A stretch of DNA of 57,944 bases. It comes from an uncultured Pseudomonadales bacterium. GTDB taxonomy: Bacteria > Patescibacteriota > Microgenomatia > UBA1400 > PJMF01. Both the position numbers and the translations under genes were made by a program. The stretch is taken from positions 1-57,944 of the forward strand of contig CAZYNM010000008.1 in NCBI GenBank assembly GCA_964648715.1, written 5' to 3'. Shown piece after piece: positions 1 through 57,944 of this stretch. The notes beneath the pieces are model-generated. The model did not search any database. It worked only from the letters and a program-made list of their open reading frames with translations, and was not told the DNA's origin. Each line of letters opens with the position of its first letter. Position 1 is the stretch's first letter.

Positions 1-813
1 GACGCACTGATGTATATTGGGCCAGGCTCGATGCATTTTAAGTTGGAGAATGGTTTTCCCATGATCACTGAGCGCACCATGGCCCCCAAAGAAAGCGAGC
101 GGCTACCTGTTACTATTTGGCGACAGGCAATCGCGGAAATTATTGGTTTTATCAATGGGGCACGCACGCTCAAGCAGCTAGAAAGTTTTGGCTGTTCCTG
201 GTGGGCTCCTTGGGGAACTGAAGAAAAGTGTGTCAAACGTGGCCTACAGACTGGTGACCTCGGGCCTGGGTCATATGGGGCAGCTTTCCATGATTTCCCT
301 ACCAGTGAAGGGGAGTCATACAACCAGTTCCAGACCATTGTCCAGCAAATCAAAGAAGAGCCGCAGCTACGTACTCATTTCATTACACCGTGGGTGCCAC
401 AATACACAGCTCGGGTAAAAGGTAGAACCCAAAAAGTAGTTGTGTGTCCATGTCATGGGTGGGTACACTTGCGCGTAGTGGGAAACAAGTTGACATTGCA
501 TATGATGCAGCGTTCTGGTGACGTTCCGGTGGGTGTGCCATCAAATATGGTTCAGTATGCAGCGCTCCTTATGATGATTGCCCAAGCGACTGGACTTGAA
601 CCCTATGAATATATACACACGATTTCTGATGCACATATTTATGTTGATCAACTTGATGCTGTCAAACAAATGCTGGAGCGAGAGCCGCGCGCATTTCCTA
701 GCATGCAGCTTACCAGTAAGACTACTGATCTTTTTGCTTTCCGTCATACCGATTTTATGTTGAGCGACTATACACCGCATCCTGGTATCAAGAATATCCC
801 AGTGGCTATTTAA
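1..813 (+). CDS. thyA: Thymidylate synthase (5' truncated by window edge)
   Basis: Catalytic CPCHG, QRSGD..GVPSN, HTISDAHIY; frame is open from base 1. Confidence 0.95.
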   Translation, partial: DALMYIGPGSMHFKLENGFPMITERTMAPKESERLPVTIWRQAIAEIIGFINGARTLKQLESFGCSWWAPWGTEEKCVKRGLQTGDLGPGSYGAAFHDFPTSEGESYNQFQTIVQQIKEEPQLRTHFITPWVPQYTARVKGRTQKVVVCPCHGWVHLRVVGNKLTLHMMQRSGDVPVGVPSNMVQYAALLMMIAQATGLEPYEYIHTISDAHIYVDQLDAVKQMLEREPRAFPSMQLTSKTTDLFAFRHTDFMLSDYTPHPGIKNIPVAI

Positions 814-816
814 CGT

Positions 817-1290
817 ATGTCAGATACTCCGGCTCTCAAGTTAGTTGATATTGATAATGCTCGAATTGACGAGCAGCGACAAGTGATGCAAGAAATAGTG
901 GCGCAGGGACATTGTCCCTTTTGCCCCGAAAATATTGCGCTCTATCACAAGCAGCCTCTGCTTAAAGAAGGCACGTTTTGGTTCATTACTGCCAATCAGT
1001 GGCCATATGAACATACCCAACTTCATTTGCTCATCATTTATCGCCAACATGCAGTATCGTTGCAAGACCTGGATCCTGCAGCAGGTGCTGAGCTCATAGA
1101 ACAGATTCAGTGGATTGAACGCACCTATACTGTCCCTGGTGGAGGTGTAGCTTTGCGCTTTGGTGATAGCAGCTATTCTGCAGGCACAGTTGCCCATCTG
1201 CATGTACAGTTTGTGGTGCCCAATCTTGCTGACCCACAGTATCAGCCTGTTCGCATTAAAATTGGAAAAGCTCCTGCAGCGAAGTGCTAA
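817..1290 (+). CDS. HIT/GalT-superfamily nucleotide-binding protein
   Basis: N-terminal CPFC and HLHVQ (HxHxQ) motif. Confidence 0.75.
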   Translation: MSDTPALKLVDIDNARIDEQRQVMQEIVAQGHCPFCPENIALYHKQPLLKEGTFWFITANQWPYEHTQLHLLIIYRQHAVSLQDLDPAAGAELIEQIQWIERTYTVPGGGVALRFGDSSYSAGTVAHLHVQFVVPNLADPQYQPVRIKIGKAPAAKC

Positions 1291-2123
1291 GGAAGAGTCC
1301 AATGATGCAGCTGCACCCCAGCAGTCTTCAATATTCGCTCGCCATCTAAGACGGCATAGCCCTTGTGGTAGAAGAGGTTGGCAATACCTGCTTGTGCAAT
1401 CAACTTAGCACAGGGTGGGCAGGGAAAGTCGGTCACGTAAAGATCTGCACCTTCCAGTGAGATCCCCGTGCGCGCTGCGCGTGCTATGAGTAATGCTTCA
1501 GCATGAATTGCTGTAGTGAGCTCAATGTGATCACCTTGGTGAAAGTGTGCTCGTGGGTCACCCTCACTATATGGCTGTTGTTCATGAGGAAGATGTGTGT
1601 TGTGTGCTTTTAAAAGTAGCTCAGTAGCACGAACTGCTACTGCGCCTACCTGCCTCCACCAATCACTACTCAGAGCACCTTCACAGTATGCCTCGTGCAT
1701 CCATGGGTAAGCCGAAGGGTCAAGTGTAGTCTGTTTTGCATGGGGTGTGTATAGAGCTGTGGCAGATGCTCTGTCCCAGCGTAAAAAAATGCTGGTAGGC
1801 ACAATTTTCGCAAGTGGGAAGACGTCACTAGCCAATCGCTGAGTTACTTCTTCTGCGGGAATGTATATGGTATGAGTAGGCGTATTGAGTTCACTTAATG
1901 TTTCTTCAGTGGCATGGCAAACAAATGGGAAGAGCTGCCAACTCTCTATGGCTCGTTGTATGTGAAGGCTATCTAGCGCCCTGACTTCTTTTTGAACGGG
2001 TGTGTAACGAGCAGCAAGCTCTGGTGGGACTAGGTACAAACGGGACAGCTGGGGGTATTGGGTAAAGAAACGATAGTATCCCTCGTGGAGTACTGGAACA
2101 TAGGCCACGATACAGTGTGTCAC
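1287..2123 (-). CDS. dCMP deaminase with N-terminal extension
   Basis: HAE...FPCPPCAK zinc deaminase motifs in C-terminal half. Confidence 0.85.
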   Translation of the reverse strand: MTHCIVAYVPVLHEGYYRFFTQYPQLSRLYLVPPELAARYTPVQKEVRALDSLHIQRAIESWQLFPFVCHATEETLSELNTPTHTIYIPAEEVTQRLASDVFPLAKIVPTSIFLRWDRASATALYTPHAKQTTLDPSAYPWMHEAYCEGALSSDWWRQVGAVAVRATELLLKAHNTHLPHEQQPYSEGDPRAHFHQGDHIELTTAIHAEALLIARAARTGISLEGADLYVTDFPCPPCAKLIAQAGIANLFYHKGYAVLDGERILKTAGVQLHHWTLP

Positions 2124-2674
2124 TTCAGTTCCTCCAGTGCATCTTCAATTGCTTTGATAAGCTTGGTGGACAGAGCAGCACTCATTTTTTTTGCAGCGCC
2201 TATTTGTACCCGCCGTATTTTAGCACTTGTAGAGGTAGTGGCTTGTGGTTCCAAAACAACTACTGAGCCACACAATATGTGTAGTTCCTTGAGCTCTTCG
2301 GGTGAATATGTCTCTTGGGTGGCAATAAGGATATCTGGGTGTATCAGCTTGATAAGTTCCCATTTGGGTGTGGAAAGTGGCTTTAAAACCACATGATCAA
2401 CAGATGAGAGATAGGAAAGCATCTCAATACGTTCTTCTTCTGGAACTACTGGTCGCTCAGGGCCTTTGCGTGCTCGTATTTTTTCGTCGCTATCCACTCC
2501 CACAATCAACACATCACCTCGGCTTCTCGCTTCGCGCAAGTAGCGACCATGCCCAATATGGAGCATGTCAAAACTACCTTGGGTAAGGACAATTTTCTTG
2601 CCAGCTTTTCTATACTTTTCTACAAGAGCAGGAATAGCGCTATATGAGCTGATAATCGTATCTTTTGAAGACAT
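2120..2674 (-). CDS. Cytidylyltransferase-family (RfaE-II/TagD-like) nucleotidyltransferase
   Basis: GSFDMLHIGH, GVDSD, RKGPERP, STS motifs. Confidence 0.88.
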   Translation of the reverse strand: MSSKDTIISSYSAIPALVEKYRKAGKKIVLTQGSFDMLHIGHGRYLREARSRGDVLIVGVDSDEKIRARKGPERPVVPEEERIEMLSYLSSVDHVVLKPLSTPKWELIKLIHPDILIATQETYSPEELKELHILCGSVVVLEPQATTSTSAKIRRVQIGAAKKMSAALSTKLIKAIEDALEELK

Positions 2675-2686
2675 AGGTACTATTCT

Positions 2687-3484
2687 TTATACATCTTTTT
2701 TTGACTCAAACAAAGTACGAAGTTGAGGTAGTTGTTCATGGTCAGTAAACTCAACTCGACAAGGTGTGATGCAAATATGTCCAGCTTCTAGTGCACTAAT
2801 ATCATGATCGCTGCCCCGAATTGGAGTCCGTACATCTTCGTAGGCAAAGCGCTGGGTAGTGTGGTTAACCACAACACTATTATAGTAGTAATCTGGTTGT
2901 CCAGCTTTTTTAACAACAACGGTGTTGGTGGGTTGTAGGGGGAAGTTAACATTCCAGAATGTCTCTTTGGGAAACGAGTACCTGAGTGCTTGGTCAATAA
3001 TGTTCTTGAGCATAACTCCTGGGTAGTCCAACAGTGACTCATCAAATGAGCCATCGTGTTCTTTGAAAATCACGTCGTCTTGAGCATCAAATGATACTGC
3101 AATGCCGGGAGTATCTCTCCACTGGGTTGCGGTGACCACAGCAGATACAGTGCCAGAGCGATGAATCATGTTCCCTACATTGGAACCCATGTTCATTCCG
3201 CTGATTACCAAGTCCGGTTTGCGAGGCAGATGCGAAAAAGCAAAATAGACAGCGTCGCTTGGCGTGCCATCTACCCATACCGCCTCTGTACCATCTACCA
3301 ATTCGGTTCCCCAGTTCCCTCCATGCCAGGTGATGCGAGAGCCAGTTGCCGATTGTTGATGTTTGGTTGCTACAATGGCGAAATCGGCATAGGACTCGAC
3401 AAGTCGCTTTACCAAAATGATTCCTGGTGCTCGCACAGAATCATCACCAGTAAGAAGAAGGAAAGGACGTTTGGTATCTGGCAT
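2687..3484 (-). CDS. surE: SurE 5'/3'-nucleotidase
   Basis: LLTGDD, QSATG, GTPSD, SGMNMGSN, SGTV; start moved to ATG at 3484. Confidence 0.9.
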   Translation of the reverse strand: MPDTKRPFLLLTGDDSVRAPGIILVKRLVESYADFAIVATKHQQSATGSRITWHGGNWGTELVDGTEAVWVDGTPSDAVYFAFSHLPRKPDLVISGMNMGSNVGNMIHRSGTVSAVVTATQWRDTPGIAVSFDAQDDVIFKEHDGSFDESLLDYPGVMLKNIIDQALRYSFPKETFWNVNFPLQPTNTVVVKKAGQPDYYYNSVVVNHTTQRFAYEDVRTPIRGSDHDISALEAGHICITPCRVEFTDHEQLPQLRTLFESKKDV

Positions 3485-3540
3485 AGGAGTTGTAGTGTAG
3501 CGTAACTTCTGTATGATATAAAGTGGAGGAGCACGGATAC

Positions 3541-3810
3541 ATGACAATAGATCCAGATACAATAACGCAAGACAAAACGATCTATGGAGTAAGCTATTCC
3601 CAGATCTTTTGGCGCAACTTCGTGGCCGGTGTAGCTCGTGCTCTTGGCGGACTCATTTTTCAGATTTTGTTTCTTGTCATTGTCGCGAATCTTTTTATGG
3701 TCTATGCGTGGCCGTATGTGCAACCAGTGCTGAGCACACTTACTACTGTTTCAGAATCCTTGCAATCACTCCAACAGCAAACACAAAAACCATTGTTTGA
3801 ATGGAAGTAA
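3541..3810 (+). CDS. Small membrane protein (DUF5665-like)
   Basis: FWRNFVAGVARALG followed by a TM helix; GGAGGA upstream. Confidence 0.6.
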   Translation: MTIDPDTITQDKTIYGVSYSQIFWRNFVAGVARALGGLIFQILFLVIVANLFMVYAWPYVQPVLSTLTTVSESLQSLQQQTQKPLFEWK

Positions 3811-3818
3811 GGGACTTA

Positions 3819-4349
3819 ATGCATATTTATCTTTTGGCAGCTCAAAGTATTGATGGGTACATAGCACAAGACCCCACTGTGCCGTCTACAAGTTGGACTA
3901 GTAGTGAAGATGCACAATTTTTTAGTGAGAAAACGAAAGAAATTGGTACGTTGGTGATGGGCAGAAGAACCTTTGAAACAATTGGTAGAGCACTGCCACA
4001 CCGCACTATCATCGTACTTTCTGCACAATCAAAACCATCACAATATGCCCATATTCCAGATTCTGCAGTAACGTATATTGCTGCAAGCCCGCAGCAGCTT
4101 ATTTCACTTTTAGACAAAAGAGGAGTGCAGTCGTTTGCTGTCTGTGGAGGCACGCAAGTTTATTCCCAGTTTTTGCAGGCTGACTTAGTTGACACGGCCT
4201 TCATTACCACAGAGCCGGTTTTGTTTGGCTATGGCAATAAACTCTGGGATGTTCATGCTACTGCACCTATGAAGTTTTGCTGCACAGAACAAAAAACATT
4301 AAATGATGCAGGCACCATGCTGTGTACGTACGAAAGAACCAGGACGTGA
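3819..4349 (+). CDS. Dihydrofolate reductase family protein
   Basis: AAQSIDGYIA, MGRRTFE, GGTQVY; lies in the thyA/dut block. Confidence 0.85.
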   Translation: MHIYLLAAQSIDGYIAQDPTVPSTSWTSSEDAQFFSEKTKEIGTLVMGRRTFETIGRALPHRTIIVLSAQSKPSQYAHIPDSAVTYIAASPQQLISLLDKRGVQSFAVCGGTQVYSQFLQADLVDTAFITTEPVLFGYGNKLWDVHATAPMKFCCTEQKTLNDAGTMLCTYERTRT

Positions 4350-4780
4350 ACGTAGCTATTAAGCGGTTTGACACCACCTTACCACTGCCGGAATACAAGT
4401 CGTCTGGTGCAGCTGCACTTGATCTTTACTCTCGAGTTACTACCATCATAGCAGCGAGGCAAGTTGGGTATGTGCCCCTCAATATAGCTCTAGAGTTACC
4501 ACCAGATGCCTGGGTACTGTTGGCAGCTCGAAGCAGTTTGCACAAAAAAAACCTGATGATGGCCAATGGTATAGGAGTGGGTGATTCCGACTACTGTGGT
4601 GACAGTGATGAGTATCGGGCAGCACTTTACAACTTCTCTGATGAGCCTGTTACTATAGAGCGTGGTGAACGCATCGTGCAGTTGCTTATACTCACAAGAC
4701 AGAAGATTACTTTGACGGAAAAGACACGTTTTACTGGTCCAGATAGAGGTGGTTTTGGAACGACCGGGACCCACAGTTAA
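4346..4780 (+). CDS. dut: dUTPase
   Basis: AALDL, RSS, GVGDSDY, RIVQ, RGGFGTTG; GTG start overlaps the DHFR stop. Confidence 0.95.
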   Translation: MNVAIKRFDTTLPLPEYKSSGAAALDLYSRVTTIIAARQVGYVPLNIALELPPDAWVLLAARSSLHKKNLMMANGIGVGDSDYCGDSDEYRAALYNFSDEPVTIERGERIVQLLILTRQKITLTEKTRFTGPDRGGFGTTGTHS

Positions 4781-4846
4781 ATACTTCATGTTGTATTTTC
4801 AATACTTGCATTACTACAACATATTGTGGTTAGCTTATGCTTTGAT

Positions 4847-5851
4847 ATGGCACAAGCACTTAACGCAGAAGTTATACGAGCAAGACTACATGACACCTTC
4901 ACTCGCGCACGAGAGCTGACTGCGCAGCACCAGGTGCATCCTGAATATCGTTCACCTTTTGGCACGCGTCTTCCAGAAGCAGTTGTCTTTACTTCAAACA
5001 GCATGCGCAAGGCAGTCTTGCTGTATTGGGAGCTTGTGTGTCAATATGATCTCTCTTCATGGCCAGCTTTTGCTGCGCACATTCCCTATATTCCAGAGGA
5101 AATCACCACTGCATTATCCGTACACAGGTATTTTGAAGAACATATCCATAACGGTGATGGTACCGTGCGTGAGCCGTTTGTGATTGGATGCTTACCCGAT
5201 GGCGTTCCCGTTATACTCTGCCCAACAGATGGTGAGACACATGCCAACGAGGATCCCGTCTTGGAAGCTCAAAACAAAATAGATCATGCGCGTGAGCATT
5301 TTATAGGAAGAGATGTGGTCCTTATTAGCTCGGATGCTGTACAACATATTCGCACCGCAGGGCACGAGAAGCTAGGAAAGCCAGAAAACTCCCGCATGTA
5401 CAAAGAGATGCTTGAGAAAGGTAGGTATCTTGGGATAGATGCTGAACAAGTGCAAGAGAGTTTTAGAGAGTTATACAAGAAAAGATATTATGAAGTCAGT
5501 GATGGGGAGCCACTCATAGATACCCACATTACTGGCGTTGTGGCCGAGCGGGGCACAAAGCGTGTTACTCGTGAGTTCTCGCTGAGTGTTGAAATCCAGG
5601 ATTGGATGTTGGCACAGGTAGAAATCTGCATGGATATGGGTGGTGGCGGAGTATTTCAGCAGTTCATAGACCTCTTGGCGCAGGAAAACCCACATGCCTG
5701 GTTAGACCTGGAACCGACAGAAATGAAAAGCCACTTAGAGTCACATAGTCCAGAGCTCTGGCCGTATGTGATCATCTTCCAAATTATGGGAATGCCTGCC
5801 ATGATACATGCAGTGTTTGCAGAATTGAACAGAGAAGAAGAGGAGCCGTGA
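4847..5851 (+). CDS. Divergent Maf-like (ITPase-fold) nucleotide pyrophosphatase
   Basis: Ordered Maf-like motifs TSNSMRK, AQNK, ISSDAV..KLGKPEN, MDMGGG, IMGMP. Confidence 0.6.
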   Translation: MAQALNAEVIRARLHDTFTRARELTAQHQVHPEYRSPFGTRLPEAVVFTSNSMRKAVLLYWELVCQYDLSSWPAFAAHIPYIPEEITTALSVHRYFEEHIHNGDGTVREPFVIGCLPDGVPVILCPTDGETHANEDPVLEAQNKIDHAREHFIGRDVVLISSDAVQHIRTAGHEKLGKPENSRMYKEMLEKGRYLGIDAEQVQESFRELYKKRYYEVSDGEPLIDTHITGVVAERGTKRVTREFSLSVEIQDWMLAQVEICMDMGGGGVFQQFIDLLAQENPHAWLDLEPTEMKSHLESHSPELWPYVIIFQIMGMPAMIHAVFAELNREEEEP

Positions 5852-5852
5852 T

Positions 5853-6482
5853 ATGCCGCAATTAAAGGGTACACTCATTACATTTGAAGGGGGAGAAGGC
5901 GGAGGAAAAACGACGCAAATAGTGCGTTTACGTGACAGACTGCTTAAGACAGGAAAAGATGTCGTAGTACTACGTGAACCAGGCGGAACCACGATTAGTG
6001 AGCAAATTAGAGAAGTAGTTCTTTCTGCCAAAAATGTTGGAATTGCCTACACTACTGAAGTTCTTCTCTTCCAGGCTGCACGTGCGCAAATTTATCGTGA
6101 AATTGTCCTACCTTCGTTGGCAGCGGGTAAAGTAGTGCTTATGGATAGGTCGCGAGATAGTAGTGTGGTGTATCAAGGTATGGTGCGAGGTTTCGGGAAA
6201 GATATGATTGAGAGTCTCAATGAGATATCGACCAAGAACACGTATCCAGATACAACTATTCTCCTTGATGTTCTAGTTAAAACTGGTTTGCAAAGAGTGA
6301 ACGAAGCAGGCACTGCTAATCGACTGGAGATGGAAGGCACTAGTTTTCATGACAAGGTCCGTGCAGCATATCTGGAGCTAGCCAAAGAAGATACACGAAA
6401 GCGGTGGCATGTGGTTGACGCAAACGCTCCAATTGAGGTAGTTGAGGAAGCAGTCTGGAAGATCATTTCAGAAGTACTATAG
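5853..6482 (+). CDS. tmk: Thymidylate kinase
   Basis: FEGGEGGGKTTQ, REPGGT, DR..SS..YQG, RLE. Confidence 0.96.
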   Translation: MPQLKGTLITFEGGEGGGKTTQIVRLRDRLLKTGKDVVVLREPGGTTISEQIREVVLSAKNVGIAYTTEVLLFQAARAQIYREIVLPSLAAGKVVLMDRSRDSSVVYQGMVRGFGKDMIESLNEISTKNTYPDTTILLDVLVKTGLQRVNEAGTANRLEMEGTSFHDKVRAAYLELAKEDTRKRWHVVDANAPIEVVEEAVWKIISEVL

Positions 6483-6549
6483 TTATAGTGCCTAAAAAAT
6501 ACACACCCACTATACATTTCTGAATGAGTGTGATATACTGCTAATCTTG

Positions 6550-7749
6550 ATGCACATACATCAAGAAAAACAAACATCCCCAATTTTACCTCCAAACGAG
6601 GTAGCACTCTTTTCTTATCTTCTGAGCGTATGGACGCGAGAGACAACGTGGAGTACGCAGATTCCTCAAGAAGAGATGCTTCCTGAGGATACTTCATTTA
6701 CTCCAGAGTCACTCTTTGGCTCGCTATATGCAGAGCATCCTGAGTCATGTGAAAGAATTCTACAGCGTGCAGATTGGGCAGCAGAAAGATTGCGTGCCCA
6801 AATACAGGAGACAGCACTGGTAGATGCCACAAAAGAACTAACATTCTCAGATGCGGTGAAAGGTTTTCACTGGATTATTAACTGTATTCCTCAAGTTCCC
6901 GATGCCTCTGGAGCATGCTGGAAGTATGAAGCATTCGATACAAAACGCTTTACTCAAGATGAACAGTACGCCAAGATTTTTTCCAACTTTATTACCCACA
7001 GCTGGGTGGCAGGTATGGTGGGGTACACCTTAGCAACGAAACTGAATGAACAAAATGGTCGCAAACTTATTGATGAGAATCAGGTGCTGTGGGACCTCTT
7101 TACTCATGAAGCTGGTCGAGCAATTACACATAATCGAAAAGCGCACGATAAATTGCTGCCCTATATTTTTTACAAAGCTGGCGTCTTGCCAAAATACTGG
7201 CCCGTAGAAGGACAGATCCATCCCCGTGTCTTGCCTGTAAGTACCCACCACGAGCTTGCGCTTCCTCAACAACAGCTCCAACAAATCATTGAGTGGGTAG
7301 CCGACATGTATTGCAAGTCTGATGATGAAAATGCACCGTACGACACACCAAACGGCAAGCCTCAATTGCGTAAAGCAGATAGTGGTTTACAGTACATGTT
7401 ATTTTCCATGCTTGGCTATGATAGTGTTCCAGAAAACAGATTAGAACAGCAAAAGCTATGGTTGTCCATCTTAAGTAAAAATGGTGCTGCACTGTACTAC
7501 TTGCTTGAGCAGCAACTCATTAGTGAAGTGCCGCATTGGTTTGATCGTATGGGGGTTTCCATTCAAGAGACATTGGATCAATGGCAGCCTTTGTGGCAAT
7601 CGCTACTCCATTCGTTGGTCACTACACAACGCTTCCCTCAATGGTTAAGTAAAGAAGATGTCCATTTTGCTCCAGAATCAGAACTATATGAAGACCAACC
7701 TTGGGTGGAAATTCTACGAAACCTACCTCAGGTTCGCCGACATACCTAA
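6550..7749 (+). CDS. Hypothetical protein with divergent HD-like domain
   Basis: THSWVA...THEAGR...HD...HHE...ADM pattern. Confidence 0.45.
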   Translation: MHIHQEKQTSPILPPNEVALFSYLLSVWTRETTWSTQIPQEEMLPEDTSFTPESLFGSLYAEHPESCERILQRADWAAERLRAQIQETALVDATKELTFSDAVKGFHWIINCIPQVPDASGACWKYEAFDTKRFTQDEQYAKIFSNFITHSWVAGMVGYTLATKLNEQNGRKLIDENQVLWDLFTHEAGRAITHNRKAHDKLLPYIFYKAGVLPKYWPVEGQIHPRVLPVSTHHELALPQQQLQQIIEWVADMYCKSDDENAPYDTPNGKPQLRKADSGLQYMLFSMLGYDSVPENRLEQQKLWLSILSKNGAALYYLLEQQLISEVPHWFDRMGVSIQETLDQWQPLWQSLLHSLVTTQRFPQWLSKEDVHFAPESELYEDQPWVEILRNLPQVRRHT

Positions 7750-7796
7750 TTCCCATCTTGTGTTCACTGGTCACCTGCGTGTAGGCTAGCCACTGT

Positions 7797-8411
7797 ATGA
7801 TGAAGTTACCACGCGCTCTCAGAGAACTTACTGAGACCTTTGAGCGTTTACCAGGAGTTGGACCAAAATCTGCACAACGACTTGTGTTTCATTTATTGCA
7901 CTACCCAGCCCCAAGAATTGAAGAATTTGCGCAGCGCCTTCGCGCTCTTAAAACAGGAGTAGTGTTGTGTTCACAGTGTCACAATGTGAGCGAAAATGAT
8001 CCTTGTGATCTATGTACTGATCATGGACGAGATGTTCGTCAGTTGTGTATTGTGGAACAACCGCTCGATGTGCTGGCTTTGGAGAAAGCAAGCATCTACA
8101 CCGGGAAATACCACGTTCTGCACGGAGCCATTGCCCCGCTCAATAATATTGGTCCAAACGAATTGTTTCTGCATGACATAGCAGACCGATTGAGTGGAGT
8201 GGAAGAGATCATTTTGGCTACTAATCCAACTATGGAAGGTGAGGCAACTGCCTTGTATATACGAGAGTTTCTCAAACAGCGGGCTGCAGGTCAAAGTACG
8301 CTGCCAAGTTTTACCCGCATAGGGCATGGATTACCTGTAGGAGCAGACATTGAGTATGCTGACGGGATTACGCTCAAGCGTGCGCTTGAAGGTCGACGTC
8401 AACTTAACTAA
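7797..8411 (+). CDS. recR: Recombination mediator RecR
   Basis: LPGVGPKSAQR, C4 zinc finger, ATNPTMEGEATA. Confidence 0.97.
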   Translation: MMKLPRALRELTETFERLPGVGPKSAQRLVFHLLHYPAPRIEEFAQRLRALKTGVVLCSQCHNVSENDPCDLCTDHGRDVRQLCIVEQPLDVLALEKASIYTGKYHVLHGAIAPLNNIGPNELFLHDIADRLSGVEEIILATNPTMEGEATALYIREFLKQRAAGQSTLPSFTRIGHGLPVGADIEYADGITLKRALEGRRQLN

Positions 8412-8985
8412 TTTTTTTACCTTCAAGGATGGCGCGAAGTTTTGCGAGCGTCCGAAAATAAAAAGACTTGATGGCAGATTCAGATCTATTGAGCTCCTGA
8501 CCAATCTCAAGATTACTAAGCCCGATTTCCAATTTGTAGTATAGAAGTGCTTGCTCGTCAGTAGTAAGTTGGGTTACTGCAGCAGTGAGTACAGCGCTCT
8601 CTTCAAGGGCCAGAACAAAACCAAGCGGAGTGAGTGCCGTGTCTGGGAGATCAATACTTGTTGGATCATCAGACGATCCCCCTCCCGCATCAAGAGAAGT
8701 GAATCTCCTATATTTATGATAACGGTAAGTGTTGTATACCACTGAACGTATTACCGTATAGGCGTAATTTTTAAACCCTTGATCTGAAGGCTCATGGTCG
8801 TAGCCATGTGCTTGCAATGCACGTTTAACTGATGTTTGATAGACATCTTCTGCGGAGGTATCGGGAAAATCAAAAGGCATGAGTTTGCGAATGAAAAGCA
8901 TGAACTCTTGTTGATGTTGGATAAATATGCTGGCCATTCGCTCTTTGGGGAGCATGGTAGAGGGTAGATCCTTTGTCATCAGCAT
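8404..8985 (-). CDS. ECF-type sigma-70 factor
   Basis: Region 2 (AEDVYQ..F..Y.Y.V.R) and region 4 (GLSNLEIGQELNRSESAIKS). Confidence 0.85.
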   Translation of the reverse strand: MLMTKDLPSTMLPKERMASIFIQHQQEFMLFIRKLMPFDFPDTSAEDVYQTSVKRALQAHGYDHEPSDQGFKNYAYTVIRSVVYNTYRYHKYRRFTSLDAGGGSSDDPTSIDLPDTALTPLGFVLALEESAVLTAAVTQLTTDEQALLYYKLEIGLSNLEIGQELNRSESAIKSFYFRTLAKLRAILEGKKIS

Positions 8986-8993
8986 ATACAGGC

Positions 8994-9021
8994 TTGCTTT
9001 TCACACTAACGGGCGTATTAT
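8994..9021 (+). promoter_or_regulatory. Putative sigma70 promoter for hpf leader
   Basis: TTGCTT-16 nt-TATTAT. Confidence 0.45.
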
Positions 9022-9029
9022 AAGGCTTA

Positions 9030-9062
9030 ATGAAGAAAGTACACACCTCAGTTTGCTTGTGA
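9030..9062 (+). CDS. Putative leader peptide MKKVHTSVCL
   Basis: Short ORF just after the -10 box, overlapping the left arm of a terminator-like hairpin. Confidence 0.4.
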   Translation: MKKVHTSVCL

Positions 9063-9082
9063 GAGCAGGAGGTGTTTTTTTT
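9043..9082 (+). terminator. Intrinsic terminator-like hairpin upstream of hpf
   Basis: ACACCTC/GAGGTGT stem, inner TGCTT-GTGA-GAGCA stem, then a T run. Confidence 0.65.
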
Positions 9083-9101
9083 GTCCGGAAGGAGGCATCA
9101 C

Positions 9102-9407
9102 ATGCAGGTGATTGTTGAAGGCAAAAACGTACTCGTTACCGAGGCACTGCGGCTACATGCAGAGAAGCAAGCCCAAAAACTTGGTAAAGTATCGCACCTT
9201 ATTTCTGTTGTGCGTGTCTATCTTGAAACAGTTGCGAAAAAGCACAATGATCCGTCAGCAAACACGGCAACATTTCATATTGAGATGCCAGGCAAAGATG
9301 CCACTATTACTAAAAAAGCGGTTGATATGTACGAAGCTATTATTTCGGCTGCAGAAGGTGCGGTGCGCCAGGTGCAAAAAGCGGTAGAAAAACAGCGTTC
9401 ACATTGA
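9102..9407 (+). CDS. hpf: Ribosome hibernation promoting factor (short HPF/RaiA)
   Basis: IVEGKNVLVTEALR, DMYEAI..A; AAGGAGG SD. Confidence 0.9.
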   Translation: MQVIVEGKNVLVTEALRLHAEKQAQKLGKVSHLISVVRVYLETVAKKHNDPSANTATFHIEMPGKDATITKKAVDMYEAIISAAEGAVRQVQKAVEKQRSH

Positions 9408-9439
9408 GTTTCTAGCAAAAACAAGGTAAGCTAGGCAGT

Positions 9440-9790
9440 ATGGCGCAACAAGATCCTCTAGCTCAACTTGAAGAACTTCTGGCGAAGGCAAAAGGGCAGC
9501 GAGGTCAAACTGATGCTGTGACAGCACCCCCTTCTGGTCCCACACCAGAAGAAATTGCAGCAGAACAAAAAGCTCAAGCCGAACAAGCCCTCAAGCAGCA
9601 GGAAGCGGAGGCCGAAGCTCATCGCACAGTGGCACTAGAGCAAGTCCGTGAGCAAATGCATGGACTCAGTGATTCTCCTCAAGATAAAGCTCGCAGACAG
9701 CAAGATGAACAAAAGAAGGCAGAGAAACAAGCTCAGTCAGAGCAAATGGAAGGATACGAAATCCGCCAGATTACAAACACAAAAATCTAG
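9440..9790 (+). CDS. Hypothetical Q/E-rich coiled-coil protein
   Basis: 116-aa ORF, co-oriented with neighbours. Confidence 0.6.
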   Translation: MAQQDPLAQLEELLAKAKGQRGQTDAVTAPPSGPTPEEIAAEQKAQAEQALKQQEAEAEAHRTVALEQVREQMHGLSDSPQDKARRQQDEQKKAEKQAQSEQMEGYEIRQITNTKI

Positions 9791-9792
9791 GA

Positions 9793-10419
9793 ATGCAGCC
9801 TATGCAACAACCCAGCTTCAGACCTCGGCCTGGTGGGGGATTTAATCAAGGCTTAGGTCAGTTTGGAGAGCATCTTGATGAGCAAGCACTCCTACAAGCA
9901 GCACAGCAAAAAGCGTTGTCACAACAGTCTAGTTCCGTTTCACAAACTCCGGTAGCTCAGAATCCTACCGACACAGCTGCTCCCGAACCTCAATCTGCTG
10001 GAGGACCAAGCCTTTTTGATACGCTCATTACCGCACCAATGGAGGCTATTGGTAAAACGTTCTTATCTTTGCTGGGTCTTGATAAGCTGCTGGGAATAGA
10101 TACCAGTGCTCCGCAAACACCAGAGGAAAGAGCAAAAAAACAGACACTACTGCGAAGGTACAACCAATTAGACGATGAACAACAGGCTGTGGCTCGTACT
10201 CGCTACCAACAGCGTTTACGTCGTGAACAAATGCTCCAGCAAGAAGAGGAGCGGCGACGTCAATTTGAAGCACAAAAAGACGAAGCACCTCTTCAAGCAC
10301 AAAGTAAACCTCAATCTGGAGCTCAAGGGCCTGGCGGGCAGCGGTCTAAAAAGCAGCAGATGTTATCAAAATTACAACAGGACAGAAAGACCTTATCTGG
10401 TCCACAGAGTGCTGGCTAG
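9793..10419 (+). CDS. Hypothetical Q-rich protein
   Basis: 208-aa ORF 2 nt after the previous stop. Confidence 0.65.
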   Translation: MQPMQQPSFRPRPGGGFNQGLGQFGEHLDEQALLQAAQQKALSQQSSSVSQTPVAQNPTDTAAPEPQSAGGPSLFDTLITAPMEAIGKTFLSLLGLDKLLGIDTSAPQTPEERAKKQTLLRRYNQLDDEQQAVARTRYQQRLRREQMLQQEEERRRQFEAQKDEAPLQAQSKPQSGAQGPGGQRSKKQQMLSKLQQDRKTLSGPQSAG

Positions 10420-10433
10420 GTGAAAGGAAAGAT

Positions 10434-11147
10434 ATGAAAGAGAAAGTAGTGGTAGTAGGTATAGCCATGATTTTTTTTGGCTTGGTGTTTCCCTTGGTAC
10501 GTTGGGGGTCAGTGATTGTACAACCACCACAAACAATTACTGTGAGTGGCTATGCAGAGCGAGAAGAGAAAAATGAAGTCGCTCAGTTTTACGCTGGTGT
10601 GACTGCTACAAACGTTGATAAGCAGGTTGCTATTGATGAGGTAAATAAGCAAATGGCGCAAGTAATAGAAAAAGTTAAAGGGTTTGGCATAGCAGGTGCA
10701 GATGTCAAAACGCAAAGCTTGAGTGTGTACCAGGATCAGGAGCAAGTGACCGAAGGCGGTCGTCAGCGCTATCAAGCTGGGAACTGGCGAGTTAACAACT
10801 CAATCCAAATTAAGCTAAGAGATGGAGCACGCGCCAGTGAGCTTTTATCGTTATTGGGTGAGAGTGGCTTAACCGATATATCAGGGCCAAACTTTTCTCT
10901 TGACTCCAGTGATGATGGGCGTGCTGAATTACTTCAACAAGCTGTGGAAAAAGCAAAAGAAAAAGCAACCCACGTTGCTGAGGCAAATAAGAAGAAACTA
11001 GGTAAAGTCTTATCTATCTCAGAAGGCGTAGGAAACGGGCCAGTTATGTATGACTTTGCCCGCAACCAAGGTGGCGGTGGTGGTCCAGTTGAACCAGGAA
11101 CCTCAACAGTTGGCGCCACAGCAACCGTAGTTTTTGAGCTGAAATAA
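10434..11147 (+). CDS. SIMPL (DUF541) domain protein
   Basis: N-terminal TM, TITVSG, AVEKAKEKA..LGKVLSISE. Confidence 0.9.
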   Translation: MKEKVVVVGIAMIFFGLVFPLVRWGSVIVQPPQTITVSGYAEREEKNEVAQFYAGVTATNVDKQVAIDEVNKQMAQVIEKVKGFGIAGADVKTQSLSVYQDQEQVTEGGRQRYQAGNWRVNNSIQIKLRDGARASELLSLLGESGLTDISGPNFSLDSSDDGRAELLQQAVEKAKEKATHVAEANKKKLGKVLSISEGVGNGPVMYDFARNQGGGGGPVEPGTSTVGATATVVFELK

Positions 11148-11166
11148 CGATCCTTATGGTGAAACT

Positions 11167-11580
11167 CTATAACAGCTTGCGAGGGTGACGTGCACTTGTC
11201 GTGCTTCCAAATGATCCAATAATGTAGACACGGATGCAACTTCTGGAAAGTCCAGTCTGTGCACTGGCAGCTGTATTTTCCAGAGTATCAACATCTTTAA
11301 TCAGTGAGATAGTCCCACCTCGAGTTTGAAAAAGTGTCTTAGTTACTTCAATAGCTTGTGCAAGCACAGCCATACGATAGTCTAATGATCCTTCACCTCT
11401 GCGCACATCGTACTGGTGCGACATTTCCGTATTACCGAGATCTATTGTGGCAACATGATAGCCATGCTCATGGCCATCAATGATAGGAGTGTACTCAATA
11501 AAGCGAAGACTTTTTTCAGGCTCTAATCTTTCAAGTCGTTCGGGGTGTTGAGCACTTTCTTGCGCGGTACGGTGAGACAT
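11167..11580 (-). CDS. Hypothetical protein
   Basis: Strong SD AAAGGAGGT before ATG 11580; TATAAT upstream. Confidence 0.55.
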   Translation of the reverse strand: MSHRTAQESAQHPERLERLEPEKSLRFIEYTPIIDGHEHGYHVATIDLGNTEMSHQYDVRRGEGSLDYRMAVLAQAIEVTKTLFQTRGGTISLIKDVDTLENTAASAQTGLSRSCIRVYIIGSFGSTTSARHPRKLL

Positions 11581-11647
11581 AGACCTCCTTTGTGTGAGCA
11601 CATTATACAACAGACAAAGGTAGTCATCATGTTATACACTAATATGT

Positions 11648-14600
11648 ATGGCATTTAGCGAATCACGGCCACAAGTTACCCAAAAGCAAGAACGTCCACG
11701 CTTTGATGATGATCCTATTCGCCGAAGCATACTGTATGAAAAATGTTGCCAAATTCATAAGGCACAACTGGAAAAACTTCCGGACAAAAAAGCCAAAGCA
11801 CACTATCTTGCAAGTCACATTGATAAATCCTTCTTTGAAGTTGTGACCGGGCAGTTTGAAAAAGCACTGGGAGAGTGGTGGAGTGAAGACTTGATTCGTT
11901 TCTCAGCACTCAGTGATGAAGTTGTCAAAGAAATAACAGGTGATGTGTGGGAAGGAGCATGCCTGTGTATTGATAGTTTTCTCGAAAAAAATAAGCTGTT
12001 TACACAGCGAGACTTATCTTCAGCAATGTTTGTCAACGACATGCAAGAACGACGGCGTACAACGAGCATTGATGGTGTAGACATTATGCTCACCAGTGAA
12101 CGTGAGCTTTCTGCGATACGATATCAACTGACACTCCTTCGTATCCAAACATTAGAAAATGGTGCGAGCATCTCTACCGCAGACATGGAGCATACTGTAC
12201 AAAATGCTTTCCTTTTTTCGCAGCTTGAAAGAGATGAACCGGAGGGTTTATCAAGGCTCACTTTCCTGGTGAGAGAGATGCGCAGTGTTTTTCCTATGCA
12301 ACCAATCTGTCGGTATGTGTTCAATGAAAATAAAGACCTTTTGGAAGCAACAGAAACAGAAAAACTCATGAAGCTCAAGGGGATCTGGAAAAATGTTTTT
12401 TCTCTTTTTTTGGAAGTTGCTGCCCGCAAAGAGCTTACTGTCCACCCTTTAGGAAGAAGTTCGGCAGAAGCAGCAACACGTAAAGTAGGGCCAAATATAC
12501 GTAATTTTATTGATCAGCGTTCACATCAAGAAGTAGATCGTGCTGATTCATTGCTTGAGTCGCAATATGCTGGTCAAAAGCAGCAACTTCAGAAAGCAGC
12601 TAACTTGGCAATTATGGAATATTATGACAGGTTTCCTGCACTCCATGAGTTGCGGACAGTTTTTTCAAAGAGTGCCATTGACACCTTTATCAATACACTG
12701 CGTTTTGAGATTGCCACTCGTACTCGAGATAAACAGCAACTCAGTTCATTTGATATTCTTTATATGACTGAAACCGCAGAAGCACTTTTTGGTATAGAGA
12801 TGTTACAACATCTTTTTGGAAATGAGCATATTTCCAAAAACCCACCCATTGTTCGCCTTACACTATTATTCTATGTGTGCATGGGGCAAAATGGTTTTAG
12901 TTTTGGCAATGCCCGGCCACTTATTCAACAATGGGAACAGTTTATTCGACCCCATTTGACTGAGTATAAGGATACAAGCCCACCGTACCAAGAAAAAAGA
13001 ACTGGCACAGGACCACTCTACGACTTTAGGGAAAAAAAGTACGAGAAGGGATACCAAAGAGCACGTGACCGTTGGCAAAACAACGTTGCACTGCTCGAGT
13101 CAAAAGACTGCATCCGCAATGAAGAAGCAGAGGAATTTAAACAATTATTTGATAGTGCTATAACGCAACTTGCACCAAGCACAGATAAACTCACGACACT
13201 TATTGAGCTACAAAAAGCCTACCCAGCTGAAAGAAAAAAGCTGATAGCTGCGCTTGCTCTGCTGACAAGTGCAGTGGGCGGTAGTATTTTCCTGTGGCAA
13301 CTTGATATTAAGAGTGACTATCTTTTGTTGCAGTATAGGGTACTAGCCGTGATTGCTGCAGCATTTCTCCCTTCTTTTTACTTGCTCAATACCTATAGGC
13401 GGCAACGTCTTATTGCGAGATATGGAAGCGTCCGTTCGCTGCTTACCATATCTCCAGTACAACTTAACTCACTTGAGTATGCGCTGGAAGATATGCCGCG
13501 CAAAGATAAAAAAGGATTACGCAAGCTTGCGAGTGTTTCTGCTGCAACCCTGGCGATCTTACTCATGCTGCAGCTGGACATATCAATGCCAGGTAGCCTA
13601 GATACCTTACGCACTCAGGTTTCCCAGGGTGTCAGTGCTGCCAGCAGGGTAGGAGTTGGAGCCGCTGCCGCATTCTTTTCAGATGTTGGTGAGCTTGCTA
13701 GTTACCTTACAGATTACTTGATTGCACTGCTTCCAACACAAGAAACATCTCCATCTGAGAAACTGACAAATAATGAAAAAAACAACAAAATGGAGGATGC
13801 ACAGTTTACGACCTATGGTTCCCATAGTGACCTCACGTGGATCGACGAGACTGGTTACCTGAAGCCAGAGAGCGCATCTTATCAGCCTATTAGACTAGAG
13901 GAAGAAAGTAAGTTGCCAGTCATGCTACTTGATTCGGTAACGGCACTGCGTTCAGAAGTACTCAGCCAGGCACAACAAGGCAGGATAGTTCGCCTTAATC
14001 TTGATAAAGAGAACGCAGCATATGGTATTCCTCAAGGATATCGACCCAGTATGATTCTCTCCACACGAAGTGATGTTGTGCAGACGACTTCATCAGAGAT
14101 TGGTCTTGCGGTTAGTTTTTCTTCAGGCAGAAGTGGAAGAACAGCACTTGTGTATGAAGAAGATCCTAGTGGAATGACACAGCCACAGTCCTTTGTAGAC
14201 CTTCCTGACACTGATCTTATTCCAGATCAAAATTGGCAAAAAGGTGCACTCAAGTGGTTGCAACCACTTGAGGAAGAAGCGCGTAAATTACGTAAAAATG
14301 GTGCTACAGCTAGACAGATATTGGATCATCTAAAAGATGGTATCAGCCATCTTGGCATATCATATGGATATGAAGAGTATCTATCAACTGCAGATGTCCC
14401 AGAAGAGGAACTCATAGACCTATTTGCATTTGATAGCCAGGGAAAACCAACTAAGAAAGAATGGATCTGTACGCAATTTTCTCATGCACTCTATATACTT
14501 GCACGAGAAGCAGGACTTGATGTCCGTATCGCCAATGGAGCAATGCAGCTTACAGATGACATAAATGGTGGATATAAAGCCAGAAGACATCGCTTCCTTT

Positions 14601-15454
14601 TGTTTCGCGAGAAGCCAGGTGATGCATATGCATTTTTTGAAGCGACACTTCCGTCACTGACGGAGCCACTATTGCAGGAACCACAAGATGTTATTGATAC
14701 GCAGACAGAAGAAGACCCGCTTCTAAATGAAGCAAGAACAGAACAAAATATGCATCTTGCAGTGAACTGCCTTGCAGGCTTGGGTGCATTCTTGGCAATA
14801 AGTGGGATGGCTTTCTATGGGGTACGCAGGTACCGTTCCTACAAACAGGATCAGAGAGATGAAGCGTACTCAAACAGGTTTGATCGTTTGTCTAAAAAAC
14901 TCAAAGAGAATCCTCCTGAAGTACTCACTGCAGCATGGAGAATTATTTTTGCCTGTACCATTCAAAGTCCACTTAATTCTATCTATCGCGGCTCTCATGT
15001 AGCTCCTCGCCCTGTCAACTTTAAACCTGGAAAAGCGATGAATTATGAAGGTGCTGCATATCGCTGGTTTGACTTTCAAAAAGGAAGCGTTGTGCCATCC
15101 CAGGAAGAAGCAGCGCGAATTGTTGATCTGGCGCTCCACAGTTTTTCTGAACGTAGGTATACAACTCATGGCGAAGACCTTGCACTCTCCCAGCATATTG
15201 ATGAAATGTATGCTGCATTTGGTGCCGTGGCCAGTGAAGAAAGATTTGCCCGTGCTTCTAGAAGAAAGCGTTTTGTTAAAAGGATGATGAAACAGTTTTG
15301 GCAGACAAACATGGGTAGTCCTGTAACAGTCACACAGAGTCTTCAGATTGCTTCAGCTGCCATTACCAAGCAGATTGAAATGGAAGAATCGCTCTCTACT
15401 AAAGTGAAGATGCAAGAAGTTCGCAGTATCATTGAACTCTTACTTCCTGAATAA
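11648..15454 (+). CDS. Large multi-pass membrane protein with transglutaminase-like domain
   Basis: About 4 hydrophobic segments; ICTQFSHALYILAREAGLDVRIANG...H...EAT. Confidence 0.6.
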   Translation: MAFSESRPQVTQKQERPRFDDDPIRRSILYEKCCQIHKAQLEKLPDKKAKAHYLASHIDKSFFEVVTGQFEKALGEWWSEDLIRFSALSDEVVKEITGDVWEGACLCIDSFLEKNKLFTQRDLSSAMFVNDMQERRRTTSIDGVDIMLTSERELSAIRYQLTLLRIQTLENGASISTADMEHTVQNAFLFSQLERDEPEGLSRLTFLVREMRSVFPMQPICRYVFNENKDLLEATETEKLMKLKGIWKNVFSLFLEVAARKELTVHPLGRSSAEAATRKVGPNIRNFIDQRSHQEVDRADSLLESQYAGQKQQLQKAANLAIMEYYDRFPALHELRTVFSKSAIDTFINTLRFEIATRTRDKQQLSSFDILYMTETAEALFGIEMLQHLFGNEHISKNPPIVRLTLLFYVCMGQNGFSFGNARPLIQQWEQFIRPHLTEYKDTSPPYQEKRTGTGPLYDFREKKYEKGYQRARDRWQNNVALLESKDCIRNEEAEEFKQLFDSAITQLAPSTDKLTTLIELQKAYPAERKKLIAALALLTSAVGGSIFLWQLDIKSDYLLLQYRVLAVIAAAFLPSFYLLNTYRRQRLIARYGSVRSLLTISPVQLNSLEYALEDMPRKDKKGLRKLASVSAATLAILLMLQLDISMPGSLDTLRTQVSQGVSAASRVGVGAAAAFFSDVGELASYLTDYLIALLPTQETSPSEKLTNNEKNNKMEDAQFTTYGSHSDLTWIDETGYLKPESASYQPIRLEEESKLPVMLLDSVTALRSEVLSQAQQGRIVRLNLDKENAAYGIPQGYRPSMILSTRSDVVQTTSSEIGLAVSFSSGRSGRTALVYEEDPSGMTQPQSFVDLPDTDLIPDQNWQKGALKWLQPLEEEARKLRKNGATARQILDHLKDGISHLGISYGYEEYLSTADVPEEELIDLFAFDSQGKPTKKEWICTQFSHALYILAREAGLDVRIANGAMQLTDDINGGYKARRHRFLLFREKPGDAYAFFEATLPSLTEPLLQEPQDVIDTQTEEDPLLNEARTEQNMHLAVNCLAGLGAFLAISGMAFYGVRRYRSYKQDQRDEAYSNRFDRLSKKLKENPPEVLTAAWRIIFACTIQSPLNSIYRGSHVAPRPVNFKPGKAMNYEGAAYRWFDFQKGSVVPSQEEAARIVDLALHSFSERRYTTHGEDLALSQHIDEMYAAFGAVASEERFARASRRKRFVKRMMKQFWQTNMGSPVTVTQSLQIASAAITKQIEMEESLSTKVKMQEVRSIIELLLPE

Positions 15455-15484
15455 AAAGACTAGCAGCTGGTATACAATAAGCGC

Positions 15485-16966
15485 ATGCAGTTATACAACA
15501 CTCTTTCACGCACCATAGAGAAGGTGACAGGCTATTCCTCAAACCATTTGGGTTTGTATGCATGTGGACTAACAGTTTATGATTACACCCATTTGGGGCA
15601 TTTACGTAAATATACTTTTGATGACATCTTGGTGCGTGTACTACGTCATGCAGGCTTTAATGTCAAGTTTGTGCAAAACGTCACTGATGTTGGTCACCTG
15701 GCTTCAGATGCAGACACGGGCGAAGACAAATTAGAAAAGGGTGCTAAAAAATATGGTAAAAGTGTGTGGGATATTGCCCAAGAATTTGAAGACTACTTTT
15801 GGTACAGCATGGAGTTGATGGGCAACCTCAAGCCAGATGTCAGCTGCCGTGCCACTGAGCATATACAGGCACAACTGGCAATGGTGATAGAGCTTGAAAA
15901 AAAAGGCTTCACTTATGTAATTGGTGGTGATGGTGTGTACTTTGACACAAGTAAGTTAGACGATTATGGTAAATTGGCTGGGTTTGATCCCGATGCCTTG
16001 CAAGAGGGCGCACGGGTGGAGCCTGTTGCAGGAAAACGCAATAAAAGTGATTTTGCGTTATGGAAGTTTGAGCGTCCTGGAGAACACAGAGCAATGGTCT
16101 GGGAAAGTCCCTGGCACACGCGCAGTTTTCCTGGGTGGCACATTGAGTGTAGTGCAATGGCTATGCAGTACCTTGGCGCACAGTTTGAGATCCATACCGG
16201 AGGAATAGATCACATTCCAGTTCACCATACCAATGAGATTGCGCAGGCTGAAGCAGCCAGTGGTAAAAAACCCTTTGTAAAGTACTGGGTACACCACAAC
16301 TTCTTGAGAGTAGACGGTGAAAAAATGAGCAAATCACTGGGTAATTTCTTTACCATTGATGATGTTATAAAAAAAGGTTTTAGCCCTCGTGCGCTCCGTT
16401 TGTTGTTCCTTACCACTCACTATCGAAGCCAAATGAACTTTACTTGGGATACCCTGGAAGGTATGCAAAAGACGTATATACGTTTTCTCCAGCAAGTTGT
16501 TTCGTGCAAAAATGAAGCGGGAAGAACAGTCTTAAGTACAGAAAAATTAGAAAAAGTAGATACCTATAGAGCACGCTTTTATGCAGCGTTAGAACATGAT
16601 CTTAACACAGCTGAAGCAGTACCTATTGTGTGGGAAGTGATGAAGTCTAATATTCCTGGAGGTGATAAATACGACCTTATCGTAGAGTTTGATGAAGTGC
16701 TGGGGTTGGGTGTGCGTACTGCCGAAAAATATTTGACAGAGATCACATCACAACAAACAGCTACGACTTTTGCAGCCACTGATACACAGCTTCCAGCAGC
16801 AGTCCGCCAACTTTTGGCAGAACGTGCTGCAGCCAGGACTGCACGAGATTGGAATCAGTCAGACGAAAAGAGAGATGCACTCATCGCCCACGGGTACCGT
16901 GTTATTGATAAAACAAGTGAAGAACAGCTTGTCGTTCGGCTCACTGAAAACACGAACCCTGCATAA
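15485..16966 (+). CDS. cysS: Cysteinyl-tRNA synthetase
   Basis: [29 protein letters not shown]. Confidence 0.98.
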
Positions 16967-16982
16967 GGTATACTATCTGTAT

Positions 16983-17192
16983 ATGGCAAAGCACGATCCA
17001 CTCAACATACGAACACTGCGTATCCCCAAAAAAGGCAAAAAATGCGCAGGTGTGTGTGCCGCTTGGGCACATTTCTTTGGAATTGATGTTACTATTGTTC
17101 GCATAGTATGGGTACTTTTACTGGTCCCGGGGGGACTACCCGGTCTCATACCATATTTGGTGTGTTGGGCATTGATTCCTGATGAGGAGTAA
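16983..17192 (+). CDS. PspC domain protein
   Basis: AGVCAAWAHFFGID..VRI..V...Y..W..IP. Confidence 0.85.
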   Translation: MAKHDPLNIRTLRIPKKGKKCAGVCAAWAHFFGIDVTIVRIVWVLLLVPGGLPGLIPYLVCWALIPDEE

Positions 17193-17199
17193 GTCAAAC

Positions 17200-18693
17200 A
17201 TGATTGATAAAAAAGCACGCACACGAGTAGTTGTGGTAGGTGGCGGAGTTGGTGGACTTGCCACGGCTGCGCTACTAGCTAAGGATGGATACGCTGTTAC
17301 CGTGCTTGAAAAAAACAAACAGCTTGGTGGAAGAGCGCAAGTGCTCACAAAAGATGGGTTCACGTTTGATATGGGACCATCCTGGTACATGATGCCTGAT
17401 GTGTTTGAGCGTTTTTTTGCAGAGTTTGGTAAAAAACCAGAGGACTATCTTACATTACTTGCCCTTGATCCACAGTATCGTGTGCACTTTGCTGATGGCA
17501 CCAAGGTAGACATGCATCTGGATATGAGAAAGAACAAAGCAGTGTTTGAAAACATTGAACGTGGCTCGGGGATTAAGCTTGATGCATATCTTGCAGAAGC
17601 GAAGCAAAAATATGAGTTATCACTGCGAACCGTTTTGTATAAAAATTGTGATACGATTTTTGACTTTTTTAGCTGGGATTTACTTAAGAATAGTCGTTTG
17701 CTTGAACCGCTCACATCAATGCAAACCTATATTAGTCGTTTTTTTGTTTCAGAAAAACTCCAACAAATTATTCAATTTACGCTTGTCTTTTTGGGAGGTG
17801 CACCCCACAACATGCCAGCGCTGTACAGTTTGATTTCCTATGTTGATTTTAAGTTGCATACCTTTTATCCCAAAGGTGGTATGTATGCACTCATTCTTGC
17901 ACTCAAAAAGCTTGGCAGCGAATATGGAGTAGAGTATGTGACCAATACCCCCGTTCTTCAGCTTGTTACCAAAGATGGCATGATCACAGAAGTTATCACC
18001 CAGAAAAAAACATACATAGCAGATGTTGTAGTGGCCAATGCAGACTATGCCCACGTTGAGTCCTTGTTCAGTGATCCAGCCCAGCGTATGTACAGTGATG
18101 TCTATTGGCAGAAAAAAACTGTCGCACCATCGGCATTCCTTATGTATCTAGGTATTCAAGGTAAAGTGCCACAGTTGGCGCATCACTCCATTTATTACGG
18201 CAAAGATTGGCAAGAACATTTTAGAGCACTATTTGAAGCACCACACTGGCCACAAGAACCCGCAGTTTACCTTAATGTACCTAGTATCACCGATCCCGGC
18301 ATGGCTCCCAAAGGACATACCGGCGTCATGGTCTTGGTACCCATAGCTAGTGGTCTATCTGAGACAGAGTTGTGGAAAGAAACCTATGGAGATTTCATTA
18401 TTTCATATTTGGACAAAGCACTTAAGCTCAATTTGAAGGATCGTATTGTGAGTAAAACCCTTTTCTCTGTGACAGATTTTGAGAAGGTCTATAACAGTTT
18501 GCGCGGCAATGCCTTGGGCGGGCTTGCGCATACATTGTTTCAAACAGGACCTTTCCGTCCACCAAATGCTCATGCCAATATTAAAAACCTCTTTTTTGCT
18601 GGGGCAAACACTGTACCAGGAATTGGGGTGCCACCGGCGGTGATATCGGGTCATTTGGCTCGTGAACGTGTGCGTTCCTGCCGTTTGCCATAA
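17200..18693 (+). CDS. crtI: Phytoene desaturase family
   Basis: GGGVGGL, GGRA, FDMGPSW, YPKGG, GANTVPGIGVP. Confidence 0.92.
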   Translation: MIDKKARTRVVVVGGGVGGLATAALLAKDGYAVTVLEKNKQLGGRAQVLTKDGFTFDMGPSWYMMPDVFERFFAEFGKKPEDYLTLLALDPQYRVHFADGTKVDMHLDMRKNKAVFENIERGSGIKLDAYLAEAKQKYELSLRTVLYKNCDTIFDFFSWDLLKNSRLLEPLTSMQTYISRFFVSEKLQQIIQFTLVFLGGAPHNMPALYSLISYVDFKLHTFYPKGGMYALILALKKLGSEYGVEYVTNTPVLQLVTKDGMITEVITQKKTYIADVVVANADYAHVESLFSDPAQRMYSDVYWQKKTVAPSAFLMYLGIQGKVPQLAHHSIYYGKDWQEHFRALFEAPHWPQEPAVYLNVPSITDPGMAPKGHTGVMVLVPIASGLSETELWKETYGDFIISYLDKALKLNLKDRIVSKTLFSVTDFEKVYNSLRGNALGGLAHTLFQTGPFRPPNAHANIKNLFFAGANTVPGIGVPPAVISGHLARERVRSCRLP

Positions 18694-19400
18694 TGGGCAA
18701 AGGTATAACGAATGTTGCTTGTTTGGTGCAGCTGCTGTGTCACAAAAAGGTAACTAATATACAGATATGTGGCCAGTGTTGATAGGATCCCATCCTGTCT
18801 AAATCGCCTATCTGACACATGTGCTACTGTAGAAAGTTGCCTAAATCCAGCGGCTTTTCCCGCACGGAAAATACAGTCAAGGTCATCTGTGAGGATAGTT
18901 GTTGTAAACCCCCCAATAGACCTCAAAGACGAGCGAGTAATCCAGAATGCTGAGCCTGCACCAGCTGGGTAATAGTGCTGCCCACACCAAAAAACTGCAT
19001 TGAAAAATGTATAGATATACTTAATACACACTGAAGTTGTGTCGGGCACATACCGTGGACAAGCACAGCCAACTGCTGTGTGTGTTATCTCACGGAGGCT
19101 TTGTTCTGCAAAGTGAGGGTCGAGCCATACATCAGCATCCAAAAAAAGGATGTACTGTGTCTGTACCGTATCAGCACCCAACTGACGTTGTGCCCCCACA
19201 CCTGGTTTTGTGGTTATAACTGTGACTGGTAATTGATCAGAGTATGATAAGGCAATCTTTCGTGTATCATCTGTGGAACTGCCATCAATAATAAACACAG
19301 CATGGGGAAGGTGCGTCTGTCTGCACAGTGATTTAAGCAACTTTCCGAGCAGTCGCGCCTCATTGAGAGTAGGTATGCAAATACTGTAGGACGGTTTCAT
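18651..19400 (-). CDS. Family 2 glycosyltransferase (probable carotenoid glycosyltransferase)
   Basis: IPTLNE, DGSSTD, FLDAD, SDRRF; start overlaps the elongase stop. Confidence 0.8.
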   Translation of the reverse strand: MKPSYSICIPTLNEARLLGKLLKSLCRQTHLPHAVFIIDGSSTDDTRKIALSYSDQLPVTVITTKPGVGAQRQLGADTVQTQYILFLDADVWLDPHFAEQSLREITHTAVGCACPRYVPDTTSVCIKYIYTFFNAVFWCGQHYYPAGAGSAFWITRSSLRSIGGFTTTILTDDLDCIFRAGKAAGFRQLSTVAHVSDRRFRQDGILSTLATYLYISYLFVTQQLHQTSNIRYTFAHYGKRQERTRSRAK

Positions 19401-20239
19401 AGAGAGAGAACAAGATACCAAAACCCCATGAATCCAAGTACTGCATTAATAAAGGGAAGTCTCCAGTACCACCGTTCAATAACAGAGAGTGGCGCAGCGC
19501 GAAGCATAAAAATGATCGTTGGATAGACCAAAAATACCATGCCAACCCATCCAAGTATATACCAGAAAAGTAGTGCAGATATAAGCCAATTAGCACCCAC
19601 AAACACGAGGGATTTGTGATGTCCCAGTACTACCGCAGTAGTTTGTATGCCCGCATGTTCGTCACTTTTAATGTCGGGCAGAGCAGAAAATGTATGCAAA
19701 GCTGCTGTCCAACAGACAGCAGCAACAACCACCAGGGTGGAAGGAAGCATACCCGTACTCTCAATATATGCGACAAAACCAGGAAGTGCATACAAAACAT
19801 TGGAGTACGCATCCCACAATGGTTGGGCTTTAAAGCGGAAAGGGGGAGCACTATACCAAAAACTGAGAGCAACAAAAAAGGCAAAAAAGAGTCGTGCTAC
19901 TGGCTGTGCTAGCAGAAAGAAGATCCACACGGCGCAAACAAAGACTAGGAAAGATCCAAGTAATACGTGTTTGTCTTCGGTCTGTTTAAGCAGATGCTCG
20001 TGAGATGTTTTCTTTGGATTAAGAAGATCTGTATCTCTATCATAATAATCGTTTATTCCGTACAAGAAAAAATTCATGGGAAAAGATAAAAAAAACAAAA
20101 AGAGTACATTTTTAATATCTTGCAATACATGTATGCCAAGGCCAGTGGCTGCAAATCCTATCAGCGCCGGACCAACAAGATAGAGCCAAAAGCGTGGACG
20201 ACTGATTGCAAGGATCGTGGTAAGAGATGAACTCTGCAT
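19397..20239 (-). CDS. UbiA-family prenyltransferase, lycopene elongase (LyeJ/CrtEb)-like
   Basis: SRPRFWLYLVGP, YGINDYYD..D..NP.K, PPFRFK, PDIKSD; crt context. Confidence 0.8.
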   Translation of the reverse strand: MQSSSLTTILAISRPRFWLYLVGPALIGFAATGLGIHVLQDIKNVLFLFFLSFPMNFFLYGINDYYDRDTDLLNPKKTSHEHLLKQTEDKHVLLGSFLVFVCAVWIFFLLAQPVARLFFAFFVALSFWYSAPPFRFKAQPLWDAYSNVLYALPGFVAYIESTGMLPSTLVVVAAVCWTAALHTFSALPDIKSDEHAGIQTTAVVLGHHKSLVFVGANWLISALLFWYILGWVGMVFLVYPTIIFMLRAAPLSVIERWYWRLPFINAVLGFMGFWYLVLSL

Positions 20240-20270
20240 TTTACGTATTCTACTGTATACTATCCCCACC

Positions 20271-21053
20271 ATGGCAACGGTGGATTGGCAGAGAGCTATC
20301 TTTAAAAGAGCAAGCGTTACGTACTATACTGCTTCACTTTTTTTCCCTCAGGATGTTCAACAATTGGTGTTTACCTTGTATGCATTTGTGCGTACTGTTG
20401 ATGATTTTGTAGATGCCACGCCACAAGATGCAAAAGGCTTTTATGCGTTTGTAAAGGCATACTACCAACAGCTTCATGGTAAACGGCAATCGGGCAACGC
20501 CATCATTCACAGCTTTATACATTTACAGCAACAGTATCGATTCAAACAAGTTTGGGTAGATGCATTTTTGACCGCAATGGAGCTGGATTTGTACAAAAAG
20601 GTATATCGCACAGAACAAGAGCTAGAGCACTATATGTATGGCTCTGCTGAAGTGATTGGCTGTATGCTGTGTGCCATTTTTGGAACACCAGCTTCGCTGT
20701 ACCCAGCGGCTCGTATGCTGGGACGTACCATGCAATATGCCAACTTTTTACGTGACATTGCCGAAGACAAACAGCTTGGACGTTCTTATTTGTCTGCTGA
20801 AAGTGACACACTTGATGCGGTATACTCACGTGCGTGTGTGCGCTATGCTGAATGGAGTTCTCGTGCGCACCTTGGGATACAAAAACTTCCCTGGGAACTG
20901 CGCATACCGGTAGCAACAGCTACAGAAATGTATGATTGGACAGTGACACAAATACAAAAAAACCCTCAGGTCGTATGGAAGAAAAAAATAAAACCACAGC
21001 CACTCAGAGTCTTCATGACAGCAGTGAAGTTGCTGGTGCAGTCCAGCATTTGA
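20271..21053 (+). CDS. crtB: Phytoene synthase
   Basis: S.TYY.A, YAFVR..DDFVD, LEHYMYGSAEVIG, QYANFLRDIAED..LGRSY. Confidence 0.92.
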   Translation: MATVDWQRAIFKRASVTYYTASLFFPQDVQQLVFTLYAFVRTVDDFVDATPQDAKGFYAFVKAYYQQLHGKRQSGNAIIHSFIHLQQQYRFKQVWVDAFLTAMELDLYKKVYRTEQELEHYMYGSAEVIGCMLCAIFGTPASLYPAARMLGRTMQYANFLRDIAEDKQLGRSYLSAESDTLDAVYSRACVRYAEWSSRAHLGIQKLPWELRIPVATATEMYDWTVTQIQKNPQVVWKKKIKPQPLRVFMTAVKLLVQSSI

Positions 21054-22102
21054 GGCAAATTGGACCTGAACTAGCCGCACGTATTACTGCAGTGCTTACA
21101 GATTTCTCGCGTATAAATAGTCGTTATCCTCTTGATGCAGAAGTGTTTTCTTATTTAAGTACGTACTGTGTGTCAGGAAAGCTGTTCCGTGGTTCACTTT
21201 TTTTGGCTATGTGTGAACTCCTTAAAAAGGAGAATGAGTTTACTCTTGATAGGTTGATGCCAGTTGCTGTAGCACTAGAGTTGTATGGATCTGGCATCCT
21301 GATTCAGGACGATGTGATGGACCAAGATGGACTGCGTAGAGGAAACAAAACAGTTCACACATGGCTTGTGGAATATGCACAGAAGCACAGCATTCGTGAT
21401 GCACAACGGTGGGGAGAAAGTGTGGCAACGTGTTTTGCTGACACTTTGTTTTTTGTGGCAGGAGAATGCCTGACAACTGCACAACTTGATCAATCACATG
21501 TACAAAAACTACAAACGTATTCTTTCCGTGAACTTGCCCTCTTAGGTATGGCGCAAGCAGAAGACTTGCGGCAAGCCGGTGCGCCCGGCATTCCATCCCA
21601 TCAAGAAATACTGGATATGTTTGTGGGTAAAACAGGACGCTATACAGCTCGGTGGCCGCTTGCCCTTGCTGGGCTTGTGTCTGATGTCACTCCAGAAATC
21701 CAACATGCATTGGAGGCAGTGGGTGAGTCTATAGGTGTGGTGTACCAAATGCGTGATGATTATTTGGGTCTTTTTGGAGATGCGCAGGTGACAGGAAAAA
21801 ATACCACCAGTGATATTCGTGAAGGAAAGAAGACTCTATATGCAGCAACTTTCTTTGCTTGTGCCAGAGGGGAGATGAAAGAGCGTGCCCAGCGCATCTT
21901 TGCTAGCAAAAATGCGTCAGAACAGGACTGTGCATGGTTTAAAGAAGCGCTTACCACTACTGGTAGTAGTAAAGAGGTAGATGTACTGCTTGAGCAGTAC
22001 GTTGCAGAAATCTTGACGCAAATAGATCAGCTAGAACTTCCCATGGCAGTTAAGAGCTTACTTAAAGGTATCGCTATGTACAGTGCAAGGAGAGATAAAT
22101 GA
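20936..22102 (+). CDS. crtE: Polyprenyl (GGPP) synthase; true start possibly TTG at 21050
   Basis: GKLFR, QDDVMD....RRG, GKT, YQMRDD, SDIREGKKT. Confidence 0.85.
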   Translation: MDSDTNTKKPSGRMEEKNKTTATQSLHDSSEVAGAVQHLRQIGPELAARITAVLTDFSRINSRYPLDAEVFSYLSTYCVSGKLFRGSLFLAMCELLKKENEFTLDRLMPVAVALELYGSGILIQDDVMDQDGLRRGNKTVHTWLVEYAQKHSIRDAQRWGESVATCFADTLFFVAGECLTTAQLDQSHVQKLQTYSFRELALLGMAQAEDLRQAGAPGIPSHQEILDMFVGKTGRYTARWPLALAGLVSDVTPEIQHALEAVGESIGVVYQMRDDYLGLFGDAQVTGKNTTSDIREGKKTLYAATFFACARGEMKERAQRIFASKNASEQDCAWFKEALTTTGSSKEVDVLLEQYVAEILTQIDQLELPMAVKSLLKGIAMYSARRDK

Positions 22103-22806
22103 AGGTAATGGCTACTCTTGCAGAGATACGTGCATCAATGGCGACATTAGCACAACCACCCAAGGATCAAGATTTTATTCGCCGATACCTTGGAACACCA
22201 CGAGAAGTGCGTGGAGTGAAAACAGCATATATTCGTCAGCTGGCCAGTCGACTAGCCAAAGAAAAAGGAAATGACACACCATTTATGGTGGACATTCTTG
22301 ATATGTTGTACGCAAGTCCCACGTATGAAGAGCGAGCATTGGCTGGCTATCTCCTCACGCAGTGTAAAACTATGCGTACTGGTTTACCACTGCAGCGACT
22401 TGTCCCCTGGATTGGCGCGCAGACTGGATGGGCAGAAATAGACACCACGTGCCAATCGCTCATGACAGCTTCAGAAGTTTCAAACCGCTGGCAAGAGTTT
22501 GTTGATCTTATTACCCATCTATCTACAAGTCATAAGATCCAGTTGCGACGTGCCAGTTTAGTGCTGCTGGTAAAGCCACTGAGAGAAAGCAGTTCTCCCG
22601 AACTTGCTGAACTTGCCTGTGCGACTGTTGACCAGCTCAAAAAGGAAAAAGATAGTCTAATTACCAAAGCAATTTCGTGGACGCTGCGGAGCATGGTTTT
22701 GTTACATACAGCACATCTCACCAGTTACCTGAAAACAAACAGTTCCAGTTTGCCAAAAATTGCGGTAAGAGAAGTAACGCGCAAGCTTGCAACAGGGAAG
22801 AAGTAG
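22099..22806 (+). CDS. DNA alkylation repair (AlkD-like HEAT-repeat) protein
   Basis: GVK, WAEID, RRASLV, KAISWTLR. Confidence 0.8.
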   Translation: MKVMATLAEIRASMATLAQPPKDQDFIRRYLGTPREVRGVKTAYIRQLASRLAKEKGNDTPFMVDILDMLYASPTYEERALAGYLLTQCKTMRTGLPLQRLVPWIGAQTGWAEIDTTCQSLMTASEVSNRWQEFVDLITHLSTSHKIQLRRASLVLLVKPLRESSSPELAELACATVDQLKKEKDSLITKAISWTLRSMVLLHTAHLTSYLKTNSSSLPKIAVREVTRKLATGKK

Positions 22807-22808
22807 GT

Positions 22809-24323
22809 ATGCCAACATATGAACATCCTTATCGCGAGGAGCAAGAAAACCCACTATTTTCTGCCAAAGATTTCCACACAGGTGTTGCTGTGGGGACAGA
22901 TGTTGTGTCGCAAAGACTCAAAGCAGAAATAGAAGCAGCTGGTACCATTCCCTACAGTCGCTTTATGCAGGTGGCATGTACTGAGCATTTTTATGGCTCG
23001 GGTGTTGTGCGTTTTGATCAGAAAGAAGACTTCACCACCATCCCCGAACAGCATCCATTTTTTGGTGCATACTGCGCAAGCGTGCTGCATGACGTATGGA
23101 TATCATTAGGTAAACCTGAACAGTTTCAAGTAGTTGAGCAAGGCCCTGGACAAGGTGTTCTCGCTGCCAATCTCTTACACTATACACGCGAGCTATTCCC
23201 CAATTTTTTTGCAGCACTCTCATACACACTGGTTGAAGTGAGTCATCCTTTGGCGGTGCGTCAAAAAGAGAGACTTGCCAGCTACAGTGATAAAGTAACT
23301 TGGCTTATTGGTTCGGCCACCGAAATTGAACTTCCTACCACCGTGGGTGCGTTCATCTCCAATGAACTGCCTGATGCATTTCCGGTGGAGCGAGTCGCAC
23401 GAATCAATAGGAGAGTTAGGCAAAAGTACATCACCATCGAAAATGGTATGTGGGTTGAGGTATGGAGTGAGCCCACACCAGAAGTTACACAGTTTATTGA
23501 GAAGTTTGCACTCACTATTGAAGAAGAAAACGAGACAGCTATCAACCTCCCAAGTGTTGTCTGGCAACAGAAAATGCAGGCGGCACTGCAAGCAGGCGCA
23601 ATTTTTACTGTCGATTATGGTGGTCAAGGTAAGAGAGCTACAGGAAGCTACCTGGCAGTTCGTTATTATGGCAAAGATGCTACTCACTCCATACGTGGCG
23701 CAGCGGTAAGCGATGCTTTAGCAAACTATGCTGCACCAGGGCAGTACGACATGACCGCAGATGTAGATTTTGCGGTACTGGAAAAAATTGCTCGCAGTGA
23801 GGGTCTGGAAGTAGCGGAAAGTGCATCCGCAGAGAGGTTTTTTGAACGTCTGGGTGTGTTTAAGAGTATTGAGCCTTATATTGAGCAACTCAAGAGTGCA
23901 CACACATGGCAAGAATATGTGAGGTTGTTTGGTGAAGTAGAGGATGCGTATACAAGCCTCTATGGTTTCTTTTCTTGCTCTCAATTCTACGCACATCTCA
24001 TAACCAAAAACTGCACACTCATGAGACAAAACTACAGCAATGAAAACCAAGAATTTCCTGTTGAACTGGAAGACTTTTTTGTTCAACTTCCTGTTCCTTT
24101 GGAAGAAAAATACTACACGGTGGATAGAACACACGTTGCTGGTTTTGATGCAGAATCTGGTAAACCCACCAAGATGGCCCGTGAGACTGGTGGGTACCTT
24201 CTTGTGCCCCCTGTAGAACTTCAGGGAATGCGTGTCATGAAAAATGATGGAACACTGCTGTATGATTTTACAGATTCAGAAATCTGTGAACAGTTTGTAC
24301 AGCAAAGCGGGTATATACATTGA
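22809..24323 (+). CDS. SAM-dependent methyltransferase, MidA/NDUFAF7 family, with C-terminal extension
   Basis: DFTT.PE, EQGPGQG.LA, SNELPDAFPV, DYG, D.TADVDF. Confidence 0.85.
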   Translation: MPTYEHPYREEQENPLFSAKDFHTGVAVGTDVVSQRLKAEIEAAGTIPYSRFMQVACTEHFYGSGVVRFDQKEDFTTIPEQHPFFGAYCASVLHDVWISLGKPEQFQVVEQGPGQGVLAANLLHYTRELFPNFFAALSYTLVEVSHPLAVRQKERLASYSDKVTWLIGSATEIELPTTVGAFISNELPDAFPVERVARINRRVRQKYITIENGMWVEVWSEPTPEVTQFIEKFALTIEEENETAINLPSVVWQQKMQAALQAGAIFTVDYGGQGKRATGSYLAVRYYGKDATHSIRGAAVSDALANYAAPGQYDMTADVDFAVLEKIARSEGLEVAESASAERFFERLGVFKSIEPYIEQLKSAHTWQEYVRLFGEVEDAYTSLYGFFSCSQFYAHLITKNCTLMRQNYSNENQEFPVELEDFFVQLPVPLEEKYYTVDRTHVAGFDAESGKPTKMARETGGYLLVPPVELQGMRVMKNDGTLLYDFTDSEICEQFVQQSGYIH

Positions 24324-24333
24324 AAGGATAGCT

Positions 24334-25248
24334 ATGACAGTTGGTTTTATAGGTTTGGGAAAAATGGGTAAGAATATGGTGCTTCGACTCCTGGAACAGG
24401 GTGTGCCGGTGGTGGCGTGGAATAGGTCTCCTGAACCACGTGCAGAAGTTGCTTCAGCAGGTGCTCGTGTTACTGAGAGTGTGGCAGAATTGGTGGCGGA
24501 GCTTCCGTCTCCCAAAGTTGTATGGTTAATGCTCCCTGCTGGAGACGTGACAGATGCCATGATAACTGAAGTTGCTGCGCACTTAACCACGGGTGACACA
24601 CTTATTGATGGTGCAAACTCTTTCTACAAAGATACGCTCAGACGCGCACAGGTGATGACGGAGAAAGGCATTCGTTTTATTGATGCACCTATTTCTGGTG
24701 GTCCCGGTGGCGCACGGACAGGTGCCTGTATGTTGGTGGGCAGCACTGCAACAGCAGTGCACGATTTAATGCCACTTTTTTCTGCATTAACAGCACCACA
24801 AGCTCTTGGTTTTTTCGGTAGTGTGGGGAGTGGTCATTACGCCAAAATGATTCACAACGGCATTGAGTACGGCATGATGCAAGCTATTGCGGAAGGGGCT
24901 GCTCTGCTCAAGCATGGGCCATTTTCCTATGACATGGCAGAGGTCTTTCGTGTATACAACATTAAGACTGTGATTGAATCAAGGCTAGTGGGTTGGACAC
25001 AAGAAGCACTCGTAGAAGATCCCGAACTCACTCAAACAGCTGCCACTATCGGGGCACTTGGTGAAGGCGCATGGACCGCCGTAACTGCGCAAGAACTACA
25101 TATTGCAGCTCCAGTTATTACCGCGTCAGTGCAAGTACGCACTGAATCAAGTAGTGTTGCCGAAAGTTCACCAGAAGGGTATAGAAATAAAGTGGTTTCG
25201 GCACAGCGCGGTAAGTTTGGCGGTCATGCCGTCAAGAAAACTGCATAA
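24334..25248 (+). CDS. gnd: 6-phosphogluconate dehydrogenase (short type)
   Basis: GFIGLGKMG, DGANS, SGG..GA, KMIHNGIEYG, FGGH. Confidence 0.95.
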   Translation: MTVGFIGLGKMGKNMVLRLLEQGVPVVAWNRSPEPRAEVASAGARVTESVAELVAELPSPKVVWLMLPAGDVTDAMITEVAAHLTTGDTLIDGANSFYKDTLRRAQVMTEKGIRFIDAPISGGPGGARTGACMLVGSTATAVHDLMPLFSALTAPQALGFFGSVGSGHYAKMIHNGIEYGMMQAIAEGAALLKHGPFSYDMAEVFRVYNIKTVIESRLVGWTQEALVEDPELTQTAATIGALGEGAWTAVTAQELHIAAPVITASVQVRTESSSVAESSPEGYRNKVVSAQRGKFGGHAVKKTA

Positions 25249-25250
25249 CT

Positions 25251-26660
25251 TTAGAGATTTTCAGGGTGTTCGTCTGGAGGGTAAGTTTGGAGCGGTACTT
25301 TGTTGTCATCCCAGGCTGTGCTAATAGGGTCTATGAACTTCCACATTGCAGCAACTTCTTGTGTGCTGAGGAACAAAAGCTGGTTTCCCAAAATACAGTC
25401 TAGGAGTAAGCGTTCATATTCGTGTGTGTATTGTTGTTTGACTTCTGTGCTATCGGAGTAGACAAACTGAAAATCTGCCTCACGTGGTTCCAGTGTGAGA
25501 CCGGGTTTTTTTGCCCAAAAACTCATCTTAATTTCCTCTTTGGGCTCCATACGGAAGATGACTGTATTTTTGTAGTGCTTGTCTGTTGGGCACAAACAGC
25601 GCTTGGGGTGCTTGAAAGTTATGATTACTTCTTTTCGTGCTTCACCCATGCGTTTACCACTTTCCAAGGTAATCGGAACTCCGCGCCAGCGAGGGTGCGT
25701 AAGTGAAAATGTCATTTTGAAATAGGTCTCTGTATCAGAATTCGGTGCAACGCCCGCAATACCATGGTATCCCGCATACTGTGCTCGTTTGGTATTCATG
25801 CGAATACTGCGTGGTGAAAGATGTGGTAATGTAGCCAATAGTTTGGCTCGCTTACTGCGTACATCCTTTGCACTAAAACTGCGAGGTCTATCCATAAGAG
25901 AAAGTGCAACCATTTGTAGCATATGATTTTGACCCACATCACGCAGTGCACCAACTCCATCGTAGAATGAACCGCGGTGTTCCACTCCAATTTTTTCGTA
26001 CAGTTTTATGGATATAGATTCAATGTGGCTTTTGCTCCACATTTCTTCCAATAAATTATTATGGAAACGGAATACCAAAATGTTTTGCAGCATTTCTTTG
26101 GCAAGGTAGTGATCTATCCTATAAATTTGTTCTTCTTCAAACAGTTTTCCCAGCATTAAATCTAGTTCTTGGGCAGTTTGCAGATCCTTGCCAAATGGTT
26201 TCTCTACAATAATTCTCGTCCATCCGGTCTTGTCGCTACATGGCTCGGAGAGTTTTGAGTCGGCTAGTTTTTTGAAAATACTGGCATAGTACGTAGGTGG
26301 CACAGCGAGATAGAACAATTTGTTGGAACATGCTTGCCACTGTTCATCTACCAATCCCAATGTTGTAGCAAGTGCGTGGTAGTCTACCTTGTGTTCAAAG
26401 TTGCCCGTATGGTAGTAGCACAGAGACAAAAACGCGTCATCGACTGCGTGGATACCTTTATGAACCAGTTCACGTTTGATGAGGTGACGGAACTCATCAT
26501 GGCTCATTTCACGGCGGGCAAAGCCGTAAATCGCGAAGAGTTTAGGGAGATGTCCACCTTTATACAGCTGATATAAAGCTGGTGCAATTTTTTTGGCCAT
26601 TAAGTCGCCAGTTGCTCCTAAAACGATGAGAATGGTGGGAATAGATGATGATGACTGCAT
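25251..26660 (-). CDS. zwf: Glucose-6-phosphate dehydrogenase
   Basis: GATGDL, EKPFG, RIDHYLAKE, DVGQNH. Confidence 0.97.
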   Translation of the reverse strand: MQSSSSIPTILIVLGATGDLMAKKIAPALYQLYKGGHLPKLFAIYGFARREMSHDEFRHLIKRELVHKGIHAVDDAFLSLCYYHTGNFEHKVDYHALATTLGLVDEQWQACSNKLFYLAVPPTYYASIFKKLADSKLSEPCSDKTGWTRIIVEKPFGKDLQTAQELDLMLGKLFEEEQIYRIDHYLAKEMLQNILVFRFHNNLLEEMWSKSHIESISIKLYEKIGVEHRGSFYDGVGALRDVGQNHMLQMVALSLMDRPRSFSAKDVRSKRAKLLATLPHLSPRSIRMNTKRAQYAGYHGIAGVAPNSDTETYFKMTFSLTHPRWRGVPITLESGKRMGEARKEVIITFKHPKRCLCPTDKHYKNTVIFRMEPKEEIKMSFWAKKPGLTLEPREADFQFVYSDSTEVKQQYTHEYERLLLDCILGNQLLFLSTQEVAAMWKFIDPISTAWDDNKVPLQTYPPDEHPENL

Positions 26661-26822
26661 TAGTCACACGGTACCACACTTTCCCCAAAGGTGAAAGCGA
26701 GCTGTGCTGCAAACTCTACGGTTCTTACACCTTTCTTACACAACTATCATTGTGCCTTAGGTATGCAATGGTACAGTTATTCAGATTGAAAGAGTAATAG
26801 GTATGTTCTAGAAAGGAACAGT

Positions 26823-27437
26823 ATGAAAAAATATCTCCTCATCCTGCCAGCGGCAGGAATTCTTTTATCTGGCTGTACAACTAATTCAAGTACTACCATG
26901 ACCCCTTCACCAACACCACTAATGGAAGAACAGCCAATGAGGCAGGGATCATCACTAACAGAAAATGATGATATGGCAAAAATGGAAGATGGAGTGATGG
27001 TGGGTGGAGCATTAATGGTGCCTTCCAAAGATATCGTTGATAACGCAATGAACTCCAAAGATCACACTACGGTTGTTGCAGCGGTAAAGGCAGCAGGACT
27101 AGCTGAGACCCTCAAAGGTAAAGGTCCTTTCACCGTTTTTGCTCCTACCAATGCAGCCTTTGACAAACTGTCAGCTGGCACCGTAGATGCCCTTATGAAA
27201 CCAGAGAATAAGTCTAAGTTAACTGGAGTGCTTACTTACCATGTTGTGCCTGGAACGTACAAATCTTCAGATATTAAAGATGGCATGACCCTCAAAACAG
27301 TTAATGGACAGACGCTTAAGTTTACTATGAAAGACGGCACATGGTGGATCAATAATTCCGCACAGATTGAAATTTCAGATGTTGTATCATCCAACGGTGT
27401 GACCCACGTTATTGATACGGTACTCATGCCTCAGTAA
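26823..27437 (+). CDS. Fasciclin-domain lipoprotein
   Basis: Lipobox LLSGC; FTVFAPTNAAF, LTYHVVPG, NGVTHVIDTVL. Confidence 0.93.
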   Translation: MKKYLLILPAAGILLSGCTTNSSTTMTPSPTPLMEEQPMRQGSSLTENDDMAKMEDGVMVGGALMVPSKDIVDNAMNSKDHTTVVAAVKAAGLAETLKGKGPFTVFAPTNAAFDKLSAGTVDALMKPENKSKLTGVLTYHVVPGTYKSSDIKDGMTLKTVNGQTLKFTMKDGTWWINNSAQIEISDVVSSNGVTHVIDTVLMPQ

Positions 27438-27470
27438 TCTTATGACGAGTAACATGCACTCATGCTTTTC

Positions 27471-27500
27471 AAAGTTCCCAAGCTGTTGCTTGGGAACTTT
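27471..27500. terminator. Perfect 13-bp inverted repeat after the fasciclin gene
   Basis: AAAGTTCCCAAGC-TGTT-GCTTGGGAACTTT. Confidence 0.7.
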
Positions 27501-27532
27501 AGTAGTAAGTAGTTTCTGGTACAATCAAAATT

Positions 27533-28399
27533 ATGCGTAAACTCCATCTCACCACAAGTATTAATGCTCCAGTGGAAAAAGTCTGGAATGCAGTTGTCTC
27601 CAAAGACCTTTATGAACAGTGGACCGCGGCTTTTATGCCTGGTTCGACTTTTGAAGGCACGTGGGAGCAAGGATCAGAAATGCGGTTTCTAGGCCCTGGC
27701 GAAACTGGCGCCAGAGATGGTATGTTCAGCATGATTGCTGAAGCACGAAAAAATGAATTTATCTCTATTAAACACTTGGGTTTAATCACTAGTGGAGTGG
27801 TGGATACCACCAGCCCTGCAGTCAAAGAATGGACGCCATCTTTTGAAAACTATACTTTCACATCAACTCCAAGCGGTACAGAGTTTACCTTGGATATGGA
27901 TGTGGCTGATAATTTCTATGACATGTTTATGCAGATGTGGCCACATGCGCTTGAGCGTCTTAAAGAGGTAGTAGAAACCGGTAAAAGTACATGGATTGAT
28001 ATTGGTACCTTTATTGCTGCACCACTCAGTAAAGTTTGGGAGTACTACACTAAGCCAGAGCACATTGTGCAATGGGGTTTTGCTAGTGATGATTGGGAGG
28101 CGCCAGCAGCAGAAAATGATCTACGTGTAGGCGGGAGATTTAAAACAGTGATGGCTGCCAAAGACAAGAGTGCCCAATTTGACTTTACTGGTGTCTACAC
28201 AGCAGTAAAGCCTCAAGAACGTATTGAGTACACCATAGATGATGGGCGCAAAGTACGTGTCAGTTTCTCTGATCATGGCTCACAAGTGCAAGTTGCAGCG
28301 TCGTTTCAAGCAGAATCAGAAAACTCACTTGAACAACAACAAACAGGATGGCAAGCAATTCTTGATAACTTCAAAAAATATGTTGAGAAAGGAACCTAA
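27533..28399 (+). CDS. Tandem SRPBCC (AHSA1-like) domain protein
   Basis: Two repeats of I.AP..KVW...; ENDLRVGGRF, GWQAILDNFK. Confidence 0.88.
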   Translation: MRKLHLTTSINAPVEKVWNAVVSKDLYEQWTAAFMPGSTFEGTWEQGSEMRFLGPGETGARDGMFSMIAEARKNEFISIKHLGLITSGVVDTTSPAVKEWTPSFENYTFTSTPSGTEFTLDMDVADNFYDMFMQMWPHALERLKEVVETGKSTWIDIGTFIAAPLSKVWEYYTKPEHIVQWGFASDDWEAPAAENDLRVGGRFKTVMAAKDKSAQFDFTGVYTAVKPQERIEYTIDDGRKVRVSFSDHGSQVQVAASFQAESENSLEQQQTGWQAILDNFKKYVEKGT

Positions 28400-28665
28400 T
28401 GGCTATGCTGCACACACTATCCGGCAATTGTGAGAGTTGCCTCATGCCGTTTTCCAAAGATCCCAAAGGTGCTGCACGAGAAAGTGAAAAGTACTGTTCC
28501 TATTGTTTTACCAATGGAAAGCTCTGTTATCCCGGGAATGATTTGGGAGAATTTAGGAAAGCAATGGTTGCTGCGATCGTGGCACGTGGTGAAAGTAGGT
28601 TGAAGGCTTGGATTTTTGCCTTTATGGCAGGATTCGCACCACGCTGGAATAAAAAACATACGTAA
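28399..28665 (+). CDS. Small zinc-ribbon protein
   Basis: CESCLMP...YCSYCF. Confidence 0.75.
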   Translation: MAMLHTLSGNCESCLMPFSKDPKGAARESEKYCSYCFTNGKLCYPGNDLGEFRKAMVAAIVARGESRLKAWIFAFMAGFAPRWNKKHT

Positions 28666-28702
28666 GAGTAGTTCGTACGAATAAATTTTGAAAAGGAACA
28701 TC

Positions 28703-29590
28703 ATGCAGAAAATCGCCCTACATTTTTGGTTTGATACCCAAGCAAAAGCAGCGGCAGAAGTGTATACCAAGCTATTCGCCAACTCTCGTATCATCAGTGT
28801 CAATTCTATCTCTGATACACCATCTGGCACCGTAGAAATTGTCTCGCTGCAGATGGCAGGACAAGACTGTATGTTTATGTCAGCTGGGCCACTTTTTAAA
28901 ATTAATCCAAGCATTTCTCTCATGGTGGTCTGCGAAAACGAAGCAGAAGTAGATACATACTGGGCTGAGCTTTCCAAGGATGGTAAGGTCCTCATGGAAC
29001 TGAGCGAGTATCCCTTTGCCAAAAAATATGGATGGGTGCAGGATAGATTTGGTGTGTCATGGCAAATTGGCTACATGGAAGGTAGTGAAGTAACACAAAA
29101 AATCATGCCAGCACTCATGTACACAGGTGCGGTAGCTGGCAAAGCCGAAGAAGCAATGCAGTTCTATACCAGTCTCTTCAAAGATGGTGTGATTGATTTT
29201 ACTGCACGGTATGAAGCAGGTGAGTCTCCAGTAGATAAACCAGGCACTATTAAGCATGCAGTCTTCAAACTGGCTGGACAAAAATTTGTAGCAATGGATA
29301 GCGCGCACGACCATAAGTTTGGTTTCAATGAAGCTGTTTCACTCATGGTTTACTGTGAGACCCAAGCAGAAATTGACTTTCTCTGGGAAAAACTCAGTGC
29401 AGTTCCAGAATCAGAACAGTGCGGCTGGCTCAAAGACAAGTACGGTGTGTCTTGGCAGATTGTGCCTGTGCAGATGAATGAGATGATGGGCAAGGGCACA
29501 CCAGAACAACAACAGCGTGTCACCGCTGCATTCATGCAGATGAAAAAATTTGACATTGCCACACTCCAAAAAGCATTTGATGGTGAGTAG
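28703..29590 (+). CDS. Tandem VOC/PhnB-like protein
   Basis: Two repeats of ...DKYGVSWQI; QAFMQMKK-like C-terminus. Confidence 0.9.
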   Translation: MQKIALHFWFDTQAKAAAEVYTKLFANSRIISVNSISDTPSGTVEIVSLQMAGQDCMFMSAGPLFKINPSISLMVVCENEAEVDTYWAELSKDGKVLMELSEYPFAKKYGWVQDRFGVSWQIGYMEGSEVTQKIMPALMYTGAVAGKAEEAMQFYTSLFKDGVIDFTARYEAGESPVDKPGTIKHAVFKLAGQKFVAMDSAHDHKFGFNEAVSLMVYCETQAEIDFLWEKLSAVPESEQCGWLKDKYGVSWQIVPVQMNEMMGKGTPEQQQRVTAAFMQMKKFDIATLQKAFDGE

Positions 29591-29593
29591 AGT

Positions 29594-29935
29594 ATGACTA
29601 CACTTTTGCTTATCGTACTCATTGGCTTGGTAATTTCGTTTTTTGCTACGCAAAATACCGATCCTATATCATTGCAGTTTTTCATATATCAAATAACCGA
29701 AGTTCCTAAATATGTCGTAGTAGTGGGAGCATTTTTGCTGGGGCTTTTCTTGTCGTGGAGTATCAATCTTATCAATAACATTACAACTGGTTTTGTGATG
29801 CGAAAAAAAGATACAAAGATCACTGATTTTAAGAGAGAAAACGCCGAGCTTGTGAAGCGCGTGCATCAACTAGAGCTAGAAAATGCAAAGCTAAAAGAAC
29901 GTTACAATGAACCAGAAGATGAAAAGTCATTGTGA
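29594..29935 (+). CDS. LapA-family (DUF1049) membrane protein
   Basis: TM-FATQN-TM then coiled coil. Confidence 0.75.
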   Translation: MTTLLLIVLIGLVISFFATQNTDPISLQFFIYQITEVPKYVVVVGAFLLGLFLSWSINLINNITTGFVMRKKDTKITDFKRENAELVKRVHQLELENAKLKERYNEPEDEKSL

Positions 29936-30390
29936 AAAAAATGCTTGCTAAAATCTGGAAAGCCCTTTCATTTCCCAAGTTACTTCAGTTGAGCATAATG
30001 CGTTTGGTACAGTCACAATTTTTGGTGGGTGTTACCGGCATCATTTTTAATGAAAAAAATGAAGTACTGCTTTTTAAGCACACATACCGGCAAACTCCCT
30101 GGAGCCTTCCGGGTGGGTACTTGCAGTCCAAAGAACATCCCTTTGAAGGTATGGAACGAGAGATAGCAGAAGAATCGGGGTTTGTGGTGAGCATAGATGA
30201 ACAATTAAAAGTGCGGACAGACAGAGAAACATCCCGTCTAGATATCGTGCTGGTGGGACGATTTATGGGGGGAGAGTTTACGCCATCCAGTGAAGTATCA
30301 GAGTATGGTTTTTTTACCATGGAGACACTGCCACTTATTGCACGCAACCAGCTTTTTCTGATACAACAAGCATTGAGTGAAAAAATATGA
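29932..30390 (+). CDS. NUDIX hydrolase
   Basis: LPGG......E....REIAEESG Nudix box. Confidence 0.9.
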   Translation: MKKMLAKIWKALSFPKLLQLSIMRLVQSQFLVGVTGIIFNEKNEVLLFKHTYRQTPWSLPGGYLQSKEHPFEGMEREIAEESGFVVSIDEQLKVRTDRETSRLDIVLVGRFMGGEFTPSSEVSEYGFFTMETLPLIARNQLFLIQQALSEKI

Positions 30391-30878
30391 AACTCGCCAT
30401 CATGTCTGACGCTCATGATAACTGGGCACATCTAGAAACCGCAATTCAGCTAGCCAATGAACAGGGCTGTGAAGTTTTGCTTTTTGCAGGTGACTTGATT
30501 GCGCCACCTGGTCTTGCTGTACTTGAAAAATTTAATGGCAACGTCAAGCTAGTATGGGGAAACAACGAGGGTGAAAAGGTAGGCATTGCACTCAAGTGCG
30601 CGAAGAGTGAGAAGATTGAGCTGTGCGGAGATGTATTTGAGGGTGTGCTTGGTGGAGTGCGCATTTTCATGAATCACTATCCACGGATCGTGGAGCTCGC
30701 CTCACAATTTGGTGAGTTTGATCTGTGCATTTTTGGACATACGCATGAGTATATTCAAACCAAGGTGGGCGAGTGCTCTCTTGTGAATCCAGGTGAGATT
30801 CAGGGCTATATCACTGGTGAGGCTGGCTTTGTGGTGTGGGATACGCAGATGCGAAGTGGGGAGCGGGTGAGGGTGTAA
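30387..30878 (+). CDS. YfcE/MJ0936-type metallophosphoesterase
   Basis: SDAHDN, AGD, GNNE, H, FGHTH, NPG. Confidence 0.9.
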   Translation: MKLAIMSDAHDNWAHLETAIQLANEQGCEVLLFAGDLIAPPGLAVLEKFNGNVKLVWGNNEGEKVGIALKCAKSEKIELCGDVFEGVLGGVRIFMNHYPRIVELASQFGEFDLCIFGHTHEYIQTKVGECSLVNPGEIQGYITGEAGFVVWDTQMRSGERVRV

Positions 30879-30882
30879 ATAT

Positions 30883-31668
30883 ATGAAAAAGACAAAACAT
30901 TTTTATAAAACACATTTTCAATTAGTTACGATCAAGAAAGCATATGAAGATTTTATGTTTACCAATCAATTGTCTAATGTGGACTCTTATAAAATTCTGG
31001 AAATTGAAGATACTAATGAAACGTGGAATTTCGATTCAATAGATGAATTTTTTTCTAATTACTACAAAGCTAATAGTTTTACTTTGTTCGTCTCAAGTAA
31101 ACAAAAAAGGTTATCACTATCACTAATGGGGGATAATAAGAATTATATCAGAGTTGAGGTTGAATCTGATGAAAGAGCGAAGGTTGAAAAAACTTTTCAT
31201 ATTTTTGAAGAGAATGCCGTAGCAAGTAAGGTAATTGAAGCTGAAGAAGTGGTTAAAATATTTATTGGACATGGTAGAGATCAACAATGGAAATTACTCA
31301 AAGATCATTTGCATGAACAGCATGGTTATAAAATAGAACATTATGAAATTGGTCCTAGGGCAGGAACTACTGTTAAAGAAGTTTTAGAGTCAATGTTAAA
31401 TTCTTCTAGTTTTGCTTTACTTGTAATGACTGGTGAAGATTTAGATAATGTGGGAAATATACACGCCAGAGAGAACGTTATTCACGAAATTGGTTTATTT
31501 CAAGGTAGGTTGGGCTTTCAAAAAGCATTAGTTTTAAAAGAGGATGGTGTCAATGAATTTTCTAACATTTTTGGTATAAATCAAATTAGATTTTCAAAAA
31601 AAAATATTAGAGAAAGTTTTGGTGATGTAGTTGCAGCAATAAAAAAAGAATTTGAAGGTAAACATTAA
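30883..31668 (+). CDS. Cap12/Pycsar-type TIR domain protein (C-terminal TIR), AT-rich
   Basis: IFIGHG...FALLVMTGED...ARENVIHEIGLFQGRLG. Confidence 0.85.
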   Translation: MKKTKHFYKTHFQLVTIKKAYEDFMFTNQLSNVDSYKILEIEDTNETWNFDSIDEFFSNYYKANSFTLFVSSKQKRLSLSLMGDNKNYIRVEVESDERAKVEKTFHIFEENAVASKVIEAEEVVKIFIGHGRDQQWKLLKDHLHEQHGYKIEHYEIGPRAGTTVKEVLESMLNSSSFALLVMTGEDLDNVGNIHARENVIHEIGLFQGRLGFQKALVLKEDGVNEFSNIFGINQIRFSKKNIRESFGDVVAAIKKEFEGKH

Positions 31669-31698
31669 TCAATTTTATAAATACTAATGAATTTCTCC

Positions 31699-31707
31699 TG
31701 ATATAAT
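31699..31707 (+). promoter_or_regulatory. Extended -10 element for ychF
   Basis: TGATATAAT, 9 nt before ATG. Confidence 0.65.
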
Positions 31708-31716
31708 ACTCCCCAT

Positions 31717-32838
31717 ATGTCACTTTCCATTGGAATTGTTGGTCTTCCCAACGTAGGCAAAAGTACACTCTTCAACGCGCTCCTCAAGGAGCAACAGGCG
31801 CTGGCTGCCAACTATCCCTTTGCCACCATCGAGCCCAACGTGGGGATCGTGCCCGTCCCAGATGCACGCCTCGCCAAGCTCGCCAAGATCGTCAACACCA
31901 CCACTATCAAGCCCGCCACAGTAGAGTTTGTAGACATTGCAGGGCTTGTCAAAGGTGCCAGCAAAGGCGAGGGACTGGGCAATCAATTCTTATCACACAT
32001 CCGTGAAACAGCAGCCATTTGTCATGTGCTGCGTGCTTTTGAAGACACGGATATTATTCGTGAAGGTTCAGAAACTCCACAGCTAGACCTGGGAATCATC
32101 CGTCTTGAGTTGGTTTTTGCCGATCAAGCTACCGTAGACAAACAACAGCAACCCAAGGGTAGTGTTGATAAAACTGCCAAAGAACGTTGGGAAGTAGTAA
32201 CTGCACTGAAAACAGTCTTGGCCGCAGGCAAAACAATACGCTCTGTACTTGATGCTCAAGACACTACTTTTGCACTTACCTCTTTACCAGAAGAGCAGGT
32301 GATGCAAGTCTGTAAAGAACTATCACTGCTTACCTTCAAAAAAGAGCTCTTTGTGGTAAATGTGAGTGAAACACAGCTTGCCGAAGGTATACAAAATTTG
32401 ACGACTCGTTTTGCAGAAGAACTTGTTGTTCCAGCATCACAGATCATTGTGATGTGCAACAAAATAGAGAGCGAGCTAGCCACCCTATCCGATGAAGACC
32501 GCACTGCCTACTTGCATGAACTGGGATTAGAAAACAGCGGTTTAGACCGCCTTATTACCGCTGCATATAATACTTTGCATCTTCAGAGCTTCCTCACTGC
32601 AGGGGAAATTGAAGTCCGGGCGTGGACTATCACACAGGGTAGTACTGCTCGCAGAGCTGCGGGTGCTATCCATACGGACTTTGAGCGACTTATGATTTCT
32701 GCCAAAGTAGCTTCCTATGCAGACTTTGTGCAGTATGCGGGCTGGAAAGGTGTCAAAGAAGCTGGTAAGCTGAGAACTGAAGGAAGAGAGTATCACATGC
32801 AAGAAGGTGATATAGTGGAATTCTTACTAGGAAAATAA
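31717..32838 (+). CDS. ychF: Ribosome-binding ATPase YchF
   Basis: GLPNVGKSTLFN, NYPFATIEPN, DIAGL, G.EY..QEGDI. Confidence 0.98.
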   Translation: MSLSIGIVGLPNVGKSTLFNALLKEQQALAANYPFATIEPNVGIVPVPDARLAKLAKIVNTTTIKPATVEFVDIAGLVKGASKGEGLGNQFLSHIRETAAICHVLRAFEDTDIIREGSETPQLDLGIIRLELVFADQATVDKQQQPKGSVDKTAKERWEVVTALKTVLAAGKTIRSVLDAQDTTFALTSLPEEQVMQVCKELSLLTFKKELFVVNVSETQLAEGIQNLTTRFAEELVVPASQIIVMCNKIESELATLSDEDRTAYLHELGLENSGLDRLITAAYNTLHLQSFLTAGEIEVRAWTITQGSTARRAAGAIHTDFERLMISAKVASYADFVQYAGWKGVKEAGKLRTEGREYHMQEGDIVEFLLGK

Positions 32839-32844
32839 TACATC

Positions 32845-33885
32845 GTGCATATACTCCGCAACTTGAGCGAATCACTACATACTCTCTGGGCTCGGTATGA
32901 AGCGAGTATTATGTTGAGTGGCGGCTTGGTGATAGGTGCTGCCCTTATGTATTGGTTCATGGCAGGTACTACGTCTGTTCCAAAACAGACTTTGTTTGAA
33001 GAGTCTCGTAAACAGGGAAAATATTCATTTATCAATCCTCTTTTGGAGTGCGAACAGGCTGAGAGCGTAGGATATGGCTACTACCGGGCATCATTTGATG
33101 ATGTGCAAACAAAGGTAGATGTATATAAAGCAAATGGAACCGTTACAGATCTTGCGGTGTACTTTAGAGATCTTAATAATGGCCCTTGGTATAGCATCAA
33201 TGAAGAATCACTGTTTGAACCTGCAAGTTTATTTAAGTTGCCGCTGCTGGTAGCTCTGTACAAGAAAAGAGAAATGGATCCAACAATATTTCAAAAAAAA
33301 CTTCTAGTGCGTGAAGACACCGACGAAATCCAGGCAATCAAGCCAGAGACTGCTGCAAAAGTGGGGGCGGAGTATACAATCGCCGAACTGAGTGACTTTA
33401 TGATCAAGTACTCGGATAACAATTCTGCTGCTACGTTATTTGAGTTTCTTGGACCCGAGTATGTATCCACTATTTTCACAGACCTCGGCTTAACACAGAC
33501 TGCTGGGAGTCTTGGCTACGTAATTACCGTGAAAAACTACAGTGGCATCTATAGACTGTTATTCAATGGCTCATACCTCAACAAGGACGATTCAGAGGCT
33601 GTACTAAAAGCGCTAAGTTCTTCAGAGTATACAGAGGGTTTGCGCAAGGGGCTTCCCCCTGGTACGCTCATTTCGCATAAATTTGGTGAAAGAAGTACTC
33701 GCGCAGTGGACAACACTATTATTTATCAGCTCCATGATTGTGGAATTGTCTACTATCCTCAGCGACCATTTCTTTTGTGTATTATGACCAAGGGAAGGAA
33801 TGCTGATGTTCTCCCACAGGTTATTCAAGATATTGCCAATACCATTTTCACCGACTTTGATCAAAAAGTACGCCAAGTCCCTTAA
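32845..33885 (+). CDS. Membrane-anchored class A beta-lactamase-like serine hydrolase
   Basis: PASLFK (SxxK), SDN, HKFG; N-terminal TM. Confidence 0.85.
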   Translation: MHILRNLSESLHTLWARYEASIMLSGGLVIGAALMYWFMAGTTSVPKQTLFEESRKQGKYSFINPLLECEQAESVGYGYYRASFDDVQTKVDVYKANGTVTDLAVYFRDLNNGPWYSINEESLFEPASLFKLPLLVALYKKREMDPTIFQKKLLVREDTDEIQAIKPETAAKVGAEYTIAELSDFMIKYSDNNSAATLFEFLGPEYVSTIFTDLGLTQTAGSLGYVITVKNYSGIYRLLFNGSYLNKDDSEAVLKALSSSEYTEGLRKGLPPGTLISHKFGERSTRAVDNTIIYQLHDCGIVYYPQRPFLLCIMTKGRNADVLPQVIQDIANTIFTDFDQKVRQVP

Positions 33886-33887
33886 TG

Positions 33888-33896
33888 TGGTATACT
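33888..33896 (+). promoter_or_regulatory. Extended -10 element for rpsF operon
   Basis: TGGTATACT. Confidence 0.6.
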
Positions 33897-33901
33897 ACGC
33901 C

Positions 33902-33975
33902 TTGTCACGTTTGTGCTGTAGGTAGTGAAGTACCAAGCAGCATCCAGTAGCTCAACAAACGTATGACGAAAGGAG
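33902..33975 (+). promoter_or_regulatory. Structured 5' leader of rpsF-ssb-rpsR
   Basis: ACGTTTGT/ACAAACGT outer stem, TGCTG/CAGCA and GGTA/TACC inner stems, AAAGGAG SD adjacent. Confidence 0.55.
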
Positions 33976-33983
33976 CATAACCC

Positions 33984-34319
33984 ATGCAAATACCGCATGA
34001 TACTCGGGTCAAGAAGTATGAATTGACCTATTTAACTTCATCTCAGCTGACAAGCGACGAAGCTCGCGAAATTACTGCAGCTGTAGAAAAATCTATTAAG
34101 AAGTCTGAAGGCACTATTGTGTCTCAAGATGATTGGGGTAAGAAAGCACTCGCATACACCATCAAACACTTGAGCAAACGCCACACCGAGGCAGTATTTA
34201 AACATCTCGTGGTGCAGTTTGAAACGCATAATGCATTTGCGTTTGAGAAAGACTTACGTCTTAACCAACGGGTGATCCGTTACTTATTCGTTGTTGCAGA
34301 GGAAGAGAAAAAAGCTTAG
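33984..34319 (+). CDS. rpsF: 30S ribosomal protein S6
   Basis: KYEL, DWGKKALAYTIK, VIRYL; precedes ssb-rpsR. Confidence 0.93.
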   Translation: MQIPHDTRVKKYELTYLTSSQLTSDEAREITAAVEKSIKKSEGTIVSQDDWGKKALAYTIKHLSKRHTEAVFKHLVVQFETHNAFAFEKDLRLNQRVIRYLFVVAEEEKKA

Positions 34320-34391
34320 AGTACGCTAACACGTGGTTATACAGTTTATGCAAGAATACTGCATACACTGAGGCAAGAGAGAAAGGAACGT

Positions 34392-34895
34392 ATGTCAGCA
34401 CGATCACTCAACAAAGTAATGCTTATTGGTAATCTCACCAGAGACCCTAATGTTCGCTATACCCCCGGTGGTGCAGCAGTTTGTTCATTTGGACTTGCTA
34501 CCAACCGTTCATGGACGCCCACCGACGGTGGAGAAAAGCAAGAAAAAGTTGAGTACCACAACATTGTTGCTTGGTCAAAGCTTGCTGATATCTGTGGTCA
34601 ACTCCTTCACAAAGGTGACAAGATCTATGTTGAAGGCAGACTGCAAACGCGTGACTGGAAAGCAGATGACGGCAGTGATCGTCGTATCACTGAAATCGTT
34701 ATCGAAAACATGATCTTGCTACGTTCAACCACTGGTGCATCTGGCTCATATGCCAGTGATGACATGGGTGGTGATAATACAGATTCTTTCTCTACACCCG
34801 TCGCTAAGCCTGCTGCAAAGAAAAAAAAGGTAGAAAAACAAGAGGATGACGATGCTCCAACCAGTGAAGAGGTTGCTGACGACATCCCATTTTAA
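34392..34895 (+). CDS. ssb: Single-stranded DNA-binding protein
   Basis: NKVMLIGNLTRDP, C-terminal DDIPF. Confidence 0.98.
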   Translation: MSARSLNKVMLIGNLTRDPNVRYTPGGAAVCSFGLATNRSWTPTDGGEKQEKVEYHNIVAWSKLADICGQLLHKGDKIYVEGRLQTRDWKADDGSDRRITEIVIENMILLRSTTGASGSYASDDMGGDNTDSFSTPVAKPAAKKKKVEKQEDDDAPTSEEVADDIPF

Positions 34896-34925
34896 TAGAA
34901 GCATTAAAAATAAAAAGGATACTAT

Positions 34926-35153
34926 ATGCCAATGAAACTTAAGCCTAAAAAGCGTTCAGTAAAAAAACTCAATAACCCAGATTTGGTGTTCACGTACAAA
35001 GACGTGAGTACCTTGACTCGTTTTATGAACGAGCTTGGTATGATTATGTCTCGAGCTGAGACAGGTCTTACCCAGAAACAACAGCGCATCTTGGGTACAG
35101 AAGTGAAGCGTGCACGTCATCTGGCTTTGCTTCCATTTACTCAAACACTGTAA
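34926..35153 (+). CDS. rpsR: 30S ribosomal protein S18 (no zinc cysteines)
   Basis: YKDV..L.RF, TG...KQQR....VKRAR.LALLPF. Confidence 0.95.
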
Positions 35154-35207
35154 ACAGTCCAAGCCAGCTATTTCCATTGCGCTGATTTCATAGTACACTG
35201 AAAACTC

Positions 35208-36473
35208 ATGAAATTATTGCCTCTAGTGAGAACAGTAATTATTGCAGCTTTGCTGTGTGTGTTGGGTGGCATTCTCGAGAATCGCTACGCGTTTGTTGAG
35301 CGCTTTCCGCTCAGCCTGTTGTCAAACTCTATCACATCGAATGATGTATCAGGTGAGAGCATTGCTCATCTATTCCGAACAGAGGTGCCTTCCAAGCATA
35401 GTTCCATTGATTTTAGTGTGTTCTGGCAAGCATGGGATGTTCTGGAAGATGAGTTCCACGAGCCAGACAAAATGCAGCCAGAAAAAATGGTGGATGGTGC
35501 AGTAGCTGGGATGGTTGCCGCTTTGGGTGATCCGTACACTATGTATCTTCCTCCAGAAGACAAGGTTCGCAGCGGGCAAGATTTGGCAGGAGCATTTTAT
35601 GGTGTTGGAATTGAGTTGGGGTATGTAGAAGGAGTCTTGGCCGTTATGTCACCACTTGATGGTTCACCAGCCGCTAAAGCGAATGTTCAAGCTGGTGACT
35701 TAATCATAAAAGTAACAGATGAAGCTAAAAAAGTTGATGAATCAACTAATGGGTGGTCGCTTACAAAAGCAGTTGACACAATCCGTGGTCCCAAAGGCAG
35801 TCCAGTAGTCCTCACGCTGCTGCGCAAAAACAACGGCAACGAGCCATTCCAAGTAACACTCGTTCGCGATGAAATCATTGTTAAATCTGTACAGCTTTCT
35901 TTTGTGAATCAAGCAGGTAGTAAAGTAGCACATATTAAACTGTCGCGCTTTGGCGAGCGTACTCAGAATGAGTGGACAGAGGCCGTACAGCAAATTCAGA
36001 AAGAGCGCAAAGCAATTAAGGGTATTGTGCTTGATATGCGCAACGATCCAGGTGGCTTCTTTGATGAAGCAATTAATATTGCAAGTGACTTTGTTCCAGA
36101 TGGTGTCTTGGTAAGCCAAAAAGGTCGTTACACTTCCAAGGAATACTCATCTAATGGATCAGCACGACTCAAAGGTATTCCTCTAGTCCTCTTAGTAAAC
36201 GGAGGCAGTGCTTCTGCCTCAGAAATAGTGGCTGGAGCTCTCCGTGACCGCTTGGGTGTCAAGTTGGTAGGTCAAAAAACATTTGGAAAAGGCACTGTGC
36301 AAGACAGAAAAGAACTAAAAAACGGTGGTGGTATCCACGTTACCATTGCGCGTTGGATGCTACCCAGTGGTCAATGGATTCATGAACAAGGTATTCCTGT
36401 TGACGTAACCGTGACAGATGACCCTAAAACAGAGATAGATGAAATGCTCCAAAAAGCTATAGAAACATTGTAA
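35208..36473 (+). CDS. ctpA: Carboxyl-terminal processing protease (S41A)
   Basis: DPYT, PDZ, DMRNDPGG, SASASEI, TFGKG. Confidence 0.92.
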   Translation: MKLLPLVRTVIIAALLCVLGGILENRYAFVERFPLSLLSNSITSNDVSGESIAHLFRTEVPSKHSSIDFSVFWQAWDVLEDEFHEPDKMQPEKMVDGAVAGMVAALGDPYTMYLPPEDKVRSGQDLAGAFYGVGIELGYVEGVLAVMSPLDGSPAAKANVQAGDLIIKVTDEAKKVDESTNGWSLTKAVDTIRGPKGSPVVLTLLRKNNGNEPFQVTLVRDEIIVKSVQLSFVNQAGSKVAHIKLSRFGERTQNEWTEAVQQIQKERKAIKGIVLDMRNDPGGFFDEAINIASDFVPDGVLVSQKGRYTSKEYSSNGSARLKGIPLVLLVNGGSASASEIVAGALRDRLGVKLVGQKTFGKGTVQDRKELKNGGGIHVTIARWMLPSGQWIHEQGIPVDVTVTDDPKTEIDEMLQKAIETL

Positions 36474-36488
36474 GAGAGGAGGCGCCGT

Positions 36489-37670
36489 ATGCCACCCTTC
36501 ACCAGTTCACACAAATCATTTCTATTAGGAACAGGAGTCTCGCTAGTCGTGCTCGTGGCGTTTTTTGCCGGTGGCTTGGCAGATAGAGTATTTGTCATCA
36601 AACCACTTGACTATCTAGCACAACGTTCTGGAATAGGCGCACAGCCCAGTGTGGGAACGCCCTCCTCACCCCTCAGTGCGTTCATTGATCACAGTGCCAA
36701 TATGAGCGTCGCAGATGTAGCAGAGAAGACTTCTGCTTCTGTGGTTACTGTTGCTATCAAGAAACAACAAGTGGTACAGATTCCCTCTATACTCACACCA
36801 TTTTTTAATGGCCAAACTGAAGGTCAAGGCGAAGCAGTACAGAGAGATATTGGGACAGGTTTCGTCATAGATACCAATGGTTTGGTTGTGACCAATAAAC
36901 ATGTTGTGTTAGACAGCGCAGCTGAATACAAGGTGATTAGTAAGGATAATAAAGAATTCGCAGTTACCAAAATTTATCGCGATCCTGTTAATGACCTGGC
37001 TATCCTCAAAGTGGAAGGGGCACAACTTCCAGCACTTGCTTTGGGTGCATCCGATACTTTACGTGTAGGTGAGACGGTAATTGCTATTGGTACCGCACTG
37101 GGTGAATTCCGTCATACGGTCACGACTGGTGTAATCTCGGGGATTGGTAGGAGTATCACAGCTGGTACAGGTTTTGCCCAGTTTGAGGAGCTTGAGAACG
37201 TTATTCAAACCGATGCCGCTATTAACCCTGGCAACTCAGGAGGACCACTTCTCAACGCTCGTGGTGAAGTGATTGCTGTCAATGTGGCGGTATCTGCCAA
37301 CGCGCAAAATGTGGGTTTTGCACTACCCATCAATATTGTCAAAGATTCTTTGGAAAACTTCAACAAGACTGGCCAATTTGAACGACCACTCCTTGGTGTG
37401 AAGTATCAGATGATCAGTGAGGCAGCTGCATTAGCAAATGAAGTACCTCAGGGAGCGTATGTGGTGAGCATTGTTGAAGGAAGTACCGCCGCGCAAGTTG
37501 GTTTGCAGCGTGGTGATATTGTTACCAAACTTGATGGGACTGCACTCAAGGGCAAAGATACACTAGCCAAGTTTATGAGTAAGAAAAAAGTGGGTGATAC
37601 TCTGAGTATTACGTATTGGAGAGATACGGCAGAGAAGACAGTGACCGTAACTTTGAAGGCTGGGACGTAA
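36489..37670 (+). CDS. HtrA/DegP trypsin-like protease with PDZ
   Basis: TNKHV, DLA, QTDAAINPGNSGGPL. Confidence 0.95.
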   Translation: MPPFTSSHKSFLLGTGVSLVVLVAFFAGGLADRVFVIKPLDYLAQRSGIGAQPSVGTPSSPLSAFIDHSANMSVADVAEKTSASVVTVAIKKQQVVQIPSILTPFFNGQTEGQGEAVQRDIGTGFVIDTNGLVVTNKHVVLDSAAEYKVISKDNKEFAVTKIYRDPVNDLAILKVEGAQLPALALGASDTLRVGETVIAIGTALGEFRHTVTTGVISGIGRSITAGTGFAQFEELENVIQTDAAINPGNSGGPLLNARGEVIAVNVAVSANAQNVGFALPINIVKDSLENFNKTGQFERPLLGVKYQMISEAAALANEVPQGAYVVSIVEGSTAAQVGLQRGDIVTKLDGTALKGKDTLAKFMSKKKVGDTLSITYWRDTAEKTVTVTLKAGT

Positions 37671-37674
37671 CAGA

Positions 37675-38640
37675 TTAGTCTTGATCGCTCTCATCACCCG
37701 TAGCTTGGGGATCATAGTCTGGGTTTTCCAAGGCAGCCTTGGTTTCGGTGAGTATAGACATGATATCTCCCTCGAGGATGGTCTCTAGACTGAACCATGA
37801 CTGTTTGGTGCGATGATCGGTCACTCTGTTTTGAGGAAAGTTGTACGTACGTATTTTCTCAGCACGCTGTGCACGACCAATGAGGCTGCGAGCATTACCC
37901 AACTCACGTTGACGCTTTTCTTCTTCTAGTTCCCAGAGCTGAGAGCGCAAAAGTTCCAATGCTATCTTTCTGTTTTGATCTTGTTTTTTTTCTTGACGAG
38001 CATTAACTACCACCCCAGTAGGGAGATGCACCAAGCGGACAGCGCTATTCACTTTATTTACGTTCTGTCCTCCCGCACCACCAGCTCGCATAAAGGACCA
38101 TTCAAGATCTTCTTCACGGATAGTAATGGCAGTAGGGGGTATTTCTGGAAGCACTGCTACGCTTGCAGTAGAGGTATGGATACGACCTTGTGATTCGGTC
38201 ACTGGTACACGTTGTACGCGGTGTACACCGGTTTCATACTTGAGAAGTTCAAAAGGAGTGAGTGGAATGCCATCGGTTCGTGAAATACCCATCACTTTGA
38301 CAATGAGATCATCAATCATGCCACATTTGAGGCCATGTGCTTCTGCAAAGCGCATATACATACGCAAAATTTCACCTGCCCAAATTTTTGCTTCATCTCC
38401 ACCAGCTCCACCACGGATTTCAATGGTGCAGTTGCCACGTTTTCCTGTTTCGGTTGCATCTGGCGTACTCGTTTCGTGACTGGTAAGCTGAGCAGCAGCT
38501 TCTTCAAGAGTCGCTTTTTGTGCGCGTAGGCTCTCAACTTCATCTGTTGCAAGCTCACGCATGCTAGGATCACTCAACAAGAGTTCGGCCTCTGCAATTT
38601 TATCTTCTAATTCTTTGATGCTGTGTTCGTAGGGATTCAT
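37675..38640 (-). CDS. prfA: Peptide chain release factor 1
   Basis: [11 protein letters not shown] (PxT), GGQNVNK, RTYNFPQ. Confidence 0.95.
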
Positions 38641-38697
38641 ACAATGCTCACTCCAGTATACCAAACGATACTGGGAGCTAGGTGCACGCCAATAACA

Positions 38698-39087
38698 CTA
38701 TTGTGCGGGTGTACTTGCTTTGGTGGCAGCGCGAAGAGCGGATTGTTGTTCTCGGAGAAGTTCGCGGTATGATTTGCTGGGACCTGCAGGAACTTCAGTT
38801 TTTTGTTTCTTGTTTGTGCGTTCTTCTCTCAGTTTCTTCTGTTCAGCAGCAAAAAGCTGTTTCTTCTTGAAGCCATCAACACGACCCTTGAGGTCAACGA
38901 AGCGCATCTCTCCAGTGAAGAAGGGATGTGATTTTGAGGTGATATCGGTTTTTATGACATAGTGAGTCACACCATCGATATCCATGGTTTCGTTACTTTT
39001 GATTGTTGAAGCACTAATAATTTTGTCACCAGTAGATACGTCGATAAAGACGACTGGGTGAAGTGTGGGGTGAATGCCTGTTTTCAT
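38698..39087 (-). CDS. rpmE: 50S ribosomal protein L31 type B with C-terminal extension
   Basis: MKTGIHP, S.SHPFFTG, GRVDGF; no Cys. Confidence 0.92.
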   Translation of the reverse strand: MKTGIHPTLHPVVFIDVSTGDKIISASTIKSNETMDIDGVTHYVIKTDITSKSHPFFTGEMRFVDLKGRVDGFKKKQLFAAEQKKLREERTNKKQKTEVPAGPSKSYRELLREQQSALRAATKASTPAQ

Positions 39088-39117
39088 ACTGTCCTTATTA
39101 GCAAGTTGAGACTGCCC

Positions 39118-39146
39118 ATTATATCAGATCACATACCTTATAGCAA
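39118..39146 (-). promoter_or_regulatory. Sigma70 promoter for rpmE
   Basis: TTGCTA-17 nt-TATAAT with extended TG. Confidence 0.75.
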
Positions 39147-39187
39147 AGCAGAAAAAAGTCTTTGTACTTCTTGTTCTTGCTCAAATG

Positions 39188-40435
39188 CTACTCTCCCAAA
39201 GAAAGTTGTGCAATGACTTGTGAGAGAGAAAGACGGTCTTGTTGGCCTGTCTGCATATTCTTGAGTGATACTGTGCCATTTGCAGCCTCATCTTCACCAA
39301 TTACAACGACGTACGGTATTTTTTTTTGGTCAGCCAGCTTGAACTGCTTACCCAACTTGTCAACAGCAGGGTAGAGTTCAGTCTTGATGCCTGCTTGACG
39401 GAGCTGAGCTGTAGCTGCATATGCTGCTGCTGCACTTTCCTCAGAAAAAACACTCACGAGCACTTGAGTACCCTGGCCTTTTTGTTGTAACAGTCCCAGT
39501 TCTTCAAGCACTTCAACTGTTCTATCAAAGCCCACTGCAAAACCAACTGCGGGCATAGTGTAGCCTGAGAGTTGTTCTATGAGGTTGTCGTATCTACCGC
39601 CACCACCCAGTGATCCACTCGGATATTCGGGTACGCGACTCTCAAAAATGAGACCAGTGTAGTAATCCAAGCCGCGAGCTAGATTGGGGTTTCTTTTGAG
39701 TGCTTCACGTGGCACACCCAACTCAATAGCAATGTCTACAATTTGTTGTAATTGATTTGATATAGGAGCATTTTTAAGTTTGCTTAAAAGTTCATCAGCA
39801 GCAGCTGAAGTAAGGCCTTTCTCTACCAACTCTGCCGCTACTTCCGCAGGGCTCTGTTTGTCTAATTTGTCTATCGTTTGGGTCAAAGACAAAACAGGTG
39901 TTTGGGTAGTAGCAAAGGGGGTAAGAACCGAAAATAGTGTCTCACGATCGTTGATTTCAATCACGACAGATTTGAGACCAAGCTCACGGTACACAGCATA
40001 AAAAACTGCCAACACTTCAGCGTCTGCTTGTGCGCTGGTGCTGCCAAAAATATCACAGTCACTTTGGGTAAATTCGCGATACCGTCCTTTTTGTGGTTTG
40101 TCGGCGCGGAATACATTTTGGATTTGGTAGCGGCGGAAGTAGCGAGGGAGCTCACTTTGATACTGGTAGAGAATACGTGCCGTGGGTACCGTTTGGTCGT
40201 AGCGAAGTGCAATTGCGCGATCACCTCGATCTTGGAATGAATACACAAGCTTGTCTGCTTCGTCGCCATATTTACCCATAAGCAGTTCTGCATACTCCAG
40301 GGTGGGTGTTTCCAGTGGCTCAAAACCAAACCGCTCATATACTGAGCGCATAGTGGCCATCACAAAATCACGCGCACGTTTCTTCTGGGGTAAAAAATCT
40401 CTAAATCCTTTAAGTGTTTGTACTGGTGTTTGCAT
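39188..40435 (-). CDS. hisS: Histidyl-tRNA synthetase
   Basis: KGFRD, LRYDQT, FRADKPQKGRYREF, ARGLDYYTG, GGGRYD. Confidence 0.98.
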   Translation of the reverse strand: MQTPVQTLKGFRDFLPQKKRARDFVMATMRSVYERFGFEPLETPTLEYAELLMGKYGDEADKLVYSFQDRGDRAIALRYDQTVPTARILYQYQSELPRYFRRYQIQNVFRADKPQKGRYREFTQSDCDIFGSTSAQADAEVLAVFYAVYRELGLKSVVIEINDRETLFSVLTPFATTQTPVLSLTQTIDKLDKQSPAEVAAELVEKGLTSAAADELLSKLKNAPISNQLQQIVDIAIELGVPREALKRNPNLARGLDYYTGLIFESRVPEYPSGSLGGGGRYDNLIEQLSGYTMPAVGFAVGFDRTVEVLEELGLLQQKGQGTQVLVSVFSEESAAAAYAATAQLRQAGIKTELYPAVDKLGKQFKLADQKKIPYVVVIGEDEAANGTVSLKNMQTGQQDRLSLSQVIAQLSLGE

Positions 40436-40468
40436 AGATTCCTTTATTAGTTCTCCTGTTTTTTTTAC

Positions 40469-40493
40469 AAAAAATCCCGCCTATGTGCGGGAT
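40469..40493 (-). terminator. Attenuator terminator upstream of hisS
   Basis: ATCCCGC-ACATAG-GCGGGAT followed by a T run on the minus strand. Confidence 0.85.
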
Positions 40494-40527
40494 GGTGACG
40501 TACTTTTTGAGCACACAAAACCATCCC
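40489..40527 (-). promoter_or_regulatory. Antiterminator hairpin of hisS attenuator
   Basis: GGGATGGT (40527-40520) pairs with ACCATCCC (40496-40489), which overlaps the terminator 5' arm. Confidence 0.8.
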
Positions 40528-40572
40528 TCAGGCGAGAGTATGATGATGTGCTGCAGTACACTTACTAAACAT
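40528..40572 (-). CDS. His leader peptide MFSKCTAAHHHTLA
   Basis: ATG TTT AGT AAG TGT ACT GCA GCA CAT CAT CAT ACT CTC GCC TGA, upstream of hisS. Confidence 0.85.
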   Translation of the reverse strand: MFSKCTAAHHHTLA

Positions 40573-40578
40573 AGGTGT

Positions 40579-40587
40579 AGTATACCA
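40579..40587 (-). promoter_or_regulatory. Extended -10 for hisS leader
   Basis: TGGTATACT, 6 nt before the leader ATG. Confidence 0.75.
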
Positions 40588-40644
40588 TCGCCAGAACACT
40601 TAGCCAAATACGAAAGGGGTGTTACAATACAAGATGCACATTGA

Positions 40645-40717
40645 GGGCCCGTAGCTCATCTGGTAGAGCGCTGCATTCGCATTGCAGAGGCGGTCGGTTC
40701 GAGTCCGATCGGGTCCA
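40645..40717 (+). tRNA. tRNA-Ala(CGC)
   Basis: GGGCCCG/CGGGTCC acceptor with G3:U70, CTGCA-TTCGCAT-TGCAG anticodon arm, GTTCGA T-loop; CCA not encoded. Confidence 0.95.
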
Positions 40718-40749
40718 CTCAGTATGTGGAACAACACCTTGAAACATAT

Positions 40750-41613
40750 ATGCGCATTTTCCAAACAGGATGGCTTGATTACGAACTACTTGATGTAGGC
40801 AATGGGAAAAAACTTGAACGATATGGCGACATTGTTGTAGAGCGTCCTGCGCCAGGGACAACTGGTGCACCGATTAAAGACCTTCACCTATGGCAACCAC
40901 ACGCTCGCTTTGTGGAAGAAAATAAAAATTGGCAGTTTCTGAGGCATGTTCCTCAAACTTGGCCAGTGCACTGGCAGGACCTCACATTTACTGCAGAGTG
41001 TGCACCGTACAAACACATGGGTATATTTCCGGAACAGAGTGCGCACTGGCAGTGGATGCGTGATGTTCTTATGCAGTACAAAACACCATCTGAACCACCT
41101 CACGTACTTAATCTATTTGCATATACTGGCTGTGCAAGCGTGGTGGCTGCGCATACGGGGGCTCGAGTGACTCATGTGGATAGCTCTCGTGCAGTAATTG
41201 GTATGGCCAAGAAAAACCAGGCAAGTTCTGGTTTGTCAGAGCGATCTATCCGCTGGATTCTGGATGATGTGACAACGTTTGTAGGTAGAGAAGTGCGCAG
41301 AGGTGTGCGGTATGATGGTATCATCCTTGATCCACCTGCGTTTGGTCATGGACCACGAGGTGAACGTTGGCAGTTGCAGCGCTCGCTGCCGGAGCTCTTG
41401 TCATTGTGCAAAGAAGTCCTCAGCGATGCTCCGTTATTTGTGCTCATCAATATATACACAGGAGGCCTGTCCCCAAAGCAAATGGGAGCTGCACTGCAAC
41501 AGGTGCAACCTCAGCGGACAGGAGTTGTGACTACTGGTGAACTGTGTTTACAGACAAAGCAGGGTGAACGGCAGCTTTCTACGGGAGTGTGGGGCCGTTG
41601 GCAGGCAACGTAA
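40750..41613 (+). CDS. Class I SAM-dependent methyltransferase (RlmI/RlmK-like)
   Basis: KLERYG, GIFPEQ, LNLFAYTG, DGIILDPPAF. Confidence 0.88.
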   Translation: MRIFQTGWLDYELLDVGNGKKLERYGDIVVERPAPGTTGAPIKDLHLWQPHARFVEENKNWQFLRHVPQTWPVHWQDLTFTAECAPYKHMGIFPEQSAHWQWMRDVLMQYKTPSEPPHVLNLFAYTGCASVVAAHTGARVTHVDSSRAVIGMAKKNQASSGLSERSIRWILDDVTTFVGREVRRGVRYDGIILDPPAFGHGPRGERWQLQRSLPELLSLCKEVLSDAPLFVLINIYTGGLSPKQMGAALQQVQPQRTGVVTTGELCLQTKQGERQLSTGVWGRWQAT

Positions 41614-41617
41614 CGAT

Positions 41618-42679
41618 TCAATCATAGGTGAGGTCTTGAATCTGGGCAGCCGCATCTATATAGAGCGTATTCTCATGTCGATACCCAAATTGATCAGGAA
41701 CATAGATGCCAGGTTCGATGGTAATAGCCTGGTAGGGAAGAACCTGTTCAGTACTACCTGCGTGCAGATGGGGTGATTCATGAATGAGGTAGCCCACTCC
41801 ATGGCCCGTGCTATGTATGAAGTGTTCTCCGTATCCAGCCTGCTTGATGACGTCGCGAGCAGCCGCATCAATCTGGGCAGCGCTAAGTGGTGCAGCCGTA
41901 AGCTGTGCACGAGCAGCTTGGTAGCTGGTGCGCACGATTTTTTCCACTGTGGTGAAAAGTGATGATGGCCTGGATCCATACCAGACTGTACGAGTCATAT
42001 CAGCGCACTGATGCTTGTAGCGTGCCCCAAGATCTATAAGGACGGGTACATTGAGGGTAAGGGGAGTATCGTCTGAATGGTGATGAGGAATTGCGGTGTG
42101 TGCTCCAAACGCGACAATGGGCTCAAATGCCCACTCTGCACCATTGTGTAGAAAGTGCTGCTTGAGCACAGATATGAGATGAGCTTCTGTCACACCAGGC
42201 TTGAGAGTCTGGTGAATCAGCCGCCAAGCCTCACTGGTAATTTTTCCAGCTTGCAGCATGGCTGCACGCTCGGTCTCTGTTGTAGGAAATGAAAGTGTCT
42301 CCAGTAGTGTTTGGGGTAATGGAGCGTACTTGATGTGCGGACTGCGCATCTGTAGACCCTCAAGTTCTGCACAAGTGAGTGTGTGCGAGTCGTACCACAC
42401 ACTGCTGGATTTTGTTTCTTCAAAAAAAGTACGAACAGGACTCTGGCTGCCCTGGCCAAATACAGCATACTGAATGCCGGGAATTTGTGATGGAGTAAGG
42501 AGGGGGGAGTGCACAAGTAGTGCCTGAGTAGAAGACAGTAGAAGTAATGCTTCTCGCTCTAGTTGTGAACAAGGACAACTGGTAAGTTTATAGATATGAT
42601 GAGGAGCACTGAGCAGCACTGCATGGTGGGAAGGAATCTGTTTTTGCAATTGCCTAATGCGTTCAAGCACGTTCCTCAT
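41618..42679 (-). CDS. Xaa-Pro peptidase (M24B)
   Basis: D.GA.....AD.TRT, HSTGHGVG..IHE, TIEPG, RHE. Confidence 0.92.
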   Translation of the reverse strand: MRNVLERIRQLQKQIPSHHAVLLSAPHHIYKLTSCPCSQLEREALLLLSSTQALLVHSPLLTPSQIPGIQYAVFGQGSQSPVRTFFEETKSSSVWYDSHTLTCAELEGLQMRSPHIKYAPLPQTLLETLSFPTTETERAAMLQAGKITSEAWRLIHQTLKPGVTEAHLISVLKQHFLHNGAEWAFEPIVAFGAHTAIPHHHSDDTPLTLNVPVLIDLGARYKHQCADMTRTVWYGSRPSSLFTTVEKIVRTSYQAARAQLTAAPLSAAQIDAAARDVIKQAGYGEHFIHSTGHGVGYLIHESPHLHAGSTEQVLPYQAITIEPGIYVPDQFGYRHENTLYIDAAAQIQDLTYD

Positions 42680-43791
42680 TTCTTGGTTTTTGTGGCTAGT
42701 GAGCGAACAGTAGTAAGCACATACTCTGCATCATCTTCTTTTTGTTTTTGAGCCACTACCACGACTGTAAAGTCTTTCTGTATGTCAGTCAATTTAAGTG
42801 GGGTGCCATCTAATGCTTCAAACTTGGTTTGTTTGGTGCTGGCAAAGCTGAGTTGCTCACCTTGGGTTTTGTCACGGGGCACAAAAACGAGTTGCTGTTT
42901 TTTGATGTCCTGCACGGTGGCGATACTCACCAGCTTTGGTTTTGGACGTAAAGAGGTATCAGAAATAAGAATAAGCTTAGGCACCAGGGTATCTTCAGAT
43001 TTTTCACCTACTACAGTTACCCAGTTGGAAACAGATACATCAGGCAGTGCAACCTTTTTATCTTTCTTTCTAAAAGATACGGTGTCATTGATCTTTAATA
43101 TAGTACTGGTGTCATCATGTTTTACCGTGATACTGCTCTGAGCGATTCTGGTCACTTCACCAACAAATCCGGTGAGTGCTGTATCTTGTGATGCAAGCGT
43201 TTCAAGTGCTTTTTCTATACGTTGGTTAAGATTGGCAGTTCCTGATGCGGATGGAGTTGGCGTGAGTGAGGGAAGTGGTGAAGCAGATGTTTTGGGCTTA
43301 GGGGTAGGGGTAGGAGATGCTTTTTTGGGTGGTGGTGTGGGTGTAGGGGTAGGTTCGGGGGCAGCGAGGTCTGCTACAATCACGGTGCGTTCAAGACTAC
43401 GCATGGTGTTGTCACTATCGTTCGTTACTACTGTGAGAATATTGCCACCAGAACTGAGCGGGACGTCAAAACTAAATGTCCCCGCATCATCTGACTCCCG
43501 GATGTACTCAGTATCATTGACAAAAAGAACAACTGGTTGCAGAGGATTGGTAGTTCCAGTTACGGTTGTTTTCTTTTCCTTTTGAACAGTACCCTGTTGA
43601 GGATTATGGAGTGTAATTCCATGTACCATCGTTGTGGCACTTTCCACTGCGGATCCCGATACTACCTGCGCACTTGTTCCTGGCTTGACTGGCTTCTTCT
43701 GTAGCGCGCTGCGTGCTTGGTATACGCCGTAGGTGATAATTAGACCCAAGGTAAGTCCAATAAAGACAGCGACTGCGGTTTCCTTTTTCAT
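42676..43791 (-). CDS. Membrane-anchored hypothetical protein with Ig-like domain, Pro/Thr linker and beta-rich repeats
   Basis: N-terminal TM, G.FSFDVPL..G.N.L, PTPTP linker. Confidence 0.7.
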   Translation of the reverse strand: MKKETAVAVFIGLTLGLIITYGVYQARSALQKKPVKPGTSAQVVSGSAVESATTMVHGITLHNPQQGTVQKEKKTTVTGTTNPLQPVVLFVNDTEYIRESDDAGTFSFDVPLSSGGNILTVVTNDSDNTMRSLERTVIVADLAAPEPTPTPTPPPKKASPTPTPKPKTSASPLPSLTPTPSASGTANLNQRIEKALETLASQDTALTGFVGEVTRIAQSSITVKHDDTSTILKINDTVSFRKKDKKVALPDVSVSNWVTVVGEKSEDTLVPKLILISDTSLRPKPKLVSIATVQDIKKQQLVFVPRDKTQGEQLSFASTKQTKFEALDGTPLKLTDIQKDFTVVVVAQKQKEDDAEYVLTTVRSLATKTKK

Positions 43792-43868
43792 GTTATGCCC
43801 ACATTATACTATGGAGTCAACAAGAGACGAGTGGTATAGTAAGCCTACCAAACTGGGGGAGTATACGT

Positions 43869-44531
43869 ATGACAGTAACATATCATGGCCATTCTGCCTT
43901 TAAACTCAAGGGAAAACGCGGAACAGTTGTTACCGACCCTTATACAGCTGCTGTGGGATTTGAGCTGCCATCACTGAGTGCAGACATCGTGACAGTGTCC
44001 CATGACCATTTTGATCACAATGCTGCACAGTCTGTCCGTGGTACCGCTCGTAGAGAACATCCCTTCCTTATTACTCAACCAGGTGAATATGAACTAGGCG
44101 GTATTTCTGTCTTTGGTGTACAGTCCTTTCACGACGCTTCACAAGGTACTGAGCGAGGAAACAACACTATATTTACCATTCTGCTTGATGATGTGCGGGT
44201 GTGTCACCTTGGTGACCTTGGACATGAATTAACCGATGAACAACGAGAGTTTATAGGTGGTGTTGACGTATTGTTATGCCCTGTTGGTGGTAGTTTTACT
44301 CTAGATGCACAAACAGCCATCAAGGTAATCCGAACTCTTGAACCAAGTATTGTTATTCCCATGCATTATCGCACAGATAGGCATGATGCCAAAATCTTTG
44401 CTGATGTACAACCAGTGGGGGTCTTCCTTAAAGAATACGGTGTAGAGGTGCAAGCCGAAGCTAAACTTGAAGTGGAAAAAGAGGCATTACCTGAAGAAAC
44501 AGAAGTGGTAGTACTCACTGAACAGTGGTAA
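43869..44531 (+). CDS. MBL-fold metallo-hydrolase
   Basis: GHSAF, TDPY, SHDHFDHN, HLGDLG, PMHY. Confidence 0.92.
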   Translation: MTVTYHGHSAFKLKGKRGTVVTDPYTAAVGFELPSLSADIVTVSHDHFDHNAAQSVRGTARREHPFLITQPGEYELGGISVFGVQSFHDASQGTERGNNTIFTILLDDVRVCHLGDLGHELTDEQREFIGGVDVLLCPVGGSFTLDAQTAIKVIRTLEPSIVIPMHYRTDRHDAKIFADVQPVGVFLKEYGVEVQAEAKLEVEKEALPEETEVVVLTEQW

Positions 44532-44541
44532 AAGCAGAACA

Positions 44542-45861
44542 ATGTCAAATGTCAAACTACCTCCGCACGATTTGGATGCAGAGGCATCTCTTCTCAGCGC
44601 ACTACTTATTGATCCAGATGCAATTATAAAGATTGCGGATACTATTGCTCCAGAGAGTTTTTATGATCCTGCCAATAAAACCGTGTATGCAGCCATAGAA
44701 GCGCTCTATGAAAAGCGCCAACCGGTTGATGCAATCACACTTACCAATCAGCTCAAGAAAATGAAGAAACTCCAAGAAATTGGAGGTGCTGCCAGGTTGG
44801 CTGATCTTTCCAGTGTACTTTCAACCGCTGCCAATGTGGTGGAATACGCCAAAGTTGTCTCTGATGCTGCGATTAAACGCCGTCTTATTACCATAGCAGG
44901 TGAGATGAGCGAGAAAGCCTTTGACCCAAGTGTGGAAGCCAGTGATGTGATGGATCTTGCTGAACAACATGTTTTTGCAATTTCTCAAGACTCTGGAAGC
45001 CAGTCTTTTAGTGCCATTAAAGATACGTTGGTAGAAAGTTTTGAACGGCTTGATGAACTGCAGAAAAATGGAGGAGACATTCGTGGGGTTCCCACGGGTT
45101 TCCTTGACGTAGACAGAATGCTGGCGGGTATGCAGCGCTCCAATCTACTTATCTTAGCGGCTCGCCCTGGTATGGGAAAGACTGCCTTTGCCCTTAACAT
45201 AGCGCATCATGCTGCCGTGGTGGCCAAGCAGCGAGTGGGTATTTTTTCGTTGGAAATGAGTCGAGAAGAGTTGGTTGATCGTTTGTTGGTGTCACAAGCT
45301 GACATTGATGCGTGGCGGCTCAAAACAGGCAGATTGGATCAGCAAGATTTCTTGAAGATTTCCGATGCAATGGGTGTGCTGGCCGATGCGCACATCTTTA
45401 TTGATGATACTCCTGGTTTGACCATTTTTGAAATGCGTACGCGAGCGCGTCGCTTAATGACAGAACATCACATTGACCTCCTGGTAGTGGACTACCTACA
45501 GCTTGCCCAAGGTCGTACCAAAGATAATCGTGTGCAAGAAGTTGCAGAAATATCACAGGGACTCAAAAATATTGCGCGTGAACTCAAGATCCCGGTGCTA
45601 GCACTTTCACAGTTGTCACGTGCCGTTGAAAGCAGAGGAGAGCGCATTCCACAGCTTTCAGATCTACGTGAATCGGGTTCCATAGAACAGGATGCAGACG
45701 TGGTGCTATTCTTGTATCGCAAAGATGAAGATATTCGTGAAGCGGTGAGTCTTAAGATTGCAAAACATCGTAATGGATCTGTTGGTGATATTGATCTGTA
45801 CTTTAAGGGTGATCGTATTAAATTCTATGGTATGGAAACAAGAAAACCAGGTGGCGGTTAA
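44542..45861 (+). CDS. dnaB: Replicative DNA helicase
   Basis: PPHD..AE, AARPGMGKT, DYLQL, SQLSR, DLRESGSIEQDAD. Confidence 0.98.
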   Translation: MSNVKLPPHDLDAEASLLSALLIDPDAIIKIADTIAPESFYDPANKTVYAAIEALYEKRQPVDAITLTNQLKKMKKLQEIGGAARLADLSSVLSTAANVVEYAKVVSDAAIKRRLITIAGEMSEKAFDPSVEASDVMDLAEQHVFAISQDSGSQSFSAIKDTLVESFERLDELQKNGGDIRGVPTGFLDVDRMLAGMQRSNLLILAARPGMGKTAFALNIAHHAAVVAKQRVGIFSLEMSREELVDRLLVSQADIDAWRLKTGRLDQQDFLKISDAMGVLADAHIFIDDTPGLTIFEMRTRARRLMTEHHIDLLVVDYLQLAQGRTKDNRVQEVAEISQGLKNIARELKIPVLALSQLSRAVESRGERIPQLSDLRESGSIEQDADVVLFLYRKDEDIREAVSLKIAKHRNGSVGDIDLYFKGDRIKFYGMETRKPGGG

Positions 45862-45882
45862 AGTGTGTTCAAGGTGTTGAAT

Positions 45883-46119
45883 TTACGCGTGTGAACTGTA
45901 GCCAAAAAGCAGATACAGTAGTGTGCCCGAAAGAACTAAAAAAATAAGCAAAAACCCCAGATTCTGTTTGAGTTTACCGGTGCTTTCTTCTGGGTGCGGG
46001 GTGTCGGTACTGGCAATAATGACACCTGCTATCACAAACCATACTACGCCACGAGCTACGATAGACCAGATACTGCTCACATCAAATATACCGCGAATAA
46101 TGCTCTCAAGCCAAGCCAT
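45883..46119 (-). CDS. Small two-TM membrane protein
   Basis: Two hydrophobic segments from ATG at 46119. Confidence 0.55.
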   Translation of the reverse strand: MAWLESIIRGIFDVSSIWSIVARGVVWFVIAGVIIASTDTPHPEESTGKLKQNLGFLLIFLVLSGTLLYLLFGYSSHA

Positions 46120-46160
46120 GTATACCACTATGCATGAATTGAGAAGAAAATGCAAGTTTG

Positions 46161-48248
46161 CTAGAGGCGAAGACCATTTTCTACAGCACTCAGAAGAGGT
46201 GAAAAGTGTCCTCGGAACCAAGCTGAAAATAGGGGGACCTGTGGTTCACCCATTTTTTGTTCTTTGCCTTTGGCACCAAGGCTAGGGTGGGCAGCCCATT
46301 CACTCAGGATACCGGGATGGAGAGCAGCAGCAGCAAGCCCGCCCATGAGAATGCTCCAGTGATCTCCGTATTTTTCCTGAATACGGGATAGTACTTCTGA
46401 AGGTAGTGCGGTGTCGGCAAAACGGGGATTGGCGGGTAAGATTGCTTCTTTGAAGAGGGGTGCTGGTTGGGAACTTCCCAGTTTCCAACAGAGTAGGGGA
46501 GTGATGCATCGTTCACTTGTTTCTGTAGTGGTAAGAGGGTGTGGTTTGAGGTTTTTGAGTCTGTCACCACTGAACTCAAGTTCTGGTGTCAGTTGATAGG
46601 AGCCATCTGAGCCATCAGGGAATCGAACCTGTATTCTATTGTGGGCGGCATCGGCGGCCCTGAGCAGAATGGTGGGAACATCTTGAGGTTCCGTATAATA
46701 CGCTTTTACCTCCAGACCATCTTGCGTTTCAACACACTCTATTTGTGCCCAATGCACGCCTGGCGTTATTGGGGGTTGATGAAGGACAGTGATCAGTTTT
46801 TCTAAAATTGTTGAGCCGGCTACCTGTGCAAGGTGCGCGGTGAATGCCTTGCGTTCAAGACCTTCTCCATACGTTTGCGCATGTGTGTATGTCACTGTGT
46901 TTGCGGGGGTATGGCAAGCTGCTAAATAACTGATAAGTTGAAATAAACTGTACTCGACGCTAATCGACTTTGAATAAGCACTCTGTGCATCATTGAGGGC
47001 AGTCAACCAATCACGCTTTTCATGTTGAAACTCCGACCAGCCGGGTATCTGATCATGCAGCTCGAGTATTTCAGTTTTTTCATCAACCCAATCAGCCTTG
47101 GTGAATGTAGGGATATCCGCTAGATTCCCATAGGAAGTTCCAGTACTGGGTGCTACAGCATGCAGCAGTCTCAACAAACCTACAGAATAGACCGGTGCAA
47201 ATACGAGGAGTCCGTATTGTTCGCCTGTTGAAGTGGTAATAACTTCTACACGAGGAGGGGCCTCTTGTGCCGCTACACGTATGTGTTCTAGGGCAGCGCG
47301 TTGGGAACCTTGGCGAGACAGTTTGAGTGCACTCTGATCTTTTTGCTCTAGAGCACAGGGTACTATGATATGAATGCCGTCTCCCTGGAGGGAAGTGATG
47401 GTCAGGTGAGTAGGGAGAGTGAGCTGTGGTGCACGAACTCGTTCTTGTTCAGTGATGAGTGGTGCCAGGAAAGCCTGGAGTGTTACCTCAAATTGATTGG
47501 GAGTAGTCAACCATTGGCTAAGTCCTGGGGTAACAAATGATTCTTGTTCTAACGTTTCGAGGAACCGTTTCCCTCGGTGTGAAGGCACCGCACCACTATA
47601 GAAAGATGTGTAGGTGTGGTAGGTGTCTCTTCGAGTTGGTTTGCCCAGGATTCCCTGTAATTTTTGGCGGACATCATCAAGGAATGATTGCAGCGTACGC
47701 TTGTAGTACCACTGGTCATTGCCATCAATAGACTGTTTGTTACCACTCATGTCGCAGATCAAAAAATGCATCATATAGTCTGGCATTGATCGTATGTATG
47801 ATTCATTTCTGAAGGTGGTGACAACTTGGCGAAGCACCATGTGTGCAGTAGCGCGATCAATGATACGTTCCAGACCAAGTTCTTGTGGGGTATACATGAG
47901 GGTGAGAAAGCAGAGTAGCTGGCGTTCTTCGGGCTGAGACAGGTGTGAAAAATAGGTTGTTAGTTGGTCATAGTGTGCTTCAAGTGTTTCTTGAGCTGCA
48001 CTAAGCCATGTTGTCACGGCTTGGGTGGTTTCATCAGGCATCTTTGACCAATAGAGATCTTTCTGATGTGCTGCGGTAATCTGTGCTGCAACACGAGCAG
48101 GATTGTAGAGCTGCTGGAGTGCTTCGCGAGAAGCAAAAAATGGTGTGCTTCCTTTATTTATAAATACATTCGTAGCCAACACCGCAGAGTTTATCCATTG
48201 GAATTCTGGCAATGATGTTTGAGGTTCTTGCTCCGGAGATTTCCGCAT
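46161..48248 (-). CDS. Large hypothetical protein, possible APH/kinase-like fold centrally
   Basis: 695-aa ORF; TGCTATACT upstream. Confidence 0.6.
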   Translation of the reverse strand: MRKSPEQEPQTSLPEFQWINSAVLATNVFINKGSTPFFASREALQQLYNPARVAAQITAAHQKDLYWSKMPDETTQAVTTWLSAAQETLEAHYDQLTTYFSHLSQPEERQLLCFLTLMYTPQELGLERIIDRATAHMVLRQVVTTFRNESYIRSMPDYMMHFLICDMSGNKQSIDGNDQWYYKRTLQSFLDDVRQKLQGILGKPTRRDTYHTYTSFYSGAVPSHRGKRFLETLEQESFVTPGLSQWLTTPNQFEVTLQAFLAPLITEQERVRAPQLTLPTHLTITSLQGDGIHIIVPCALEQKDQSALKLSRQGSQRAALEHIRVAAQEAPPRVEVITTSTGEQYGLLVFAPVYSVGLLRLLHAVAPSTGTSYGNLADIPTFTKADWVDEKTEILELHDQIPGWSEFQHEKRDWLTALNDAQSAYSKSISVEYSLFQLISYLAACHTPANTVTYTHAQTYGEGLERKAFTAHLAQVAGSTILEKLITVLHQPPITPGVHWAQIECVETQDGLEVKAYYTEPQDVPTILLRAADAAHNRIQVRFPDGSDGSYQLTPELEFSGDRLKNLKPHPLTTTETSERCITPLLCWKLGSSQPAPLFKEAILPANPRFADTALPSEVLSRIQEKYGDHWSILMGGLAAAALHPGILSEWAAHPSLGAKGKEQKMGEPQVPLFSAWFRGHFSPLLSAVENGLRL

Positions 48249-48359
48249 GTGTGCTTTTTACAGCTATATAGCGCTGCTGATGGGGGTAGTATAGCATGCG
48301 TTGCAAACACGCAATGTCAGATTTGTGGATGATGAGGTATACTACGTCCTGTATCCGGA

Positions 48360-48445
48360 GCCACTGTGGCGGAACTGGTAGACGCGTGGGTCTCAAAAAC
48401 CCATGAGCCTTAAAACTCGTGTCGGTTCGATTCCGACCAGTGGCA
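48360..48445 (+). tRNA. tRNA-Leu(CAA)
   Basis: GCCACTG/CAGTGGC acceptor, TGGGT-CTCAAAA-ACCCA anticodon arm, long variable arm; CCA not encoded. Confidence 0.95.
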
Positions 48446-48454
48446 CGTGCAGTT

Positions 48455-48904
48455 TTACTTTAAAAAATAAATCACCCCAACAATGATTATCTGAGGCAAT
48501 AACCCCAACCACATGGTGGGAATTGAGTGGTGAAAGTTGTGATGGAATTGGTTAACAGGTTTCAAAAACCATGGTTCCCATTTGAGAAAATTACGTGGTG
48601 CTTCTAGAAAATCGGGCAACAGCCCACAGAAAGCACCTATACAAATGTGGTATATGAGTGTTGTACCCAAGGTATCTTTCCAGAACCAATACACCAGCAC
48701 TGCAGTGAGTGCTAAATCAAATAATTCCAAAATAAATGCTGTCCGGCGTGTCCGGGTGCCCGCAGAAAGACCTGTACCCACATCCCAGTGTGGCATCCAA
48801 TCCTGAAGGTAATGAAACCCAAGTGCCAAGGGTATATACACCAAGGGCGTGGGGATTTTGCTTGCGATGAATGCCCCCGTTAGGGCATGTGGTATAGAAA
48901 GCAT
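48455..48904 (-). CDS. Membrane protein, YdjM-like metal-dependent hydrolase
   Basis: HALTGA, H..QD..PHWD, LPD, H..FHH. Confidence 0.6.
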   Translation of the reverse strand: MLSIPHALTGAFIASKIPTPLVYIPLALGFHYLQDWMPHWDVGTGLSAGTRTRRTAFILELFDLALTAVLVYWFWKDTLGTTLIYHICIGAFCGLLPDFLEAPRNFLKWEPWFLKPVNQFHHNFHHSIPTMWLGLLPQIIIVGVIYFLK

Positions 48905-48931
48905 ACAAAAACATAGTATACAATAGACTTT

Positions 48932-49741
48932 ATGTTTCCAGAACTTCTACACGCGGGTCCCTTCGTTGTGCGTACACTGAGTGTGGCTACTGGCCTTGCA
49001 TTTTGTGTCATTAGCTTCTTATTTTGGCGTAAAGGAAGAGAAGAACACTATGAACTTGCCGAACTATTTGACAGCTATTTCGTAGCCTGGTTTTTAGGTT
49101 TCCTAGTAGCACGAGGTACGTATGTGGCACTTCATCAAGATATATTTGGTCTCAGTGTGGGTAAGTGGTTTGACATTGTCACATATCCAGGTGTTCACGG
49201 TCTCATATGCCTGCTTGTAGCAGGACTGTACCTCTTCTGGCAAGCACACGCTCAAGAATGGGATGCATATGAAGTGTTAGATTTCTTTAGTCTTGCCATT
49301 GCTCATGGCTTGAGTATTGTATTTCTTGGACAGTTTTTTGATGGAAGTGGGATGGGCACTGCTACCCAGCTTCCCGTAGGAATTGTGTTTCCCGGAGTAC
49401 AGGGTGCCCATCATCCTGTACAACTCTATCTAGCTGTAGTTTTTCTCATCATAGCCAGAGTACTAGCTAGAGTAGAGTATCGGTACCGCACCTATGAATG
49501 GTATCGAGCAGGTAAAAAAACTGCGCAGACTGGCTTTCTTGTGTCATTGTTCCTACTTTCCAGCGGTAGTGCGCTTTTTATAGTTAGCTTTTTCCGTTCT
49601 GCTGTATACTCAGTGGCGGGAATAGGTCTTGATTCTCTTCTGGCAGGAATTCTTTTTTGTGTTGGTTCATGGATGTTGTTCACTCGATCTGGACGCGGCA
49701 TGCAAAAAAAGAAAATACCCACATATGAAGCTAGCGTATAG
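48932..49741 (+). CDS. lgt: Prolipoprotein diacylglyceryl transferase-like (divergent)
   Basis: MFPELL..GPF start, HG, HPVQLY, multiple TMs; next to lspA. Confidence 0.75.
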   Translation: MFPELLHAGPFVVRTLSVATGLAFCVISFLFWRKGREEHYELAELFDSYFVAWFLGFLVARGTYVALHQDIFGLSVGKWFDIVTYPGVHGLICLLVAGLYLFWQAHAQEWDAYEVLDFFSLAIAHGLSIVFLGQFFDGSGMGTATQLPVGIVFPGVQGAHHPVQLYLAVVFLIIARVLARVEYRYRTYEWYRAGKKTAQTGFLVSLFLLSSGSALFIVSFFRSAVYSVAGIGLDSLLAGILFCVGSWMLFTRSGRGMQKKKIPTYEASV

Positions 49742-50129
49742 CACTTATTTGCTTTTCAGTGTTTTCATCGTTTTTTTTGTTGATCAGGCTAGTAAAAAGT
49801 GGGCTGATTCTCAGGGTTGGATAGTTTTGAATCCAGGAGTTTCCTTTGGTTTTCTTTCTAATGGTTCACCTGTAGTACACGTCTTTGTTGTGGCGAGTGT
49901 ACTTTGCGGTACGTGGGCGATTTTGCGGTCACAGAAGCTTCCAGCTTGGTGGTGGGGTGCACTTGGTGGTGCTGCAGTAAGCAACCTGTTTGATCGTAGT
50001 ATGTATCATGCTGTTCAAGATTGGCTACCGTTACCCTATACATCGATCACCAATAATCTGGCCGATTGGGTGATTTGCCTGTGCCTGGTTTGGCTTTGTG
50101 TGAAGGAGTATCGTACAATACGCTCATGA
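49725..50129 (+). CDS. lspA: Lipoprotein signal peptidase II
   Basis: DQASK, NPGVSFG, SNLFDR, V.DW, NLAD. Confidence 0.85.
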   Translation: MKLAYSTYLLFSVFIVFFVDQASKKWADSQGWIVLNPGVSFGFLSNGSPVVHVFVVASVLCGTWAILRSQKLPAWWWGALGGAAVSNLFDRSMYHAVQDWLPLPYTSITNNLADWVICLCLVWLCVKEYRTIRS

Positions 50130-50974
50130 TGGTTCCTGTTATTTACGAAGATGAAGATCTTATTGTTTTCAATAAACCACCGGGTTGTGTGGTCAATGAA
50201 GCTGAATCAACACACGGGGAAACCCTGCAAGCTTGGCAGAGAACTGTCCTGGACTTTTTGCAACCTGCAGAAGACTGGTTCCCTCTAGTGCCACAGAATT
50301 TCTCACTTGACTATGGTACGCCAGAAGAAATTTTCGCTGAACGAGCAGGTATGGTGCATAGACTGGATAAAGATACCAGTGGTGCCATTCTTTTTGCCAA
50401 AAATCCTGGCAGTTTAGTCAACCTGCTTGCACAGTTCCGTGATCGTACAGTTCACAAAGAATATCTTGCTTTGACTCATGGTACTTTTCAGACAGATCAC
50501 GAAGTAGTGAAGCTGCCCATTGGTCGTGCTACGGGGGAGAATAGGCAGCGGTTTCAAGTGACTGTGCAAGGACGTCCTGCAGAAACAGAGATCACTCGGG
50601 TTGGGGAATACTGTATGTCGTTTGAAGAGTTGCTTCCAGCCTTAGATGCAAGAGGAATGCGAAGAGGAAGAAGCGATGCACAGCTCGAAAAAGAGTACAG
50701 TACCTATGGCCAGTTCACCTTGGTACGCTGTCATCCAAAAACTGGAAGAACACACCAAATTAGAGTCCACTGTGCCTATTTGCAACATCCGTTGGTGTCA
50801 GATTACATGTACGGTGGGAGAAAAGTCCCTCTTGATATGTTGTGGTGTCCACGTCAGTTTCTCCATGCAGCAACCCTGCGGTGTACCCACCCACGCACAG
50901 GTGTAGTGCTGACCTTTGAAGCACCCCTCTGGGCAGATCTCGAAACTGCTCTTGGTTCACTTATCAAAACATAA
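50126..50974 (+). CDS. RluA-family pseudouridine synthase
   Basis: NKPPG, HRLDKDTSG, TGRTHQIRVH, QFLHA. Confidence 0.95.
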   Translation: MMVPVIYEDEDLIVFNKPPGCVVNEAESTHGETLQAWQRTVLDFLQPAEDWFPLVPQNFSLDYGTPEEIFAERAGMVHRLDKDTSGAILFAKNPGSLVNLLAQFRDRTVHKEYLALTHGTFQTDHEVVKLPIGRATGENRQRFQVTVQGRPAETEITRVGEYCMSFEELLPALDARGMRRGRSDAQLEKEYSTYGQFTLVRCHPKTGRTHQIRVHCAYLQHPLVSDYMYGGRKVPLDMLWCPRQFLHAATLRCTHPRTGVVLTFEAPLWADLETALGSLIKT

Positions 50975-51016
50975 CTCGCTACTTTTTTTTTGCGCATGAG
51001 TTGTGTAGCATAGAGT

Positions 51017-51640
51017 ATGGAGCAAAAATCACGCAGATTCTCCTTTCCCCAAGATCCCATTACCTATTTGTGTCCAAGTTGGGATGACCTGACCACGTAT
51101 TGTTGCGCGCTAACTGACTCGCTAGAGGGTAGTACATGTGATGTCGTGGTCAGTCTCGCCAAAGGAGGTTGGCCACTTTCTCGGATGTATGCAGATTGTG
51201 CAGGTGTGAGAGAGCTCTATAGCCTGGGTGTGAAGTTCTACACTGGCATTGATGAGCAAGCAGTTGCTCCTGTGGTGTATCAAGATATTGATCCTATTCT
51301 CATTGCGGGCAAGACAGTGCTCCTCTTTGATGATATTGCCGACTCTGGTCATTCACTCCGTTTTGCGACATCACATCTACTTTCGTTGGGAGCAAGCAAG
51401 GTTGTTTCAGTCGTGATTTATTACAAACCACGGTCTGTGGTGAAGCCAGATCACTACTGTGCAGAAACAACCGATTGGGTGATCTTTCCCTTTGAAGTGT
51501 TTGAGACGTGCCAGCAACTCAGCCAGCGATGGGCAAAACTAGGTATTCCAGAAGAGACACAGCGTGACTATCTCCTAAGGTTGGGGATAGCAGAGCAGTG
51601 GATTAGTAAGTATCAAAAGGAGGTTGACAAGCATATATGA
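51017..51640 (+). CDS. Purine phosphoribosyltransferase (Hpt/Gpt-like)
   Basis: AKGG, VLLFDDIADSGHSL, WVIFPFE. Confidence 0.85.
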   Translation: MEQKSRRFSFPQDPITYLCPSWDDLTTYCCALTDSLEGSTCDVVVSLAKGGWPLSRMYADCAGVRELYSLGVKFYTGIDEQAVAPVVYQDIDPILIAGKTVLLFDDIADSGHSLRFATSHLLSLGASKVVSVVIYYKPRSVVKPDHYCAETTDWVIFPFEVFETCQQLSQRWAKLGIPEETQRDYLLRLGIAEQWISKYQKEVDKHI

Positions 51641-51652
51641 TGCGTATACAAT
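51624..51652 (+). promoter_or_regulatory. Near-consensus sigma70 promoter for guaB leader
   Basis: TTGACA-17 nt-TACAAT. Confidence 0.8.
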
Positions 51653-51668
51653 ATATCCTATAGAAAAT

Positions 51669-51775
51669 ATGCGAGAGCACCTTCGTTGCTTTCGCTCCCA
51701 AGTAACAAAACTATTCATGTAACCTCAACATGAATAGGGAAACCAAGTAGAGCAGAAAGTAAGGGAGGTGTTTTT
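51669..51775 (+). promoter_or_regulatory. Structured guaB leader with 17-aa uORF
   Basis: 9-bp and 10-bp hairpins, alternative CACCTTC/GGAGGTG pairing before T5; uORF 51669-51722. Confidence 0.55.
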
Positions 51776-51875
51776 GTATAATATGACTAAATAATCAATC
51801 CATTCCTTGTGTTGTTTTTCTCAATTTTTCAGAAAACGTTTATTCGTATTTTGTATAAAGTAAAAAGGTACATTT

Positions 51876-53033
51876 ATGATTCATTCTATTTCAGATTTAG
51901 CACAGATCCCCATTTATCTTACCTATGACGATGTTTTGCTTAAGCCCGGTTTTTCTGACTTCTCACGTCAAGACATAACTACTAAAACACGTCTTTCTAA
52001 AAACGTATTTCTTGATCTTCCTTTGGTCGCAGCGCCAATGGATACCGTCGTTGAGGCACGATTAGCAAGTGCGCTTGCTCAGAAGGGCGGCATTGGCATC
52101 ATGCATCGCAATATGTCTATTGCAGATCAAGCTAGTCAGGTACAACAAGTCAGCAGTCAGAACCTGCAAGTAGGCGCGGCAGTAGGGTACACAGAAGGAT
52201 ATCTTGAGCGAGCATTAGCATTAGTACAAGCTAATGTAACTGTGTTACTCATTGATTCAGCCCATGGTGCATGTACTCCTATGGTAAATGCTATTCGAGA
52301 ACTCAAAAAAAACTATCCACATATTGATATTATTGCTGGAAACGTAGCTACCTATGAGGGCGCACGGGTTCTTATTGAAGCAGGTGCCGATGCAATTCGT
52401 GTAGGGATGGGTCCAGGCGCAATATGCACAACACGCATTATTTCTGGCATGGGGGTGCCACAGCTTTCAGCACTAGTTGATACTGTTCGAGCAGGTAGAG
52501 AGCACAATGTGCCAATTATTGCTGATGGTGGCATCAAGTATTCTGGAGACATGGTTAAAGCATTAGCTGTTGGTGCAGAGACAGTTATGATGGGTAGTTA
52601 CTTTGCTTCTAGTGTCGAGTCACCAGGAGAGTTGGTAACGTTGAAAGCACATGAGCTTCCTGAGAAATTTAAACATTTAATTAAACCAGGACAAAATGAA
52701 TATCACTTTAAAACATATCGTGGCATGGGATCTGAAGCGGCAATGAAGAAGGGAGCCGAAATAAAGTCAGAAGATGAGTTTCACGGTAAGCAGTATGGTA
52801 AGGATCGTGTGCTTGTGGCCGAAGGTGTGGAAGCGTTAGTACCTATCAAGGGTACTGTCGCAGAGCTAGTTGATCAGGCACTTGGTGGAATTAAATCCGG
52901 TATGTATTATGTAGGAGGAAGAACAATTGCAGAGCTTCAAGAGACTGCACAGTTCTTACGTATTACCGATGCTTCTCTTAAGGAAAGTCATCCACACAGC
53001 CTAGTTATTACAAATGCTGGAAAAAATTATTAA
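51876..53033 (+). CDS. guaB: IMP dehydrogenase/GMP reductase family, no CBS domain
   Basis: [34 protein letters not shown]. Confidence 0.9.
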
Positions 53034-53034
53034 T

Positions 53035-54933
53035 ATGCACGCAAACACTTCCAAAGTTGCTATTCTTGATGCCGGTGCTCAGTATGCCAAAGTCATAGAT
53101 CGGCGGGTACGGGAGCTTGGTGTTGAGTCAGTCCTGCTCCCTCTAAATACGCCAGCAGCACAGCTGGCTGGATATGGTGCAATCATCATCTCTGGAGGAC
53201 CACAGAGTGTCTACTCCGTTGATGCACCTGCCTATGATCGTGCCATGCTGCAACTCAAAGTTCCATTTTTAGGTATTTGTTATGGTATGCAGCTCATGGT
53301 TCATGCAAGTGGTGGTGTAGTTGAAAAAAAAGCACGTCGCGAAGATGGACCATGCAATATTTCTGTACAACCGGAAAGTGCGCTTTTTCGCGGACTTATT
53401 CCTGAGCAAATGGTTCTTATGAGCCATGGTGACAGTGTGAGTAAGCTTCCTGAGGGATATGTAGTTACTGCAGAGTCACAAGGAATTATTGCAGCCATTG
53501 AGTGTGCTGCAACTCAACGTTATGGGGTTCAATTTCACCCAGAAGTTGATCTGACTGTAAATGGTAATCGTATCATTGAAAACTTCATATGTAGTATTGC
53601 CGCTCTGCCCAGAACCTACACAGTGCATGATCGGCAAGCAAAGGCACTTGAATACATACAATCAACAGTAGGAACAGGAAAAGTCTTACTTCTAGTAAGT
53701 GGTGGCGTAGACTCAAGTGTATGCGCTGCGCTTATCCGAAAAGCATTGCCTCCAGAACAGATCATTGCTGTCCATATTGACAGTGGCATGATGCGTAAAG
53801 GTGAAAGCGCACAGGTTGCAGCGGCCTTGCGTGCTCAGGGTGTTCCACTCACGGTGATAAATGCTGCAGCAGACTTTTTTGCTGCAACGACTGTCATGCA
53901 TGGGAAAGTGATTGGTCCATTGCATACAGTCTTAGAGCCACAACATAAACGTCAAATTATTGGTGACACGTTTATCAAAGTAGTTGAGAACTACTTGCAG
54001 GAACTCAACTTGGATTTGGACACCGTATTTTTGGCGCAGGGCACGCTACGTCCAGACCTTATTGAAAGTGCATCCACACACATAAGTAGCACAGCCAGTG
54101 TTATCAAGACACATCATAATGACACTGAAATTGTCAGAGCATTGCGTGCGCGAGGACGCGTCATTGAGCCACTTGCAGAGTATCACAAAGATGAGGTCAG
54201 GGTATTAGGTGAAGAGTTGGGACTACCTCATGAAATGGTGTGGAGACAACCATTTCCTGGCCCTGGTTTGGGTATTAGAATCTTGTGTGCCACTGAGCCC
54301 TATCTTACTTCAGAATACTCAGCTATCCTTAAGAATTTACAAGTGCACGTCCCTAAGAAATATGCTGTTACTGTACTTCCGGTACGGACTGTGGGTGTAC
54401 AAGGAGATGGTAGAACATATAGCTATGTTGCAGCACTTAGCTGTGAGCGTGATGCACTGAGCTTTGCACCAGTAGAGTGGGAAGAGATTATTAATTTAGC
54501 TCGAGAACTGCCTAAGTATGTGCATCAAATTAATAGAGTTGTCTGGATGTTCGGAGCACCAGTGTCAGTGTCAGTTACCAGTATTACGCCAACGCTCCTC
54601 ACTCCTGATACCGTTGCTCAACTACAAATACCAGATGCTATTGTTTCTCAAGCAATCATACGTCACAATCTGGGCACTGTTTTGAGTCAAGTACCGGTGA
54701 TACTTGTGCCTGTGGACTGTGAAGCACCGAATCATCAAGGTGGACGTTGTATTACTATTCGTACATTTATTACCAATGACTTTATGACTGGGATACCTGC
54801 AACACCAGGTAAAGAATTGCCACTTGAAGCACTCAAAGAGATGGTAACAGAGGTGGAAGCTCAGACACCAGGAATATCTCGAGTATTATACGATCTTACG
54901 TCAAAGCCACCTGGCACTACAGAATGGGAGTAG
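53035..54933 (+). CDS. guaA: GMP synthase (long form)
   Basis: LDAGAQY, GICYG, QFHPE, SGGVDS, PFPGPGL, KPPGTTEWE. Confidence 0.97.
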   Translation: MHANTSKVAILDAGAQYAKVIDRRVRELGVESVLLPLNTPAAQLAGYGAIIISGGPQSVYSVDAPAYDRAMLQLKVPFLGICYGMQLMVHASGGVVEKKARREDGPCNISVQPESALFRGLIPEQMVLMSHGDSVSKLPEGYVVTAESQGIIAAIECAATQRYGVQFHPEVDLTVNGNRIIENFICSIAALPRTYTVHDRQAKALEYIQSTVGTGKVLLLVSGGVDSSVCAALIRKALPPEQIIAVHIDSGMMRKGESAQVAAALRAQGVPLTVINAAADFFAATTVMHGKVIGPLHTVLEPQHKRQIIGDTFIKVVENYLQELNLDLDTVFLAQGTLRPDLIESASTHISSTASVIKTHHNDTEIVRALRARGRVIEPLAEYHKDEVRVLGEELGLPHEMVWRQPFPGPGLGIRILCATEPYLTSEYSAILKNLQVHVPKKYAVTVLPVRTVGVQGDGRTYSYVAALSCERDALSFAPVEWEEIINLARELPKYVHQINRVVWMFGAPVSVSVTSITPTLLTPDTVAQLQIPDAIVSQAIIRHNLGTVLSQVPVILVPVDCEAPNHQGGRCITIRTFITNDFMTGIPATPGKELPLEALKEMVTEVEAQTPGISRVLYDLTSKPPGTTEWE

Positions 54934-54973
54934 TCCAAAAAAGGTGTAGGTATATCCCACTAGAAAAAATCAT

Positions 54974-55996
54974 ATGACAGCACATCTACCAGTTAGTTCA
55001 GAAAATATTTCTTTTTTGGAAAGTGTTGAACTTACAGAACTACATGCTCACCTGGGGGCGGCACTTTCGGCGACCGAATTGTGGGAGATGGCGCATGACC
55101 AGGGTTTGAAACTACCAACAAAAGATTATCGGCAGTTTGAACGATTAGTGAATGTTTATGAGGCCAAGGATTTTGAAGAGCAATTAAAGATATTTGATTT
55201 GACGGAAAAAATACAATCATCACCAGAGGCTATGTTCCATGCACTGCAGCATGTGATTTCTGAAGCATACAGAAAAAATAATATTACAACTCTGGAGCTA
55301 CGATTTAATCCCATTTTTCGTTGCCAAGACGGTGAACGTGATATGGATCATATTTTAGTATTTGCACTTCAAGGCATGGAGCGAGCACAGCTCAAGTATG
55401 GTGTGCGGGCCGGACTTATTTTATGTATGGATCGTCGGCTATCATTAGAAAAAAATACTGCCATCGTAAAAAAAGCAATTAAGTACAAAGACCGCGGTGT
55501 GGTAGGCATTGATTTGGCTGGTCCTGTTCTTCGCAGCGAACAAAGTCAAACATTCCGACCACGTGATATTGCACACTTGGCGGCAGAAGCACGAGCGGCA
55601 GGATTAGGAGTAACATTTCATACTGGCGAAGTAACAGGTGTCGATGAGATGTGGGAGGTAGTCAAAGAAGTACAACCAGACAGAATAGGGCATGGTATTG
55701 CCTGTGTAAAAGATGAATCACTCATGGTAGAGCTTCGTGAGAAAAATATTGTTCTTGAATTGTGTCCAAGCTCGAACATCCACACTAAAGTACTGCAAGA
55801 TTATGATGCGGTAAGAGATGTGTTTGTCCAGATTAAGAAACATGGTGTTCCCTACACAATTAATACTGACTGGCCAGCTACTTTAGGCCTTTCGCTCCGA
55901 CAGCAAATAGCACAATTATTGGAGCATAATGTAATTAACAAAGAAGATGTGTTGCAGGCTAATGCAGTTGCCGTGAATGCATCGTTCATAGAATAA
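54974..55996 (+). CDS. add: Adenosine deaminase family
   Basis: ELHAHL, HTGE, RIGHG, LCPSSN, NTD. Confidence 0.88.
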   Translation: MTAHLPVSSENISFLESVELTELHAHLGAALSATELWEMAHDQGLKLPTKDYRQFERLVNVYEAKDFEEQLKIFDLTEKIQSSPEAMFHALQHVISEAYRKNNITTLELRFNPIFRCQDGERDMDHILVFALQGMERAQLKYGVRAGLILCMDRRLSLEKNTAIVKKAIKYKDRGVVGIDLAGPVLRSEQSQTFRPRDIAHLAAEARAAGLGVTFHTGEVTGVDEMWEVVKEVQPDRIGHGIACVKDESLMVELREKNIVLELCPSSNIHTKVLQDYDAVRDVFVQIKKHGVPYTINTDWPATLGLSLRQQIAQLLEHNVINKEDVLQANAVAVNASFIE

Positions 55997-56005
55997 CCGC
56001 TCCTG

Positions 56006-56014
56006 TGGTATAGT
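56006..56014 (+). promoter_or_regulatory. Extended -10 for glyA leader
   Basis: TGGTATAGT, 6 nt before an ATG. Confidence 0.7.
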
Positions 56015-56020
56015 AGATGC

Positions 56021-56071
56021 ATGATTAAGTCACCCAACGCGTTCCAGCTTTCGTTCTCCACGTTGTTCTAG
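56021..56071 (+). CDS. Putative leader peptide MIKSPNAFQLSFSTLF
   Basis: ATG at leaderless spacing; 3' end forms the left arm of an SD-sequestering hairpin. Confidence 0.55.
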   Translation: MIKSPNAFQLSFSTLF

Positions 56072-56111
56072 ACATGAAGTATTTCATGTAGTAGAACAAT
56101 CCAGAGGAGAA
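56054..56111 (+). promoter_or_regulatory. SD-sequestering hairpin upstream of glyA
   Basis: TTCTCC/GGAGAA, TTGTTCTA/TAGAACAA and ACATGAA/TTCATGT nested stems. Confidence 0.65.
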
Positions 56112-56117
56112 TTATTC

Positions 56118-57431
56118 ATGTCAGATAGTATTTTTTCAATAATACGTAAAGAAGAACAGCGTCAGATTAATAAAATTGGGCTGATTCCTTCAGAAAATAA
56201 CACATCACCTGCAGTCTCAGCAGTGTTGTCATCATGCCTTTCTAATAAATATGCAGAAGGCTATCCAGGCAGACGTTACTATGAAGGCAACCAATTTGTT
56301 GATGAAGTAGAAATAGCAGCTATTGAGCGCGTCAAGAAATTGTTTGGGGTCCCGTACGTTAACGTCCAGCCGTACTCTGGCAGTCCAGCAAATTTTGCTA
56401 TTTATTTTGCCTTAATGAAACCAGGTGAAACACTCATGGGCCTCAAGTTGTCTATGGGTGGTCATTTAACCCATGGGCACCCTGATGTGACAGCATCAGG
56501 TCGTTTTTACACCTCGGTCCAGTATGGTGTACGGGAAGACGCTCGTATTGACTTTGACCAGGTAGAAGAGCTGGCAAAAAAACACAAACCAAAAGTGATT
56601 GTGGCAGGAAACACGGCTTATCCTTTTGAACTAGATTTCAAAAAGTTCCGTAAAATTGCTGATGCTGTGGGTGCGTGGTTAGTTGCTGACATCTCTCACG
56701 TAACTGGCTTGGTGATTGGGGGAGAGCATGTGAGTCCTGTGCCGTATGCTGATGTCATCATGTCAACTACCCACAAGACATTCCGTGGCCCACGTGGCGC
56801 CATGATTCTGGTCACTGAACGTGGACTTAAAAAAGATCCAGATCTGGGAAAGAAAATTGATGCTGCTATTATACCGGGCTTACAAGGTGGGCCACACAAT
56901 GCCACCAGTGCCGGTATTGCTATTGCAGCAGCAGAAGCCGCAACACCCAAGTTTAAGAAGTACGTACACCAGATTCGGCTCAATGCCGATGCACTGGCAG
57001 ATGAACTGAAGAAGCAAGGACTTACATTGGTAGGTGATGGTACAGAGACCCACCTTATGGTGGTTGATCTCACGCCGTTTGGCATTGGGCTTGGTACCCA
57101 AGTAGCATTTGCCCTTGATGTGGCTGGTATCTATGCCAACAGAAATACCGTGCCTACAGAAAAAGGTTCGCCATTTTATCCATCAGGATTACGTGTGGGT
57201 ACACCTCTGGTGACAACCCGTGGCATGAAAGAAAAAGAAATGCGTGCTATTGCACGATGGATAGCGCAAGTTGCCAAACATGTGGCACAAGAGCAGCTTC
57301 CTACAGATGCCAAAGAGCGTCAAGCATTTTTGAAAGCATTCCGGCTCAAAGCCGCTAAAGACAAAGTGCTTTTGCAGATTGCCCGTGAAGTTAAAGCGAT
57401 GGCGAGTACATTTCCTCTCTTTAAGGGGTAG
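56118..57431 (+). CDS. glyA: Serine hydroxymethyltransferase
   Basis: LIPSEN, NKYAEGYPG.RYY, GGHLTHG, TTHKTFRGPRG. Confidence 0.98.
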   Translation: MSDSIFSIIRKEEQRQINKIGLIPSENNTSPAVSAVLSSCLSNKYAEGYPGRRYYEGNQFVDEVEIAAIERVKKLFGVPYVNVQPYSGSPANFAIYFALMKPGETLMGLKLSMGGHLTHGHPDVTASGRFYTSVQYGVREDARIDFDQVEELAKKHKPKVIVAGNTAYPFELDFKKFRKIADAVGAWLVADISHVTGLVIGGEHVSPVPYADVIMSTTHKTFRGPRGAMILVTERGLKKDPDLGKKIDAAIIPGLQGGPHNATSAGIAIAAAEAATPKFKKYVHQIRLNADALADELKKQGLTLVGDGTETHLMVVDLTPFGIGLGTQVAFALDVAGIYANRNTVPTEKGSPFYPSGLRVGTPLVTTRGMKEKEMRAIARWIAQVAKHVAQEQLPTDAKERQAFLKAFRLKAAKDKVLLQIAREVKAMASTFPLFKG

Positions 57432-57446
57432 AGCGCACTGGGTGCA

Positions 57447-57767
57447 TTACGGCAGCGAGCCTTTTGAGTCTAACTCGACTGTAGCTCCAATACCTTCAAG
57501 CACTTGTCGTGCTAGTCTTAAGCAGTATGCGGCTCTAGTTCCAACAAGTACAACAGTGTCACCAGCGTCAACATTTTCTTTTAATGTGGGAAAGCCAGTA
57601 CTGGGTGGTTCTTCAATGTGGATAACATTTTCTGGCGCGAAGGTTTCCGTTAATTGATCTATTCTTTGCAATGCTGCAGTAATGTGCTGTCTAGGCAAGG
57701 GTGGCTTATCGCTTTGGCCCCAGCTTTCCATATAAGATCTATGAACTATGGCAAGCTTTTCACTCAT
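57447..57767 (-). CDS. Small protein resembling the isochorismatase/cysteine hydrolase fold
   Basis: TVVLVGTRAAYCL...GATV; TGTTATACT upstream. Confidence 0.5.
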   Translation of the reverse strand: MSEKLAIVHRSYMESWGQSDKPPLPRQHITAALQRIDQLTETFAPENVIHIEEPPSTGFPTLKENVDAGDTVVLVGTRAAYCLRLARQVLEGIGATVELDSKGSLP

Positions 57768-57790
57768 ACTTAAGTATAACAGGCAGTTTT

Positions 57791-57826
57791 AAAAACACTC
57801 ATCTACTACCCGATAGACTGATGAGT
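57791..57826 (-). terminator. Terminator-like hairpin
   Basis: ACTCATC/GATGAGT stem then GTTTTT on the minus strand. Confidence 0.5.
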
Positions 57827-57942
57827 CTACGAGGATTTATCTGTTCTAGATCATTCTCTTTACCATCCTGTGAATAGTGTAGCTCAAAGCCAATTCCAAG
57901 CAAGAATTCACTCAGTTTTTCAAGGTTTTGGCCTGCATGAGG
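57799..57942 (-). CDS. Possible 3' end of a gene entering from beyond the window
   Basis: Frame open from the window edge to TGA at 57801-57799. Confidence 0.3.
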   Translation of the reverse strand, partial: PHAGQNLEKLSEFLLGIGFELHYSQDGKENDLEQINPRRLISLSGSR

Positions 57943-57944
57943 AT

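Follow-up and report, generated by a model that had tools for sequence, protein, structure and literature searches.

Upstream of glyA lies a leader ORF (uORF) that very likely serves as a ribosome-operated switch, not described before, for serine hydroxymethyltransferase (SHMT), a key enzyme of one-carbon metabolism. It lies in the window, by which we mean the whole stretch of 57,944 nucleotides that was analysed. As the best explanation, to which we give an even chance, the glyA leader would be a ribosome-operated attenuator whose core is a conserved leaderless ORF of 16 codons in CPR bacteria (Patescibacteria, Pacebacteria-like). The peptide encoded by the uORF is, judged by sequence, conserved in a whole clade of ultra-small CPR bacteria. 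The structure predicted downstream of it is not conserved across the family; some members possess helices sequestering the Shine-Dalgarno sequence (SD), some terminators and some neither. Since the same peptide is coupled to differing downstream structures, the peptide/codon segment appears to be the conserved sensor, with a read-out that varies between relatives.

Leader ORF, promoter and hairpin upstream of glyA

The features of the leader are compiled in Table 1. The closest named relatives of the GlyA encoded in the window are Candidatus Woesebacteria, Pacebacteria and Patescibacteria.

Table 1. Features of the glyA leader and their positions in the window
Feature	Position	Strand	Details
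-35-like hexamer TTCATA	55985..55990	+	inside the add 3' end; 18-nt spacer to TATAGT; 9/12 consensus matches
Extended -10 element TGgTATAGT	56006..56014	+	TG at 56006-07, TATAGT at 56009-14
Leader ORF (uORF), leaderless, 16 codons + TAG	56021..56071	+	reads MIKSPNAFQLSFSTLF*; orthologue alignment
Three-tier hairpin	56053..56112	+	folding: -23.8 kcal/mol, z -6.28
Outer helix	GUUCUCC 56053-59 : GGAGAAU 56106-12	+	holds the SD GGAG; sequesters the SD
Codons 12-14, Phe-Ser-Thr (UUC UCC ACG)	56054..56062	+	conserved; UUCUCC is the anti-SD segment
Middle helix	GUUGUUCUA 56062-70 : UAGAACAAU 56092-100	+	includes the uORF stop codon
Inner helix	ACAUGAA 56072-78 : UUCAUGU 56083-89	+	loop GUAU
glyA SD GGAG (within GAGGAGAA)	56106..56109	+	8 nt ahead of the ATG
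glyA (SHMT), 437 aa, regulated gene	56118..57431	+	PF00464 SHMT

An initial annotation of this DNA had described a leaderless uORF before glyA with three serine codons, two of them late. Both statements were confirmed. The -10 element ends 6 nt (agatgc) ahead of the ATG at 56021, relatives show conservation of the coding type, and serine occupies positions 4, 11 and 13 of 16. The -35-like hexamer is weak and is not kept in the 97% relative (L161). The same -10-to-ATG spacing had been claimed for the leader of hisS, and 6 nt were indeed found there as well: on the minus strand of the window, TGgTATACT ends at 40579 and the ATG stands at 40572. This leader ORF (40572-40528, reading MFSKCTAAHHHTLA*) is a classical leaderless His leader with HHH and a terminator; thus, the organism uses leaderless leader peptides. 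From its sequence, the glyA uORF is almost certainly real, leaderless and translated. It would be translated in vivo and co-transcribed with glyA, on a transcript starting at or close to the uORF start codon.

The 46 nt between the uORF stop and the glyA ATG hold the hairpin and the SD only. No terminator was found in this interval of the window, and a second promoter would not fit into it; in the absence of a terminator, the read-out of glyA is expected to be translational. Despite its resemblance to the uORF promoter TATAGTAGA, TGTAGTAGA inside the hairpin was rejected as a second promoter, being without the essential A2 or T6 of the -10 box.

The three nested stems proposed between the uORF end and the SD region pair as stated, and none of 200 shuffles was equally stable. 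For the full 115-nt leader, z was -3.2. The 5' side of the hairpin is formed by uORF codons 12-17, and UUCUCC pairs with the SD-bearing GGAGAA; hence the annotated role of the uORF 3' end as anti-SD arm for glyA holds for this genome. Folding of the free leader gave a probability of 0.01 for an unpaired SD. When a ribosome was modelled as a mask, the cost of opening the glyA RBS fell from 8.8 kcal/mol in the free leader to 5.3-6.2 kcal/mol with the ribosomal A site at codon 8 at least, and stayed at about 9 kcal/mol with the ribosome at codons 1-7. Even under a mask on the anti-SD, weak pairing of the SD region with glyA codons 3-7 is predicted, which limits the modelled gain in opening to about 3 kcal/mol. 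The earlier claim that a ribosome finishing the uORF opens the SD was supported insofar as a distal mask lowered the cost from 8.8 to about 5.5 kcal/mol, but a stall at Ser11 or Ser13 is predicted to open the SD as well.

The similarity between the window and L161 starts exactly at the extended -10 element. From codon 12 to the glyA ATG, i.e. over hairpin and SD, 64/64 nt are identical, a strong conservation that is backed by this one close relative, with no covariation available. The glyA genes of both share 85% DNA identity, and 60% at third codon positions.

The uORF family and its downstream structures

Of 32 related Patescibacteria loci whose glyA is at least 69% identical, 23 contain the uORF; it is missing from all 140 more distant loci (glyA below 63% identical). 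It is always co-oriented with glyA, whichever gene lies upstream. No copies away from glyA were detected with a regular expression and an nhmmer profile on both strands of the window and 172 loci (1.25 Mb). The 21 unique orthologues comprise 15-17 codons and follow the pattern M-I-K-[SAT]-x3-aromatic-[QHL]-x2-[FYL]-S-[TS]-x1-3-stop. No indels occur in codons 1-14; the distance from Met1 to Ser13 is fixed in 21 lineages, whereas the spacer to glyA varies from 46 to 156 nt. Entropy is higher at third codon positions (18.2) than at positions 1 and 2 (13.2 and 11.4), and 31% of the differences are synonymous in the uORF frame compared with 6% and 4% in the other frames, which carry stops in 18-19 of the 21 sequences. 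Residues 1-3, 8, 9 and 12-14 are conserved while their third codon positions wobble. Position 12 is F, Y or L in 20/21 and position 14 is Thr or Ser in 21/21 with a free third codon position; beyond Thr14 the residues differ, and so does the stop codon. Among all 308 residues of the uORF peptides, D, E and G are absent. Phe-Ser-Thr is kept in L002, L008 and L010 as UUU UCA ACA, codons without anti-SD capacity.

The conservation of the 5' part was also considered as an RNA-only signal, as the near-palindrome TGATTAAATCA overlaps the transcription start and could be an operator. This was rejected. The variants AAG/AAA and TCA/TCG/TCC/TCT/GCN/ACT break the palindrome yet preserve Lys-Ser/Ala/Thr, so a coding constraint explains the conservation better than an operator.

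A TAnnnT box resembling a -10 element precedes the ATG by 5-9 nt in 15 of 20 unique uORFs, compared with 9% of all ATGs (p = 3e-12), and the TGn extension was present in 9/20 compared with 1.3% of all ATGs. The 15 uORFs with a -10 box mostly have no SD; in two relatives (L005 and L008) the uORF is SD-led instead of leaderless. In L006 the promoter is kept, uORF and spacer are deleted and the promoter drives glyA directly. Hence, the uORF promoter is the glyA promoter. Several lineages have lost the uORF without replacement. Possible -10 boxes were seen between terminator and glyA in L002, L005 and L010, where the uORF could thus be a separate transcription unit.

Regarding the downstream region, SD-sequestering helices were predicted in L007, L072 and, weakly, L166. 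In the mask model, the RBS of L007 opened when the ribosome occupied the last codons, and that of L072 when it occupied codons 7-17. Terminator-like hairpins with T-runs follow the uORF in 8/20 loci (L002, L003, L008, L165 and L086 among them) versus 18/137 controls, an enrichment; in L002, L003 and L165 their 5' arm overlaps codon 13 to the stop. No convincing structure after the uORF was found in L082, L012 and L157. The motifs CTAGAC and GTAGTA[CG]AAC are retained in L162, L165 and L072 despite different pairing partners. Two family-wide candidates were dismissed. SD sequestration did not distinguish 19 uORF leaders from 137 uORF-less glyA loci (median RBS opening 6.4 vs 5.8 kcal/mol, p = 0.27), and the energy at the uORF stop was no lower than at random positions, as a stable hairpin there would require (p = 0.77).

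Serine codons, direction of the response and rival explanations

Ser13 is present in 21/21 orthologues and is encoded by UCC in 15/21, though UCC makes up 10% of the background serine codons. Ser4 was found in 81%, with Ala or Thr in 4/21. Ser11 occurs in 10/21 (48%) and is Cys in L161. The serine codons at positions 4 and 13 are all UCN; Ser4 uses the common UCA, Ser13 the rare UCC (Fisher p = 0.001). Serine accounts for 21% of the uORF residues, and for 17% at the variable positions versus a background of 5.4%. The codons are scattered without a tandem run. Thus, conservation of serine codons before CPR glyA, as the initial annotation had expected, was found in all 21 orthologues for Ser13 and in most of them for Ser4; it extends neither to Ser11 nor to the anti-SD hairpin across the family, for which it had been expected likewise. 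UCC at codon 13 could be selected for anti-SD pairing and not for slow decoding, which would speak against the best explanation given above.

According to the preferred explanation, transcription would begin at the A of the uORF ATG, give or take a couple of nucleotides, and 70S ribosomes would translate MIKSPNAFQLSFSTLF. The 5' side of the hairpin of -24 kcal/mol would, in the resting RNA, be formed by codons 12-17 together with the stop codon, and its outer helix between UUCUCC (Phe12-Ser13) and the glyA SD would block glyA initiation. Once a ribosome has reached the distal half of the uORF, it would melt this helix and expose the SD, for a time set by its dwell on the invariant Phe-Ser-Thr or the stop codon. 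The most probable reason for a long dwell would be that the rare UCC-13, along with UCG-11 and ACG-14, is decoded slowly at low Ser-tRNA levels; the conserved nascent peptide might strengthen this effect. Such pausing would switch SHMT on.

We infer the pausing, its trigger and the direction of the glyA response. The proposed serine-dependent activation of SHMT fits the codon positions poorly, as Ser11 and Ser13 lie in or beside the anti-SD arm and only Ser4 is early. Since a ribosome starved at Ser11 or Ser13 would hold the SD open, serine shortage more likely turns glyA on in the model, opposite to the direction of the initial annotation. If SHMT mainly uses serine to supply the folate pool (CPR retain glyA and folD; PMC11974145), induction by serine shortage would be counter-intuitive. 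Furthermore, M-I-K, the aromatic residue 8, Q9, F12 and the fixed 11-residue distance to S-T are not explained by serine codons alone. These conserved non-serine residues suggest that the nascent peptide itself matters.

The direction given by the initial annotation, in which serine sufficiency lets the ribosome finish the uORF and open the SD and serine shortage causes an early stall that leaves it shut, is improbable. A ribosome stalled at Ser4 would leave the hairpin intact (about 9 kcal/mol, codons 1-7) and would also occlude the leaderless start, and in L165, L002 and L003 the last codons share sequence with the 5' arm of the terminator, which could form if the ribosome lagged; the model further fits SHMT as a serine consumer feeding the CPR folate pool (PMC11974145). 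However, the invariant serine is Ser13 within the anti-SD arm, Ser4 is replaced by Ala or Thr in some orthologues, stalling at two of the three serine codons in the window would keep the SD open, and the conservation of non-serine residues is left unexplained. Constitutive coupling without sensing seems rather unlikely. Translation of the uORF would then unfold the glyA RBS or allow 70S re-initiation, with an output following the efficiency of leaderless initiation. Any ribosome reaching codon 8 or beyond would open the helix, the middle helix contains the stop codon at 46 nt from the glyA ATG, and relatives retain the leaderless start. Such coupling accounts neither for the purifying selection on the peptide nor for the invariant Ser13-Thr14 and the serine enrichment; the uORF is retained where no SD-sequestering helix is predicted, and several lineages lost it without a replacement. 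A regulatory arrest peptide, on the other hand, is possible, although unlikely. Its chain of 15-17 residues, wholly in the exit tunnel, would stall the ribosome at Phe-Ser-Thr or at the stop, possibly only with a bound small molecule (Ser, Gly, a folate), and this stall, not tRNA shortage, would open the SD or block the terminator. For this speak the conservation at the amino-acid level with free third positions (1-3, 8, 9, 12-14), the lack of indels between Met1 and Ser13 in 21 lineages next to a spacer of variable length, the F-S-T kept even where the anti-SD is lost, the absence of D, E and G, and the combination of conserved sensor and variable expression platform typical of such systems. 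Against it, neither the residues beyond Thr14 nor the stop codon are conserved, the N-terminal conservation might stem from the needs of leaderless initiation, and an RNA-level constraint could underlie the pyrimidine-rich codons. We know of no stalling motif resembling MIKS...FST. With a peptide selected as a peptide and a varying RNA read-out, the uORF is a good candidate for a new arrest peptide. Tentatively, MIK[S]-x3-Ar-Q-x2-F-S-T might then represent a new class of metabolite-sensing arrest peptide, setting SHMT synthesis via interchangeable RNA read-outs. It is an equally speculative thought that the 15-residue chain stays in the tunnel and that a constant distance separates the (formyl-)Met-Ile-Lys N-terminus from the peptidyl-transferase centre. 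In this reading, the peptide might report one-carbon, serine or glycine status, conceivably the formylation of its own N-terminus.

Two further explanations concern a free peptide and the hairpin itself. A free micropeptide of 15-17 residues with a function of its own (e.g. on SHMT or one-carbon metabolism), merely syntenic with glyA, would agree with the peptide-level selection, the promoter belonging to the ORF, the terminator-like hairpins directly following in 8/20 and the possible -10 boxes between terminator and glyA (L002, L005, L010). In the window, however, there is neither a terminator nor room for a second promoter and the last six codons are part of the glyA RBS hairpin; moreover, the uORF promoter serves glyA after the L006 deletion, the ORF never occurs away from glyA in 1.25 Mb, and the layout of leaderless ORF and terminator is common to the hisS attenuator and the terminator-bearing glyA relatives. 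This explanation is therefore quite improbable. Finally, the hairpin itself could be the operative element in the lineage of the window, as a protein or ligand site (e.g. for autoregulation by an RNA-binding enzyme) with a secondary uORF. The identity with L161 includes loops and bulges, beyond the needs of helix stability, and CTAGAC and GTAGTA[CG]AAC are kept in three relatives though their pairing partners differ. Nevertheless, we consider this highly improbable, since no Rfam match was obtained, the uORF persists outside the subclade where the hairpin is absent, and the strong conservation comes from a single close relative.

Relevance for CPR bacteria and comparison with known systems

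CPR bacteria (Patescibacteria) are uncultured and genome-reduced, and SHMT is among the few metabolic enzymes kept; such symbionts rely on their hosts for amino acids. To our knowledge, almost no gene regulation has been described in CPR. Of 4581 CPR genomes, 81% were reported to carry glyA, along with folD and folA (PMC11974145). If the switch is true, the glyA leader peptide is a concrete and testable cis-regulatory device in CPR, and it offers a way to ask which signal (serine, glycine, folate or translation state) controls one-carbon metabolism in host-dependent symbionts. Taken together, the glyA and hisS leaders point to ribosome-mediated sensing on leaderless mRNAs occurring outside Actinobacteria as well.

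Searching Rfam with the whole window gave nothing at the gathering threshold beyond two tRNAs. At permissive E-values, the best match in 55900-56250 was a chance miRNA hairpin (17 bits, cut-off 74). With 19 orthologous loci no matches were obtained at the gathering threshold, including the ZTP, THF and glycine riboswitches, T-box and leader families. In the literature on uORFs, leader peptides and attenuation of glyA/SHMT and on CPR, the element was not found described, nor was a serine-codon leader for glyA.

The his, trp, thr, leu and pheST attenuators also consist of a short ORF with codons for an amino acid of the pathway, and some glyA relatives share terminator-like hairpins with them. 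The same promoter-to-ATG spacing connects the uORF with the hisS leader of the window. In contrast to the classical attenuators, the glyA leader of the window has no terminator, no tandem regulatory codons and no Rfam leader match. In the translation attenuation of cat, cmlA and ermC, leader codons form the 5' arm hiding the SD, a paused ribosome opens it and the peptide sequence matters. The glyA uORF codons likewise make the 5' arm of an SD-hiding hairpin. However, those systems are antibiotic-induced, with SD-led leaders and resistance genes, whereas the glyA leader is leaderless and metabolic. TnaC (Trp) and SpeFL (ornithine) act via Rho-dependent termination with demonstrated ligand-dependent stalling. 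Common to them and glyA are a short uORF before a gene of amino-acid metabolism, selection on the peptide and, as proposed for glyA, a decisive occupancy near the stop. The glyA peptide is shorter and unrelated in sequence, and its arrest and ligand are hypothetical.

For sinR of B. subtilis, TCN serine codons are reported to act as a serine sensor that slows ribosomes when serine is low (PMC3862929), and the Ser4 and Ser13 codons of the glyA uORF are all UCN, too. The sinR codons are located inside the regulated gene itself, without uORF or RNA switch. Comparable to the glyA leader are the mycobacterial leaderless poly-Cys sORFs, for which Canestrari et al. (2020, 10.1101/834739) report that a stalled ribosome blocks an RBS-sequestering structure. 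As in these attenuators, a leaderless short ORF is the first cistron of an mRNA for a gene of amino-acid metabolism, and a stalled sORF ribosome frees the downstream RBS, which for glyA is a modelled result. The mycobacterial ORFs carry tandem Cys codons in an otherwise free peptide, while the glyA uORF has scattered serine codons, 8/14 conserved positions and a fixed length. It differs further in its phylum (CPR), its target SHMT and the use of terminators by some of the glyA relatives.

The glyA leader and its relatives

The initial description of the uORF, promoter, stems and Shine-Dalgarno sequence (SD) upstream of glyA, encoding serine hydroxymethyltransferase (SHMT), was correct in every statement on re-examination. 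At the usual 7-nt distance from the -10 box, the predicted transcription start lies on the A of the uORF ATG, which would make the ORF leaderless. The add stop codon (55994-96) shares the frame of the uORF, with no start codon between the two. A four-codon mini-ORF in a different frame, ATG CAT GAT TAA (56017-56028), runs across the uORF start; since its ATG precedes the predicted transcription start by 4 nt, it is probably absent from the mRNA. The spacing between -10 box and ATG was said to be the same for the uORF and the hisS leader, and it is 6 nt in both. Judged by its sequence, the hisS element is a classical leaderless His attenuator. Thus, the window genome does use leaderless leader peptides.

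Features of the glyA and hisS leaders in the window, and uORFs of related glyA loci (L numbers)
Feature	Position	Strand	Sequence or remark
add (adenosine deaminase)	end at 55996		assigned by Pfam
add-glyA gap	glyA start 56118		121 nt
-35-like box	18 nt upstream of -10		TTCATA, weak
Extended -10	56006-56014	+	TGgTATAGT
uORF	ATG 56021, stop TAG 56069-71	+	MIKSPNAFQLSFSTLF; ATG 6 nt past -10
Outer helix	56053-59 : 56106-12		GUUCUCC : GGAGAAU; includes glyA SD GGAG (56106-09), 8 nt before ATG
Middle helix	56062-70 : 56092-100		GUUGUUCUA : UAGAACAAU; includes uORF stop
Inner helix	56072-78 : 56083-89		ACAUGAA : UUCAUGU
hisS leader region	40607-40436	-	
hisS extended -10	ends 40579	-	TGgTATACT, then 6 nt to ATG 40572
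hisS leader ORF	40572-40528	-	MFSKCTAAHHHTLA; three tandem His codons
hisS helix	3' of leader ORF, ahead of terminator	-	GGGATGGT...ACCATCCC
hisS terminator	40493-40474	-	ATCCCGC-acatag-GCGGGAT and T-run
hisS SD and ATG	3' of terminator; ATG 40435	-	
L161 uORF			MIKSSNAFQLCFSTLF; glyA 97% identical to that of the window
L162 uORF			MIKAHFTFHTSFSTSL
L165 uORF			MIKTRASFQQSFSTSR
L001 uORF			MIKSRLSFHSPFSTAC
L002 uORF			MIKSALLFMVSFSTL
L007 uORF			MIKSIVSWQIHYSTS
L003 uORF			MRKSTLTFQTAFSSL
L086 uORF			MHKSSLPHQLAYSTL

The leader was compared among 172 glyA loci, taken from collections of genomes and metagenomes as well as from individual contigs. The best named glyA matches belonged to Candidatus Woesebacteria, Pacebacteria and Patescibacteria. 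In the glyA tree several loci labelled Pseudomonadales or Gammaproteobacteria group with Patescibacteria; these labels are evidently placeholders from bulk MAG submission. The gene context (window 51876-57431, L161-L172) is purine salvage and one-carbon metabolism, with guaB, guaA and add upstream of glyA in the window and Methyltransf_21, AP_endonuc_2 and often folD (THF_DHG_CYH) downstream of it in relatives. Two minus-strand ORFs of the window, of 106 aa (57447-57767, convergent with the glyA 3' end) and 695 aa (46161-48248), had no Pfam match.

Conservation and loss of the uORF

An equivalent small ORF was found on the same strand 46-156 nt before glyA in 21 unique lineages. For L003 (~2940) and L082 (~1320), glyA apparently has an N-terminal extension of 20-25 residues rich in Lys, Pro and Thr (MPKTKPLAPKAKHATAPTQ... 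and MQTKTKKFVNEGQPETLSTNPHQ..., respectively), so that the true distance is below that from the homology match. The 21 unique sequences align without indels over codons 1-14, with the consensus M-I-K-[S/A/T]-x3-[F/Y/W/H]-[Q/H/L]-x2-[F/Y/L]-S-[T/S]-x1-3-stop. Summed column entropy for codon positions 1, 2 and 3 was 13.2, 11.4 and 18.2; synonymous changes made up 31% of pairwise codon differences in the uORF frame versus 6% and 4% in the others, which contain stops in 19 and 18 of the 21 sequences. A -10-like TAnnnT lies 5-9 nt ahead of the ATG in 15/20 uORFs, compared with 9.2% of all ATG triplets of the same loci (p = 3e-12), and nine of these 15 carry the TGn extension (background 1.3%). Of the five uORFs lacking this box, two (L005, L008) are instead preceded by an SD at a suitable distance. 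The ORF is thus kept while the initiation mode switches, which is strong comparative evidence for its translation. The leaderless uORF of the initial annotation is accordingly backed by both -10 spacing and coding-type conservation.

The upstream neighbour varies (add in the window, DUF488 in L161, divergent genes in L007, L081 and L157, and others), and the uORF always stands beside glyA; an nhmmer profile detected no further copies on either strand in 1.25 Mb. Carriers were 23 of the 32 loci with glyA at least 69% identical to that of the window and none of the 140 at 63% or below. Loci without uORF are nested among carriers on the glyA tree; hence, the clade probably inherited the uORF from its ancestor, with several losses since. 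L006 (2930-3000) shows a clean deletion of uORF and spacer (~105 nt), whose endpoints may be the similar strings ATGATTAAAT and AGGATTTAAATG. It retains the promoter found in its sisters L157 and L081 (TGATAATATgta), which leads directly into the glyA SD, which the shared part TGATAATAT adjoins. Thus, the uORF promoter is the glyA promoter. L083 and L004 are probably decayed copies: L083 (1205-1294) has an extended -10, 7 nt and ATG ATC TAG, the stop replacing the invariant Lys3 codon, and L004 (~1060-1342) retains TCAAAAC...AATTATCCCACC with the start codon absent.

Leader structure and the proposed switch

In the window, the predicted RNA fold of the glyA leader has three nested helices starting at uORF codon 12. 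The 60-nt element reaches -23.8 kcal/mol (z = -6.28; 0/200 shuffles equally stable), the whole 115-nt leader z = -3.2. Compared with L161, the window shows 85% glyA identity at the DNA level (60% at third positions) and six changes in uORF nucleotides 1-33 (three synonymous, P5S, and S11C via two changes); upstream of the -10 no sequence can be aligned. From codon 12 to the glyA ATG (window 56054-56117, L161 2437-2500), all 64 nt match, loops and bulges included; the probability of this is ~3e-5 if the overall glyA rate applies and ~7e-15 with the rate of third positions. This comparison places hairpin and SD under strong constraint within the lineage, and the identity exceeds what helix stability alone would require. 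Within 56069-56099 of the window, the stop-codon context CTAGAC and, ~16-20 nt past it, GTAGTA[CG]AAC are kept at the same place in L162, L163, L165 and L072 (subclade glyA 82-84% identical), though the pairing partners of the latter differ.

Among other relatives, an SD-reaching outer helix occurs in L007 (UUCUCC:GGAGAA, 6 nt past the uORF stop) and L166 (CUUUCU:AGAAAG, 5' arm in codons 12-13), the latter being weak, with an SD unpaired probability of 0.62 in free RNA. In L002, L003 and L165, the uORF from codon 13 to the stop overlaps the 5' arm of a small hairpin with a T-run, and L008 and L086 carry clear terminators slightly farther downstream; terminator-like sites were found in 8/20 uORF-glyA spacers versus 18/137 control upstream regions. 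Opening the ribosome binding site (RBS) took equal energies in uORF leaders and in glyA loci lacking a uORF (medians 6.4 and 5.8 kcal/mol, p = 0.27), and family-wide the best hairpin near the uORF stop did not exceed random positions in stability (p = 0.77). On these energies, SD sequestration and a stop-proximal hairpin are rejected as family-wide features. Hence, the anti-SD hairpin first described is real in the window but not kept across the family; what is conserved is the ORF, while read-out structures vary and are not evident in some lineages.

Functional statements on this leader of uncultured organisms derive from sequence comparison and folding. In the folding model the ribosome-covered stretch was forced single-stranded. 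RBS opening in the window (-14 to +6 from the A of the glyA ATG) cost 8.8 kcal/mol in free RNA, 7.8-9.1 when any of codons 1-7 occupied the A site and 5.3-6.2 from codon 8 to stop; glyA codons 3-7 are predicted to pair weakly with the SD region, which accounts for the residual cost. The SD unpaired probability rose from 0.04 to 0.8 in L007 with the ribosome at the last codons, and from 0.06 to 0.5-0.8 in L072 at codons 7-17. The proposal that a late ribosome opens the SD and an early one leaves it shut is thus partly reproduced by the model. According to these energies, a ribosome anywhere in the distal uORF would expose the SD, and the time it stays there would set glyA output.

Serine, the nascent peptide and known systems

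Our preferred reading is that the switch is a ribosome pause on the F-S-T segment, most likely triggered by Ser-tRNA shortage, with the nascent peptide as a possible co-determinant. Ser13 is invariant and encoded by the rare UCC in 15/21 sequences (10% of background Ser codons), whereas the common UCA is the favoured codon at Ser4 (Fisher p = 0.001). Of all uORF residues, 21% are Ser, and the share is 17% at variable positions, compared with 5.4% in the background; Thr was not enriched at the variable positions. UCN codons are described as the Ser-starvation-sensitive ones in a B. subtilis sinR study (PMC3862929). The suggested conservation of Ser codons upstream of CPR (Patescibacteria) glyA thus applies to Ser13, but Ser4 is replaced by Ala or Thr in 4/21. 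Serine shortage had been expected to shut the SD. Only Ser4 is early, however, and at Ser11 and Ser13 a stalled ribosome would itself cover the anti-SD arm, so that starvation there would hold the SD open. The sign would not differ in terminator-type relatives, since there the terminator 5' arm is covered by any ribosome standing between codon 13 and the stop. The direction is therefore probably opposite to the one first proposed.

A Ser link is plausible from these sequences, but Ser is probably not the whole story of uORF conservation. The main rival is that the product is a metabolite-sensing arrest peptide. Conservation at the amino-acid level covers M-I-K, an aromatic residue at 8, Q/H/L at 9 and F/Y/L at 12, the distance from Met1 to Ser13 is constant in all uORFs, and L002, L008 and L010 retain F-S-T with the codons UUU UCA ACA, which are no longer anti-SD. 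Asp, Glu and Gly are absent among 308 residues, in an RNA with only 10.5% G. Such features point to a nascent-chain role, as in an arrest peptide, or to additional constraints on the RNA; the chance that the peptide is a sensory arrest peptide of a new kind is judged low but appreciable. With pausing governed by Ser-tRNA still preferred, the initial interpretation is partly supported: uORF, leaderless start and anti-SD hairpin stand, its direction is probably reversed, and Ser is probably not the sole factor.

CPR genomes commonly retain glyA, folD and folA without amino-acid biosynthesis (PMC11974145); thus, SHMT is central to their remaining metabolism. The glyA leader matched no Rfam family, and the literature searched described neither a glyA leader peptide nor any comparable element in CPR. 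Judged by sequence and predicted folding, it is a putative leader-peptide attenuator on a leaderless mRNA. In architecture it is nearest to the translation attenuation of cat, cmlA and erm, where the hairpin over the SD takes its 5' arm from leader codons. The relatives with terminators recall classical attenuators, the hisS leader among them. As to logic, mycobacterial leaderless poly-Cys sORF attenuators are nearest, in which a stalled ribosome reportedly blocks an RBS-sequestering structure (10.1101/834739). The glyA leader differs from all of these in its scattered rather than tandem regulatory codons, a peptide under selection, SHMT as target and a CPR host.
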